Shown: one piece after another, positions 1 to 42,045 of the stretch
Layout of the letters: every line of letters begins with the position of its first letter
How positions within the stretch are numbered: the first letter of the stretch is position 1
DNA from: a virus
Direction: 5' to 3' (one strand)
Length of the DNA: 42,045 nt
Virus record (IMG/VR): IMGVR_UViG_3300045988_083426
Notes under the pieces: model-generated
What the model saw: only the letters and a program-made list of their open reading frames with translations
What the model was told of the DNA's origin: nothing
The model's database searches: none
Position numbers and translations under genes: made by a program

Positions 1-99
1 GCTTTTTTGAAAAGCGCCTAAAAAACTGCACGGAAAGCGGCCTGATTTCAGGCCACTTTTGAGACAACGGCCCCAAAATATGGTAGGATGGCCGTAGGA
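1..99. repeat. Terminal direct repeat, copy 1 (circular-assembly overlap)
   Basis: gcttttttgaaaagcgcc...ggatggccgtagga is identical to 41947-42045. Confidence 0.95.
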
Positions 100-287
100 T
101 GAACGAGCGAATCAAAGAGAGAAGGGAATACTTCGGGCTGAGCCAGCGGGAGCTGGCCCGGCGGGTCGGCGTGGGAAAGACCACGATCTCAGAAATAGAG
201 GGAGGGGATCGGCTGCCGAACGTTGAGACGGCGATACGCATAGCGAGAGCACTGGAAACCACCGTGGAGCAGCTATGGGGAGGGTAA
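99..287 (+). CDS. XRE-family helix-turn-helix regulator (62 aa)
   Basis: LSQRELARRVGVGKTTISEIEGG is a classic HTH_3 signature. Divergent from the integrase across the circular junction. Confidence 0.85.
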   Translation: MNERIKERREYFGLSQRELARRVGVGKTTISEIEGGDRLPNVETAIRIARALETTVEQLWGG

Positions 288-288
288 C

Positions 289-393
289 ATGGACAACAGG
301 AAGGTATTGATAGACGCAATCCTGCGCCTGCTGGCGCTGGCCGACGCGGAGCAGCTGCGGCTGGTGTATATCGCGGCGCTGAACTTGATTTAA
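289..393 (+). CDS. 34-aa microprotein, family copy 1 (MDNRKVLIDAILRLLALADAEQLRLVYIAALNLI)
   Basis: ATG lies 1 nt after the xre stop. Same length as, and about 20/34 identical to, the ORFs at 37681 and 38191. Confidence 0.55.
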   Translation: MDNRKVLIDAILRLLALADAEQLRLVYIAALNLI

Positions 394-401
394 GTATAGC
401 T

Positions 402-457
402 ATACGTAAAAATACGTAAAAAAAGATGTTGACATACGTGTGAATACGTGCTATACT
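402..457 (+). promoter_or_regulatory. hicAB promoter with four ATACGT boxes
   Basis: -35 TTGACA (429-434), 17-nt spacer, TG-extended -10 TATACT (452-457). ATACGTAAAA x2 at 402-421; ATACGTG x2 at 434-440 and 444-450, inside the spacer. Confidence 0.6.
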
Positions 458-483
458 ATATAACAGAAAGCGGGGGTGAGGCA

Positions 484-669
484 GTGAGATACAGCGAGCT
501 GGAAAAGGAACTGAAGAAAGCGGGATGCAAGGTATACCGCGAGGGCGCGAACCATAGCATATGGTACAGCCCCGTCACCGGGCAGAAATTTCCGGTGAGC
601 CGCCACAAAACGGAGGAGATCCCGGCGGGAACACTGAAATCCATACGCAGAGCGGCGGGGCTGGAATAA
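484..669 (+). CDS. hicA: HicA-family mRNA interferase toxin
   Basis: Sequence runs ...KKAGCKVYREGANHSIWYSPVTGQKFPVSRHKTEEIPAGTLKSIRRAAGL, with the HicA pattern G..H....vp.H..ei..g.l..I...aGl. GTG at 484 follows a GGGGGTGAGG SD; the track ORF begins at 448. Confidence 0.8.
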   Translation: MRYSELEKELKKAGCKVYREGANHSIWYSPVTGQKFPVSRHKTEEIPAGTLKSIRRAAGLE

Positions 670-711
670 GCCCCACCGCTCCGGCGGAAACAATAGGAAC
701 GTGAATGATAA

Positions 712-735
712 CAAGAGCAAGAGCAAGAGCAAGAG
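712..735. repeat. Hexanucleotide microsatellite (CAAGAG)x4
   Basis: caagagcaagagcaagagcaagag in the hicA-hicB spacer. It creates the spurious RARARA N-terminal extension of the track ORF at 705. Confidence 0.9.
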
Positions 736-755
736 CAACAACTGGAGGAATGAAT

Positions 756-1151
756 ATGGCGAAATATGTGTATCCGGCAGTTTTTACACAGGAAGCAGAG
801 GGAGGGTATTCGATCAACTTCCCGGATCTGCCGAATTGCTTCACGTCGGCGCCGACGCTGGAGGAGGGGCTTGAGATGGCGGCAGACGTGCTCTGCCTGA
901 CGCTGTACGGCATGGAGGAGGATGGGATCACGCCGCCCGCGCCGTCTGACGTGCGCAGCATTCCCGCCGCGAAGAACGAGCTGACCACGCTGGTGCGCTG
1001 CGACACGATCGAATACCGCAGGTTCTACGACAACAAGGCCGTGAAGAAAACGCTGACGATTCCCTCGTGGCTGAACACGATGGCCGAGCGTCAGGGCGTG
1101 AACTTCTCACTGACGCTGCAGAACGCACTGAAGACAGAGCTGCATATCTAA
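756..1151 (+). CDS. hicB: HicB-family antitoxin
   Basis: MAKYVYPAVFTQEAEGGYSINFPDLPNCFTSAPTLEEGLEMA is a HicB/UPF0150 N-domain, with a C-terminal DNA-binding-like tail. GGAGGA SD lies 6 nt upstream of the ATG at 756. Confidence 0.8.
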   Translation: MAKYVYPAVFTQEAEGGYSINFPDLPNCFTSAPTLEEGLEMAADVLCLTLYGMEEDGITPPAPSDVRSIPAAKNELTTLVRCDTIEYRRFYDNKAVKKTLTIPSWLNTMAERQGVNFSLTLQNALKTELHI

Positions 1152-1188
1152 GAGCACCCCTGTCCCGATTGTGGGACAGGGGTGCTCT
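1151..1188. terminator. Bidirectional stem-loop between hicB and the leftward operon
   Basis: agagcacccctgtccc / gggacaggggtgctct, a 16-bp perfect stem with a 6-nt loop. Confidence 0.7.
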
Positions 1189-1206
1189 GTTAATCATCGC
1201 GTGGAC

Positions 1207-1422
1207 TTACTCTTCAATCTGGTCGGTCATTTGCTGGAGTTTGGCGACGAGCTCTTTCGCAAGATCAAGGTTCATCGTAAGTGAAGCGACGGGTTCCTCG
1301 TTGACCTTGGAAAAGGAATCGTCGTTTTCCTCAAAGTCCGGAAAGCGCTGCACAAACTGGAGCACTATTTCGCCGCCGTCGGCGCGGACAGAGACACGAA
1401 AACCGTTGGTATAGCTGTACAT
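1207..1422 (-). CDS. DUF3467-like small protein (71 aa), third gene of the toxin-antitoxin operon
   Basis: YTNGFRVSVRADGGEIVLQF...LTMNLDLAKELVAKLQQ resembles my recollection of the DUF3467 pattern. AGGAGG SD upstream. Confidence 0.5.
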   Translation of the reverse strand: MYSYTNGFRVSVRADGGEIVLQFVQRFPDFEENDDSFSKVNEEPVASLTMNLDLAKELVAKLQQMTDQIEE

Positions 1423-1437
1423 GTCAGGGGAACCTCC

Positions 1438-1821
1438 TTACATTTCCTTCAGGTCGACAGATTCAAAATCCGGCGTATGAGACGAAAGCGTATTCCACTT
1501 GCCGGGGAAGTCGGCAACTTTACCGGAAGTGGGACGCGCGGAGCGGGGCGTTCCGAACGGGGACCGGACGGGTATATCCAGCTTTGTCGCGATATGCACG
1601 AGGGACTGCAACGTGAAATTACAATCCCCGCGTTCCCATTTTGACACCATGCCCTGAGACACGCCCATAAACTCCGCGAACTGTTTCTGGCTCATGTTTC
1701 GCTTGACACGCTGGGCGACGATCTCGCCGCAGATCACGCCGCAAAGCCCGTTGAAGGCCACTTCCTCTGCGGAGAGAGAGACAGAAAGGGAGGTAAGCAG
1801 ATCATTCATACCTTGAGACAT
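1438..1821 (-). CDS. XRE-family HTH antitoxin (HigA-like)
   Basis: MSQKQFAEFMGVSQGMVSKWERGDCNFTLQSL is an HTH motif. ATG at 1821 follows an AGGAGG SD and lies 1 nt after the upstream toxin stop. Confidence 0.75.
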   Translation of the reverse strand: MSQGMNDLLTSLSVSLSAEEVAFNGLCGVICGEIVAQRVKRNMSQKQFAEFMGVSQGMVSKWERGDCNFTLQSLVHIATKLDIPVRSPFGTPRSARPTSGKVADFPGKWNTLSSHTPDFESVDLKEM

Positions 1822-1822
1822 A

Positions 1823-2215
1823 TTAAAGTTCCTCCTTCTTTTGGCGCAGACGTTCCGCAGCCTGCGGAATGTAGCCGGAATAGTCCGTCTTACGCTTGCC
1901 TGCGCGTTCATGAAACGCGAGCAGAAGAACCGGGGATTGATTCGCCAGAAATGCATACAGGATGCGCAGATTAAAGCCTTTTCCCGCCAAGTGCATACTG
2001 TAAAGCCCGCCGCCGATGTTCTCGAACTCCTTATGCCTGACAGCATGAATCCCCAGAGCCTTCAGCATGGTAAGACGCATCACCAAGAGCCGGAATACAT
2101 CCGCTTCTGTACCGCTGCCGGCGATCAAGGCCAACAATTCCGGCGTGAAATCATCATGTGTGTCTATCATCGCCAAATAATTCAGCAACTGACGCAGGGC
2201 ATCCTCTTTGTTCAT
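1823..2215 (-). CDS. Gp49-like (DUF891) RelE/HigB-superfamily toxin
   Basis: GGGLYSMHLAGKGFNLRILYAFLANQSPVLLLAFHERAGKRKTDY matches the Gp49-like core. AAGGAG SD precedes the ATG at 2215; the track ORF extends to 2278. Confidence 0.7.
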   Translation of the reverse strand: MNKEDALRQLLNYLAMIDTHDDFTPELLALIAGSGTEADVFRLLVMRLTMLKALGIHAVRHKEFENIGGGLYSMHLAGKGFNLRILYAFLANQSPVLLLAFHERAGKRKTDYSGYIPQAAERLRQKKEEL

Positions 2216-2268
2216 TCTATGCTCCTTATTCATGTAAGATATTAACCTATAAATAATATCTTTATTCC

Positions 2269-2308
2269 AAAATATCACTCATAGCAGATATTGTCAAGAA
2301 AAATTGAC
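2269..2308 (-). promoter_or_regulatory. Promoter and palindromic operator of the Gp49-like/XRE operon
   Basis: On the minus strand: -35 TTGACA (2292-2297), 17-nt spacer, -10 TATTTT (2269-2274). GTCAAG-N5-TTGAC palindrome overlaps the -35. Confidence 0.55.
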
Positions 2309-2440
2309 TTGAAACAGGTTATAAAATCGAAAGCCCTTAGAATGGGCACTCTCCTTATCGTGGGAGACCTGTTTTCCAAAGGCTTATATCCTTAGCATAG
2401 AGCTTTGCAAAACAGATGTCAAGAAATATTTGAAAAACGG

Positions 2441-2484
2441 CAAAGAACCCTGTCCGGGGTATGGGACAGGGTTCTTTGTTTTTG
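2441..2484. terminator. Bidirectional rho-independent terminator
   Basis: caaagaaccctgtcc / ggacagggttctttg stem, with T-runs on both strands. Confidence 0.8.
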
Positions 2485-2494
2485 GGGCGCGGGG

Positions 2495-2884
2495 TTATTC
2501 CGCGTCTTTTTTTTGCGCATCGCGCTGGGCGAGGAGCTTGTCGGCCATGTCGGAGAGGAGCTGCCACTGGGGCGGCTCGAGCCGGGCGAGGACGGAGACA
2601 AACTGCCGCTGAAACTCGCTGTCCGGGTCGCGGATGATGGACATGCAGAACTTCGTGATCTCCTCCTCGCGGGAAAGCTGCAGGAACATCTCCCCCTCGC
2701 CGCTGCGCAGCCAGCTCTCCGAGACACCAAACTCCCGGCAGATGGAGACAACTACGGAATCCAGCGGAACACGGGCGCCGCTCTCGTAGGCGGCGACGGT
2801 TCCTTGCTTTACGCCGATTCTCGCTCCGAAATCTGTCTGGTTGAGTTCGAGCGCTTTGCGCAAAAGTTTTATGCGTTCGTTCAT
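2495..2884 (-). CDS. CI-like XRE-family repressor (129 aa)
   Basis: LNQTDFGARIGVKQGTVAAYESGARVP is an HTH motif, followed by a non-peptidase C-terminal domain. AGGAGG SD; divergent from the rightward early genes. Confidence 0.8.
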   Translation of the reverse strand: MNERIKLLRKALELNQTDFGARIGVKQGTVAAYESGARVPLDSVVVSICREFGVSESWLRSGEGEMFLQLSREEEITKFCMSIIRDPDSEFQRQFVSVLARLEPPQWQLLSDMADKLLAQRDAQKKDAE

Positions 2885-2903
2885 ACCTACCTCCTTCGAG
2901 TGC

Positions 2904-2982
2904 AGTATAGCATAAGCAATATTGTATTGCAATATTAATTTATGGAAAAAGTATTGACAATGCCATATCGTTGTGGTATTTT
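2904..2982. promoter_or_regulatory. Divergent immunity promoters with palindromic operators
   Basis: Leftward: -35 TTGCAA (2927-2932), 17-nt spacer, TG-extended -10 TATACT (2904-2909). Rightward: -35 TTGACA (2954-2959), 17-nt spacer, TG-extended -10 TATTTT (2977-2982). CAATATTG and TATTGCAATA palindromes lie between them. Confidence 0.65.
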
Positions 2983-3007
2983 TACATTGCGACCTAGATA
3001 TATGCGT

Positions 3008-3024
3008 CACGCAAAGTATGCGTG
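3008..3024. promoter_or_regulatory. U palindrome copy 1 (CACGCAAAGTATGCGTG)
   Basis: Perfect 6-bp arms with a 5-nt spacer, 17 nt upstream of the ATG at 3041. Confidence 0.7.
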
Positions 3025-3040
3025 CAGGATAGGGGGTGAA

Positions 3041-3181
3041 ATGGTGGAGAAAGAAAGAATCAGAGAATTGCTCGAAAAGCAGCTGGAACTGCTTTCCGAG
3101 CAATCTCGGGGGGACCCGGCTATGCTGCCACAGCTCACGGACAGCATGGTGCAGGTTGTCAGTCTACTCAGGAGTCTTTGA
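3041..3181 (+). CDS. Small protein (46 aa), MVEKERIRELLEKQLELL...
   Basis: AGGGGG SD plus ATGGTGGA start context, shared with the other U cassettes. Confidence 0.6.
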   Translation: MVEKERIRELLEKQLELLSEQSRGDPAMLPQLTDSMVQVVSLLRSL

Positions 3182-3362
3182 GGGAGCCTGAGCGGATCTT
3201 ATTCAGATAGTCCTGCTTCAATTCGCGGCATGCATCAAAGTACATGGATTGAATCTCAGACGGGCTTTTCCTGGACAGATCCTGCGAGCGGAGATACAGG
3301 AGCGCAAGCGCCTCTGTGCGATTGGACGGGAATGTGCTCAATTTCACTTCGCTTGACATCAC
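3168..3362 (-). CDS. Small protein (63-64 aa)
   Basis: AGGAGG SD inside cassette A1. Its 3' end overlaps the 3041 gene by 14 nt. Confidence 0.65.
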   Translation of the reverse strand: MMSSEVKLSTFPSNRTEALALLYLRSQDLSRKSPSEIQSMYFDACRELKQDYLNKIRSGSLKDS

Positions 3363-3384
3363 AAATCACCTCCTTTCCGCTTCC

Positions 3385-3414
3385 ATTTTATCACGGGGGC
3401 GGGAAGAGATACAA
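3385..3414 (-). promoter_or_regulatory. Leftward promoter in cassette A1
   Basis: -35 TTGTAT (3409-3414), 18-nt spacer, TG-extended -10 TAAAAT (3385-3390). Confidence 0.55.
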
Positions 3415-3419
3415 GTGAG

Positions 3420-3471
3420 AAAAGCTGCCCTCGTGGGACACCGCGAAGGGGGGGCACGAGGGCAGCTTTTT
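3420..3471. terminator. Bidirectional hairpin in cassette A1
   Basis: aaaagctgccctcgtg / cacgagggcagctttt, a 16-bp stem with U-runs in both directions. Confidence 0.7.
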
Positions 3472-3503
3472 GCAGTGGTATGTACTGCAAGGGCGTGAAG
3501 CGT

Positions 3504-3520
3504 CACGCAAAGTATGCGTG
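3504..3520. promoter_or_regulatory. U palindrome copy 2
   Basis: CACGCAAAGTATGCGTG, preceded by GCGTGAAGCG, which can alternatively pair with TCACGC. Confidence 0.7.
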
Positions 3521-3533
3521 CGGAGGGGGTGAG

Positions 3534-3668
3534 ATGGATGAATGCGACAGAAACGCTGAAAAGGCTGCTGAACACCGATTGGAGCGGGCGAGAGCCGATG
3601 TTCTATTTTTGCAAATCAACCGTCTGCGAGCCAGTCGGAGCAAGATGCGGCAAGACGGTTGTAGGTGA
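3534..3668 (+). CDS. Small ORF downstream of U copy 2; reading frame ambiguous
   Basis: GGAGGGGG SD then ATGGATG. Frame 1 (3534) gives 44 aa. Frame 2 (ATG 3538, ends 3792) gives MNATETLKRLLNTDWSG... but largely shadows the minus gene 3616-3963. Confidence 0.3.
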   Translation: MDECDRNAEKAAEHRLERARADVLFLQINRLRASRSKMRQDGCR

Positions 3669-3963
3669 AAAAATACTTCCGAAGATCAGCGAGTTCTTCC
3701 GGCTGGATATCCGGAAAGAAGCCGTTCAGATGCCCAGAAAGAAACTGCTGCACGGCAAAGACGGCGGCCGCAATGACGCGCTGCTCGTCTAGGGTAAAGC
3801 GAAAATCACTTCGGACGAGCTTCTGTGAGACAGAGAAAGCGATGGATTCGTTGATGGTTTGCTGGCGGGCGGTATCCGCTTCAAATTCCACAACGAGAGG
3901 CAAGGCGGCCAAGACGGCCTCTGCGTCAGCAGGCGTCAGGCGGATGGGACGGCGCTTTTTCAT
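3616..3963 (-). CDS. Hypothetical protein (115 aa)
   Basis: AAAGGAG SD before the ATG at 3963. Non-repetitive, protein-like sequence. Confidence 0.7.
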   Translation of the reverse strand: MKKRRPIRLTPADAEAVLAALPLVVEFEADTARQQTINESIAFSVSQKLVRSDFRFTLDEQRVIAAAVFAVQQFLSGHLNGFFPDIQPEELADLRKYFFTYNRLAASCSDWLADG

Positions 3964-3995
3964 GTGGGGTATCTCCTTTCAAGATTGATTCTCAG

Positions 3996-4034
3996 TAGAG
4001 CGTAACACAAAGCAGAGTGAGATACAAGTGCGTG
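3996..4034. repeat. Intergenic cassette B, copy 1
   Basis: tagagcgtaacacaaagcagagtgagatacaagtgcgtg is identical to 5032-5070. Confidence 0.9.
3999..4027 (-). promoter_or_regulatory. Leftward promoter in cassette B1
   Basis: -35 TTGTAT (4022-4027), 17-nt spacer, TG-extended -10 TACGCT (3999-4004). Confidence 0.5.
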
Positions 4035-4050
4035 CAGGATAGGGGGTGAG

Positions 4051-4263
4051 ATGGTGGAACCACGCGAGTGCAGCTACGAGGAGTTCTGTGTCGGGATGTT
4101 GGAGTGTCTGCTCCACTATCACGAGCGGGTCACGATGCCTGTGGGACAGAACCTATGCAAAGAGATGGGAACGGAGAAGTGCCCCGAACGACTGGTTACA
4201 GACCAGTACGCCGAGGTACTTCGGGAAGCTATCCGGTGTGTCCGGATTGTTCACGATCTTTGA
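4051..4263 (+). CDS. Small protein (70 aa), LLHYHER...LREAIRCV family, paralog 1
   Basis: AGGGGG SD plus ATGGTGGA. Shares the LLHYHER and LREAIRCV blocks with the 4613 gene. Only the right half-site (TGCGTG, 4029-4034) of the U palindrome is present upstream. Confidence 0.7.
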   Translation: MVEPRECSYEEFCVGMLECLLHYHERVTMPVGQNLCKEMGTEKCPERLVTDQYAEVLREAIRCVRIVHDL

Positions 4264-4447
4264 GAAGACACGTGACAGCGGCACGCACACATTCTATGCA
4301 CTCCGACGCGGATCCGGGCGCATTATCGCAGGTATTTACGAGAAAACGCCCCGGCGCGCTGTCGTCCAACACGGTGACAGGCAGTTGGACTTCGCGGAGA
4401 TACAACGGACAGGAGACGGTTATGACAGACCGCCGCAAAAGAATCAC
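4229..4447 (-). CDS. Possible small protein (about 69-72 aa)
   Basis: Uses the SD carried by cassette A2 (GTG or TTG start). Hand-counted GC3 is about 58%. Fits the alternating pattern of the array. Confidence 0.4.
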   Translation of the reverse strand: MILLRRSVITVSCPLYLREVQLPVTVLDDSAPGRFLVNTCDNAPGSASECIECVRAAVTCLLKDREQSGHTG

Positions 4448-4462
4448 CTCCTTTCCGCTTCC

Positions 4463-4492
4463 ATTTTATCACGGGTACAGGAAGAGATACAA
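4463..4492 (-). promoter_or_regulatory. Leftward promoter in cassette A2
   Basis: -35 TTGTAT (4487-4492), 18-nt spacer, TG-extended -10 TAAAAT (4463-4468). Confidence 0.55.
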
Positions 4493-4497
4493 GTGAG

Positions 4498-4547
4498 AAA
4501 AGCTGCCCTCGTGGGACACCGCGAGGGGGACACGAGGGCAGCTTTTT
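4498..4547. terminator. Bidirectional hairpin in cassette A2
   Basis: Same 16-bp stem as 3420-3471, with a slightly shorter loop. Confidence 0.7.
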
Positions 4548-4579
4548 GCAGTGGTATGTACTGCAAGGGCGTGAAGCGT

Positions 4580-4596
4580 CACGCAAAGTATGCGTG
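4580..4596. promoter_or_regulatory. U palindrome copy 4
   Basis: CACGCAAAGTATGCGTG, 17 nt upstream of the ATG at 4613. Confidence 0.7.
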
Positions 4597-4612
4597 CAGG
4601 ATAGGGGGTGAG

Positions 4613-4816
4613 ATGGTGGACAATCGCACGGAAGTGCGGCTGAACGTGCTGCAGGGGCTGCTCCACTATCACGAGCGGATGATGGCCGGGGGCATACGGA
4701 TGCAGGATCCGAACGGGACGGAGACAGAAGTACCCATCGAAAAGTTCTACGATGGGTACGCCGATGCACTGCGGGAGGCCATCCGCTGCGTGAAACTGGT
4801 TAACGGTCGGACATGA
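4613..4816 (+). CDS. Small protein (67 aa), LLHYHER...LREAIRCV family, paralog 2
   Basis: MVDNRTEVRLNVLQGLLHYHERMM...ALREAIRCVKLV. Same SD and start context as 4051. Confidence 0.7.
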   Translation: MVDNRTEVRLNVLQGLLHYHERMMAGGIRMQDPNGTETEVPIEKFYDGYADALREAIRCVKLVNGRT

Positions 4817-5000
4817 CGGTCTTGTAGACGGACGTGAGACAGTTCCGGCAGACAGGATCCGGGCAGTAATTATCGCAGCCGTTGGGATGTAGGAAGCGAG
4901 TTTCGTTCACGGTGAGTTCCCGAACCCAGACTTTCCGCTTGATGAAGTCCTTCGGGCACTCCACGGTAACGGGAAATTCGCGAATATCTGCGGTTTTCAT
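4800..5000 (-). CDS. Small Cys-rich (putative zinc-binding) protein (66 aa)
   Basis: CPKD...GCDNYCPDPVCRNC cysteine cluster. AAAGGAG SD. 17-nt convergent overlap with 4613-4816. Confidence 0.65.
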   Translation of the reverse strand: MKTADIREFPVTVECPKDFIKRKVWVRELTVNETRFLHPNGCDNYCPDPVCRNCLTSVYKTVMSDR

Positions 5001-5031
5001 GGCAGGCTCCTTTCTGCGGATGGCCTCCGGT

Positions 5032-5070
5032 TAGAGCGTAACACAAAGCAGAGTGAGATACAAGTGCGTG
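5032..5070. repeat. Intergenic cassette B, copy 2
   Basis: Identical 39-mer to 3996-4034. Confidence 0.9.
5035..5063 (-). promoter_or_regulatory. Leftward promoter in cassette B2
   Basis: -35 TTGTAT (5058-5063), 17-nt spacer, TG-extended -10 TACGCT (5035-5040). Confidence 0.5.
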
Positions 5071-5076
5071 AAGCAT

Positions 5077-5093
5077 CACGTAAAGTATGCGTG
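5077..5093. promoter_or_regulatory. U palindrome copy 5 (one arm mismatch)
   Basis: CACGTAAAGTATGCGTG, preceded by GCGTGAAGCA. Confidence 0.6.
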
Positions 5094-5104
5094 CAGAAGG
5101 GGAG

Positions 5105-5320
5105 ATGAGGCAGATGAGAAGAAAGTCAATGCACTGCTCGGTAGAGCCGACGGATGACAGACCACTGTTTACGCATGAGCCGCAGATCAAAGCCGGGCAG
5201 CTCGATATGATGCCGGTAGGCGTGGTCGTCGCCACGCCGCTGGGGGATGACCCAAATGACATGCAGGGCTACCCGGGCAGCTGGGAAAAAAAGGCCGCAC
5301 TATGGGAGCGCGTCGAATGA
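5105..5320 (+). CDS. Small protein (71 aa)
   Basis: AAGGGGAG SD then ATG at 5105, downstream of U copy 5. Confidence 0.55.
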   Translation: MRQMRRKSMHCSVEPTDDRPLFTHEPQIKAGQLDMMPVGVVVATPLGDDPNDMQGYPGSWEKKAALWERVE

Positions 5321-5857
5321 GACCATGGGGCCGATCGTCACGGGGAGCGTAAGAAGCAGTTCCGGCAAGGGATCATCTGTGAAGTCGTGGCTCCAATAGT
5401 GATGCAGGCTACTTTCAATTTTGATGACGGCTTGAATATAGTCATTTTCCAAAGCCGGCGCAAGTGAACAGTCTATGGCCGATAGACGCAGGTGATTCGC
5501 GTCATAAGCATTGCACGGTTTGTCATAGTACACCTCGAAAATGCGGGAAGGAGGGCTGATACGAAAAATCCTTTCCCACAGTTTGAAGTGCTCAAGTTTT
5601 GGGACGGCATAAAAGCTCGAGAGCCGAGACGGCGCGTCCGGATAGTTCGATTTGCGGAACAATTCGGCCCGCACTTCCAGATTGTGAGAGGCAATTGCGG
5701 AAGTGGAAAGCACCTGTGGCGAGCCGCTGAACAGGTTTTCTTCGGAGATTCCCCATTGAGACAGTTCCGCAAGCCCGAAGCTGTTCGGCACTGAAAAGCC
5801 GCAGATGCGCTGTCCAGTGGACAATGTTCCATTGCGATCCAGATGGTAAGCGATCAA
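5300..5857 (-). CDS. Hypothetical protein (185 aa), orphan
   Basis: AGGAGG SD 7 nt before a TTG start at 5857. Contains EVRAELFRKSNYPDAPSRLSSFYAV, which may be DUF2441-like (unverified recollection). Confidence 0.6.
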   Translation of the reverse strand: MIAYHLDRNGTLSTGQRICGFSVPNSFGLAELSQWGISEENLFSGSPQVLSTSAIASHNLEVRAELFRKSNYPDAPSRLSSFYAVPKLEHFKLWERIFRISPPSRIFEVYYDKPCNAYDANHLRLSAIDCSLAPALENDYIQAVIKIESSLHHYWSHDFTDDPLPELLLTLPVTIGPMVSFDALP

Positions 5858-5881
5858 AAGATTCACCTCCTTCCTGCGGCC

Positions 5882-5910
5882 AGTATAGCACGGCGGGGAG
5901 GAGGGGACAA
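5882..5910 (-). promoter_or_regulatory. Promoter of the 185-aa gene
   Basis: -35 TTGTCC (5905-5910), 17-nt spacer, TG-extended -10 TATACT (5882-5887). Confidence 0.55.
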
Positions 5911-5923
5911 GGGGGTGGGGCGT

Positions 5924-5940
5924 CACGCAAAGTATGAGTA
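5924..5940. promoter_or_regulatory. U palindrome copy 6 (right arm degenerate)
   Basis: CACGCAAAGTATGAGTA, directly upstream of the AAGGAGGGGGG SD of the XRE gene. Confidence 0.5.
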
Positions 5941-5957
5941 AGGAGGGGGGTGAAGGT

Positions 5958-6143
5958 GTGGAACTTAGCTTAAAGGCAGCCAGAGTGAATGCGGGATTGA
6001 AGCAGTCAGAGGTCTGCGAACAACTCGGCATTGCGCGGGGGACACTTTCGCGGTGGGAGAGCGGCAAGGGAACCCCGCGGCTGAAACAGCTGATTATGCT
6101 CTGCGGGATGTACGGCGTAAAGGCAGAGGATATCCGAATATGA
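5958..6143 (+). CDS. Small XRE-family HTH protein (Cro- or Aca-like, 61 aa)
   Basis: LKQSEVCEQLGIARGTLSRWESGKGTP is an HTH motif. GTG at 5958 lies 6-7 nt after the SD; an alternative ATG at 5934 lacks an SD. Confidence 0.75.
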   Translation: MELSLKAARVNAGLKQSEVCEQLGIARGTLSRWESGKGTPRLKQLIMLCGMYGVKAEDIRI

Positions 6144-6146
6144 GAA

Positions 6147-6172
6147 GAGCAGGGTGCTGCAACACCCCGCTC
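6147..6172. terminator. Stem-loop between convergent genes
   Basis: gagcagggtg / caccccgctc, 9 of 10 bp paired, 6-nt loop. Confidence 0.5.
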
Positions 6173-6189
6173 AACTGGTTAGAGGTTAT

Positions 6190-6336
6190 TCACTTTTTCT
6201 TGGTGCTGGGACGGGTCTGAGACAAGGCACTGCCGGCGACACTCTTGGACGCCGCGCTGTAGCGGCCGTCGGTCAAAATCTTGGAGGCTTTTGACACGAC
6301 AGACTTGCTTGTCTGCTTGGGATTGCTCTTGGCCAT
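6190..6336 (-). CDS. Small basic Ser/Lys-rich protein (48 aa)
   Basis: MAKSNPKQTSKSVVSKASKILTDGRYSAASKSVAGSALSQ. AAAGGAG SD. Confidence 0.6.
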   Translation of the reverse strand: MAKSNPKQTSKSVVSKASKILTDGRYSAASKSVAGSALSQTRPSTKKK

Positions 6337-6367
6337 TCGTTCACGCTCCTTTCGTACGTTTGTACTA

Positions 6368-6396
6368 ATTATAGCACATAAGCGGCAAAAACACAA
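6368..6396 (-). promoter_or_regulatory. Strong leftward promoter
   Basis: -35 TTGTGT (6391-6396), 17-nt spacer, TG-extended consensus -10 TATAAT (6368-6373). Confidence 0.6.
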
Positions 6397-6554
6397 GGCG
6401 CTAAAAGATAAAACTGGAATCCGCTGACTGAGGAGGTGACACAGTGTGCTGAACGAGGAGAAGCAGGGCGAGCGCAGGAGCCTTTCGGAGCTGATGGGCA
6501 AGAGCGCGGTTCTCGGCCGAGGAGCTGGCCGCGCTGGTGAGGAGCTGAGAGGTC

Positions 6555-6881
6555 ATGGCGAGTAAGCAGTCAACCTGCTGGGTGATCGAGCACCCGGAGA
6601 TCGGGACGGCGTTTGTCGTGGCCGACAACTGGGAGCAGGCCACGGTGCGGGCGGCGGAGTTCTGGGGCGTGAGCTGGGCGCGGACGGTATCCGGCATGGA
6701 GCTGGTGCGGCGAAAGGACGCGCGGAAGAACATCTGCTGCCGCTGCGGCCAGATCTTCCACGGGAGCGGGGATCTGTGCGGCGCGTGCGAGAAGATCCTG
6801 CGGACGGAGGAGGACGAGACGAGCCGCCGACTGCGGGAGACCTGGTATCTGGGGAGAAAAGACGCCGCCTTCGGGCGGTGA
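6555..6881 (+). CDS. Hypothetical protein with C-terminal CxxC...CxxC zinc ribbon (108 aa)
   Basis: ICCRCGQIFHGSGDLCGACEKIL; high GC3. Confidence 0.65.
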   Translation: MASKQSTCWVIEHPEIGTAFVVADNWEQATVRAAEFWGVSWARTVSGMELVRRKDARKNICCRCGQIFHGSGDLCGACEKILRTEEDETSRRLRETWYLGRKDAAFGR

Positions 6882-7004
6882 GAAACAAACGAGGAGGAAC
6901 ACAGGATGATCGACGAGAGGAGCCTGACGCGGGCGATGAAGGAATCGTGGCGCTGGAGCGGCTGCTGGAGCAGACGCCGCTGGTATAAGAGGAGGACAGG
7001 CGAC

Positions 7005-7274
7005 ATGTACGGGCAGTGCTGGAAATGCGGCAAGTGGGGGCAGATGGAGCGGCACCACATCTTCGAGGGCGTGGCCAACCGGAAGAAATCGGAGGAATAC
7101 GGGCTGGTCGTGCTGCTGTGTGGGGAGGAGTGCCACCGGAACGGCCGGGAGGCCGCCCACCGCTGCGGCGAGACGGCGCTGCGGCTGCACCGGTGGGGGC
7201 AGCGGAAGTTCATGGCGGAGCAGAACGCGACGGAGGAGGACTTCCGGCGGGTGTTCGGGAAGAGCTATCTGTAA
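7005..7274 (+). CDS. HNH/NinG-like zinc-finger nuclease-fold protein (89 aa)
   Basis: CWKCGKWGQMERHHIFEGVANRKKSEEYGLVVLLCGEECH is a CxxC...HH...N...CxxCH pattern. AGGAGG SD before the ATG at 7005; the track ORF starts at 6906. Confidence 0.6.
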   Translation: MYGQCWKCGKWGQMERHHIFEGVANRKKSEEYGLVVLLCGEECHRNGREAAHRCGETALRLHRWGQRKFMAEQNATEEDFRRVFGKSYL

Positions 7275-7286
7275 GGAGGAAGAGCT

Positions 7287-7379
7287 ATGACGGTTACATG
7301 GGTACTGGCCTACATCGGGGCCGCGGCGGTGGCCGCAGGGTGCGTGCGGCTGGTCGAGCGGATGGAGGGGCGGCGATGA
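7287..7379 (+). CDS. Possible 30-aa membrane microprotein
   Basis: AAGGAGG SD then ATG at 7287. MTVTWVLAYIGAAAVAAGCVRLV is hydrophobic. Its stop overlaps the next start (ATGA). Confidence 0.4.
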   Translation: MTVTWVLAYIGAAAVAAGCVRLVERMEGRR

Positions 7380-7810
7380 AAGCGAAAAATCTGCTCGAGG
7401 GACTGGAGCGGTACGACAATTACGCGGTATGTCCCGGGTGCCAGAGCTGTGAGGGGAAGAAGGTGATCGCATGCCGCGACCTGATCTGGCAGGCGGCGGC
7501 GCGGATCCGCGGGCAGGAGCGGCAGATCGAGTGCCTGATGGATGCGAACGAGGGGCACCGGCGGATGCTGGTGGAGCTGCACCAGAGGCTTGCAAAGACG
7601 GAGCTGGGCTGGATCTCCACGGAGGAGGCGCAGCCCGTGCGCTCGGGGGACTACTGGGTGCGGACGGCGGGCGGGATCTATACGGTTTTGCCGTACTCGA
7701 CGCGGCACGGGGCATGGAACGCGATGGACGAGCAGGAAACGGCGCTGCGGGCCATCCCGGTGACGCACTGGATGGAGATTCTGCCGGCGGTGGAAGGGGA
7801 CAGGCCATGA
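7376..7810 (+). CDS. DUF551-like phage protein (144 aa)
   Basis: C-terminal ...SGDYWVRTAGGIYTVLPYS...VTHWMEILPAVEG resembles the DUF551 signature. Confidence 0.55.
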   Translation: MKAKNLLEGLERYDNYAVCPGCQSCEGKKVIACRDLIWQAAARIRGQERQIECLMDANEGHRRMLVELHQRLAKTELGWISTEEAQPVRSGDYWVRTAGGIYTVLPYSTRHGAWNAMDEQETALRAIPVTHWMEILPAVEGDRP

Positions 7811-8130
7811 TGCACAGGGCGGAGACGATGCGGTGCGGCGCGTGCAGCAATTTTATCCCGGCGCGGTCACGGCGGGCGCCGAAGCGGGGCTTTTGCCGGC
7901 TGGCGGGGCACAACACCTGCGTGAGCGAGAGCACGCGCGTCTGCCGGACGGACTTTGACCCGGTGCAGCCGATCGTCCCGACGAACCGGGACAGGCTGGA
8001 CGCGATGAGCGACGCACAGCTTGCGCAGTGGCTGGAGCGATTGACAGGAAACCCGGCGGAGAACCTGCTGCGATGGCTGCGGGCGCCGGTGGAAACGAAA
8101 GAGGAGGAAACACCATGGAAAACGATCTGA
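7807..8130 (+). CDS. Hypothetical Cys-containing protein (107 aa)
   Basis: ATGA start/stop overlap with the upstream gene; high GC3. Confidence 0.55.
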   Translation: MMHRAETMRCGACSNFIPARSRRAPKRGFCRLAGHNTCVSESTRVCRTDFDPVQPIVPTNRDRLDAMSDAQLAQWLERLTGNPAENLLRWLRAPVETKEEETPWKTI

Positions 8131-8567
8131 GAGACCGCGCGGAGCGGATGGCGTGGAAGCTGCGCGCCTGCGCGGACGACGAGCAGTGCGCCGCGTGCGC
8201 GGAGGAGTGCGGCGTGAACGACGGGACGCTGCTGCTGGCGGCGGCGCAGACCATCCGGGATCTGCTGGATGGCGCGGGCGGCGAGGAGCGCACAGAGGGC
8301 GAGACGGAAACGCCGTCGTGGATCAAGGCGGCCTATGAGGCGGGGACAGAGCACTACGACACCGTGCTCGACCGGGGGCTGAGCGCGATCGGGCGCGAGG
8401 TCATGGACATCGCGAACCGGCACAAGAAGGATCTGCCGCTGGTGATCGCGGTGCTGCGGCTGACGATCGCGCCGCTGGAGCGGCACATGACCGACGAGGG
8501 GCAGGCGATGCTCCAGTGGATTCTGCGCAACGCCGCGGCGGTGGATCTGACGGACGCGCAGAAATAA
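8115..8567 (+). CDS. Hypothetical protein (150 aa)
   Basis: GAGGAGG SD before the ATG at 8115. Confidence 0.6.
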   Translation: MENDLRDRAERMAWKLRACADDEQCAACAEECGVNDGTLLLAAAQTIRDLLDGAGGEERTEGETETPSWIKAAYEAGTEHYDTVLDRGLSAIGREVMDIANRHKKDLPLVIAVLRLTIAPLERHMTDEGQAMLQWILRNAAAVDLTDAQK

Positions 8568-8681
8568 AAAAAGGCCCCGGCGGAGCGGCAACTCCGTCGG
8601 GGCAGTCAGATGAGGGTCAAATGACAACCAAGTACACCCCTATGATAACCGACGGAGGGGAGAAAGGCAAGGAAAAATTTT

Positions 8682-9020
8682 ATGACGGAAGCGCAGAGGG
8701 CGGCAATCGCGGCCATTGAGAGCCAGCAGCCGCAGAAGCACAACACCGTATGGATGGCGGGCGAGCAGCTCAAGGAGATTGCCCGCAGCGAGCCGGGGTC
8801 GGCAGAGCTGCTGGCGAAGGATCTGGCGGGCAAGGGCATGACGATCGCGGACGCGGAGAAGAAGATCGCGGAGCTGGCGCGGAAGAACCGGGACGGCAAC
8901 TGCGGATGCGTGAGCAGCGAGGAGGCGGAGGACGTTCTGCGGGCGTTTTACGGTCTGCCGCAGCGCGGGGAGGCGCGGGAGGAAGCACCGAAGGTGCTGG
9001 ATCTCGCGGACTTTCTATGA
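8682..9020 (+). CDS. Hypothetical protein (112 aa), possibly PcfK-like
   Basis: Immediately precedes, and is translationally coupled to, the PcfJ-like gene. The family call is unverified. Confidence 0.5.
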   Translation: MTEAQRAAIAAIESQQPQKHNTVWMAGEQLKEIARSEPGSAELLAKDLAGKGMTIADAEKKIAELARKNRDGNCGCVSSEEAEDVLRAFYGLPQRGEAREEAPKVLDLADFL

Positions 9021-10867
9021 CGGACTGGGAGGCCTTCCGGCAGGCGCTGCCGGAGACGGCTCCGAAGGAGCTTATCGACTGGGCCGCACGGACGCAGAAG
9101 GACGAGCTCGGCGGGGAGCTCTGCCTGTTCTCGCGGGAGAGCGTGAGCTGGTTGGAGGACGAGCCGCAGGAGATCATGACGCCGGAGGATATCGAGCGGC
9201 GCGAAAAGACGCGCCGGCGGACGTGGGGCGCACGGTGCAGCTGCACGGCCTGCGGCGAGGACTTCGTCGCGGGATGGCTGCGCGGGCTGAAGCTGCCCGG
9301 AAATCGGGAGATCCGCGGGATAGCGCTGCTGCAGGGGGACGACGGGCTCCTTTACGAGGGAATCCCGGACATGGAGGACGCCTGCTGGCGCATGAGCGCG
9401 GCGGAGATCGCGGAGACGGATCACTTCGACTGCCCGCTCTGCGGGGCGGACGTACAGCTGGTGCGGCGGAAGGATCTGCGCGGCGGGCGGACGCATCAGG
9501 TGCAGGTCGTGACGGCGGAGGTGATCCACGGGGTGACGGTGCTGCTCTACTGGATGGTACGCCGGGAATTCGACGAATACGGCGGCAGCGGCGCTGCCGC
9601 GTGGCCGAGAGAGGCAATCGCCCTGACGGAAAAGGGCGGGCTGAAACGTTTTACACGGGCGAAATGCAACCAGTTCGGCACCGAGTGGGACACGGGCGAG
9701 TGGCGCGCGGTGCGGCAGATGCGCGACCCGGAGACGGTCAAATACTACAGCTGGGAAGCAAACTCCCACAAGAAAATCGGCGCCGCCGTCCGGCCGGAGG
9801 TGCCGGATCTCACGGGGAGCACGGGGGAGAAAACCGGGCTCGAGGACTACATCCGCGCCGGAGGCCAATGGCCGGTGCAGTATCTGAAGCTGTGGAAACA
9901 GCACAGAAACGTCGAAAATCTGGCCCGCGCGGGCTGGGGGCGGACGCTCGGCGGCGCCATCGAGGAGATGGCATGGAATCAGGTCATGGCGCCCTACGCG
10001 GTACATGAAATTGAACTGCGGTGGATCGACTGGAACGAGGTGAAGCCGGGGCGGATGCTCGGCATGAGCAAGGCGGAGGTCAAGGCGCTCGCGGGACGCT
10101 GGGACTGGCAGACGGCAGACGCGTGGGCGGTTTACCGGTGCTGGCAGGGCGGCTGCACGGCGGAGGAATTCGACCGGTGCCGCGCGGAGCTGGGGCCGGA
10201 GGGACTGCAGGTGCTCGTGGGCATGATCGAGGACGGGCACGAGGTGCCGCTGCTGAAAGCGGCGCGGTACATCAAAAAGCAGGAGCAGCGGCGCGGCGGG
10301 GATCTGGCGCGGACATTCCTCGACTACCGCGAGATGCTGGACGCGGACGCGACGGAAGAGGAGCTCTGGCCGAAGGATCTCGTCGCGGCGCACGACCGGC
10401 TCGCGCAGATCCACGGCGACAGGGACGCGCGGCAGTACACGGAGGCGATGCGGCAGCTCGCGCAGGAGCTGGCGGCGCTGGCGTGGAGCGACGGGGAGAT
10501 CTGCATCCGGGCGGCGGCGACGCCGGGCGAGCTCAAGGAGGAGGGGCGCGTGCTCAAGCACTGCGTCGGCGACTACTGCAAAAAGCACGCGGCGCGGACG
10601 GACGTGATTTTCTTTGTGCGGCACGCGCGGCGGCCGGAGCGGAGCTGGTACACGCTCGACATCAACATGACGGGGCGGATCCCGAAGGAGGTCCAGCTGC
10701 ACGGCTACCGGAACGAATGGTACGGGAAGGCCGGGCACGGAAAAATTCCGCAGAAGGTGCGGGATTTCTGCGACCGGTGGGAGCGCGAGGTGCTCGCGCC
10801 GTGGTACGCGCAGCGGCAGGAGACTGCCCGTAAAGACAAGCAGAAGAGGAGGAAAACGAGCGCATGA
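9017..10867 (+). CDS. PcfJ-like protein (616 aa)
   Basis: C-terminal EEGRVLKHCVGDYCKKHAARTDVIFFVRHARRPERSWYTLDI matches the PcfJ-like signature (L.HCVg.Y...I.f.R). ATGA overlap start at 9017. Confidence 0.65.
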   Translation: MTDWEAFRQALPETAPKELIDWAARTQKDELGGELCLFSRESVSWLEDEPQEIMTPEDIERREKTRRRTWGARCSCTACGEDFVAGWLRGLKLPGNREIRGIALLQGDDGLLYEGIPDMEDACWRMSAAEIAETDHFDCPLCGADVQLVRRKDLRGGRTHQVQVVTAEVIHGVTVLLYWMVRREFDEYGGSGAAAWPREAIALTEKGGLKRFTRAKCNQFGTEWDTGEWRAVRQMRDPETVKYYSWEANSHKKIGAAVRPEVPDLTGSTGEKTGLEDYIRAGGQWPVQYLKLWKQHRNVENLARAGWGRTLGGAIEEMAWNQVMAPYAVHEIELRWIDWNEVKPGRMLGMSKAEVKALAGRWDWQTADAWAVYRCWQGGCTAEEFDRCRAELGPEGLQVLVGMIEDGHEVPLLKAARYIKKQEQRRGGDLARTFLDYREMLDADATEEELWPKDLVAAHDRLAQIHGDRDARQYTEAMRQLAQELAALAWSDGEICIRAAATPGELKEEGRVLKHCVGDYCKKHAARTDVIFFVRHARRPERSWYTLDINMTGRIPKEVQLHGYRNEWYGKAGHGKIPQKVRDFCDRWEREVLAPWYAQRQETARKDKQKRRKTSA

Positions 10868-11826
10868 GCGAGACAATCAACGTGCCGATGGCGGCGCAGC
10901 GGGACATCAAGACGGTGACAACGGAGATCCGGACGCTGCACCGGCAGGCGCAGTGCATGGTGCTGGGGTACGCCATCGAGATCGGGCGGCGGCTGAAGGA
11001 AGCAAAGGCGATGCTCGACCACGGCCAGTGGGGGCCGTGGCTGCGGGAGGAGGTGGACTTCTCCCAGTCCTCGGCCAACAATTTCATGCGGATTTTCGAG
11101 GAATACGGGGCGCAGCAGGTGAGCCTTTTCGGGGACGCAAATTCGCAAGCGCTTGGGAATTTGCCCTATACGCACGCGCTGCGGCTGCTGGCACTGCCGG
11201 CGGAGGAGCGCGAGAGCTTCGCGGAGGAGCACCACGCGGAGGAGCTGAGCACGCGGGAGCTGGAGAAGCTGATCCGCGAGCGGGACGAGGCGCGCAGGGC
11301 CGAGCAGGACGCGCAGGAAAAGGCCGCCGCGGCGGACAAGGCGCGCGCCGCGGCCGAGGAGCTGGCAAAGGGTGCGGAGGACGCCCGGCGGGACGCGCTG
11401 GCGGCGGCGGAGCGGCTGAAAAATGCACAGGCCGCGGAGAAGGACGCGAAGGCCGCCGCGAAGCAGGCGAAGGCCGAGCTGAAGGCGCTGCGGGAAAACC
11501 CGGTGATCCCGGCGGAGGTACTGGAGAAGCTGCGCGCAGAGGAGGCCGAGCGCGCGGCAGAGACGGCGCAGAAGGAGACCGCCCGGCGGGTGGCCGAGGC
11601 GGAAAAAGCCGCGCAGGAGAGCGCCCGGCGCGCCGAACAGGCGGAGCGGCAGCTGGCGGCGGCCGATCCGGAGGTCGCGACATTCAAGGCGTGGTTCCGG
11701 GCGGTGCAGGACGACTTCGCGCGGATGCAGGAGACGCACGCACAGGTGACGGATCCGGAGAAAGCGGACAAGCTCCGCGCGGCCGTGCGGGCGCTGCTGG
11801 AGCGGGAAAGGACGGTGTGGGGGTGA
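10864..11826 (+). CDS. DUF3102-like protein with long Ala/Glu/Lys coiled coil (320 aa)
   Basis: N-terminal IGRRLKEAKAMLDHGQWGPWLREEVDFSQSSANNFMRIFE resembles DUF3102. Confidence 0.6.
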   Translation: MSETINVPMAAQRDIKTVTTEIRTLHRQAQCMVLGYAIEIGRRLKEAKAMLDHGQWGPWLREEVDFSQSSANNFMRIFEEYGAQQVSLFGDANSQALGNLPYTHALRLLALPAEERESFAEEHHAEELSTRELEKLIRERDEARRAEQDAQEKAAAADKARAAAEELAKGAEDARRDALAAAERLKNAQAAEKDAKAAAKQAKAELKALRENPVIPAEVLEKLRAEEAERAAETAQKETARRVAEAEKAAQESARRAEQAERQLAAADPEVATFKAWFRAVQDDFARMQETHAQVTDPEKADKLRAAVRALLERERTVWG

Positions 11827-12077
11827 GCAATCCGAACCCAGGGACAGAGAATATCAAGTGGATTAAGTACGGCGGTGCCGTCGTGATAAGAGGCGGCTAC
11901 GACGAGAGCATGATCAAGGACGCAGAGAGATTTCTGGCAGAGCAGGCGGTTGAAACTGTTCGCCAGATCATGGAAGAAGATCGAAGCGTGTTCAGATTCC
12001 GAAAGGGCGCGGAAGATAACGAGGTAGTCGTCGAATGGCGGATCAAAATTCCAAAATTCAACTGGAGGGAAGGGTAA
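11823..12077 (+). CDS. Hypothetical protein (84 aa), low-GC island
   Basis: GTGA overlap start; about 50% GC versus about 68% in flanking genes. Confidence 0.5.
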   Translation: MSNPNPGTENIKWIKYGGAVVIRGGYDESMIKDAERFLAEQAVETVRQIMEEDRSVFRFRKGAEDNEVVVEWRIKIPKFNWREG

Positions 12078-12082
12078 CAACG

Positions 12083-12610
12083 ATGAATGCTGTGTTAATC
12101 AGTATCCGCCCGAAATGGTGCGAGAAAATCATCAGCGGCGAAAAGACGATTGAGGTACGCAAGACCCGGCCAAAGCTGGCGACGCCGTTCAAGTGCCGTA
12201 TCTACTGCACCCGCGGGAGACATGATCTGAACATCCCCATTTCACGGGAAGCGCTTATGCGCGATTGGCTGGAAACAGGGTCGATGAAATCCATGAACTG
12301 CCCGCACGGAAACGGCAAGGTGATCGGAGAATTTACGTGTGATGAGATATTCTGCTTTCCCGCAGACAGCGCAATACCGTGGTTTCTTTCGCGGGACGCG
12401 TGCCTGACGGCGGAAGAAATTCACGGTTATCTCGGAGAGAAGGCCGGCTTTTTCTGGCACATATCGGATCTGGAAATCTACGATGTGCCGCTGGATCTGG
12501 GCGAGCTCCCCGGCATGCTGACGCTGAAAAACGGTTATGGTGCTCAGTTGTGGCGAATCGACCGAGCACCGCAGGACTGGTGCTATATGAAAAAGGGTGG
12601 GATTAAATGA
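12083..12610 (+). CDS. ASCH (PUA-like) domain protein (175 aa)
   Basis: MNAVLISIRPKWCEKIISGEKTIEVRKTRPK is a typical ASCH N-terminus. Confidence 0.7.
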   Translation: MNAVLISIRPKWCEKIISGEKTIEVRKTRPKLATPFKCRIYCTRGRHDLNIPISREALMRDWLETGSMKSMNCPHGNGKVIGEFTCDEIFCFPADSAIPWFLSRDACLTAEEIHGYLGEKAGFFWHISDLEIYDVPLDLGELPGMLTLKNGYGAQLWRIDRAPQDWCYMKKGGIK

Positions 12611-12921
12611 AAATTTACATTGCGGGAGCGATTACAGGGGATCCGGAGTACCGGGAGAAGTTCCGGCGCGCCGAGGAGGCCGTGCGGGCAGAGGGCCACG
12701 TCGCGGTGAACCCGGCGGTGCTGCCGGAGGGGCTGGAGCCGGGGGACTACATGCGGATCTGCACGGCGATGCTCGACAGCTGCGACGCGATCGCACTGCT
12801 GCGCGACTGGGCGCACAGCAAGGGCGCATGTATCGAGATGACCTACGCGCAGTACGTCGGGAAGAAACTTATGAGACTGTGGGACATGCCGGACGGGCTG
12901 TGGCTCAGGGAGGGGATTTGA
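12607..12921 (+). CDS. DUF4406 / nucleoside 2-deoxyribosyltransferase-like protein (104 aa)
   Basis: MKIYIAGAITGDPEYREKF...CDAIALLRDWAHSKGACIE pattern. Confidence 0.65.
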   Translation: MKIYIAGAITGDPEYREKFRRAEEAVRAEGHVAVNPAVLPEGLEPGDYMRICTAMLDSCDAIALLRDWAHSKGACIEMTYAQYVGKKLMRLWDMPDGLWLREGI

Positions 12922-12922
12922 G

Positions 12923-13147
12923 ATGGAACATCAGGTAACGCCGGAGGTGCTGGCGGCGGCGCTGCGGTGCTCGGCGGCGGAGGACGTGCATGAGACACAC
13001 TGCGAGACATGCCCGTACTATGTGGTGGAGGATCTGAGCGGGGAAGAAGCCGCGTTTTTCGGGGAGAAATGGGCAACGTGCGACGTCGACCGGATGGCGC
13101 TGGACGCGGCGGCGATGATCGAGGAGCTTTCCGGGAGGGACGTATGA
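12923..13147 (+). CDS. Hypothetical protein (74 aa)
   Basis: Tightly packed in the operon; high GC3. Confidence 0.55.
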   Translation: MEHQVTPEVLAAALRCSAAEDVHETHCETCPYYVVEDLSGEEAAFFGEKWATCDVDRMALDAAAMIEELSGRDV

Positions 13148-13644
13148 GCGGATGGGATTCACGGCTTGAGAAGGGGCCGGACGGGCAGAAGTGCAGGACG
13201 TGCATCTACCGGGCGGCGAACCGGTACGGGCCGTGGGGCTGCGGCTACGCGGACGTGACGGGGCAGTCGAAGCTCGCAGCGTTCCCGGACGCGGAGCCGG
13301 GGACGCGGGCGGGGCGGCACTGCATCGTCTATCAGCGCGGGAGGGCCGCGAAGAAGCAGGCGCCGATCCTGCCGCAGAAGACGAAGAAGCAGGCGCCGAT
13401 CCTGCCGCAGAAGACGAAGAAGCCGCCCGCAGAACCGAAGCCGAAGCGACAGGAAAACTGGACACCTTGGCGGAGCAAAGCGCAGATCGCAGACGAGCGG
13501 CGGGCGCTATACGACCTCGGGTGGACAGACGGGCAGATCGCGGCACGGCAGGGCATGAGCCGCGAGACGATCAAAAAATGGCGGCAGCGCAACGGGTATC
13601 CGGCAAACGGATGGCCGATGAAGAAAGCAGAAAAGGCCACGTGA
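13144..13644 (+). CDS. Cys-cluster protein with C-terminal HTH (166 aa); candidate late regulator
   Basis: GWTDGQIAARQGMSRETIKKWRQRNG is an HTH-like segment. Last gene before the late operon. Contains an in-frame 11-aa duplication. Confidence 0.55.
   Translation: MSGWDSRLEKGPDGQKCRTCIYRAANRYGPWGCGYADVTGQSKLAAFPDAEPGTRAGRHCIVYQRGRAAKKQAPILPQKTKKQAPILPQKTKKPPAEPKPKRQENWTPWRSKAQIADERRALYDLGWTDGQIAARQGMSRETIKKWRQRNGYPANGWPMKKAEKAT
13351..13416. repeat. Perfect 33-bp tandem duplication (KKQAPILPQKT x2)
   Basis: aagaagcaggcgccgatcctgccgcagaagacg occurs twice back to back, in frame. Confidence 0.95.
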
Positions 13645-13714
13645 TTTTGCAAAGATGGTCCGGCGGGAAGGCCGGGCCATCTTTGGAGCATCACCGGAAG
13701 AAGAGAGACACCCT

Positions 13715-13740
13715 ATATAATACGCGTGCGCGCGTATTTT
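13715..13740 (+). promoter_or_regulatory. Consensus -10 (TATAAT) fused to a 20-bp GC-rich palindrome, at the head of the late operon
   Basis: TATAAT at 13717-13722 with no good -35. AATACGCG-TGCG-CGCGTATT at 13720-13739. Confidence 0.45.
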
Positions 13741-13790
13741 GGTCGGGTCCTTAAAGACCTAAGTATACGGACAGGAGGCAGAAAACGCAG

Positions 13791-14555
13791 ATGGGAGGGA
13801 AATGGATGATCCGCACCTACAAGTCCGGGAGGGTAATCGAGAAGAGCAAGTTCTGGGTGCCGGCACAGGCGAGGCCCAGAGCAGGCCGGGTGAAGAACAA
13901 CACGAGCGCCGCCAAGCGCGACCAGAACGCAAGGCGGGCTGTGCGCACGCTGGCGCGCACGATCAACTGCAACTTCGGGGCGAAGGATCTGTTCGTCACG
14001 GCGACGTTTGACGACGGGACACTGGCGCAAATCGGCGGGGACTACGCGCAGCTCACGCGGCTGCTGGGCAACTTCATGAAGCGGCTCAAGCGGAAGGTGC
14101 GCCGGGAAGGCGCAGAGCTTCAGTGGGTGGCCTGCCCCTCCGCGATGGACGGAGAAACGGGCAAGCCCGTGCGCCTGCACGTACACATGGTGCTCAGCGG
14201 CAATGGAATCCGGTGGGAGGACGGCCAGTGGATGGTCGGGAGCGAGACGCTCGGATCCATCTGGGCGATGGGCAGTCTCTACGCGGAGCCGCTGCGCGGG
14301 CAGGGCGACTATACGCCGGTGGCGGTCTACATGCTGCGCCAGGCGCGCCGCGACGTGCCGGACGCGAAGAAGTACAGCTGCAGCCGGAACATGAAGCAGC
14401 CGGAGATCACCGAGCGCGTGGTACATACGGGCCGGGCACTGCGCCAGCCCGCGCGGGCCTATCTGCTGGAGAGCAGCGCATACGATGCGGAGACGGGCTG
14501 CCACTACATCCGCTATCTGGCGCCGGAGGGAAAGCACGATGCAGACGAAAGATAG
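13791..14555 (+). CDS. HUH-type rolling-circle Rep-like protein (254 aa)
   Basis: Motif 1-like LFVTATFD, HUH-like RLHVHMVLSG, Tyr motif VAVYMLRQ. Alternative start at 13806. Confidence 0.55.
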   Translation: MGGKWMIRTYKSGRVIEKSKFWVPAQARPRAGRVKNNTSAAKRDQNARRAVRTLARTINCNFGAKDLFVTATFDDGTLAQIGGDYAQLTRLLGNFMKRLKRKVRREGAELQWVACPSAMDGETGKPVRLHVHMVLSGNGIRWEDGQWMVGSETLGSIWAMGSLYAEPLRGQGDYTPVAVYMLRQARRDVPDAKKYSCSRNMKQPEITERVVHTGRALRQPARAYLLESSAYDAETGCHYIRYLAPEGKHDADER

Positions 14556-14757
14556 CGCGCGGGCGGTCTGTCCGTGGTACGAGTGGAGCACGGAGAAGCT
14601 GATCGTCTGCGCGGGGACAGAGCCGGGGCAGACGATCCGGATGCAATTCCGGGGGCGAAAGAAAAAAGAACAATGGTTCGAGCGCTGCTGCGCGGGGTAC
14701 GACTACGGGAAATGCGTGGTCTGCCGGGCGCTGACGGCGCACAGCGAAGAGACATAG
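14539..14757 (+). CDS. Small cysteine-rich protein (72 aa)
   Basis: CPWYEW...IVCAG...CCAGYDYGKCVVC; GGAGGGA SD. Confidence 0.6.
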   Translation: MQTKDSARAVCPWYEWSTEKLIVCAGTEPGQTIRMQFRGRKKKEQWFERCCAGYDYGKCVVCRALTAHSEET

Positions 14758-14854
14758 CCGCGCGGGGAGACCTGCGCGGCCTTCCGGCATACGCCAGCGG
14801 GGAGAAATTGCCGCTGCCCGGCGGTTACAATGGGCAGGAAGGGGCGGTGAGCGC

Positions 14855-15265
14855 ATGGCACAGGCCAAGCTGAGCGAAAAGCGAAAAAAGAAGATCATCG
14901 CGGACTACGCGGTGGAGGGTAGCTACCGGGCGGCGGCACGGAAAAACGGCGTGAGCCCGAACACGGTGCGGCGGCTGGTGCTGGCGGATCCGGAGAGTGC
15001 GCGGGCTGCGCAGGACAAAAAAGGCGCGTGCGCGCGCGATATATTGAGCTACATGGACGGGCAGAGGGACACCGTGTGCAGCATCATCGGCACAGGACTG
15101 GAGGTTCTGTCGAGCCCTGAGCGGATGGCGACGGCGAGCCTGCGCGACATCACGACGGCGATCGGCACGCTGATCGACAAGTGGACGATGGCGGCGCAGG
15201 CCGGACGCAGCCGCGAGCCGATCACGATCGAGATGCCCGAGAAGGCGAAGGAGTACGGCGAATGA
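14855..15265 (+). CDS. terS: Terminase small subunit (136 aa)
   Basis: N-terminal HTH (YRAAARKNGVSPNTVRRL). Directly upstream of, and coupled to, terL. Confidence 0.7.
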   Translation: MAQAKLSEKRKKKIIADYAVEGSYRAAARKNGVSPNTVRRLVLADPESARAAQDKKGACARDILSYMDGQRDTVCSIIGTGLEVLSSPERMATASLRDITTAIGTLIDKWTMAAQAGRSREPITIEMPEKAKEYGE

Positions 15266-16659
15266 AGCTGGTCATTGACGGGCCGAACGAGAAGCAGGCG
15301 CTTTTTCTGCTGGACAAGCACAAGTACATCGCATACGGCGGGGCGCGCGGCGGCGGGAAGAGCTGGGCCGTGCGGACGAAGGCAAAGCTCATGGCGCTGC
15401 GGTATCCGGGGATCCGGCTTTTGATCGTGCGGCGGAGCTACCCGGAGCTGATCAACAACCACATCAACACGCTGCGCAAGGAACTGCTGGGCATCGCGAA
15501 GTACAACGACAAGGACAAGGTGCTGCGGTTTATCAACGGGTCGACGATCAACTTCACATACTGCGACCGGGACCAGGATCTCGACCGGCTGCAGGGCGTG
15601 GAGTACGACGTGATTTTTCTGGATGAGGCGACGCAGCTGTCGGAATACCAGATGAAAACGATCGTGGCGTGCGTGCGCGGCGTGAACGACTTTCCGAAGC
15701 GGGTATATTTCACCTGCAACCCCGGCGGGCAGGGACACGGATACATCAAGCGGCTGTTCATCGACCGGCGGTTCGAGAGTGGGGAAAACCCGGCGGATTA
15801 TGCGTTCATTCAGGCGCTCGTGCGCGACAACACGGCGCTGATGCAGACGCAGCCGGAATACATCCGGCAGCTGGAGGCACTGCCGCCGCATCTGCGCGAG
15901 ATGTGGCTGGAGGGGCGCTGGGACGTATTCGCGGGGCAATTCTTCGAGGAGTTCCGGCTGGATCCGGATCCGGCGCTCTGCAAGCTGGCAGGGGTCACGG
16001 CGGAGGAGGCGGCGCAGCAGCACCGCTTCACGCACGTGATCGCGCCGTTCCGCATCCCGCGCGGGTGGAAGATCTACCGCAGCTACGACTTCGGATACAA
16101 CAGGCCGTTCTCGCTGGCGTGGTGGGCCGTGGACTACGACGGGGTACTATACCGGATCAAAGAGCTTTACGGGTGCACGGGCGAGCCGAACGAGGGCGTG
16201 CGCCAGACGCCGGACGAGCAGTTCCGGCGGGCGGTGGAGATTGAGCGGACAGACCCGCTGCTCGCGGGGCGGAAGATTGAGGGCGGCGTGGCCGACCCGG
16301 CCTGCTGGGACACATCGCGCGGCGAGAGCGTACAGGAGACGGCGGGGCGGTACGGCATCTACTTCGAGCCGGGGGACAACGCCCGGATTGCGGGATGGAT
16401 GCAGTGCCACTACCGGCTGCAGTTCGACGCGCAGGGATATGCGCGGTGCTACATCTTCGACACATGCAAGGACTTTATCCGGACGATCCCGCTGCTGATG
16501 TACGCAAAGACAAAGCCGGAGGACGTGGACACGGAGCTGGAGGATCACGCGGCAGATGAGTGGCGGTACATGTGCATGTCGCGGCCGGTGGCGCCGATTC
16601 TGCGCGAGGAGAAGGAGACGCCGTGGGCGGATCCGCTGAACCAATACGAACGAAAGTGA
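15262..16659 (+). CDS. terL: Terminase large subunit (465 aa)
   Basis: Walker A GGARGGGKS, Walker B VIFLDEAT, C-terminal nuclease-like half. Confidence 0.9.
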   Translation: MKLVIDGPNEKQALFLLDKHKYIAYGGARGGGKSWAVRTKAKLMALRYPGIRLLIVRRSYPELINNHINTLRKELLGIAKYNDKDKVLRFINGSTINFTYCDRDQDLDRLQGVEYDVIFLDEATQLSEYQMKTIVACVRGVNDFPKRVYFTCNPGGQGHGYIKRLFIDRRFESGENPADYAFIQALVRDNTALMQTQPEYIRQLEALPPHLREMWLEGRWDVFAGQFFEEFRLDPDPALCKLAGVTAEEAAQQHRFTHVIAPFRIPRGWKIYRSYDFGYNRPFSLAWWAVDYDGVLYRIKELYGCTGEPNEGVRQTPDEQFRRAVEIERTDPLLAGRKIEGGVADPACWDTSRGESVQETAGRYGIYFEPGDNARIAGWMQCHYRLQFDAQGYARCYIFDTCKDFIRTIPLLMYAKTKPEDVDTELEDHAADEWRYMCMSRPVAPILREEKETPWADPLNQYERK

Positions 16660-16668
16660 GGAGCACAC

Positions 16669-18570
16669 ATGGACGAGGTACAGGCCGGGAAGATCGGCCG
16701 GGAGCAGCTGCTGGAGTGGACGAAGACGCTCGAGCAGTACCGCGCGGGCAAGGCCAGCGTGGACGCGCGGGCCATCAGCGCGGAGAGCTGGTGGAAGCTG
16801 CGCAACTCCGGCGAGGAGGACAGACAGGACGGCATCGCGCGCGACGGATTCCGGTCGCGGTCGGGCTGGCTGCACAACGTGGTGACGAACAAGCACGCGG
16901 ACGCGATGGAGGCTTATCCAGAGCCGGTGGTGCTGCCGCGTGAGCCGGGCGACCGGCAGGAGGCGCAGACGCTGTCGGCGATTCTGCCGGTGATTCTGGA
17001 GCAGAACCAGTTTGAAAAGACCTGGTCGGAGGCGATGTGGCAGAAGCTCAAGATCGGGACGGGCTGCTACAAGGTCGTCTGGGACGGAAACAAGCTCGGC
17101 GGGCTCGGCGACATCACGGTGACGCGGGCGAACCTGCTGAACCTCTTCTGGGAGCCGGGCAAGAGCGACATCCAGCAGTCGCGGTATGTGTTCCAGACGG
17201 AGCTGGCCGACCGGGATCTCGTGGAGGAGGCATATCCGCAGTGCAAGGGGAAGCTCAAGGGCGACATCTTCACGGCGAAGAAGTTCCTCTACGACGACAC
17301 TGTCCCGACGGACGGGAAGGTGACGGTCATTGAGGTCTACTACCACGTGGGGAAGATCCTGCATTACTGCAAGTATGTGGGAGACGTGGTGCTCTACGCG
17401 ACGGAGAACGAGACGGACGCGCCGACGCGCACGGTGGTGCAGCCGGGGCCGGACGGCCAGCCGGTGACGCTGGAGGTCCCGGCGGGGCGGCCGATGGCGG
17501 AGACGGGGCTTTACGACCACGGGAAATATCCGTTCGTGCTGGACCCGCTGTTCCCGGTGGAGGGCTCGCCGGCGGGTTACGGATATGTCGACCTGTGCAA
17601 AAACCCGCAGACGGAGATCGACCTGATGCGCACGGCGCTGGTGAAAAACACGATCTCGGGCGCGACGCCGCGCTACTTCGTGCGGCAGGACGGCGCGATC
17701 AACGAGGCGGAGCTGCTGGACGTGAACAAGCCGGTCGTCCACACGACGGGGAACCTCGGGGAGGATTCGATGCGGGTGCTCGACTACACGCCGCTGCCGG
17801 CAAACTACGTGGCGATGCTGCAGGAGACGGTGCAGGAGCTGCGCGAGACGAGCGGCAACACGGAGACGGCATCCGGCTCGACCTCGGCGGGCGTGACGGC
17901 GGCGAGCGCGATCGCGGCGCTGCAGGAGGCGAGCGGCAAGGGCTCACGCGACAGCACGAAGAGCGGCTACCGCGCGTACCGGGAGATCGTGGGGCTTTGC
18001 ATCGAGCTGATCCGGCAGTTTTACGACGCGCCGCGTCAGTTCCGCATCACAGGCGAGAACGGGCAGGAGCAGTTCGTAAGCTACGACAACGCGGGGCTGC
18101 AGCCGCAGGCGCAGGGCGAGATCTCCGGGGTGGACATGGGCTACCGGGTACCGGAGTTCGACATCTCGGTGCAGGCGCAGAAACAGACGGCCTACACGAC
18201 GATGGCGCAGAACGAGCTGGCGCTGCAGTTTTACCAGCTGGGCTTTTTTAACCCCCAGCAGGCAGACCAGACGCTCATGTGCCTGGACATGATGGAGTTT
18301 CGGGGCAAGGAGAACGTCGTGGCGAAGATCCGGCGGATGGGGACGCTCTACGACCAGATGCAGATGCTGCTGCAATACGCGGCGACGCTCGCGCAGAAGG
18401 CGCAGGACGCCGGGGCGCTGGCGCAGCTGCAGGGCATCGCGGCGGGCATGGGCGGCCAGCTGGCGCAGGGACAGCCGGTGGAGATGCCGGGCGGCGACGA
18501 GGAGAGCGGCCACGTACAGAAAGCGCGCAGTCAGGCGCGGGCGGCTTCGCAGCCGGAGGGCGGCGCATGA
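16669..18570 (+). CDS. Portal protein (633 aa)
   Basis: Size and position directly after terL; GAGGAG SD. Confidence 0.75.
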   Translation: MDEVQAGKIGREQLLEWTKTLEQYRAGKASVDARAISAESWWKLRNSGEEDRQDGIARDGFRSRSGWLHNVVTNKHADAMEAYPEPVVLPREPGDRQEAQTLSAILPVILEQNQFEKTWSEAMWQKLKIGTGCYKVVWDGNKLGGLGDITVTRANLLNLFWEPGKSDIQQSRYVFQTELADRDLVEEAYPQCKGKLKGDIFTAKKFLYDDTVPTDGKVTVIEVYYHVGKILHYCKYVGDVVLYATENETDAPTRTVVQPGPDGQPVTLEVPAGRPMAETGLYDHGKYPFVLDPLFPVEGSPAGYGYVDLCKNPQTEIDLMRTALVKNTISGATPRYFVRQDGAINEAELLDVNKPVVHTTGNLGEDSMRVLDYTPLPANYVAMLQETVQELRETSGNTETASGSTSAGVTAASAIAALQEASGKGSRDSTKSGYRAYREIVGLCIELIRQFYDAPRQFRITGENGQEQFVSYDNAGLQPQAQGEISGVDMGYRVPEFDISVQAQKQTAYTTMAQNELALQFYQLGFFNPQQADQTLMCLDMMEFRGKENVVAKIRRMGTLYDQMQMLLQYAATLAQKAQDAGALAQLQGIAAGMGGQLAQGQPVEMPGGDEESGHVQKARSQARAASQPEGGA

Positions 18571-18890
18571 TCCGGGTGGAGTGCAGCCCGCGGGCGCTGA
18601 CGCTGCGGGTGGAGGGGCACGCATACCGCGGGAAACCGGGGGAGGACATCGTATGCGCGGCGGCGTCGATGCTGGCCTATACGGCGGGGTACATGCTCGT
18701 GCAGGCGGAGGAGCGCGGCGAGGCGCGGGACGTGGTGACGGTCTACGACAGCGGCACGGCGCAGATCTCGGCCAGAGCGGCGAACGCGGCGTGCGCGCGG
18801 CGGCTCGAACGGAGCTTCGCGGACATCTGCGCGGGGTTTCGATTGCTGGCAAAGCGGGAGCCGGATGCGGTGCGCGTGAAAATAATTTAG
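18567..18890 (+). CDS. Prp-family (DUF464) cysteine protease (107 aa)
   Basis: VEGHAYRGKPGEDIVCAAASML matches the Prp GHA...G.DIVCAA(V)S catalytic His/Cys signature. Confidence 0.75.
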   Translation: MIRVECSPRALTLRVEGHAYRGKPGEDIVCAAASMLAYTAGYMLVQAEERGEARDVVTVYDSGTAQISARAANAACARRLERSFADICAGFRLLAKREPDAVRVKII

Positions 18891-19102
18891 ATAGCGGGGA
18901 GAAAAACGGGGAGCGGATGGGTTATGCTGGGGTTGCCGGGAGCGGGGGCCCCGGCGGCATCCATTCCTCCTTTTCCTTTCTGGGGCCCGGCGCGCACGCG
19001 CCGGGCATACGCATGCGGCAGCCCAAACGCGGGGGCAGCACCCGCGGCATGCGCTATATGGGCTCGTCCACCAAACGGACAGACAATCATGGAGGGAAAG
19101 AC

Positions 19103-20059
19103 ATGATGGAGAAGCATTGGCTGCAGCTGTTCGCCGAGGGCGAGGGCGGCCAGACGGGCGGAGAAACCGCTCCCGACGCCGGGGAGCAGACTTTGGAGCA
19201 GCTGGGCGTCCCGGCCGAGCTGATTGCCAAACGGGCGAAGCGCACACCGCACAGGGCCGCACCGGCGGCGCCGAAGCAGGAGCCGCCGCGGGCCGCCGCC
19301 GCAGAGCAGCCGGAGAAAGAAAAGCCGGCGGCACAGAAGAGGATGACCTGGGACGAGATCATGGCAGACCCGGAATACAACCGGCAGATGCAGGAGACCG
19401 TCCGGCAGCGGCTCAAGGACAGCCGGGGCGCGGAGGAGCGCCTGCACGCACTGGATCCGGCGATGCAGATTCTCGCGCAGCGGTACGGTCTGCAGGACGC
19501 GGCGGACAGCAAGGCGCTCGCCAAGGCGATTCTGGAGGACAACAGCTTCTATGAGGACAAGGCCGCGCAGATGGGCGTGGAGCCGGACGTGGCCCGGCGG
19601 ATCGACCAGATGGAGCGCTTCGAGCAGCAGCGTGAAGCGGAAGCGCAGCGCAGCGAGCAGGAGAAAGCCATGCGGGAGCACTTCCGCAGTCTCGCCGAGC
19701 AGGAGGCGGAGCTGAAAAAGACGGTGCCGGACTTCGATCTGCAGCGGGAACTGCAGAACCCGACGTTTCTGCGCATGACGGCGCCGGGCTCTGGGCTGCG
19801 CGTGGCGGACGTGTATTTCGCGCTGCACCGGCAGGAGCTGCAGGAGGCGGCGCGCAAGCAGGCCGCGCAGGAGGCGGCACAGAAGATCTCGGCCTCCGTC
19901 CGGGCGGGCTCGAACCGGCCGGTGGAAAACGGGGTATCCTCTCAGGCCCCCTCGACGGGGAGCATCGACTACGCACACATGACAAGAGCGCAGCGGCAGG
20001 CGCTCAAGGACGAGATCCTGCGCGCCGCTGCCAGAGGGGAGAAGATCTATCCGCAGTGA
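19103..20059 (+). CDS. Scaffolding protein (318 aa)
   Basis: Helical, Glu/Gln/Ala-rich, between portal/Prp and the capsid gene. N-terminal MMEKHWLQLFA motif. Confidence 0.7.
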   Translation: MMEKHWLQLFAEGEGGQTGGETAPDAGEQTLEQLGVPAELIAKRAKRTPHRAAPAAPKQEPPRAAAAEQPEKEKPAAQKRMTWDEIMADPEYNRQMQETVRQRLKDSRGAEERLHALDPAMQILAQRYGLQDAADSKALAKAILEDNSFYEDKAAQMGVEPDVARRIDQMERFEQQREAEAQRSEQEKAMREHFRSLAEQEAELKKTVPDFDLQRELQNPTFLRMTAPGSGLRVADVYFALHRQELQEAARKQAAQEAAQKISASVRAGSNRPVENGVSSQAPSTGSIDYAHMTRAQRQALKDEILRAAARGEKIYPQ

Positions 20060-20087
20060 GGGGACTTCTCCCGGAGAGGAGAAGCAT

Positions 20088-21191
20088 ATGAAAACTTTTG
20101 AAACGATGAATCTGCAGCTGTTCGCGGACGCCGGCACGCTGGTGAACGCGACGGGCAACTACGTCAACGCCTATGACGGCACGCCGACCGCATTTTCCGG
20201 CGTGAACACGCTGGCTTCCACGCTCAAGACGTTCTACGACACGGAGCTGCTGGAAAACGCGCGCATCACGATGATCTACTCGCAGTTTGCGAAGAAGCAG
20301 CCGCTGCCCGCGAACCACGGCAAGACCGTCGAATGGCGCAAGTGGAACACGTTCGCGCGGGCGGCAAAGCTGACCGAGGGCGTGATCCCGACGGGACAGA
20401 AGTTCGGCCAGAGCGCCAAGACGGCATCCATCAGCCAGTACGGCACCTACGCCGCGATTTCCGACCAGCTGGAGCTGCATGCGTATGATCCGGTGATTCT
20501 GGGCGCGACGGAGGAGATGGGCGCGTCGATGGCGGAGACGCAGGAGATTCTGATCCGCGACGCGCTGCTGACGGGCACGAACGTGCTCTACTGCGACAAC
20601 ATCAAGGACGACGGCACGGTCGTTTCCACGCCGACGAGCTGCGCGACGATGGCCGCGGGCGGCCAGACGAGCGGAGCGGACAACGGCTGGGCGCTGCTGA
20701 CGCCGGACATGGTCGCCAAGGCCGTGACGAAGATGAAGAAGGACCGCGTGCCGACCATCAACGGCAAGTACGTGGCCGTGATCCATCCGTCCGTTGCCTA
20801 TGACCTGCGCAAGAGCGACGCGTGGATTGAGGCGCACAAGTACGCCTCGCCCGAGGAGATCTACAACGGAGAAATCGGAGAGCTGCACGGCGTGCGCTTT
20901 ATCGAGAACTTCATGGCGCCGGTGCTGGGCGGCACGAGCTACAAGAACAAGGCCGAGGGCGTGACCTACGCGACGTATTTCTTCGGCAAGGACGCCTTCG
21001 GCATCATCGACCCGGCGGGCGGCGGCGCGGAGATGATCATCAAGGACAAGGGCACGGTCGGCGGTCCGCTCGAGCAGTTCAGCACGGTGGGCTATAAGTT
21101 CGAGACGAACGGCGCGACGATCCTGTATCCGGAGCGCGTGCTGCGCGTGATGAGCGTGTCCAGCTACTCGGCGACGGACAGCGCGAACTGA
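20088..21191 (+). CDS. Major capsid protein (367 aa), probably N4-gp56-like family
   Basis: Position and size. TLKTFYDTELLENARITMIYSQFAKKQPLPANHGKTVEWRKW resembles that family (recollection). N-terminal NLQLFA motif. Confidence 0.8.
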   Translation: MKTFETMNLQLFADAGTLVNATGNYVNAYDGTPTAFSGVNTLASTLKTFYDTELLENARITMIYSQFAKKQPLPANHGKTVEWRKWNTFARAAKLTEGVIPTGQKFGQSAKTASISQYGTYAAISDQLELHAYDPVILGATEEMGASMAETQEILIRDALLTGTNVLYCDNIKDDGTVVSTPTSCATMAAGGQTSGADNGWALLTPDMVAKAVTKMKKDRVPTINGKYVAVIHPSVAYDLRKSDAWIEAHKYASPEEIYNGEIGELHGVRFIENFMAPVLGGTSYKNKAEGVTYATYFFGKDAFGIIDPAGGGAEMIIKDKGTVGGPLEQFSTVGYKFETNGATILYPERVLRVMSVSSYSATDSAN

Positions 21192-21229
21192 CAGACGCCC
21201 CCCGGCGGGGCGAGAAACAGGAGGAACAC

Positions 21230-21496
21230 ATGGCAGAAGAGAAGAAAAAGGCCGCAGAGGTTACAGCGCCTGCGGCCGACGGGCGCGAGGATATCTTTAT
21301 CCCGCGCGGGCCGAAGAACGACGACCCGAACCTGTTCGTCTCGGTGAACGGGAAGAACTACCTGCTGCCGCGCGGCCAGAAGTCGCGCGTGCCGCATGAG
21401 GTGGCAGAGGAGATTCACCGCGCGTGGGAGGCGGAGGAGATCCGCACACGCAACGAGGAGAAGCTCGCAAACGGTGAGCCGCTGACGGGCGAATAA
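21230..21496 (+). CDS. Hypothetical head-associated protein (88 aa)
   Basis: AGGAGG SD; follows the capsid gene. Confidence 0.55.
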   Translation: MAEEKKKAAEVTAPAADGREDIFIPRGPKNDDPNLFVSVNGKNYLLPRGQKSRVPHEVAEEIHRAWEAEEIRTRNEEKLANGEPLTGE

Positions 21497-21509
21497 CAAA
21501 CCACAGAGG

Positions 21510-21539
21510 AAGGGGAGAGACGGCGACGTTTCTCCCCTT
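21510..21539 (+). terminator. Stem-loop after the head operon
   Basis: aggggaga / tctcccct stem with a short T-run. Confidence 0.5.
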
Positions 21540-21562
21540 TCGCGCTATGAGGAGGGAAACGC

Positions 21563-21931
21563 ATGAAAGCAAGCGAGATGCTGGATCGGGTAGACACGTT
21601 CAAGCCGAACCAGTATACAGAGCCGCAGAAGCTCGGGTGGCTGCTGCAGCTCGACGGGCAGATCTGGCGGGAGATCATTCGGACGCACGAGGGCGGCGAG
21701 GACATCGCGCAGCCGGACGGCAGCGCGGGCGTCGAGAGGGAGCTGCTGGTGCCGGAGCCGTGGGCGGGGGATCTCTACAACTACTGGCTGCAGGCGATGA
21801 TCGACCGGGAAAACGGGGAGATCGGGAAGTACAACCAGACGAGCCAGCTGTATAACCAGGCGTATCTGACATACGCGGGGTATTACAACCGGACGCACAT
21901 GCCGATCGGCTGCGGGCCGATGAAGATTTGA
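21563..21931 (+). CDS. Virion structural protein (122 aa), possible head-tail connector
   Basis: GAGGAGGG SD; position between the head and tail genes. Confidence 0.5.
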   Translation: MKASEMLDRVDTFKPNQYTEPQKLGWLLQLDGQIWREIIRTHEGGEDIAQPDGSAGVERELLVPEPWAGDLYNYWLQAMIDRENGEIGKYNQTSQLYNQAYLTYAGYYNRTHMPIGCGPMKI

Positions 21932-21944
21932 GGGGGAATGAGAA

Positions 21945-23687
21945 ATGTATCTGCCGACGCTGAAGGAGAACAAACAGTCGCGGCTCATGACGAGCGAGTT
22001 CGGCGGCTATGACCGGCGGCTGCGCATCGGGGACGGGCAGTGGCGCGAGATGCAGAACATGACGGGCGACTGCTACCCGATGCTGGCGAGCCGCACACCG
22101 CGCGGGATCGGCGAGGAGATCGCAAGCCCGGCGGGGCTGACGGCCAAGGACGCGCTGATCTGGGTATCGGGATCAAAGATCGTGATCGGCGGGAAGGCCG
22201 TGGAGCTGGGGTTGAGCGAGGGCGTGAAGCAGCTGGTGAGCATGGGCGCGTATCTCGTGATCTGGCCGGATCGGAAGTACATCAACACGGCGGACACGAC
22301 GGACTGCGGGAGCATCGACGCGGCGTTCGCGGCCGGGGAGAGCGCGCAGGTGCAGCTGGCGATGTGCGACGCGGAGGGCGCGCTCTATGAGAACGTGGCG
22401 CAGACGGAGCCGACCGACCCGGCGGGCGGGACGCTCTGGGTCGACGGAAAGGTGCTCAAGCGGTGGGACGGGACGAGTTCGATGTGGATCTCCGTCCCGA
22501 CGGTCTACACGAAGATCAGCTGCACGGACATCGGAAAGAGCTTTTCGGAGGGCGACGGCGTGACGCTGGCGGGGATCGCCTACACGGGAGACAGCGAAAC
22601 GGTGAAGGCCGAATACGCCGCGCTGAACGCGAGTAAGGTGATCCAGAAAAAGGGTGACAACTGGATCGTGGTCGTGGGGCTGGTGAGCCGGAACGCGGCG
22701 CAGACGGGCGGGCTGACCGTCAAGCGCGAGGCACCGGAGATGGACTACATCTGCCAGGCGCAGAACCGGCTCTGGGGATGCCGCTACGGCGTAAAGGATG
22801 GAAAAGCCGTGAATGAGGTCTATGGGTGCAAGCTGGGAGACTTCAAGAACTGGACGTGCTACGCGGGGCTTTCCACGGATTCGTGGGCGGCGCAGGTCGG
22901 ATCAGACGGCGCGTGGACGGGCGCGGTGAACTATCAGGGCTACCCGACGTTCTTCAAGGAAAATGTGCTGCACCGGATCAGCGTCTCCGGCGCGGGGGCG
23001 CACCGGGTGACGGACACGCCGTGCCGCGGCGTGCAGAAGGGCAGCTGGCGAAGTTTGTGCGTGGTGAACGAGGTGCTCTACTACAAGGGGCGGACGGAGA
23101 TCTGCGCCTATGACGGGTCGGTGCCGGTGGCGGTGAGCGCGGAGCTGGGCGACGAGCGGTACAGCGAGGCGGTCGCCGGCGGGTACGGGCGGAAATACTA
23201 CATCTCGATGAAAAACAGTTCCGGAGCATACGAACTGCTGGTCTATGACGCGGCGCGGGGGCTCTGGCACAAGGAGGACAACGCACAGGCGATCATGTTC
23301 GCGGCGGCGGACGACGATCTGTTCTATATCGACGCGGCGACAAACAGGCTCGTCGCGGCGAACGGCACGCAGGGGACAAGAGAGGGTGACGTGGAATGGA
23401 GCGTGGTCTCGGGGATCATGGGCTATGAGTACCCAGACCACAAGTATCTGAGCCGGTTCGACCTGCGGCTGCAGATGCGCGGGGAAGCGAATCTCTATCT
23501 GCAGTACGATTCCTCCGGGCAGTGGCACTACGCGGGGCGGCTGCTCTGGAAGAAGGGCACGACGCGCAGCTTCGCAATGCCGGTGATCCCCCGGCGGTGC
23601 GACCATGTGCAGCTGAAGCTCAGCGGCAAGGGCGAGATGCGGCTGTTCTCGATCGCGCGGATTCTGGAACTGGGGAGTGATATGTGA
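21945..23687 (+). CDS. Virion/tail structural protein (580 aa)
   Basis: Position in the tail module, SD present, high GC3. No recognisable motif. Confidence 0.55.
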   Translation: MYLPTLKENKQSRLMTSEFGGYDRRLRIGDGQWREMQNMTGDCYPMLASRTPRGIGEEIASPAGLTAKDALIWVSGSKIVIGGKAVELGLSEGVKQLVSMGAYLVIWPDRKYINTADTTDCGSIDAAFAAGESAQVQLAMCDAEGALYENVAQTEPTDPAGGTLWVDGKVLKRWDGTSSMWISVPTVYTKISCTDIGKSFSEGDGVTLAGIAYTGDSETVKAEYAALNASKVIQKKGDNWIVVVGLVSRNAAQTGGLTVKREAPEMDYICQAQNRLWGCRYGVKDGKAVNEVYGCKLGDFKNWTCYAGLSTDSWAAQVGSDGAWTGAVNYQGYPTFFKENVLHRISVSGAGAHRVTDTPCRGVQKGSWRSLCVVNEVLYYKGRTEICAYDGSVPVAVSAELGDERYSEAVAGGYGRKYYISMKNSSGAYELLVYDAARGLWHKEDNAQAIMFAAADDDLFYIDAATNRLVAANGTQGTREGDVEWSVVSGIMGYEYPDHKYLSRFDLRLQMRGEANLYLQYDSSGQWHYAGRLLWKKGTTRSFAMPVIPRRCDHVQLKLSGKGEMRLFSIARILELGSDM

Positions 23688-24469
23688 TGGTACAGCTCAA
23701 CACGCCGCCGATGCTGCGCGGCGGCGGACAGGCACAGCTCGCGCAGATGCGCTCATATCTCTACCAGCTGGCCGAGCAGCTGAACGGGGCGCTCAACGCC
23801 ATCGAGGCGGACAGCCTGACCGATGGGGCGAAAGCCACGCTCGGCAGCGGGGCCGCGGAGAGCGCGGCGCAGCAGGTGCGCGAGGACATGGGGAAAACCT
23901 CGTCGGTGCTGAAAGACCTGATTATCAAGACGGCGGAGAGCGTCCGCAGCGAGACGCAGCGCGTGGAGACGGAGCTTCGGAGCAGCTATGTGGCAAAGAG
24001 CGAATTCGGGGCATACCAGGAGCAGGTGGACGCGAAGTTTACCGCGACGGCGGAGAACGTGACGCAGAGCATCCGGTATGCGAGCGAGCTGGAGGGGCGG
24101 CTTGACGAGCAGGCGGGCGACCTGCAGGGGCTGATCAGCTATCGGACGGAGACGAAGGGCTACATCCGGCAGGGCATCGTCGGCTATGAGGATACGGTGC
24201 CGATCATCGGCATCGCGATCGGGCAGGACATCCAGACGACCGGCACGCAGAGCGTGGACGGGAAGACATACGACGTGATCGACACGAGCCACAACATGTC
24301 GGTCTGGACGAGCAAGAAGCTCTCATTTTACGTAGAGGGCACGGAGATCGCGTATTTCTCAAACGGTGCGCTGCATGTGGGGCACGTGGAGCTTGACCGC
24401 ATTACGGCGGCGGGCAAGTGGGACGTGAGCTTTTCGGACGGCGTGGCGTTCAAGTGGATCGGAGGGTAA
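23687..24469 (+). CDS. Virion/tail structural protein (260 aa)
   Basis: TGATG overlap start; position in the tail module. Confidence 0.55.
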   Translation: MVQLNTPPMLRGGGQAQLAQMRSYLYQLAEQLNGALNAIEADSLTDGAKATLGSGAAESAAQQVREDMGKTSSVLKDLIIKTAESVRSETQRVETELRSSYVAKSEFGAYQEQVDAKFTATAENVTQSIRYASELEGRLDEQAGDLQGLISYRTETKGYIRQGIVGYEDTVPIIGIAIGQDIQTTGTQSVDGKTYDVIDTSHNMSVWTSKKLSFYVEGTEIAYFSNGALHVGHVELDRITAAGKWDVSFSDGVAFKWIGG

Positions 24470-24472
24470 GAG

Positions 24473-26293
24473 ATGGCACTATCAGGCGCATTTACCGGCA
24501 CGACCGGCAACCAGTATATCTTTCCTACGATCAGGTGGTCGGCGGTGCAGTCGCAGGACGGGAACTACTCGGACGTGACAGCGACGCTCTACTACAGCCG
24601 CAGCAACAGCGGATACACCACGAGCGGCACATGGTCGGGCGGTATCACGATCGACGGCCAGTGGACGGCGGGGAGCCGTCACATCGAGGTGTCGTATCAG
24701 TCGGGGACGCTTGCGATGAGCGCGACGGTGCGCGTGTATCACGACGCGGACGGAAGCCGCAGCGTGACCATCTCGGCGGCGGGGTATATCAGCGGCACGA
24801 CGCTCAGCTCGACGGACATCTCGCAGACGGTGACGCTCGACCAGATCGCGCGGGCATCCGTACCGACAACGAACAAATCCTCCATTGCGATGGGCGAGGA
24901 GATCATCATCTACACCAACCGTAAAAATACGGCCTTCTGCCACACGGCGCGCTACACCTTCGCGGGGCAGGCGGGCGACATTGCAGACTTTGACGCAGAA
25001 ACGGCGTGGAACTGGTATTCGCTCGTGCCGAAGAAGTCGCTCGCCAACCGGATTCCGAATGCGGCGAGCGGCGTATGCACGGTCTACATCAAGACATGGA
25101 GCGACGGCAATCTCACGCAGCAGATCGGAGAGGAGCAGAGCGTGAGCTTTACGCTCACCGTCCCGGCGGATGCAAAGCCCGTGGTTTCCACAGGCTGGGC
25201 GGCGGCTGCGGCGGATAACAGCGGCGGCAAGGCATCGGCGCTTTCCACATTTGTAAGCGGGTTTTCGCGGGCGCAGGTGACGTTTGCGGCGGGGAAAATC
25301 GCCTGTCAGTACGGGGCGAGCATCCGGTCGTACAAGATCACCTGCGGCAGCGTGAGTGCGGATGCGTCCCCCTATAAGACGGGCGTATTGAGCGGGACGA
25401 GCGCAAGCATCGTATGCCGCGTGACGGATTCGCGCGGGCTGTACGCAGAGGAGACGCTGACGGTAAGCCTTTACGGCTATGCCGCGCCGGCACTCACGGG
25501 GGCGAAGCTCTACCGGTCGGATGACGCGATGCTCCCGGCGGACACGGGGCTGCACATTGCGGGCGTGGCCACGGCAAAGTTCTCCTCGTGCGGCGGGGAA
25601 AACGTCTGTACGATCAAGGGCTATTGGCGGGCGGTCGGTGGATCGTGGAGTGCGGGCACCGCCATGACGAGCGGCGCGGCGGGGCTGGTGACAGGGGATG
25701 TGGATATCCTGACGACGGCCAGCTATGAGGCAAAGATCGAGATCGCGGACAAGCTCGGAAACACCGCGAGTTTCTCCGCCGTGATTCCGACGGCGGACGT
25801 GGTGTTTCACCTCCGCCCCGGCGGCAAGGGCGCGGCCTTCGGCAAATATAGCGAGAAGGAAGCGCTGGAGGTGGCATGGCCTGCGGAATTTCAGAAGGGC
25901 GTGACGGTCGGCGGGAAGGCCATCTGGGAGCTGATCTACCCCGTGGGCGCGATTTACATCTCGGCGTCGGCGACGGATCCGAAGACGCTCTTCGGCGGGA
26001 CGTGGACGCAGATCAAGGACCGCTTTCTGCTCGCTGCGGGCGACACCTTCGCTGCGGGAAAGACCGGCGGTGAAGCGAGCCACACGCTGACGGTGGACGA
26101 GATCCCGGATCATACGCACAGCTATCAGTACACCGGCCAGAGCACGGTCATAGGTACGGACACGATCCGGCTATATGACCGCAACGGACAGCCGAACCAG
26201 TACACGGGGCAGCAAAGCAGCAACTGCGGGGGCAAGGCACACAACAACATGCCGCCGTACCTGACGGTTTACGTTTGGCAGCGGACGGCTTAG
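24473..26293 (+). CDS. Tail fibre / receptor-binding protein with C-terminal tail-collar-like domain (606 aa)
   Basis: C-terminal IYISASATDPKTLFGGTWTQIKDRFLLAAG...GGEASHTLTVDEIPDHTHSY...GGKAHNNMPPYLTVYVWQRT is the tail-collar (MdpB-like) signature. Confidence 0.75.
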   Translation: MALSGAFTGTTGNQYIFPTIRWSAVQSQDGNYSDVTATLYYSRSNSGYTTSGTWSGGITIDGQWTAGSRHIEVSYQSGTLAMSATVRVYHDADGSRSVTISAAGYISGTTLSSTDISQTVTLDQIARASVPTTNKSSIAMGEEIIIYTNRKNTAFCHTARYTFAGQAGDIADFDAETAWNWYSLVPKKSLANRIPNAASGVCTVYIKTWSDGNLTQQIGEEQSVSFTLTVPADAKPVVSTGWAAAAADNSGGKASALSTFVSGFSRAQVTFAAGKIACQYGASIRSYKITCGSVSADASPYKTGVLSGTSASIVCRVTDSRGLYAEETLTVSLYGYAAPALTGAKLYRSDDAMLPADTGLHIAGVATAKFSSCGGENVCTIKGYWRAVGGSWSAGTAMTSGAAGLVTGDVDILTTASYEAKIEIADKLGNTASFSAVIPTADVVFHLRPGGKGAAFGKYSEKEALEVAWPAEFQKGVTVGGKAIWELIYPVGAIYISASATDPKTLFGGTWTQIKDRFLLAAGDTFAAGKTGGEASHTLTVDEIPDHTHSYQYTGQSTVIGTDTIRLYDRNGQPNQYTGQQSSNCGGKAHNNMPPYLTVYVWQRTA

Positions 26294-26306
26294 AAAGGAG
26301 CAGCAT

Positions 26307-27575
26307 ATGGCAACACTTCGAAAGGGCAGCACCGGGCAGGACGTGCGGGAGCTGCAGACGGCGCTGAACGGGAAGGGCTATACCCTGTCCGTGGACGGCA
26401 TTTACGGCGACAAGACCGCGGCGGCGGTGCGGGACTACCAGCAGAAAAACGGGCTTTCCATGGTGGACGGCATCGCGGGAAACGAGACGTGGGGGAGCCT
26501 GCGCGCGGCAACGCAGAGCAGCACCCCGGCGCAGACAACAAATAACCAGCAGTACGGTTATGACGCAAGCGGGAACAAAGCGTATCAGGACGCGCTCAAG
26601 CGGCTGCAGGAGATGGAGGGGACGAAGCCCTCCTACGACGCGACGTATGACAAGCAGCTGAGCGACCTCTACGAGAAGATCATGAACCGGGAGAAGTTCA
26701 GCTACGACGCGGCGAACGACCCGCTCTATCAGCAGTACCGCGAGATGTACACGCGCGAGGGCAAGGCGGCCATGCAGGACACGATGGGGCAGGCGTCGGC
26801 GCTCACGGGCGGCTACGGCTCGACGTATGCGCAGAGCGTGGGCCAGCAGCAGTACGACGCGTACCTGCAGAAGCTCAATGAGGTCGTGCCGGAGCTCTAC
26901 AGTCAGGCGCGGCAGGCCTATAACGACGAGGGCGACCGGATGATGCAGCAGTATCAGATGGTCGGGGACCTGCGCAGCGACGAATACAGCAAGTACCGGG
27001 ACGCGCTGAGCGACTGGTGGCAGGGGCTGAACTATCAGACCGACCGGGCGGACAGCGCGTATAACCAGGGCTTCAACGAGTGGAGCAGCGAATACCAGAA
27101 CCGGTATCAGGCCGAGCGCGACCGGATTTCGGACGAGCAGTGGCAGAAACAGTTCGACGAAGCCAAGCGGGAGTATGAGCAGAGCTATGCACTGCAGCAG
27201 CAGGCGGCGAGAAGCGCCTCCGGTTCCTCGAGCAGCCGTTCGAGCGACAGATCGTCGAAGAGATACGACAGCCACGGATACAGCGCGGAGCAGATCAAGG
27301 CGCTGCAGCGGGCGGCGGGCATCACCGCGGACGGCATCTGGGGCGCGCAGACGCAGGCCGCATATGAGGCGGGCTACCGCCCGGATTCCGGCGGGGATCT
27401 GAGCGGGTACACGCTGGTGAACAAAAACGGCAGCGGCTGGATCGCGCTGCAGAATAAGGACGGCCGCACGGGCGGGCGATTCTCCGAGGAGGAGATTCAG
27501 CGGATGATCGCGCGCGGCAAGGTCGAGGAGATCGTCGACCACAACAAGAAGACGGTCACATACCGAAAGAAATAA
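26307..27575 (+). CDS. Protein with two peptidoglycan-binding (PG_binding_1-like) repeats and a Gln/Tyr-rich core (422 aa)
   Basis: GSTGQDVRELQTALNGKGYTLSVDGIYGDKTAAAVRDYQ at the N-terminus; IKALQRAAGITADGIWGAQTQAAY near the C-terminus. Confidence 0.7.
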   Translation: MATLRKGSTGQDVRELQTALNGKGYTLSVDGIYGDKTAAAVRDYQQKNGLSMVDGIAGNETWGSLRAATQSSTPAQTTNNQQYGYDASGNKAYQDALKRLQEMEGTKPSYDATYDKQLSDLYEKIMNREKFSYDAANDPLYQQYREMYTREGKAAMQDTMGQASALTGGYGSTYAQSVGQQQYDAYLQKLNEVVPELYSQARQAYNDEGDRMMQQYQMVGDLRSDEYSKYRDALSDWWQGLNYQTDRADSAYNQGFNEWSSEYQNRYQAERDRISDEQWQKQFDEAKREYEQSYALQQQAARSASGSSSSRSSDRSSKRYDSHGYSAEQIKALQRAAGITADGIWGAQTQAAYEAGYRPDSGGDLSGYTLVNKNGSGWIALQNKDGRTGGRFSEEEIQRMIARGKVEEIVDHNKKTVTYRKK

Positions 27576-27587
27576 CGGGAGGGAGCC

Positions 27588-30500
27588 ATGAGCGATTTTC
27601 TGAAACGGAGGATTCAGGAGCGCGACGAACAGCGGCGGGGCACGCAGGAGACGAGCGCGCCCGCCAGCTCGTTTTTGCAGCAGCGGATCCAGCAGAGGGA
27701 CACGCAGCGCGCGGAGAGCGGCTACCGCGCGCCGACGGGGACGCACAAGACGATGCTCGGCATGTCGCTCGAGGAGTACAAGGCCAAGCTCGACGAAGCG
27801 CTGGCGGCATGGAAGAGCACAAGCGCGACGACGGAGAGCGGCCTTGCAAACCCGAAGGAGGCACAGGCGCGCAAAACGTATCAGACGATGCGCAAGCAGT
27901 ACAAGGCCCTGCAGCAGCGCGAGAGCGAGAAGCAGCAGGCGCAGGCGGCGCAGCAGGAGTATGACGAGCTGCGCGTCGCAGACCTGAACGCGCTGAAGGC
28001 AAAGATGGACGCGGCGAAGGAATCGGCGGACGGCTCGGCGAAGGAGCGCGTCGTCGCGGGGAGCATCGTCAAGCAGAAGGACTCCGGCGCGCAGGCCGCC
28101 TATGAGGAGGCGGCGCGCAAGTATAACCTCGCGCAGCAGATCCAGTACGACGAGCGCGGCGCACAGGCGCTGGGCAAGCTCTCGGAGGAGGAAGCGGCGG
28201 CGGTCGACACGCTGGCAAAGAGCACAAACAAGGGGCGGAAAACGGACATCGTGGGCGCGGGGATCATCGACGAAATGCGCCGCAAGGCAACGAAGGTGCT
28301 CACGGACGCGGGGTACAGCGCGGAGGAGATCGACGAGCTGGCGAACTGGCGGGCGCGCCAGCAGAACGCGCAGAAGTATGACGCGGCGGTGGAAAAACGC
28401 GAGGCGCTCGCGGACAAGGGCCTCTGGGGCGCAGCGGCGGCGACGGCGCTGTCCGTGCCGGAGACGCTGCTGAGCGGCATCGGCGTGATCGACGTCGCCG
28501 TCCAGAACTACGAAAACCGCGGGACAGACCGCCCGGCGGATTACAAGCGCACGGCGATGCTGCCATACGCCATGGCGACGGCGGGGCGGAGCACGATCTC
28601 GAACAAGCTCGAACAGAACACCGACGCAGAGATCTTCGGGCAGAACGTCGCGGCGGGTGCTTACAACATCGGGACGAGCGTGCTCGATTCGACGGCGGTG
28701 GCGGGGCTGGCCGCGCTGGGCGTGCCGCCGCTGGCGGCGACGTCGCTGCTCGGCGGCGCGGCGGCGACGAGCGCGATGGTCGACGCGAAGGATCGGGGCG
28801 TTTCAGACGAGCAGGCAGTGCTCACGGGCCTTGCGGCGGGCGTGGCGGAATCGCTGTTTGAAGAAGTGTCTCTTGAGAAACTGCTCAAGCTGAAGCCGGC
28901 GGTCGGGACACTGGGGCAGCGAGTGCGCACGACGATCAAGAACGTGGGATTGCAGGCGGCGACGGAGGGCTCGGAGGAGTTCTTCACGACGCTGGCGAAC
29001 ACCATGACGGACAACCTGATTAACGGGGGACTGAGCGAATTCCAGCAGAATCTCCGGGGCTACATGGAGCAGGGGATGAGCGAGGAGCAGGCCCGGCGGC
29101 GCGCGTATCTGGATCTCGCGGGACAGCTGGCACTCGACTTCGGCGGCGGCGCCATCGCGGGCGGATTGATGGCGGGCGGACAGACGGCCATCCAGACCGG
29201 ACAGCGCAACGCGGCGATTGCGCAGGAGTACGGCGACATTGCGCGCGGCGCGGCGCAGGAGCGGCTTGAGACAAACGAGGGCGACCGGCTGGCGCAGGAC
29301 GTACAGAACCGTGTAAGCTCCAACCGGCGGGTCGGCGGCGGGGCCATCGCGGAGCTGGTGAGCCGAAACGTACAGGCGCAGAACGCGCAGACGCAGACGG
29401 CCATCGCGGAAGCGGCGGCGCAGCGGCTGACGGAGCTGGGCGAGACGGAGAACGTGGAGACCGTCGCGCAGGCGGCGGCGCAGCTGACGGCGGACCCGAC
29501 GATGAGCGCGGGCCGACGCCGGGCGGCGGAGAACGTCCTGAAGGGCAGCCGGTACGGCGAGCGCGTGCTCGGCGAGCTGACGGAGGGGATGCAGGCCGAC
29601 AGCGCGGAGAGCGCCCCCGCCGCGGTGCAGGAGCAGAGCGCCGTGCCGAGCGCGGAGCAGGTGCGGCAGGCCGTGGAGAGCACCCAACGGAGCCGGGGCG
29701 CGCAGAACCTGACGGAATCGCGCGGGGGCGAGGAGCGCACGCAGAGCGGGCGGCGGTTCGCGTCCGAATGGGCGGGGAACCTGCCGCAGGTGCTGACGGA
29801 GGACGCCTACGTCCGGCGGCTGAAAGAATTGCGCGTGAATCCCCAGGCGACGGACAGCCGGACGGTGACGGGCACGGCCTACAACAAGGAGAGCGGCAAG
29901 CTCGACGTGATTGTCCGGGGTACGGACGGCAAGGTGGAGACGATCCCGGCGGCGAAGGCGGCCACTACGGCGCGGCAGGAGCGGCTCATGGAGCTGGCGG
30001 CGGACGTGGGCGAGGCGGGGCCGCAGATGTTCGCGGCGATCCGCGACGGGCAGGACGTGGAGACGTATGCACGGCAGTGGAAGAACGCCTACACCTACGG
30101 CGAGAGCAACATCCCGCGCGCCTACGCGATGCAGTCGGACGCGGTGAAGTATCTGACGGCGGAGCAGCGGGACATCGCGTATGAAGCGGGAAAGGCCGCC
30201 TACGACCAGAAACAGACCAAGGCGCGCACGAAGCGCGCGGCAAGGGGGAACGATACCCACAAGGCAAAGAAGGGCACTGTGAAGCTCACAGGGGCCGTTA
30301 TCGGCGGCAAGCGGTATGACGGGGTGAGCAAAGCGTCGCTGACGGAGCGGCAGCGGGCGAACCTCAAGGTGCTGGGGCAGGTCGCGCAGGCGACGGGCGT
30401 TGACATCGTGCTCTATCAGAGCCGGGCGAACGCGCGCGGCGAGTACGAGGGGCAGAACGGCGCCTACAAGGACGGCACGCTCTATCTCGACATCAACGCG

Positions 30501-33500
30501 GGGAGAAACCGCGTGGGGGATCTGAGCGAGGTGGCCGTGGTGCGGACGGCGGCGCACGAGCTGACGCACTTTATTCAGGACTACAACCCGGCGGCTTACG
30601 CAGAATACCGCGATTATGTGGTGGGGCTGCTCACAGAGGAGCAGGGCATGGACTTCGACGCGCTGGTGGAGCACAAGCAGGCGCTGCAGAACGACCTGAG
30701 CTATGACGAGGCCGTGGACGAGGTGGTCGCGGACGGCAGCGAGATGCTGCTGCGCGACACGGCGGCGGTGCAGCGGCTGGCCGAGGAGAACCGGGGGCTG
30801 TTCCAGAAAATCCGGTCGTGGCTGCGCAAGTGGCTCGAGAACATCAAAAAGGCGTTCGACGGCGTGGGTGCGGAGCACGCGGAGGCAAAAGCGCTCGAAA
30901 AGCATCTCGAGGAGCTGCAGAAGCGCTGGGACGACGCGCTCGTCGGCGCGTCGCGAAATTTGCAGAGGAGCAGGGCGGAAGCGGAGAGTGCCGGCGAGAA
31001 AGCGTCCGTGCGTGGAAAATACTGGCGGCCGGATCTCAATCGGTCGGAATGGAATCTTCTGAACCGGCGGCTGGAGGAAGAAATCGAAAGTTCCGGACAG
31101 TATATTGACGAATCGACGAAATGGCTGTATGCTGATGAAAAAGGCGTACAGGTGTTCGCTTTGTACGGCATCGGTGACGGCACGGAGGCCACGCCGCTGT
31201 ATGCGGTTGGCGGGAAGCAGGCCAGATATGCGGCATCCCTTATGCAGGATGTTATTGAGGAGGTTGGAAGAAGTGACGGAAACGCAGAAGGATTTGATTC
31301 ATGGGCTGAAAATCTTCGGAGCAAAAACGGGAACTATCGTAGAAATTATGCTCAGGCTGGAGACGGAAAGCCAGCAGGAAGAAATGCTGGGCTACATGGT
31401 AGATCACAGGGACGCAACACCGGAAAGCCTGCTGGAGATGGCAAGGGCAAGTCGTCCGGCGTAAGGGAAAAGTTCTCCCTGCGAGACAGCGCGGGGCGCG
31501 AGCTGACGGCGGCGCAGCAGGAATACTTCCGTGACAGTCAGGTGCGGGATGCGGACGGGAATCTGCTGGTCATGTATCACCAGACAGAGGGCGCGTTCAC
31601 AGTGTTCGATACCCGGCACAAGGGCGCGGGAACCGGCGACGATGAAACGCCGTTCGGCATCTTCCTGAAACGGACGGCGCGGGATATCGGCGTTCGCGGA
31701 AAGAACCAGATGGAGCTTTACGCGAACATCCGCAACCCGCTGCGCGTGCGTGATCGCGCGGAGCTGGTCGAACGGCTTCGCGAGCTGTCCGGAACATACG
31801 CGGAGCTGAAAGACCAGTCGGGGAAGATCGACAAGGAATACGGCGCGAAGTTCGCAGAAGCGAAGGCCGCTTTCAAAAACTTCCTTTTGCAGTGGCGCAA
31901 GGAAAACCCGGATGCACCGAGCCGGGCGGCCTATGACGCGGAAGGTTTTGATGCCGCATTCGACGCAGAGGACAACGTGGTAAAGGAATGGACGCAGAAG
32001 AAAGACGAGCTTGCGCTGCGTGCGAAAGAGGCCATTACCGACGCGCTGCGCAAAAACGGCTATGACGGCGTGATTCTGGAGAGTGACCGTGGCAGCTGGG
32101 GGCGCAGCACGGATGCCTACATTGCGCTGGACGCGAATCAGGTGAAGAACGTCACGAACCAGAACCCGACGGAGGATCCGGACATCCGGTATTCCGCGCG
32201 GGATTATGGGTTGACGGAGGACGAGGAACATGCTATCGTCAGTTATAAGTCGGGCGACAGCTACGCGCTGAACGGGAAGCTCGCGACCGGCGGGAAGCTG
32301 ACAGAGCTGCAGAGGTCGCTGCGCGACCATCTGGACACGGCGCTGGAGAAGCTGCCGGTCTACAAAGGAACGGTGTACCGCCACTACGACTTCGACTCTT
32401 TCGGCGGGTACGAGGCAATGGCGGAGTTCCTGTCGCAGTTCGCAAAGGGCAGAGCTGTACCGATGAGCAGTTATCTGTCGGCCAGCACGGTGCGCAACGA
32501 GGATCGGACGAACGGCGAGTATACGGTCGACATGGTGATCCAGTCTGAGACGGGACGCAGCCTGAACGGTTTCGGTCGGGATACAGAGAACGAGGTGCTG
32601 CTGTCGAGGACGACCGAGCTGATCGCCGATTCTATGGAGCTTATCAGCCCGCACAAAGTGAGAATTACAGCACGGGAGGTTGTAAAAAATGGAACAGGAA
32701 CGGCCGCCGATTCTGCATCAGTTGGTGTGCGCGACGTGCGAGAAAGCGAACAGAGAACTGACGGATTGCGACAAGTATCCGGACGGAATCCCGGAGGAGT
32801 ACAGACGGAAAGTGGAAGGTCTGCCGGACGAGACGGGGACGCCGGATTGTCCGGACTACGAGAGGGAACACGATCCGGATCGCTGGGTGAACCCGGAGTG
32901 GAAAGCGATTATCGAGCAGCTGAGGAAGGGCTGAAATACCAGCCGAGGGAGCAGAGCGTGAGCGACCGGCAGATTCTGGCGAACGCGCTGGAGCGCGTGG
33001 CGCAGAACGAGCGGGAGAGGTCCATTCTCGCGGACTACCGGGAGAAGGCCGCAAAGATGGCCTTTTATGAGAGGGAGCTGGCTAAGCGCGAGCAGAAGAT
33101 CGCCGACCACCGCAGCGGAAAGGCCGTTCTCGAGCCGGACAAGCTCCGGCGGGCGGAGGTCTCGGCGCAGAAGTACGCCGCGCTGATCAGCCAGCAGGAC
33201 GAGCGGCTGCTGCGGCTGGAGAAGCTCAAGCCGCTGCGCGACGTGGTGACGCGGGAGCGAGACTACATCGCCGAGCGGCTGCGCGGCGCCGCGGAGGAGA
33301 AGAGCCGCTACACGGCGGAATTCGAGCGGCAGCTGAGCGAGGAGCGCAAGCGCGGCGAGGAGCGGCTGCAGCAGTACCGCAAAGGCCGCGAGGAGCGCGA
33401 CGACATCCGCGTGGAGCGGCGGCAGATCGAGAAGCTGGCGAAGCGGCTGACGACGTATCTCGAGGAGAACACGGACAAGAAGCACATCCCGGAGGCGCTG

Positions 33501-36500
33501 AAAAAGCCGATCGGGGAGCTGCTGCAGTCGCTGGACTTCTCGTCCAAAACAAAGCTCTCGTCCGGGGCGGCGACGAAGACCGACCTCGCGTACATCCGGT
33601 CGATGCAGCGGATCGAGGCCGTACTCGCGGCGCAGGAGCGGTTCGACGAGACGGGCGAGGGCGGCGACCTGATCACAGGGACGCTGGATCTGCCGAAGGG
33701 CTTCCGCGAGGCGCTGGCGGAGCAGATCGAGCGGGTACAGACGATCATGGAGACGCACCAGCCGGGCGAGCGCGCGGTCATGCGGATGAATCTCGCCGAC
33801 CTGCGGAAGCTGCGGGTGATGCTCTCGACGCTCTCCAGCGCGGTGACGAAGATGAACGAGCTGTTCGCAAACGGGCAGTTCCGGCACGTCGATCAGGCGG
33901 CGCAGGACACGATTTTTACGCTGCGCGAGAAGGGGCAGCACCAGTCGCTCCTGCCGAAGGTCGAGAGCTTCGTCCGGTGGGACAACACGCTGCCGTGGTA
34001 CGCGTTCCAGCGGCTGGGCGAGGGCGGACAGTCCATCTTCGCGGAGCTGCAGGACGGCTGGGACAAGCTGGCGTTCAACACGCAGAAGATCCTCAAATTC
34101 CGCAAGGAGCTGATCGACGACAAGACGGCGCGCAAGTGGGACACGGAGGTACACGAGGTCGAGCTGACCGACCAGGACGACAACACCGTCAAGGCGAAGC
34201 TGACGACGGCACAGCTGATGAGCCTTTACTGCCTCTCGCGGCGCCGGCAGGCGCTGGGGCATCTGCTCGGCGGCGGCATCCGGCCGGCGGATATCGAGCT
34301 GACGGCGAACATCAAAGACAAGGTGCTGAAAAAGACCGAGAAGCAGGACACGCACTATCACCTGACGGACGAGCGGCTGGGGCAGCTGCTGGGTCTGCTG
34401 ACGGACGAGCAGCGCGAGATCGCGCAGAAGATGCAGAAGTACATGACGGAGCAGGGCGCGACGTGGGGCAACGAGATCACGATGGCGCGCTGGGGCTACC
34501 GGGCGTTCACGGAGGAGAACTATTTCCCGCTGACGACCGACCGCGAGGACCGGCCCGCCCGCGCGGACGACGCGTCGGAGGGAAGTCTTTACCGGCTGCA
34601 GAACATCTCGGCGACGAAGCCGCTGACGCAGAACGCGAACAACGCGGTGATGCTCTACAGCATCTTCGACGTGTACGCCGACCACATGGCGGACATGGCC
34701 AAGTACAACGCGATGGTGCTGCCGATCCTCGACGCGCAGAAGTGGTACAACTACAAGGAAGGCCACAAGAACGAGGCGGGGCAGGTGAGCACATGGACGG
34801 TGCAGCGGACGCTGACGCAGGTTTACGGGCGGGACGCGAACCGGTTCGTGATCCAGTTCCTGAAGGACCTGAACGGCGTGAAGGAAAACGGCGCGCGGGG
34901 CGAGGGTCTCGCGAAGAAGATGATCTCGAACTACAAGCGGGCAGCGGTCGCGGCCAACCTGCGCGTGGCGCTGCTGCAGCCGACGGCGTATGTGCGCGCG
35001 TCGGCGGTGCTGGACGCGAAGTATCTGACGCGCGCCTTCGGCGAGCGGACGAGCACGAAGGAAGCGACGGCGGAGATGCTGGCGCGCAGCGGCATCGGCC
35101 TGTGGAAGAGCATGGGCATGTTCGACACGGACGTCGGCCGGAGTATCCGCGACCAGATCAAGGGCAAGGGCAGCGCGGTGGAATCGCTCGTGGACAAGAC
35201 GATGGTGCTCGCGGAGAAGGGCGACAGCATCACATGGGCGCGGCTCTGGCGCGCGTGCAAGCTGGAGGTTCAGGACAAGCAGCACCTCTCGGGCGAGCAG
35301 CTGCTGGACGCGACGGCGAAGCGGTTCCGCGAGGTGATCTACCGGACGCAGGTGATCGACAGCACCATGACGCGCAGCCACATGATGCGCTCGGGGTCGA
35401 CGTTTGTGGCGATCTTCACGAGCTTCATGTCGGAGCCGACCGTCTCCTACAACCTCATCATGACGGCATCGGAGAAGATCTGGGAGGACACGAAGAAGTA
35501 CGGCGCGAAGATGGCCGTGAAGCGCAACTGGAAGACGGCGGGGCGGGCGTGGCAGGCGTACATCCTGTCGGCGGTCGCGTCGGCGATGGTGGAAGCGCTG
35601 GCGGACGCATGGCGCGATCCGGGCGACGACAAGGACACGCAGAAGCTGCTCAACGCCTTCCGCGACAACCTCGGAAGCGACCTGAACCCGCTCAATAAGC
35701 TGCCGGGCCTGCGGGACATCTTCTCGATTTTCGAGGGATACGACACGAACCGGACGGACATGGCGGCGTTCAGCAACCTGAACAAGGCCATCGCCATCTG
35801 GAAGGAGACGATCCAGCTCGCAAACGGCACGATCGACGAGGCGACGGACACGACGTACCACGGGAACATGACGATCTACGGCAAGGTCTATAAAACGGCG
35901 CAGGCGCTGTCGCAGCTGAGCGGACTGCCGGTGTCGGCGACGATGCGCGAGGCGCAGGCGCTCTGGAACAACACGGTGGGCCGGTGGGCGCCGGGGCTGA
36001 AACAGAAGACCTATGACAACGAGAAGCAGCGGCTCATCCAGAAGGCCGGAACGGCCATGTGGAACGGAGACAAGGACGCATGGCAGGATGCATACGCGGC
36101 GCTGGAGCAGTACATGCTCGCAGACGGCAAGAGCAAGCGCGAGGCGGAGAGCGCCGTCTACAGCGAGATGCGCAAGGCCGTGAAGGATTCCTATCTCGCG
36201 GGCGAGCTGACGGAGACGGAAGCGCGGCAGAAGCTCGTGGACTTCCTCGGATCGGACGCGGAGAAGGCCGCGCAGCAGGTCACGAGCTGGAAGAATGGCT
36301 CGGAGTTTGCGAAGGAGGTCGGGTTCGAGTACGGCGAGATGCGCAGCGCCTATGAGACGGGACGGATCCAGAAGAGCGAGGCGGTGCGCCTGCGCCAGAA
36401 GTACGGCGGCGAGACGCAGGACGAGGCCGAGAGCAAGGTGCGGTACTGGGATTTCTGCATCGAATATCCGCAGTACGACGACATCAGCGAAGCGCGGGCG

Positions 36501-36743
36501 AACAAGTACTACGACTACTGCCGGCAGGCGGGCGTGGGCGTCGCGGCGTATTACAAGGCGGCGCAGTACACGGCGGCCATCGTGAGCGAGAAGGACGAGG
36601 ACGGCAACAGCGTCTCCGGCTCGGTCAAGCGGCAGTACGTGGAGTACATCCAGTCGCTGGGGCTCTCGGCAGCGCAGCAGAAGGCGCTGTGGCAGGCGCT
36701 GAAAAACGCGACATGGAGCGACAAGGGGACGCCGTGGGAGTAA
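27588..36743 (+). CDS. Giant polyvalent virion protein (3051 aa) with HExxH metallopeptidase and ADP-ribosyltransferase motifs
   Basis: One uninterrupted frame. AAHELTHFIQ at 30555-30569 (H990). ART R-S-ExE triad: VYRH (R1598, 32379), YLSAST (S1631, 32478), ENEVLL (E1667 and E1669, 32586-32594). Confidence 0.8.
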   Translation: MSDFLKRRIQERDEQRRGTQETSAPASSFLQQRIQQRDTQRAESGYRAPTGTHKTMLGMSLEEYKAKLDEALAAWKSTSATTESGLANPKEAQARKTYQTMRKQYKALQQRESEKQQAQAAQQEYDELRVADLNALKAKMDAAKESADGSAKERVVAGSIVKQKDSGAQAAYEEAARKYNLAQQIQYDERGAQALGKLSEEEAAAVDTLAKSTNKGRKTDIVGAGIIDEMRRKATKVLTDAGYSAEEIDELANWRARQQNAQKYDAAVEKREALADKGLWGAAAATALSVPETLLSGIGVIDVAVQNYENRGTDRPADYKRTAMLPYAMATAGRSTISNKLEQNTDAEIFGQNVAAGAYNIGTSVLDSTAVAGLAALGVPPLAATSLLGGAAATSAMVDAKDRGVSDEQAVLTGLAAGVAESLFEEVSLEKLLKLKPAVGTLGQRVRTTIKNVGLQAATEGSEEFFTTLANTMTDNLINGGLSEFQQNLRGYMEQGMSEEQARRRAYLDLAGQLALDFGGGAIAGGLMAGGQTAIQTGQRNAAIAQEYGDIARGAAQERLETNEGDRLAQDVQNRVSSNRRVGGGAIAELVSRNVQAQNAQTQTAIAEAAAQRLTELGETENVETVAQAAAQLTADPTMSAGRRRAAENVLKGSRYGERVLGELTEGMQADSAESAPAAVQEQSAVPSAEQVRQAVESTQRSRGAQNLTESRGGEERTQSGRRFASEWAGNLPQVLTEDAYVRRLKELRVNPQATDSRTVTGTAYNKESGKLDVIVRGTDGKVETIPAAKAATTARQERLMELAADVGEAGPQMFAAIRDGQDVETYARQWKNAYTYGESNIPRAYAMQSDAVKYLTAEQRDIAYEAGKAAYDQKQTKARTKRAARGNDTHKAKKGTVKLTGAVIGGKRYDGVSKASLTERQRANLKVLGQVAQATGVDIVLYQSRANARGEYEGQNGAYKDGTLYLDINAGRNRVGDLSEVAVVRTAAHELTHFIQDYNPAAYAEYRDYVVGLLTEEQGMDFDALVEHKQALQNDLSYDEAVDEVVADGSEMLLRDTAAVQRLAEENRGLFQKIRSWLRKWLENIKKAFDGVGAEHAEAKALEKHLEELQKRWDDALVGASRNLQRSRAEAESAGEKASVRGKYWRPDLNRSEWNLLNRRLEEEIESSGQYIDESTKWLYADEKGVQVFALYGIGDGTEATPLYAVGGKQARYAASLMQDVIEEVGRSDGNAEGFDSWAENLRSKNGNYRRNYAQAGDGKPAGRNAGLHGRSQGRNTGKPAGDGKGKSSGVREKFSLRDSAGRELTAAQQEYFRDSQVRDADGNLLVMYHQTEGAFTVFDTRHKGAGTGDDETPFGIFLKRTARDIGVRGKNQMELYANIRNPLRVRDRAELVERLRELSGTYAELKDQSGKIDKEYGAKFAEAKAAFKNFLLQWRKENPDAPSRAAYDAEGFDAAFDAEDNVVKEWTQKKDELALRAKEAITDALRKNGYDGVILESDRGSWGRSTDAYIALDANQVKNVTNQNPTEDPDIRYSARDYGLTEDEEHAIVSYKSGDSYALNGKLATGGKLTELQRSLRDHLDTALEKLPVYKGTVYRHYDFDSFGGYEAMAEFLSQFAKGRAVPMSSYLSASTVRNEDRTNGEYTVDMVIQSETGRSLNGFGRDTENEVLLSRTTELIADSMELISPHKVRITAREVVKNGTGTAADSASVGVRDVRESEQRTDGLRQVSGRNPGGVQTESGRSAGRDGDAGLSGLREGTRSGSLGEPGVESDYRAAEEGLKYQPREQSVSDRQILANALERVAQNERERSILADYREKAAKMAFYERELAKREQKIADHRSGKAVLEPDKLRRAEVSAQKYAALISQQDERLLRLEKLKPLRDVVTRERDYIAERLRGAAEEKSRYTAEFERQLSEERKRGEERLQQYRKGREERDDIRVERRQIEKLAKRLTTYLEENTDKKHIPEALKKPIGELLQSLDFSSKTKLSSGAATKTDLAYIRSMQRIEAVLAAQERFDETGEGGDLITGTLDLPKGFREALAEQIERVQTIMETHQPGERAVMRMNLADLRKLRVMLSTLSSAVTKMNELFANGQFRHVDQAAQDTIFTLREKGQHQSLLPKVESFVRWDNTLPWYAFQRLGEGGQSIFAELQDGWDKLAFNTQKILKFRKELIDDKTARKWDTEVHEVELTDQDDNTVKAKLTTAQLMSLYCLSRRRQALGHLLGGGIRPADIELTANIKDKVLKKTEKQDTHYHLTDERLGQLLGLLTDEQREIAQKMQKYMTEQGATWGNEITMARWGYRAFTEENYFPLTTDREDRPARADDASEGSLYRLQNISATKPLTQNANNAVMLYSIFDVYADHMADMAKYNAMVLPILDAQKWYNYKEGHKNEAGQVSTWTVQRTLTQVYGRDANRFVIQFLKDLNGVKENGARGEGLAKKMISNYKRAAVAANLRVALLQPTAYVRASAVLDAKYLTRAFGERTSTKEATAEMLARSGIGLWKSMGMFDTDVGRSIRDQIKGKGSAVESLVDKTMVLAEKGDSITWARLWRACKLEVQDKQHLSGEQLLDATAKRFREVIYRTQVIDSTMTRSHMMRSGSTFVAIFTSFMSEPTVSYNLIMTASEKIWEDTKKYGAKMAVKRNWKTAGRAWQAYILSAVASAMVEALADAWRDPGDDKDTQKLLNAFRDNLGSDLNPLNKLPGLRDIFSIFEGYDTNRTDMAAFSNLNKAIAIWKETIQLANGTIDEATDTTYHGNMTIYGKVYKTAQALSQLSGLPVSATMREAQALWNNTVGRWAPGLKQKTYDNEKQRLIQKAGTAMWNGDKDAWQDAYAALEQYMLADGKSKREAESAVYSEMRKAVKDSYLAGELTETEARQKLVDFLGSDAEKAAQQVTSWKNGSEFAKEVGFEYGEMRSAYETGRIQKSEAVRLRQKYGGETQDEAESKVRYWDFCIEYPQYDDISEARANKYYDYCRQAGVGVAAYYKAAQYTAAIVSEKDEDGNSVSGSVKRQYVEYIQSLGLSAAQQKALWQALKNATWSDKGTPWE
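31273..31464 (+). CDS. Nested alternative-frame ORF 1 (63 aa) inside the polyvalent gene
   Basis: GAGGAGG (31257-31263), 9 nt, then GTG. VTETQKDLIHGLKIFGAKTGTIVEIMLRLETESQQEEMLGYMVDHRDATPESLLEMA. GC3 about 60% versus about 38% for the host frame over the same nucleotides (hand count). Confidence 0.5.
   Translation: MTETQKDLIHGLKIFGAKTGTIVEIMLRLETESQQEEMLGYMVDHRDATPESLLEMARASRPA
32689..32934 (+). CDS. Nested alternative-frame ORF 2 (81 aa, Cys-rich) inside the polyvalent gene, right after the ART domain
   Basis: GGGAGG SD 8 nt before the ATG. CATCEKA...CDKYPDGIP...CPDYE. GC3 about 74% versus about 41% for the host frame (hand count). Confidence 0.55.
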   Translation: MEQERPPILHQLVCATCEKANRELTDCDKYPDGIPEEYRRKVEGLPDETGTPDCPDYEREHDPDRWVNPEWKAIIEQLRKG

Positions 36744-36932
36744 AACTTCATCAAAGGCCACGGCCTTTGATGAGTAAGATTCGCTCCGAACCGCGCGTTT
36801 CCGTGCGTTGAACGCACGGAAACACACTCTCTCCGCGCAAGGTGTTTTTTGCGACGTACACGCCGCCGCAAAAAACGATTTGACTTTATTCGCGCCGCTG
36901 CGGCGGCGAGAACTCTGCGAGACATGAAATGA

Positions 36933-36961
36933 CAGCCCCGGAGGGATAACCTCCGGGGCTG
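36933..36961 (-). terminator. Terminator of the DUF2283-like gene
   Basis: cagccccggagg / cctccggggctg, a 12-bp stem directly 3' of the minus-strand stop at 36972. Confidence 0.65.
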
Positions 36962-36971
36962 TTGTGGGTAT

Positions 36972-37226
36972 TCAGGACTTTATCTTTTGAAGGAGCGTTC
37001 CGACAGAGAACGGAAGAGGGGGCAGGGTATTTGACCGGTAGCGCTTCATGAAGTCTAAAACGGTTACACCCGTCAGTTCGTCCGTGTCGATGTCCCTCAA
37101 GTAGATAATACCAGCTTCGCTGTCGTCACCATAGGAATTGTCTCTATCTCCAAGGGCGACATACAGAACGTCGTATTTGGCATCGTAATCAAATTGCAGG
37201 CTTGCCCTCTGCGACATATAATGCAT
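36972..37226 (-). CDS. DUF2283-like protein (84 aa)
   Basis: LQFDYDAKYDVLYVALGD...GIIYLRDIDTDELTGVTVLDF matches the DUF2283 pattern (YD.e.D.lyi.l...G..i). Confidence 0.65.
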   Translation of the reverse strand: MHYMSQRASLQFDYDAKYDVLYVALGDRDNSYGDDSEAGIIYLRDIDTDELTGVTVLDFMKRYRSNTLPPLPFSVGTLLQKIKS

Positions 37227-37281
37227 CTCCCTTCGAGCTGCCGCTGCGCGGATTTTTAGAGGTTTCCCTCACGGCAAATCT

Positions 37282-37310
37282 ATTCTACCACGAAGGAGAC
37301 CTCCAGACAA
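37282..37310 (-). promoter_or_regulatory. Promoter of the DUF2283-like gene (R element copy 1)
   Basis: -35 TTGTCT (37305-37310), 17-nt spacer, TG-extended -10 TAGAAT (37282-37287). Confidence 0.6.
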
Positions 37311-37329
37311 GAAATTTTTGGATTAGGGG

Positions 37330-37370
37330 TTGACAAACGTATCCACGTAATATATTATAAACGTGGATAC
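37330..37370 (+). promoter_or_regulatory. Promoter/operator of RHH gene 1
   Basis: -35 TTGACA (37330-37335), 17-nt spacer, -10 TATTAT (37353-37358). Perfect inverted repeat GTATCCACGT (37339-37348) / ACGTGGATAC (37361-37370) brackets the -10. Confidence 0.7.
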
Positions 37371-37388
37371 GGAAATGGAGGTGAACAT

Positions 37389-37559
37389 GTGTCTCCTAAA
37401 GGACGGCCGACGGACGACCCGAAAACCCTGAATACAAGAATCCGGTTATCCGAAGAGGATACAAAGCGACTTGAGTTCTGCGCAGAAGCGCTGGGAATCA
37501 CAAAGTCGGAAGTGATTCGGCGGGGAATCAAGGAAGTCTATGACGGACTAAAAAAATAA
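37389..37559 (+). CDS. Ribbon-helix-helix (Arc/Mnt/CopG-like) repressor 1 (56 aa)
   Basis: GTG start after GGAGGT. TLNTRIRLSEEDTKRLEFCAEALGITKSEVIRRGIKEVY has a beta-strand plus two-helix RHH layout. Confidence 0.7.
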   Translation: MSPKGRPTDDPKTLNTRIRLSEEDTKRLEFCAEALGITKSEVIRRGIKEVYDGLKK

Positions 37560-37624
37560 CAGAAACGCCCGCCTGTGGAAAGTTGAGCGTTTCTGCTATT
37601 GAACCAGAGGTTTCCCAACTGGAT
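37551..37624 (-). ncRNA. Predicted antisense sRNA 1 (about 74 nt), Sar-like
   Basis: Promoter: -35 TTGTCT (37654-37659), 17-nt spacer, TG-extended -10 TAGAAT (37631-37636). Intrinsic terminator CAGAAACGC...GCGUUUCUG followed by UUAUUUUUU. Antisense to the 3' end of RHH1 and the downstream spacer. Confidence 0.55.
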
Positions 37625-37790
37625 AAATTCATTCTATCACAGTGGGAGCCTCCAGACAAGAACTATTTTGGAGGTTTATTATGGAAAATCGAATCACGCT
37701 GTTGGAGCAGATCGAGAGACTGCTGGCACTGGCCAGCGAGGAGCAGCTGCGGATCCTGTATGTGGCCGCGCTGTACCTTGTGTAAGGGGG
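37604..37790. repeat. R element copy 2 (about 187 bp direct repeat)
   Basis: About 5 mismatches against 38114-38300. Contains the leftward promoter and the 34-aa ORF. Confidence 0.9.
37681..37785 (+). CDS. 34-aa microprotein, family copy 2 (MENRITLLEQIERLLALASEEQLRILYVAALYLV)
   Basis: GGAGG SD 6 nt upstream. Identical peptide at 38191; the two nucleotide differences between the copies are both synonymous. Confidence 0.6.
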   Translation: MENRITLLEQIERLLALASEEQLRILYVAALYLV

Positions 37791-37834
37791 GTGGCGGTTG
37801 AACCGACACCCGCATAATTTTTTCAAATTAGGGG

Positions 37835-37873
37835 TTGACTTTTGTACGGACGTAATATATTATTTATGTACGG
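37835..37873 (+). promoter_or_regulatory. Promoter of RHH gene 2
   Basis: -35 TTGACT (37835-37840), 17-nt spacer, -10 TATTAT (37858-37863). TGTACGG direct repeats flank the -10. Confidence 0.65.
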
Positions 37874-37892
37874 GCAAAAGTGAGGTGATTGC

Positions 37893-38069
37893 ATGTCCCC
37901 GAAAACAGGACGCCCGACCAGCAACAAGAGAACCAAACGGCTTGAAATCCGGATGGCACCTGATGAAGCGCAGCTCCTTCAGGAGTGCGCGGATGAACTT
38001 CAAGTGTCGAAAACGGAAGTAATCGTCAAAGGAATTCGACTTGTGAAAGCTGAGTTGGAAAAGAAATGA
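37893..38069 (+). CDS. Ribbon-helix-helix repressor 2 (58 aa)
   Basis: MSPKTGRPTSNKRTKRLEIRMAPDEAQLLQECADELQVSKTEVIVKGIRLV, an RHH layout. N-terminal MSPK..GRPT is shared with RHH1. Confidence 0.7.
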   Translation: MSPKTGRPTSNKRTKRLEIRMAPDEAQLLQECADELQVSKTEVIVKGIRLVKAELEKK

Positions 38070-38134
38070 GCGCATGGGCTACAGCTTGCAGGCACACCCA
38101 TACGCTCAAAACACCAGAGGCTTCCCAACTGGAT
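38058..38134 (-). ncRNA. Predicted antisense sRNA 2 (about 77 nt)
   Basis: Same promoter as sRNA 1: -35 at 38164-38169, -10 TAGAAT at 38141-38146. Terminator GAGCGUAUGGG...CCCAUGCGCUC followed by AUUUCUUUUCC. Confidence 0.5.
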
Positions 38135-38300
38135 AAATTCATTCTATCACAGTGGGAGCCTTCAGACAAGAATTATTTTGGAGGTTTATTATGGAAAATC
38201 GAATCACACTGTTGGAGCAGATCGAGAGACTGCTGGCACTGGCCAGTGAGGAGCAGCTGCGGATCCTGTATGTGGCCGCGCTGTACCTTGTGTAAGGGGG
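38114..38300. repeat. R element copy 3
   Basis: Near-identical to 37604-37790. Confidence 0.9.
38191..38295 (+). CDS. 34-aa microprotein, family copy 3
   Basis: Same peptide as 37681-37785. Ends 12 nt before the ant start codon. Confidence 0.6.
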   Translation: MENRITLLEQIERLLALASEEQLRILYVAALYLV

Positions 38301-38307
38301 TGGCGGC

Positions 38308-39069
38308 ATGAACGATCTGACGGTGTTTCAGAACCCGGAGTTCGGGGAGATCCGCACCATCGAAGAAAATGGCGACGTGCTGTTTTGTGGAACTGATGTT
38401 GCAAAGGCGCTGGGGTATATTAACCCGCGCGATGCAGTTGGGAGACGCTGCAAAGGCGTCGTGAAACGCGACGCCTATACAAATAGGCGACAGACAATGT
38501 CCTTCATTCCGGAAAGCGACCTGTACCGGCTTGTATTCGGCTCGAAGCTGCCGTCCGCGGAACGCTTCGTGGACTGGGTGACGGAAGAAGTCCTCCCCAG
38601 CATCCGCAAGACCGGGCGGTACGAAGTCCAGCCGAAGCCCATGACGATGGCCGAGAACGTCGCGGCGCAGGCGCAGCTGCTGGTGGAGCAGGAGCAGCGC
38701 ATCGCGCGGATCGAGGAGCGGGTGGAGACGGCGCTGACGGCCATCGCCCGCCCCAGCGGGGACACATGGGTGGAGGACATGAAGGCGGCCATCGCGGGGT
38801 ACTGCCGCGCGACGGGGCTGACGGAACCGGCGGGGCGGGGGCGGCTCTACGCGATGCTCGACCGGGAGGCCAGCTGCAATACGGACGCCCGGCTCCGGCG
38901 GCTGCGCCAGCGGCGGAAGGAGACGGGGGAGCGCCGGCGGGACTACATGGCGCTCACGAAGCTGGACGCCATCGCAGTGGATCAGAAGCTGCGGGTGGCC
39001 TTTGAGGGGCTCGTGGCCCGGGAAAACGCCCGCGCCGCGCAGAAGGACGAAATTGCCAAGCGCTTGTGA
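38308..39069 (+). CDS. ant: Antirepressor with BRO-N domain (253 aa)
   Basis: LTVFQNPEFGEIRTIEENGDVLFCGTDVAKALGY...SFIPESDLYRLVFGSKLPSAERFVDWVTEEVLPSIRKTG is the Bro-N/AntA signature. Confidence 0.85.
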   Translation: MNDLTVFQNPEFGEIRTIEENGDVLFCGTDVAKALGYINPRDAVGRRCKGVVKRDAYTNRRQTMSFIPESDLYRLVFGSKLPSAERFVDWVTEEVLPSIRKTGRYEVQPKPMTMAENVAAQAQLLVEQEQRIARIEERVETALTAIARPSGDTWVEDMKAAIAGYCRATGLTEPAGRGRLYAMLDREASCNTDARLRRLRQRRKETGERRRDYMALTKLDAIAVDQKLRVAFEGLVARENARAAQKDEIAKRL

Positions 39070-39077
39070 ATATGGAG

Positions 39078-39120
39078 AAACAGCCCGGCCTGTGGGGAGA
39101 AAAACCACCGGCCGGGCTGT
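39078..39120 (+). terminator. Stem-loop after ant
   Basis: aacagcccggcc / ggccgggctgtt, a 12-bp stem. Confidence 0.6.
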
Positions 39121-39133
39121 TATACTGTGGAGG

Positions 39134-39259
39134 ATGAAGGGAGGGAGAGACCATGTATCGAGGAACGATGTAATCATCAGTTCTTCTACCGAGGGCTCTA
39201 ATAAGAAGTTCAAGATTTCAGTGGACGATACAGGCGCAATCTCCGCAACGGAAGTATAA
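39134..39259 (+). pseudogene. Possible remnant small ORF (41 aa)
   Basis: The ending ...KFKISVDDTGAISATEV is protein-like, but the ATG abuts the SD with no spacing, so it is probably a truncated relic. Confidence 0.25.
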
Positions 39260-39320
39260 CCCACTAACCCCGCCCTGACGGGCTTAATTTACATGCGCAA
39301 TGCGCAGAGAGGAGTAAAAC

Positions 39321-39773
39321 ATGAAAGAAAACGCAATCAAGGCCGTGCTTGCGGCAGCGCTGGGGGCGCTGGCATCCTACGGCACGCAGCTCATCGTCCC
39401 GGCGATCATCCTTGTCGCGGTGATGGTGCTGGACTACATCACCGGCATGGCCAAGGCGTGGCAGGCCGGAGAGCTGAGCAGCCGCGTCGGCATCGGCGGC
39501 ATCCTGAAAAAGGTCGGCTATCTGGTGATCGTCGCGGTGGCCTGCGTGCTGGACTGGCTGGTGCGGTATGGTGCGGATCAGATGGGACTGGACTGGCGGC
39601 TGGATTTCCTGATCGCGTCTATTGTGGTGATCTGGCTGGTGATTAACGAGCTGATCTCGATTTTGGAGAATGTGGCCGCGCTGGGCGCGCCGGTGCCGGG
39701 ATTTCTGCAGAGTCTGATTAAGCGGCTGAAGGTGAGTGTGGAGGACAAGGTCGAACCGAAGGAGGAAACCTGA
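39321..39773 (+). CDS. Holin (150 aa)
   Basis: Several TM segments (AVLAAALGALASYG, VPAIILVAVMVLDYITG, VGYLVIVAVACVLDWLV, IVVIWLVINELISILEN) fit the phage holin 4-type family. Directly upstream of the endolysin. Confidence 0.8.
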   Translation: MKENAIKAVLAAALGALASYGTQLIVPAIILVAVMVLDYITGMAKAWQAGELSSRVGIGGILKKVGYLVIVAVACVLDWLVRYGADQMGLDWRLDFLIASIVVIWLVINELISILENVAALGAPVPGFLQSLIKRLKVSVEDKVEPKEET

Positions 39774-40471
39774 TGAACATCATCGAGAAGGACTACAACT
39801 GGGCGCACGAACTGTCTGCCCGTCAGGTCACGAACCTGATCATCCTGCACCACGCTGCGGCCAAATCTTGTACGGCAGCGGATGTACACAACTGGCATCT
39901 TAACCGGGGGTGGGCTGGCATCGGCTACCACTTTTTTGTCGGCAAGGACGGCAGCGTCACGCGTGGCCGTCCGCTCTGGGCAGTCGGCGCGCACGCCGAA
40001 AGCTGCAACTGGCGCTCTGTCGGCGTGTGCTTCGAGGGCGATTACCAGGCCGAGACGGAGATGCCCGCCGCGCAGCTGCAGGCCGGTCGTGAGCTGGTGC
40101 AGTATCTCAAGGCTAAGCTGGGCGTGGATCGTGTGGTTGGCCACCGCGACGTTGCAGTGGCGGGGACGAGCTGCCCCGGCCAGTATTTCCCGTTCGATGC
40201 GATTTGTGCGACGGACAACAACAACACTAATACCGAGGAGGATATTATCATGGTAGCAACTCAGATGATCGGCAACGGCGACCGTGGCAACGCGGTGCGC
40301 AGCATGCAGGGTGCGCTCATCGCGCAGGGCTATAAGTGTGGCAGCTACGGCGCGGACGGTATCTGCGGCGCGGCGACCGTGGCGGCGATCAAGGCTTGTC
40401 AGCGCGCAAACGGCCTGACGGCGGACGGCATCTGCGGCCCCGACACGTGGGGTGCGCTGCTGGCCAAGTAA
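39773..40471 (+). CDS. Endolysin: N-acetylmuramoyl-L-alanine amidase (Amidase_2/PGRP) plus PG-binding domain (232 aa)
   Basis: ILHHAAA...WHLNRGWAGIGYHFFVGKDGSV...GAHA...HRDV...SCPG amidase-2 motifs. C-terminal ALIAQGYKCGSYGADGICGAATVAAIKACQ PG_binding_1. Confidence 0.85.
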   Translation: MNIIEKDYNWAHELSARQVTNLIILHHAAAKSCTAADVHNWHLNRGWAGIGYHFFVGKDGSVTRGRPLWAVGAHAESCNWRSVGVCFEGDYQAETEMPAAQLQAGRELVQYLKAKLGVDRVVGHRDVAVAGTSCPGQYFPFDAICATDNNNTNTEEDIIMVATQMIGNGDRGNAVRSMQGALIAQGYKCGSYGADGICGAATVAAIKACQRANGLTADGICGPDTWGALLAK

Positions 40472-40489
40472 TCTTAACAGCGAAAAAAC

Positions 40490-40518
40490 TTGACGGAAAA
40501 CGAGCCGTGCGGTAGAAT
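40490..40518 (+). promoter_or_regulatory. Near-consensus promoter facing attP
   Basis: -35 TTGACG (40490-40495), 17-nt spacer, -10 TAGAAT (40513-40518). No ORF with an SD follows. Confidence 0.55.
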
Positions 40519-40600
40519 ATTGACATAGCAGCGCCGCAAGGTGCAGCAACACCGCCGGAGTGGGGATCAGGCGCCCTGCTTCGGCGGTGTTGTATTTAAA

Positions 40601-40621
40601 ATGCACACGAAAATGCACACG
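40601..40621. repeat. Integrase arm-type sites, left arm (ATGCACACG x2)
   Basis: 40601-40609 and 40613-40621, as direct repeats. Confidence 0.6.
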
Positions 40622-40669
40622 AACGACACAGAAGTGTTTAATACCAATAGTTTTAAAGGGAATTAGGCA

Positions 40670-40695
40670 GGGTTCGACTCCCCTCAGCTCCACCA
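40670..40695 (+). other. attP core: copy of a tmRNA (ssrA)-type 3' end
   Basis: GGGTTCGACTCCCCTCAGCTCCACCA is a T-loop, T-stem 3' strand, Ala-type acceptor 3' strand CAGCTCC, and ACCA. No matching 5' half is present upstream. Confidence 0.7.
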
Positions 40696-40700
40696 AAACG

Positions 40701-40740
40701 AAATCCCTGAAACCGCAATGGTTTCAGGGATTTTTCTTTT
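40701..40740 (+). terminator. Rho-independent terminator following the tmRNA-like end
   Basis: aaatccctgaaacc / ggtttcagggattt stem followed by TTTTTCTTTT. Confidence 0.8.
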
Positions 40741-40797
40741 GGCAGCAACGGTTTGACGGATTCGGAATGATAGAATGTATGACGCTATTTTGGTGGG

Positions 40798-40841
40798 CGT
40801 GTGCATTATTTTTACGAAAAATGCACACGGGAATGCACATG
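40798..40841. repeat. Integrase arm-type sites, right arm
   Basis: CGTGTGCAT (inverted, 40798-40806), ATGCACACG (40821-40829), ATGCACATG (40833-40841). Confidence 0.6.
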
Positions 40842-40850
40842 AAAACCGGA

Positions 40851-41876
40851 CTACTTGTCCGGTGAGATCAGATCGTCGAGGGCAGATTCGATGGCGGCGT
40901 CATAGGTACGCTCGCTCTCTTTGAAAATATGCTGGTAGGTTGTCTTGAGCATATTGTTGGTGGCGTGACCCATACGCTTGATGCTGTATTTATCCGGGAT
41001 ATGCGCTTCAAGCATGACGGAGGCATTGACGTGGCGCAGATCGTGGAAGCGATAGTGCGGGACACCGGCTTTTTCGCAGACGCGTGAGAAGCCGCAATAG
41101 ATGGCGTGGCCGGTCAGGGTGGTGATATGCTCATCGGTCTGCGGGGTACGGGCGAGCAGATCGCGCAGGTAGGCGGGGAGGTGCACCCGGCGGGCGCCGC
41201 TATAGCTCTTCGGCCCCTTCTCGGCGGCGCCGTTTTCGCCATCGACGATGGCGGTATGTATGTTTACATACTCGCCGTCGATGTCCGACCAGCGCAGGCC
41301 GCGGATCTCGCTCGCGCGCAGGCCGAGACAGATGGCCAGCATGATGGGCAGCTCGTACTTCGTGCCGCGGCAGGTCTCGGCGATGGCCTGCACCTCGGCT
41401 TTGGTGGGGATCTGGATCTCGTGTTTCTCCTTCTGCGGCAGACGCGTGGTCAGCTTCACGTCCGGGCGGAACTCGGAGAGAACGGCGCTCAGAAAGCCAT
41501 GGGCATTGGCGATGGTCTTCGGGGATTTCCCAGCTTTGACCATACGGTTGACCCAGCGCTGGATAGATTCCTGCGTCAGCTCGGGCAGGAGCGTGGCGGC
41601 GATGGGCGGGAGGAGGTTCTTCCGGATCCGCTTATAGCCGGCAACGGTGGCGGGGGATAGTACGGCGTCGCGCCGCTCGATATACTGGTCAGCGGCTTCG
41701 CCGACGGTCAGGCGGCGGGCGGGCTTTCTGGCATCTTTGATACGGGTCTTGATGCCGGCGGCCCAGAACTGCGCCTCCTCGGGCGTATCGAAGGTTTCGC
41801 CGTAGCGCTGGCCGCCCACCTGCACCTGCACCCGGTAGCGGCCGGAGGGGAGCTTTTCTACTTTGGGGATTTTCAA
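40851..41876 (-). CDS. int: Tyrosine recombinase / phage integrase (about 341 aa)
   Basis: Catalytic pattern LRASEIRGLRW ... HDLRH ... GHATNNMLKTTYQH. N-terminal arm-binding-type domain (GRYRVQVQVGGQRYGETFDTPEEA). AGGAGGA SD favours the TTG at 41876 over the track start at 41897. Confidence 0.9.
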   Translation of the reverse strand: MKIPKVEKLPSGRYRVQVQVGGQRYGETFDTPEEAQFWAAGIKTRIKDARKPARRLTVGEAADQYIERRDAVLSPATVAGYKRIRKNLLPPIAATLLPELTQESIQRWVNRMVKAGKSPKTIANAHGFLSAVLSEFRPDVKLTTRLPQKEKHEIQIPTKAEVQAIAETCRGTKYELPIMLAICLGLRASEIRGLRWSDIDGEYVNIHTAIVDGENGAAEKGPKSYSGARRVHLPAYLRDLLARTPQTDEHITTLTGHAIYCGFSRVCEKAGVPHYRFHDLRHVNASVMLEAHIPDKYSIKRMGHATNNMLKTTYQHIFKESERTYDAAIESALDDLISPDK

Positions 41877-41946
41877 GGGGAATCCTCCTTTCTTCAATTA
41901 CGGGGCATACTGCCAGCATAGGGGCGGACGATGCAGAAGTCAATAC

Positions 41947-42045
41947 GCTTTTTTGAAAAGCGCCTAAAAAACTGCACGGAAAGCGGCCTGATTTCAGGCC
42001 ACTTTTGAGACAACGGCCCCAAAATATGGTAGGATGGCCGTAGGA
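41947..42045. repeat. Terminal direct repeat, copy 2
   Basis: Identical to nt 1-99. Confidence 0.95.

Follow-up and report, generated by a model that had tools for sequence, protein, structure and literature searches.

The window, by which we mean the whole 42,045-nt stretch of viral DNA that was analysed, contains three ORFs of exactly 34 codons plus a stop which, judged by their pattern of conservation, are real genes for an unnamed, predicted two-helix mini-protein of common human-gut prophages. On the same kind of evidence, each paralogue sits in a putative cassette of the lysis-lysogeny circuitry, in which a small repressor gene is followed by a small effector gene. The reading we favour, tentatively and at somewhat less than even confidence, gives the peptide two roles, as a small effector of the antirepressor type acting in trans and as the cistron preceding ant, under the control of an antisense-gated leader switch. 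The three ORFs had been proposed in a first-pass annotation of this DNA, and their coordinates and lengths were verified:

289-393, plus strand: peptide gene copy 3, the XRE-linked paralogue, 34 aa, beginning 1 nt past the XRE stop codon
37681-37785, plus strand: peptide gene copy 1, ant-linked type, 34 aa, closing the RHH1 operon
38191-38295, plus strand: peptide gene copy 2, ant-linked type, 34 aa, first cistron of the peptide-ant unit

A conserved family of predicted two-helix peptides

Copies 1 and 2 encode identical peptides and, as already described, differ at only two nucleotides, both synonymous (ACG/ACA and AGC/AGT). Copy 3 shares 20/34 amino acids and 70/105 nt with them, in agreement with the earlier figure of about 59%. 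A six-frame profile scan of the window returned exactly these three copies. Shine-Dalgarno (SD) sequences were located for all of them, TTGGAGG 7-8 nt upstream of copies 1 and 2 and GGAGGG for copy 3, which bears out the view that each ORF carries an SD of its own or is coupled to the preceding gene. Copies 1 and 2 belong to a near-identical duplication of ~188 nt (37603-37790 versus 38113-38300, 5 mismatches), ~78 nt of which is leader. Peptide sequences of the family include MENRITLLEQIER… and MDNRKVLIDAILR….

Several observations argue that these ORFs are coding. The peptide frame is open in 42/42 distinct versions, compared with 9-34/42 for the other frames, and the substitutions comprise 140 synonymous and 125 nonsynonymous changes where 28% synonymous would be expected (p=5e-17). 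Close pairs show synonymous to nonsynonymous ratios of 6:0 and 4:0, and the invariant Arg13 is encoded by AGA, CGA, AGG and CGC. The N-terminal indels are multiples of 3, the position of the stop is fixed and the length is held at 33-37 aa. The dN/dS of 0.2-0.6 indicates that the constraint on the peptide is only moderate. A core of the repeat, CAGCTGCGG, is invariant with its synonymous sites included. Our census of 70 matches comprises 62 intact ORFs, 4 truncated by a contig end and 4 unrelated proteins, with no interrupted peptide ORF among them; an interrupted ORF within a conserved nucleotide repeat, the pattern named earlier as pointing to a DNA or RNA element, was looked for in the homologues and no such case was found.

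The family recurs more often than chance would allow, because intact 33-37-aa ORFs are present on thousands of metagenome contigs, so that the search for homologues elsewhere proposed in the first-pass annotation was answered positively. Each exact family sequence is found on ~1000 or more public contigs of human-gut metagenomes (at least 1000 for the exact copy 3 sequence), and in the comparative sequence analysis the family is confined to temperate phages of gut Clostridia. A narrow genome-collection scan returned 2 MAGs only, and nothing was found among INPHARED phages by DNA search or by tblastn, the latter against 50,697 phage records. An HMM search of 1.8 billion representative proteins retrieved stand-alone peptides of ~33-37 aa only, with no fusion to any protein, XRE and ant included. 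The ORFs are indeed absent from the ORF track supplied with the DNA, as had been remarked; public gene callers do call them and never name them, and the public annotation sources searched hold no name for the protein. Comparison with Pfam, PHROGs, NCBIfam and PADLOC gave nothing at E<=1 besides noise.

AlphaFold models the peptide as a two-helix hairpin (pLDDT 92.7) with helices at residues 2-17 and 20-33. Helix 2 is almost wholly hydrophobic, and the peptide is therefore predicted to need a partner. Conservation across homologues and the predicted structure uphold the earlier description of a genuine, helical microprotein family with no signal peptide. A Foldseek search of the PDB with this model gave 0 matches, and a sequence profile search of the PDB gave only repeat-driven matches to designed proteins, SinI/SinR not being among them. 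The peptide as a minimal RHH mimic that poisons RHH dimers was ruled out, as the model is all-helical from residue 2.

Repressor cassettes around the peptide genes

The genes and sites flanking the three copies are as follows:

39-54: palindrome GGCCTGATTTCAGGCC, 5' of the XRE -35 element, candidate operator
99-287, plus strand: XRE-family HTH gene, 62 aa (Pfam HTH_3 E=4.6e-16), co-transcribed and translationally coupled with copy 3
2495-2884, minus strand: CI-like repressor, 129 aa, HTH and conserved helical C-domain, candidate target for peptide binding
37330-37358, plus strand: RHH1 promoter TTGACA-17-TATTAT, overlapping an 11-bp inverted repeat that is a candidate operator
37389-37559, plus strand: RHH1 repressor gene, 56 aa, GTG start (Pfam RHH_1 E=5e-5; phrog_876 E=5e-15)
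37835-37863, plus strand: RHH2 promoter motif TTGACT-17-TATTAT
37893-38069, plus strand: RHH2 repressor gene, 58 aa (phrog_876 E=1.2e-13; NikA-like E=9e-5)
38308-39069, plus strand: ant, Bro-N antirepressor gene, 253 aa (Bro-N E=5e-21; phrog_130 'anti-repressor Ant' E=1e-45)

The first-pass annotation had assigned these neighbours to the wrong copies. It is the copy at 289, not copy 1, that begins 1 nt after the XRE stop (TAAcATG); the copies following RHH1 and RHH2 are those at 37681 and 38191, each 121 nt downstream, and not copies 2 and 3; and the copy ending 12 nt before ant is that at 38191, the copy at 289 having the hicAB promoter next downstream. A location directly downstream of a small DNA-binding regulator thus describes the XRE-linked copy and does not describe the ant-linked ones, from which the RHH genes are ~120 nt away. 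On balance the earlier observation is real and partly confirmed, and its interpretation is partly supported.

The arrangement RHH-leader-peptide-12 nt-Ant has the make-up of an immI-like antirepressor operon, with the RHH gene and its operator as apparent exchangeable immunity cassettes. In relatives the RHH cassettes are mutually unrelated, or a 125-aa non-RHH gene stands in their place, and the leader, the peptide and the start of ant are constant. A specific partnership between RHH protein and peptide is unlikely, because the RHH gene is exchanged for unrelated cassettes or the 125-aa gene with the peptide unchanged; together with one lineage (L044) in which the peptide gene is monocistronic with no XRE, this speaks against the earlier suggestion that the peptide modulates the regulator encoded upstream. 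The 12-nt gap to ant is kept in relatives and becomes 11 or 13 nt in three variants. Behind copy 1 lies a remnant of an ant start (37786-37803, ATG changed to TTG), followed by a terminator-like hairpin with a T-run, and several relatives without ant still carry the RHH-peptide pair. As the XRE-peptide operon closes at a terminator, the L044 gene is monocistronic and RHH-peptide is kept where ant is deleted, the peptide would act independently of ant.

The junction between XRE and peptide genes varies in relatives between a +1 gap and an overlap of -4 or -11, and the core of the palindrome, CTGATTTCAG, is kept in lineage L023. The pair lies in a moron zone next to hicAB, adjoins the integrase gene and, in relatives, is convergent with the CI-like repressor. 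In all XRE-linked loci with enough flanking sequence, a member of this CI-like family is encoded on the other strand at a distance of 30-140 nt or 0.9-2.1 kb, with a mosaic HTH and a conserved C-domain. The constant neighbours of the peptide are thus ant 12 nt on, an XRE gene abutting or overlapping the second paralogue, and the CI-like repressor. We infer, by guilt by association, that the molecular target of the peptide is the C-domain of this repressor. The linkage could merely reflect a shared lysogeny module. The single-sequence model of the repressor is of low confidence (pLDDT 54.8), its homologue search returned near-identical sequences only, and an hhalign profile comparison of the peptide with the C-domain of two CI-like proteins gave a probability of 0.2%. 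A reading of the peptide as a SinI-like copy of the C-terminal helices of CI was rejected, the likeness seen by eye (…PPQWQLL… versus …EEQLRIL…) being statistically null.

A predicted antisense RNA and leader switch

The first-pass annotation had overlooked the duplicated leader, the antisense promoter and terminator within it, and a third leader copy. The corresponding features are:

~37259-37322: truncated third leader copy with no peptide ORF; minus-strand promoter from 37310 to 37282
37547-37624, minus strand: predicted cis-antisense RNA 1, ~78 nt, 5' stem-loop and intrinsic terminator, overlapping the RHH1 stop (z=-6.4)
37607-37674, plus strand: predicted leader switch 1, with 5' arm 37607-37617, 3' arm/anti-SD 37643-37654 and SD 37669-37674
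37631-37659, minus strand: antisense promoter 1, TTGTCT-17-TGaTAGAAT, conserved in all ant-linked leaders examined individually
38056-38134, minus strand: predicted cis-antisense RNA 2, ~79 nt (z=-3.4)
38117-38184, plus strand: predicted leader switch 2, with 5' arm 38117-38127, 3' arm/anti-SD 38153-38164 and SD 38179-38184
38141-38169, minus strand: antisense promoter 2, promoter motif

In the predicted antisense promoter the -10 element TAGAAT and its TG extension are invariant, the spacer is 17 nt long and of variable sequence, and the -35 element is TTGACT or TTGTCT. The -10 motif is present upstream of every ant-linked copy in the census except L073. Taking an assumed transcription start 7 nt past the -10 element, the predicted RNA has the same fold in 7 lineages (z -3.4 to -6.4), and it would terminate at one of four unrelated hairpins, all of which have their T-run on the minus strand only. 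An Rfam search with this RNA gave no match. Both predicted antisense RNAs lie upstream of the SD sequences and cover no RBS. RNA folding suggests an indirect effect: in both leader types, blocking the antisense-complementary part leads the anti-SD to pair with the SD. In two leader variants the SD-sequestering hairpin is the MFE fold even without the antisense RNA. The copy at 289 has no such leader. The minus-strand promoter of the third leader copy drives an 84-aa gene (36972-37226, minus strand), and the antisense promoter could be a duplicated copy of the promoter of that gene; lineages without the 84-aa gene retain the antisense promoter and terminator, which counts against this origin.

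Possible signs of coupling between peptide and ant are the conserved 12-nt gap and, in one lineage, occlusion of the ant RBS. The ant SD overlaps the peptide stop codon, and in the lineage of the window the ant SD/AUG is predicted to be paired with the last part of the ORF (-32 kcal/mol). Since ant has a good SD of its own and the hairpin occluding its RBS is strong only in the lineage of the window, not being conserved across lineages, the coupling may be weak. The icd and ant genes of phage P1 are reportedly translationally coupled.

Proposed mechanism, precedents and rival readings

From the sequence, and from its conservation across lineages, we predict that a transcript from the RHH promoter reads through into the peptide gene, and that the leader-internal promoter yields a cis-antisense RNA of 73-79 nt ending at the minus-strand-only terminator behind the RHH gene. 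This RNA would pair with the 5' arm of the leader hairpin and free the 3' arm to bind the peptide SD, and sequestration of the SD would turn off the peptide and, via coupling, Ant. Acting in trans, the peptide would most likely bind the helical C-terminal domain of the CI-like repressor (compare AimX-AimC or SinI-SinR), and in the ant-linked copy its translation would license ant (compare P1 icd and Gifsy-1 orf45). A bolder version of this mechanism, unlikely but worth stating, makes the peptide a universal antirepressor for the C-terminal domain common to CI-like repressors of differing immunity types; two or three copies under XRE and antisense-gated RHH sensors would then form a multi-input decision device, with Ant as a second, translationally slaved output.

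Precedents for the favoured mechanism come from several known systems. In P22 immI (mnt, arc, the sar antisense RNA and ant; PMC2629481) an RHH repressor gene likewise lies directly upstream of an antirepressor gene, as a moron in or beside the late region, with a small antisense RNA of ~70 nt (predicted here) encoded opposite the spacer after the RHH gene, and the window too has two RHH repressors. The window differs in carrying a gene for a 34-aa protein between RHH and ant, in its Ant, a Bro-N protein, and in its host, a Gram-positive gut anaerobe; its RNA has no sequence or Rfam similarity to sar. Repression here would be indirect, because the predicted RNA misses the RBS and pairs with an upstream leader arm. 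In P1/P7 immI (c4, icd, ant1/2; PMC8198154, PMC11897509) a small ORF also lies immediately 5' of ant and antisense RNA acts at translation of the small ORF (predicted here); Icd, the 73-aa product of this ORF, functions in its own right, as we propose for the peptide. In contrast to the window, c4 arises by processing of the same transcript and targets a'/b' sites, where the RNA predicted here is cis-encoded on the opposite strand, and the operon is under C1 rather than RHH; the peptide has no PHROG or Pfam match and, as judged by these searches, no homology to Icd.

Gifsy-1 isrK-orf45-anrP (PMC4825925) has a short ORF before an antirepressor gene, alternative leader structures that hide the RBS of that ORF (predicted here), and a small RNA of ~77 nt that shifts the equilibrium, with coupling relaying the signal to the antirepressor (proposed here). 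The Gifsy-1 RNA is sense-encoded and activates, whereas that of the window is antisense and a predicted repressor; orf45 is conserved as nucleotides and not as a peptide and overlaps anrP (AUGA), whereas the window has a 12-nt gap and a conserved peptide that also occurs without any antirepressor gene. The AimX small antirepressors of arbitrium phages (bioRxiv 10.1101/2025.11.23.689978) are likewise helical proteins of ~30 aa from Firmicutes phages; their genes follow that of a regulator and converge on that of an HTH repressor with a helical C-terminal domain (an architecture that here comes from a low-confidence model), and there too the DNA-binding domain of the repressor varies and the partner module persists. 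Differences are that no AimR/AimP was seen in our loci, where an XRE gene of 62-67 aa or an RHH gene comes first, that the peptide has no detectable sequence relation to AimX, and that repressor binding is a proposal here. The peptide also differs from SinI/SinR in having no detectable similarity to the repressor C-domain.

Small proteins are increasingly recognised as effectors in the lysis-lysogeny decisions of phages, AimX being a recent example, and the present family is unannotated yet abundant in human-gut metagenomes and, at 34 aa, easily tested. The module brings together features otherwise known one by one: RHH and antisense RNA as in P22, a functional small ORF ahead of ant as in P1, and leader switch and coupling as in Gifsy-1. 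Its hosts are Gram-positive gut anaerobes, where control of prophage induction is poorly understood, and it adds a candidate antisense RNA family that is absent from Rfam. Should the peptide target a conserved repressor domain, it would offer a handle to induce a widespread gut prophage across immunity types, and the universal-antirepressor version would mean that one of the most common prophages of the human gut carries a decision device.

P1 Icd (73 aa, FtsZ) and lambda Kil are directed against the host, for example blocking cell division. A host-directed effector or toxin of this kind, with XRE or RHH as dedicated repressor or antitoxin-like partner, is an unlikely reading of our peptide. 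The hydrophobic helix 2 wants a partner, and constancy of the peptide despite swaps of RHH and Ant would fit a fixed target outside the module; the layout resembles P1 c4-icd-ant (PMC8198154, PMC11897509), and the XRE-peptide operon, with its overlap or 1-nt gap, has a toxin-antitoxin shape beside hicAB in a moron zone. Against it, searches of PHROGs, Pfam, NCBIfam and PADLOC brought up no likeness of the peptide to Icd, nor to a toxin or defence family, the monocistronic lineage has no adjacent antitoxin-like gene, and the consistent linkage to a CI-like repressor points to phage regulation. We regard as distinctly improbable that the peptide binds the adjacent XRE and/or RHH protein as co-repressor, dimerisation adaptor or inhibitor. 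Coupling of XRE and peptide (TAAcATG, ATGA, 11-nt overlap) suggests 1:1 production, the XRE is a bare HTH of 62-67 aa with no oligomerisation domain, and the two co-diverge; but an identical peptide occurs beside unrelated RHH cassettes or the 125-aa non-RHH gene, L044 has no XRE, and the 1.8 billion representatives hold no XRE-peptide fusion.

That the ORF acts purely in cis, its translation serving to open or couple the ant RBS in the manner of Gifsy-1 orf45-anrP (PMC4825925) with a functionless product, is highly unlikely. The fixed 12-nt gap, the overlap of ant SD and peptide stop, and the -32 kcal/mol pairing speak for it, and the earlier idea of a coupling device for ant is plausible for the ant-linked copy. 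It is incomplete as an account of the family, in which the amino acids are conserved with a synonymous excess unlike Gifsy orf45 (PMC4825925), the operon of the XRE-linked paralogue terminates behind it, no gene lies downstream of the XRE-linked or monocistronic copies, ant-less relatives keep the ORF and the fold is predicted with confidence. A ribosome-arrest or cis-only leader peptide was rejected as a misfit with the terminal and monocistronic copies. Least probable by far, and already largely refuted, is a repeat that matters as DNA or RNA, either as a promoter/terminator module or as a recombination scar, and whose ORF is incidental. Although the duplicated block carries a promoter and leader structure, marks RHH-cassette recombination junctions and contains the core unchanged even synonymously, the ORF lies downstream of these elements and is conserved separately, with its open frame, codon-position pattern, 3n indels and fixed stop, and the divergent paralogue at 289 lacks a leader of this kind altogether.

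Further candidates were also set aside. A type II toxin-antitoxin pair fits the shape of the XRE-peptide operon, but none of the toxin or defence models searched recognises the peptide. An XRE-peptide frameshift fusion would need a +1 shift at GGG-TAA-C, and the junction is variable (ATGA in L023, 11-nt overlap in L062). A peptide-ant readthrough fusion was rejected given that the 1.8 billion representatives include no such fusion, that the 11- and 13-nt variants are out of frame and that ant has its own SD and ATG. In the window, peptide and ant share a reading frame, in which the 12-nt spacer would be translated as Gly4.

Three copies of a 34-codon gene

Reading of the sequence placed three 34-codon ORFs exactly where the first-pass annotation had put them, and a six-frame profile scan found exactly three peptide copies in the window. 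Copies 1 and 2 encode the identical peptide MENRITLLEQIERLLALASEEQLRILYVAALYLV and differ at two bases, both synonymous, as had been described; copy 3 (MDNRKVLIDAILRLLALADAEQLRLVYIAALNLI) shares 20 of 34 residues and 70 of 105 bases with them. The neighbours had been swapped in that annotation. The copy adjacent to the HTH gene XRE is the one at 289, which is followed by the hicAB promoter, and those at 37681 and 38191 follow the ribbon-helix-helix genes RHH1 and RHH2, the latter copy being the one that precedes the Bro-N antirepressor gene ant.

Peptide copies and associated features in the window
99-287, plus strand: XRE gene, stop 1 nt before the start of copy 3
289-393: peptide copy 3, 34 codons and stop (sequence reading)
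2495-2884, minus strand: CI-like repressor gene
36972-37226, minus strand: 84-aa gene, weak DUF2283 match, phrog_36767
~37259-37322: truncated leader copy without the ORF
37389-37559: RHH1, 121 nt upstream of copy 1
37624 to 37547, minus strand: predicted antisense RNA 1
37681-37785: peptide copy 1, 34 codons and stop (sequence reading)
37893-38069: RHH2, 121 nt upstream of copy 2
38134 to 38056, minus strand: predicted antisense RNA 2
38191-38295: peptide copy 2, 34 codons and stop (sequence reading)
38308-39069, plus strand: ant (Bro-N, phrog_130), starting 12 nt after the end of copy 2
40851-41897, minus strand: integrase, the divergent left neighbour of XRE once the genome is circularised

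Queried with the 47-aa extended frame, a word-indexed search retrieved 65 clusters, almost all of 34-35 aa. When 1.8 billion representatives were searched exhaustively by profile, 22 clusters came up at E<1e-3; they are stand-alone peptides of ~33-37 aa, apart from some that are clearly extended upstream or artefacts of readthrough. None of the 22 is a fusion of the peptide to a larger domain. The first-pass annotation had reasoned that homologues with a broken frame would point to a nucleic acid element rather than a peptide. Among 70 matches to the peptide core in a metagenome-wide DNA-pattern census, none was interrupted: intact ORFs of 34-37 aa make up 62, a further four are long, unrelated proteins, and the remaining four run off a contig end (N-terminus missing in three, stop in one). 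The peptide frame is open in all 42 distinct nucleotide versions, the other five frames in 9-34 of them, and substitutions counted along a minimum spanning tree comprise 140 synonymous and 125 nonsynonymous changes against an expected synonymous share of 28% (p=5e-17). Arg13, which never changes, uses four codons (AGA, CGA, AGG and CGC), close pairs of genes differ at synonymous sites only (6:0 and 4:0), N-terminal indels are multiples of three and the position of the stop is constant. Pairwise dN/dS is 0.2-0.6, so purifying selection on the peptide is moderate. Judged from these patterns of sequence change, the peptide gene is real and the proposal of a true microprotein family holds.

AlphaFold2 with the family alignment predicts a two-helix hairpin (H2-17, H20-33; pLDDT 92.7). 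The peptide has no match in Pfam, PHROGs, NCBIfam, PADLOC or PDB sequences, nor in Foldseek/PDB or 50,697 deposited phage genomes, and no public source gives it a name, though 932 and at least 1000 contigs carry its two sequences unaltered. It is a new protein family, very abundant and easily tested, in a timely area; its function we infer. Where a host is named, it is an uncultured Clostridiales MAG or an Agathobacter MAG, and smpB adjoins the prophage.

The Q-L-R codons (CAGCTGCGG, containing the palindrome GCAGCTGC; 37744-37752, 38254-38262 and 352-360) are unchanged, synonymous sites included, in 12 of the 13 distinct versions whose retrieval did not rely on this motif, the exception being locus L009 (AAG, Lys); this may reflect codon bias or an extra constraint at the nucleotide level.

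Genomic contexts of the peptide

In the first of two contexts (context A) the order is RHH, ~118-127 nt, peptide, 12 nt, Ant. Here the RHH gene, its promoter and its operator form a swappable cassette, with at least five unrelated RHH sequences upstream of the same leader and peptide and a 125-aa non-RHH gene in that place in some loci. Ant bodies are mosaic past the first ~14 residues, and several relatives have lost ant and kept RHH, leader and peptide. The peptide-ant spacer, GGGGGTGGCGGC or a close variant, is a good SD, which in the window's lineage lies within a hairpin of -32 kcal/mol formed with the 3' end of the ORF; this hairpin is not universal across lineages. In the window, a duplication of ~188 nt (37603-37790 and 38113-38300, five mismatches) includes ~78 nt of leader.

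In the second context (context X), XRE (62-67 aa) precedes the peptide with a gap of +1 nt or an overlap of 4 or 11 nt, and in L023 and its relatives the operon closes at a strong bidirectional terminator. In the L044 lineage, which has no XRE, the peptide gene forms a monocistronic unit equipped with an SD and a terminator. The L050 lineage, a decayed remnant with a frameshifted XRE, is the source of the readthrough variants in databases; its peptide accounts for 16 of the 70 census matches, in at least two nucleotide variants. Every context-X locus with sufficient flank carries the same family of CI-like repressor on the opposite strand, at 30-140 nt, or at 0.9-2.1 kb where morons (e.g. hicAB) intervene. 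The N-terminal HTH of this repressor is mosaic, in at least four unrelated versions (window; L023, L044, L062, others), and its helical C-terminal part of ~65 residues is conserved, with no solved homologue found.

On these comparative grounds the peptide is not tied to a particular upstream DNA-binding protein. The earlier idea that it partners the upstream regulator is thus probably wrong, the RHH being swappable and the L044 lineage lacking XRE. The peptide's constant companions in the loci compared are the ant start, XRE (for one paralogue) and the CI-like repressor.

Several further features surround the module. Positions 1-99 and 41947-42045 are an exact 99-nt terminal repeat, which marks the window as a phage genome that was assembled as a circle or is terminally redundant. 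The palindrome GGCCTGATTTCAGGCC at 39-54 (also 41985-42000), just upstream of the XRE promoter -35, has its core kept in the distant relative L023 (~2740-2750) and is a candidate operator common to the divergent int and XRE genes. Directly after copy 3 lies a hicA/hicB toxin-antitoxin operon (394-480, 484-1151), missing from relative L034, whose promoter TTGACA…TATACT is set within four ATACGT repeats. Past copy 1 (37786-37830), the sequence runs through a remnant of the start of ant (GGGGGGTGGCGGTTGAAC, ATG to TTG) and a terminator-like hairpin with T-run to the RHH2 promoter; L001 has the same junction, which makes it a module boundary that recurs. A 3051-aa ORF (27588-36743) immediately upstream of the module is assigned as a 'polyvalent' giant phage protein on the strength of the ART-PolyVal, ADP-ribosyltransferase and PBECR5 domains of its homologues in relatives. 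Peptide and ant share a frame (38293-38310) in which the 12-nt spacer reads Gly-Gly-Gly-Gly, and TAA readthrough would yield a linker-joined fusion; as 11- and 13-nt variants break the frame, the shared reading is probably a by-product of the G-rich SD. In ant-less relatives the ant body is replaced by two 33-nt palindromic units (L001 5053-5085 and 5172-5204; same junction in L055, L073, L088, L090 and L103), 119 nt apart and bracketing the last ~45 nt of ant, followed by a 36-nt tandem duplication. The units resemble type I-C CRISPR repeats (…GTGGATTGAAAT); the window contains none. In a second phage lineage a gene for ToxN, a type III toxin, lies directly upstream of RHH-peptide-ant (L012 95-610; L014 3105-3602; L019 145-642).

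Predicted antisense RNA and leader hairpin

In a promoter scan, each of the three leader copies showed a minus-strand sigma-70-like site (TTGTCT, 17 nt, TG-n-TAGAAT). Across all ant-linked leaders, the -10 with its TG is invariant and the spacer is 17 nt, with a -35 of TTGTCT or TTGACT and spacer sequences unrelated between leaders. An apparently conserved hairpin loop in the leader (ATTCTAyCA) turns out to be the reverse complement of this extended -10. Directly 3' of each RHH stop stands a hairpin (four unrelated sequences, 12-16-bp stems), and because a plus-strand A-run precedes each, it would be an intrinsic terminator for the minus strand only. The predicted RNA measures 73-79 nt in all lineages in which a terminal T-run was found, L012 giving no length in this range with the T-run sought to 90 nt. 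All predicted RNAs share a 5' stem-loop followed by the terminator, with z-scores of -3.4 to -6.4 (0-1 of 200 shuffles fold equally well) and no Rfam match. The predicted promoter, terminator and fold are conserved.

The 84-aa gene has a promoter (37310 to 37282) that is a third, truncated copy of the same minus-strand module, which suggests an ancestral control region, divergent in layout, that later took in RHH cassettes. The antisense element might be nothing more than a relocated copy of the promoter of that gene, a reading we reject because lineages without the gene keep both promoter and terminator.

The mRNA stretch with which the predicted antisense RNA would pair forms the 5' arm of a hairpin in the leader. 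The stem of this hairpin covaries between leader types (GAGGUUUCC/GGAAGCCUC and CCAGAAGGAUU/AAUCCUUCUGG), and its 3' arm is complementary to the peptide's SD. On folding, an anti-SD:SD helix forms in both leader types once the antisense-covered part is blocked. This helix is already the MFE fold in two leader variants, so the leader switch stays a model; together with the conserved predicted antisense RNA it is what this analysis adds.

Proposed circuit and its relation to known systems

We propose that RHH (or XRE) represses its own operon and thereby keeps the peptide off, with the antisense RNA acting as a post-transcriptional lock via the leader switch. Translation of ant would follow that of the peptide; to this extent the earlier suggestion of a coupling device for the downstream gene is plausible, although the ORF is not merely such a device. 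The peptide itself would act in trans on the lysogeny switch, since its sequence stays constant as the RHH and Ant variants around it are exchanged, it can stand by itself, and its linkage is always to a repressor in which the C-domain is what is conserved. That C-domain of the CI-like repressor would be the most likely target, by analogy with the AimX proteins, helical antirepressors of 29-80 aa that engage AimC at its C-terminal oligomerisation domain (bioRxiv 10.1101/2025.11.23.689978). A profile comparison of the peptide with the C-domain was null, and the structure model of the repressor was poor.

The circuit is of a known type, built around a new protein family. P22 immI carries two RHH genes, mnt and arc, together with the sar antisense RNA and ant (PMC2629481). 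The present module has RHH, ant and, by prediction, an antisense gene in common with it; it adds a protein gene, and its predicted antisense RNA covers no RBS. P1 immI comprises c4 RNA, icd and ant; Icd, of 73 aa, has a target separate from ant's, FtsZ (PMC8198154, PMC11897509). Both circuits would place a small ORF with a function in front of ant and make it the point of RNA control, but the ORFs are not homologous and the RNAs differ in kind. In Gifsy-1 isrK-orf45-anrP, a 45-aa upstream ORF is coupled to the antirepressor gene and an sRNA opens it via alternative structures (PMC4825925). The orf45 peptide sequence is not conserved (PMC4825925), whereas that of the present peptide is.
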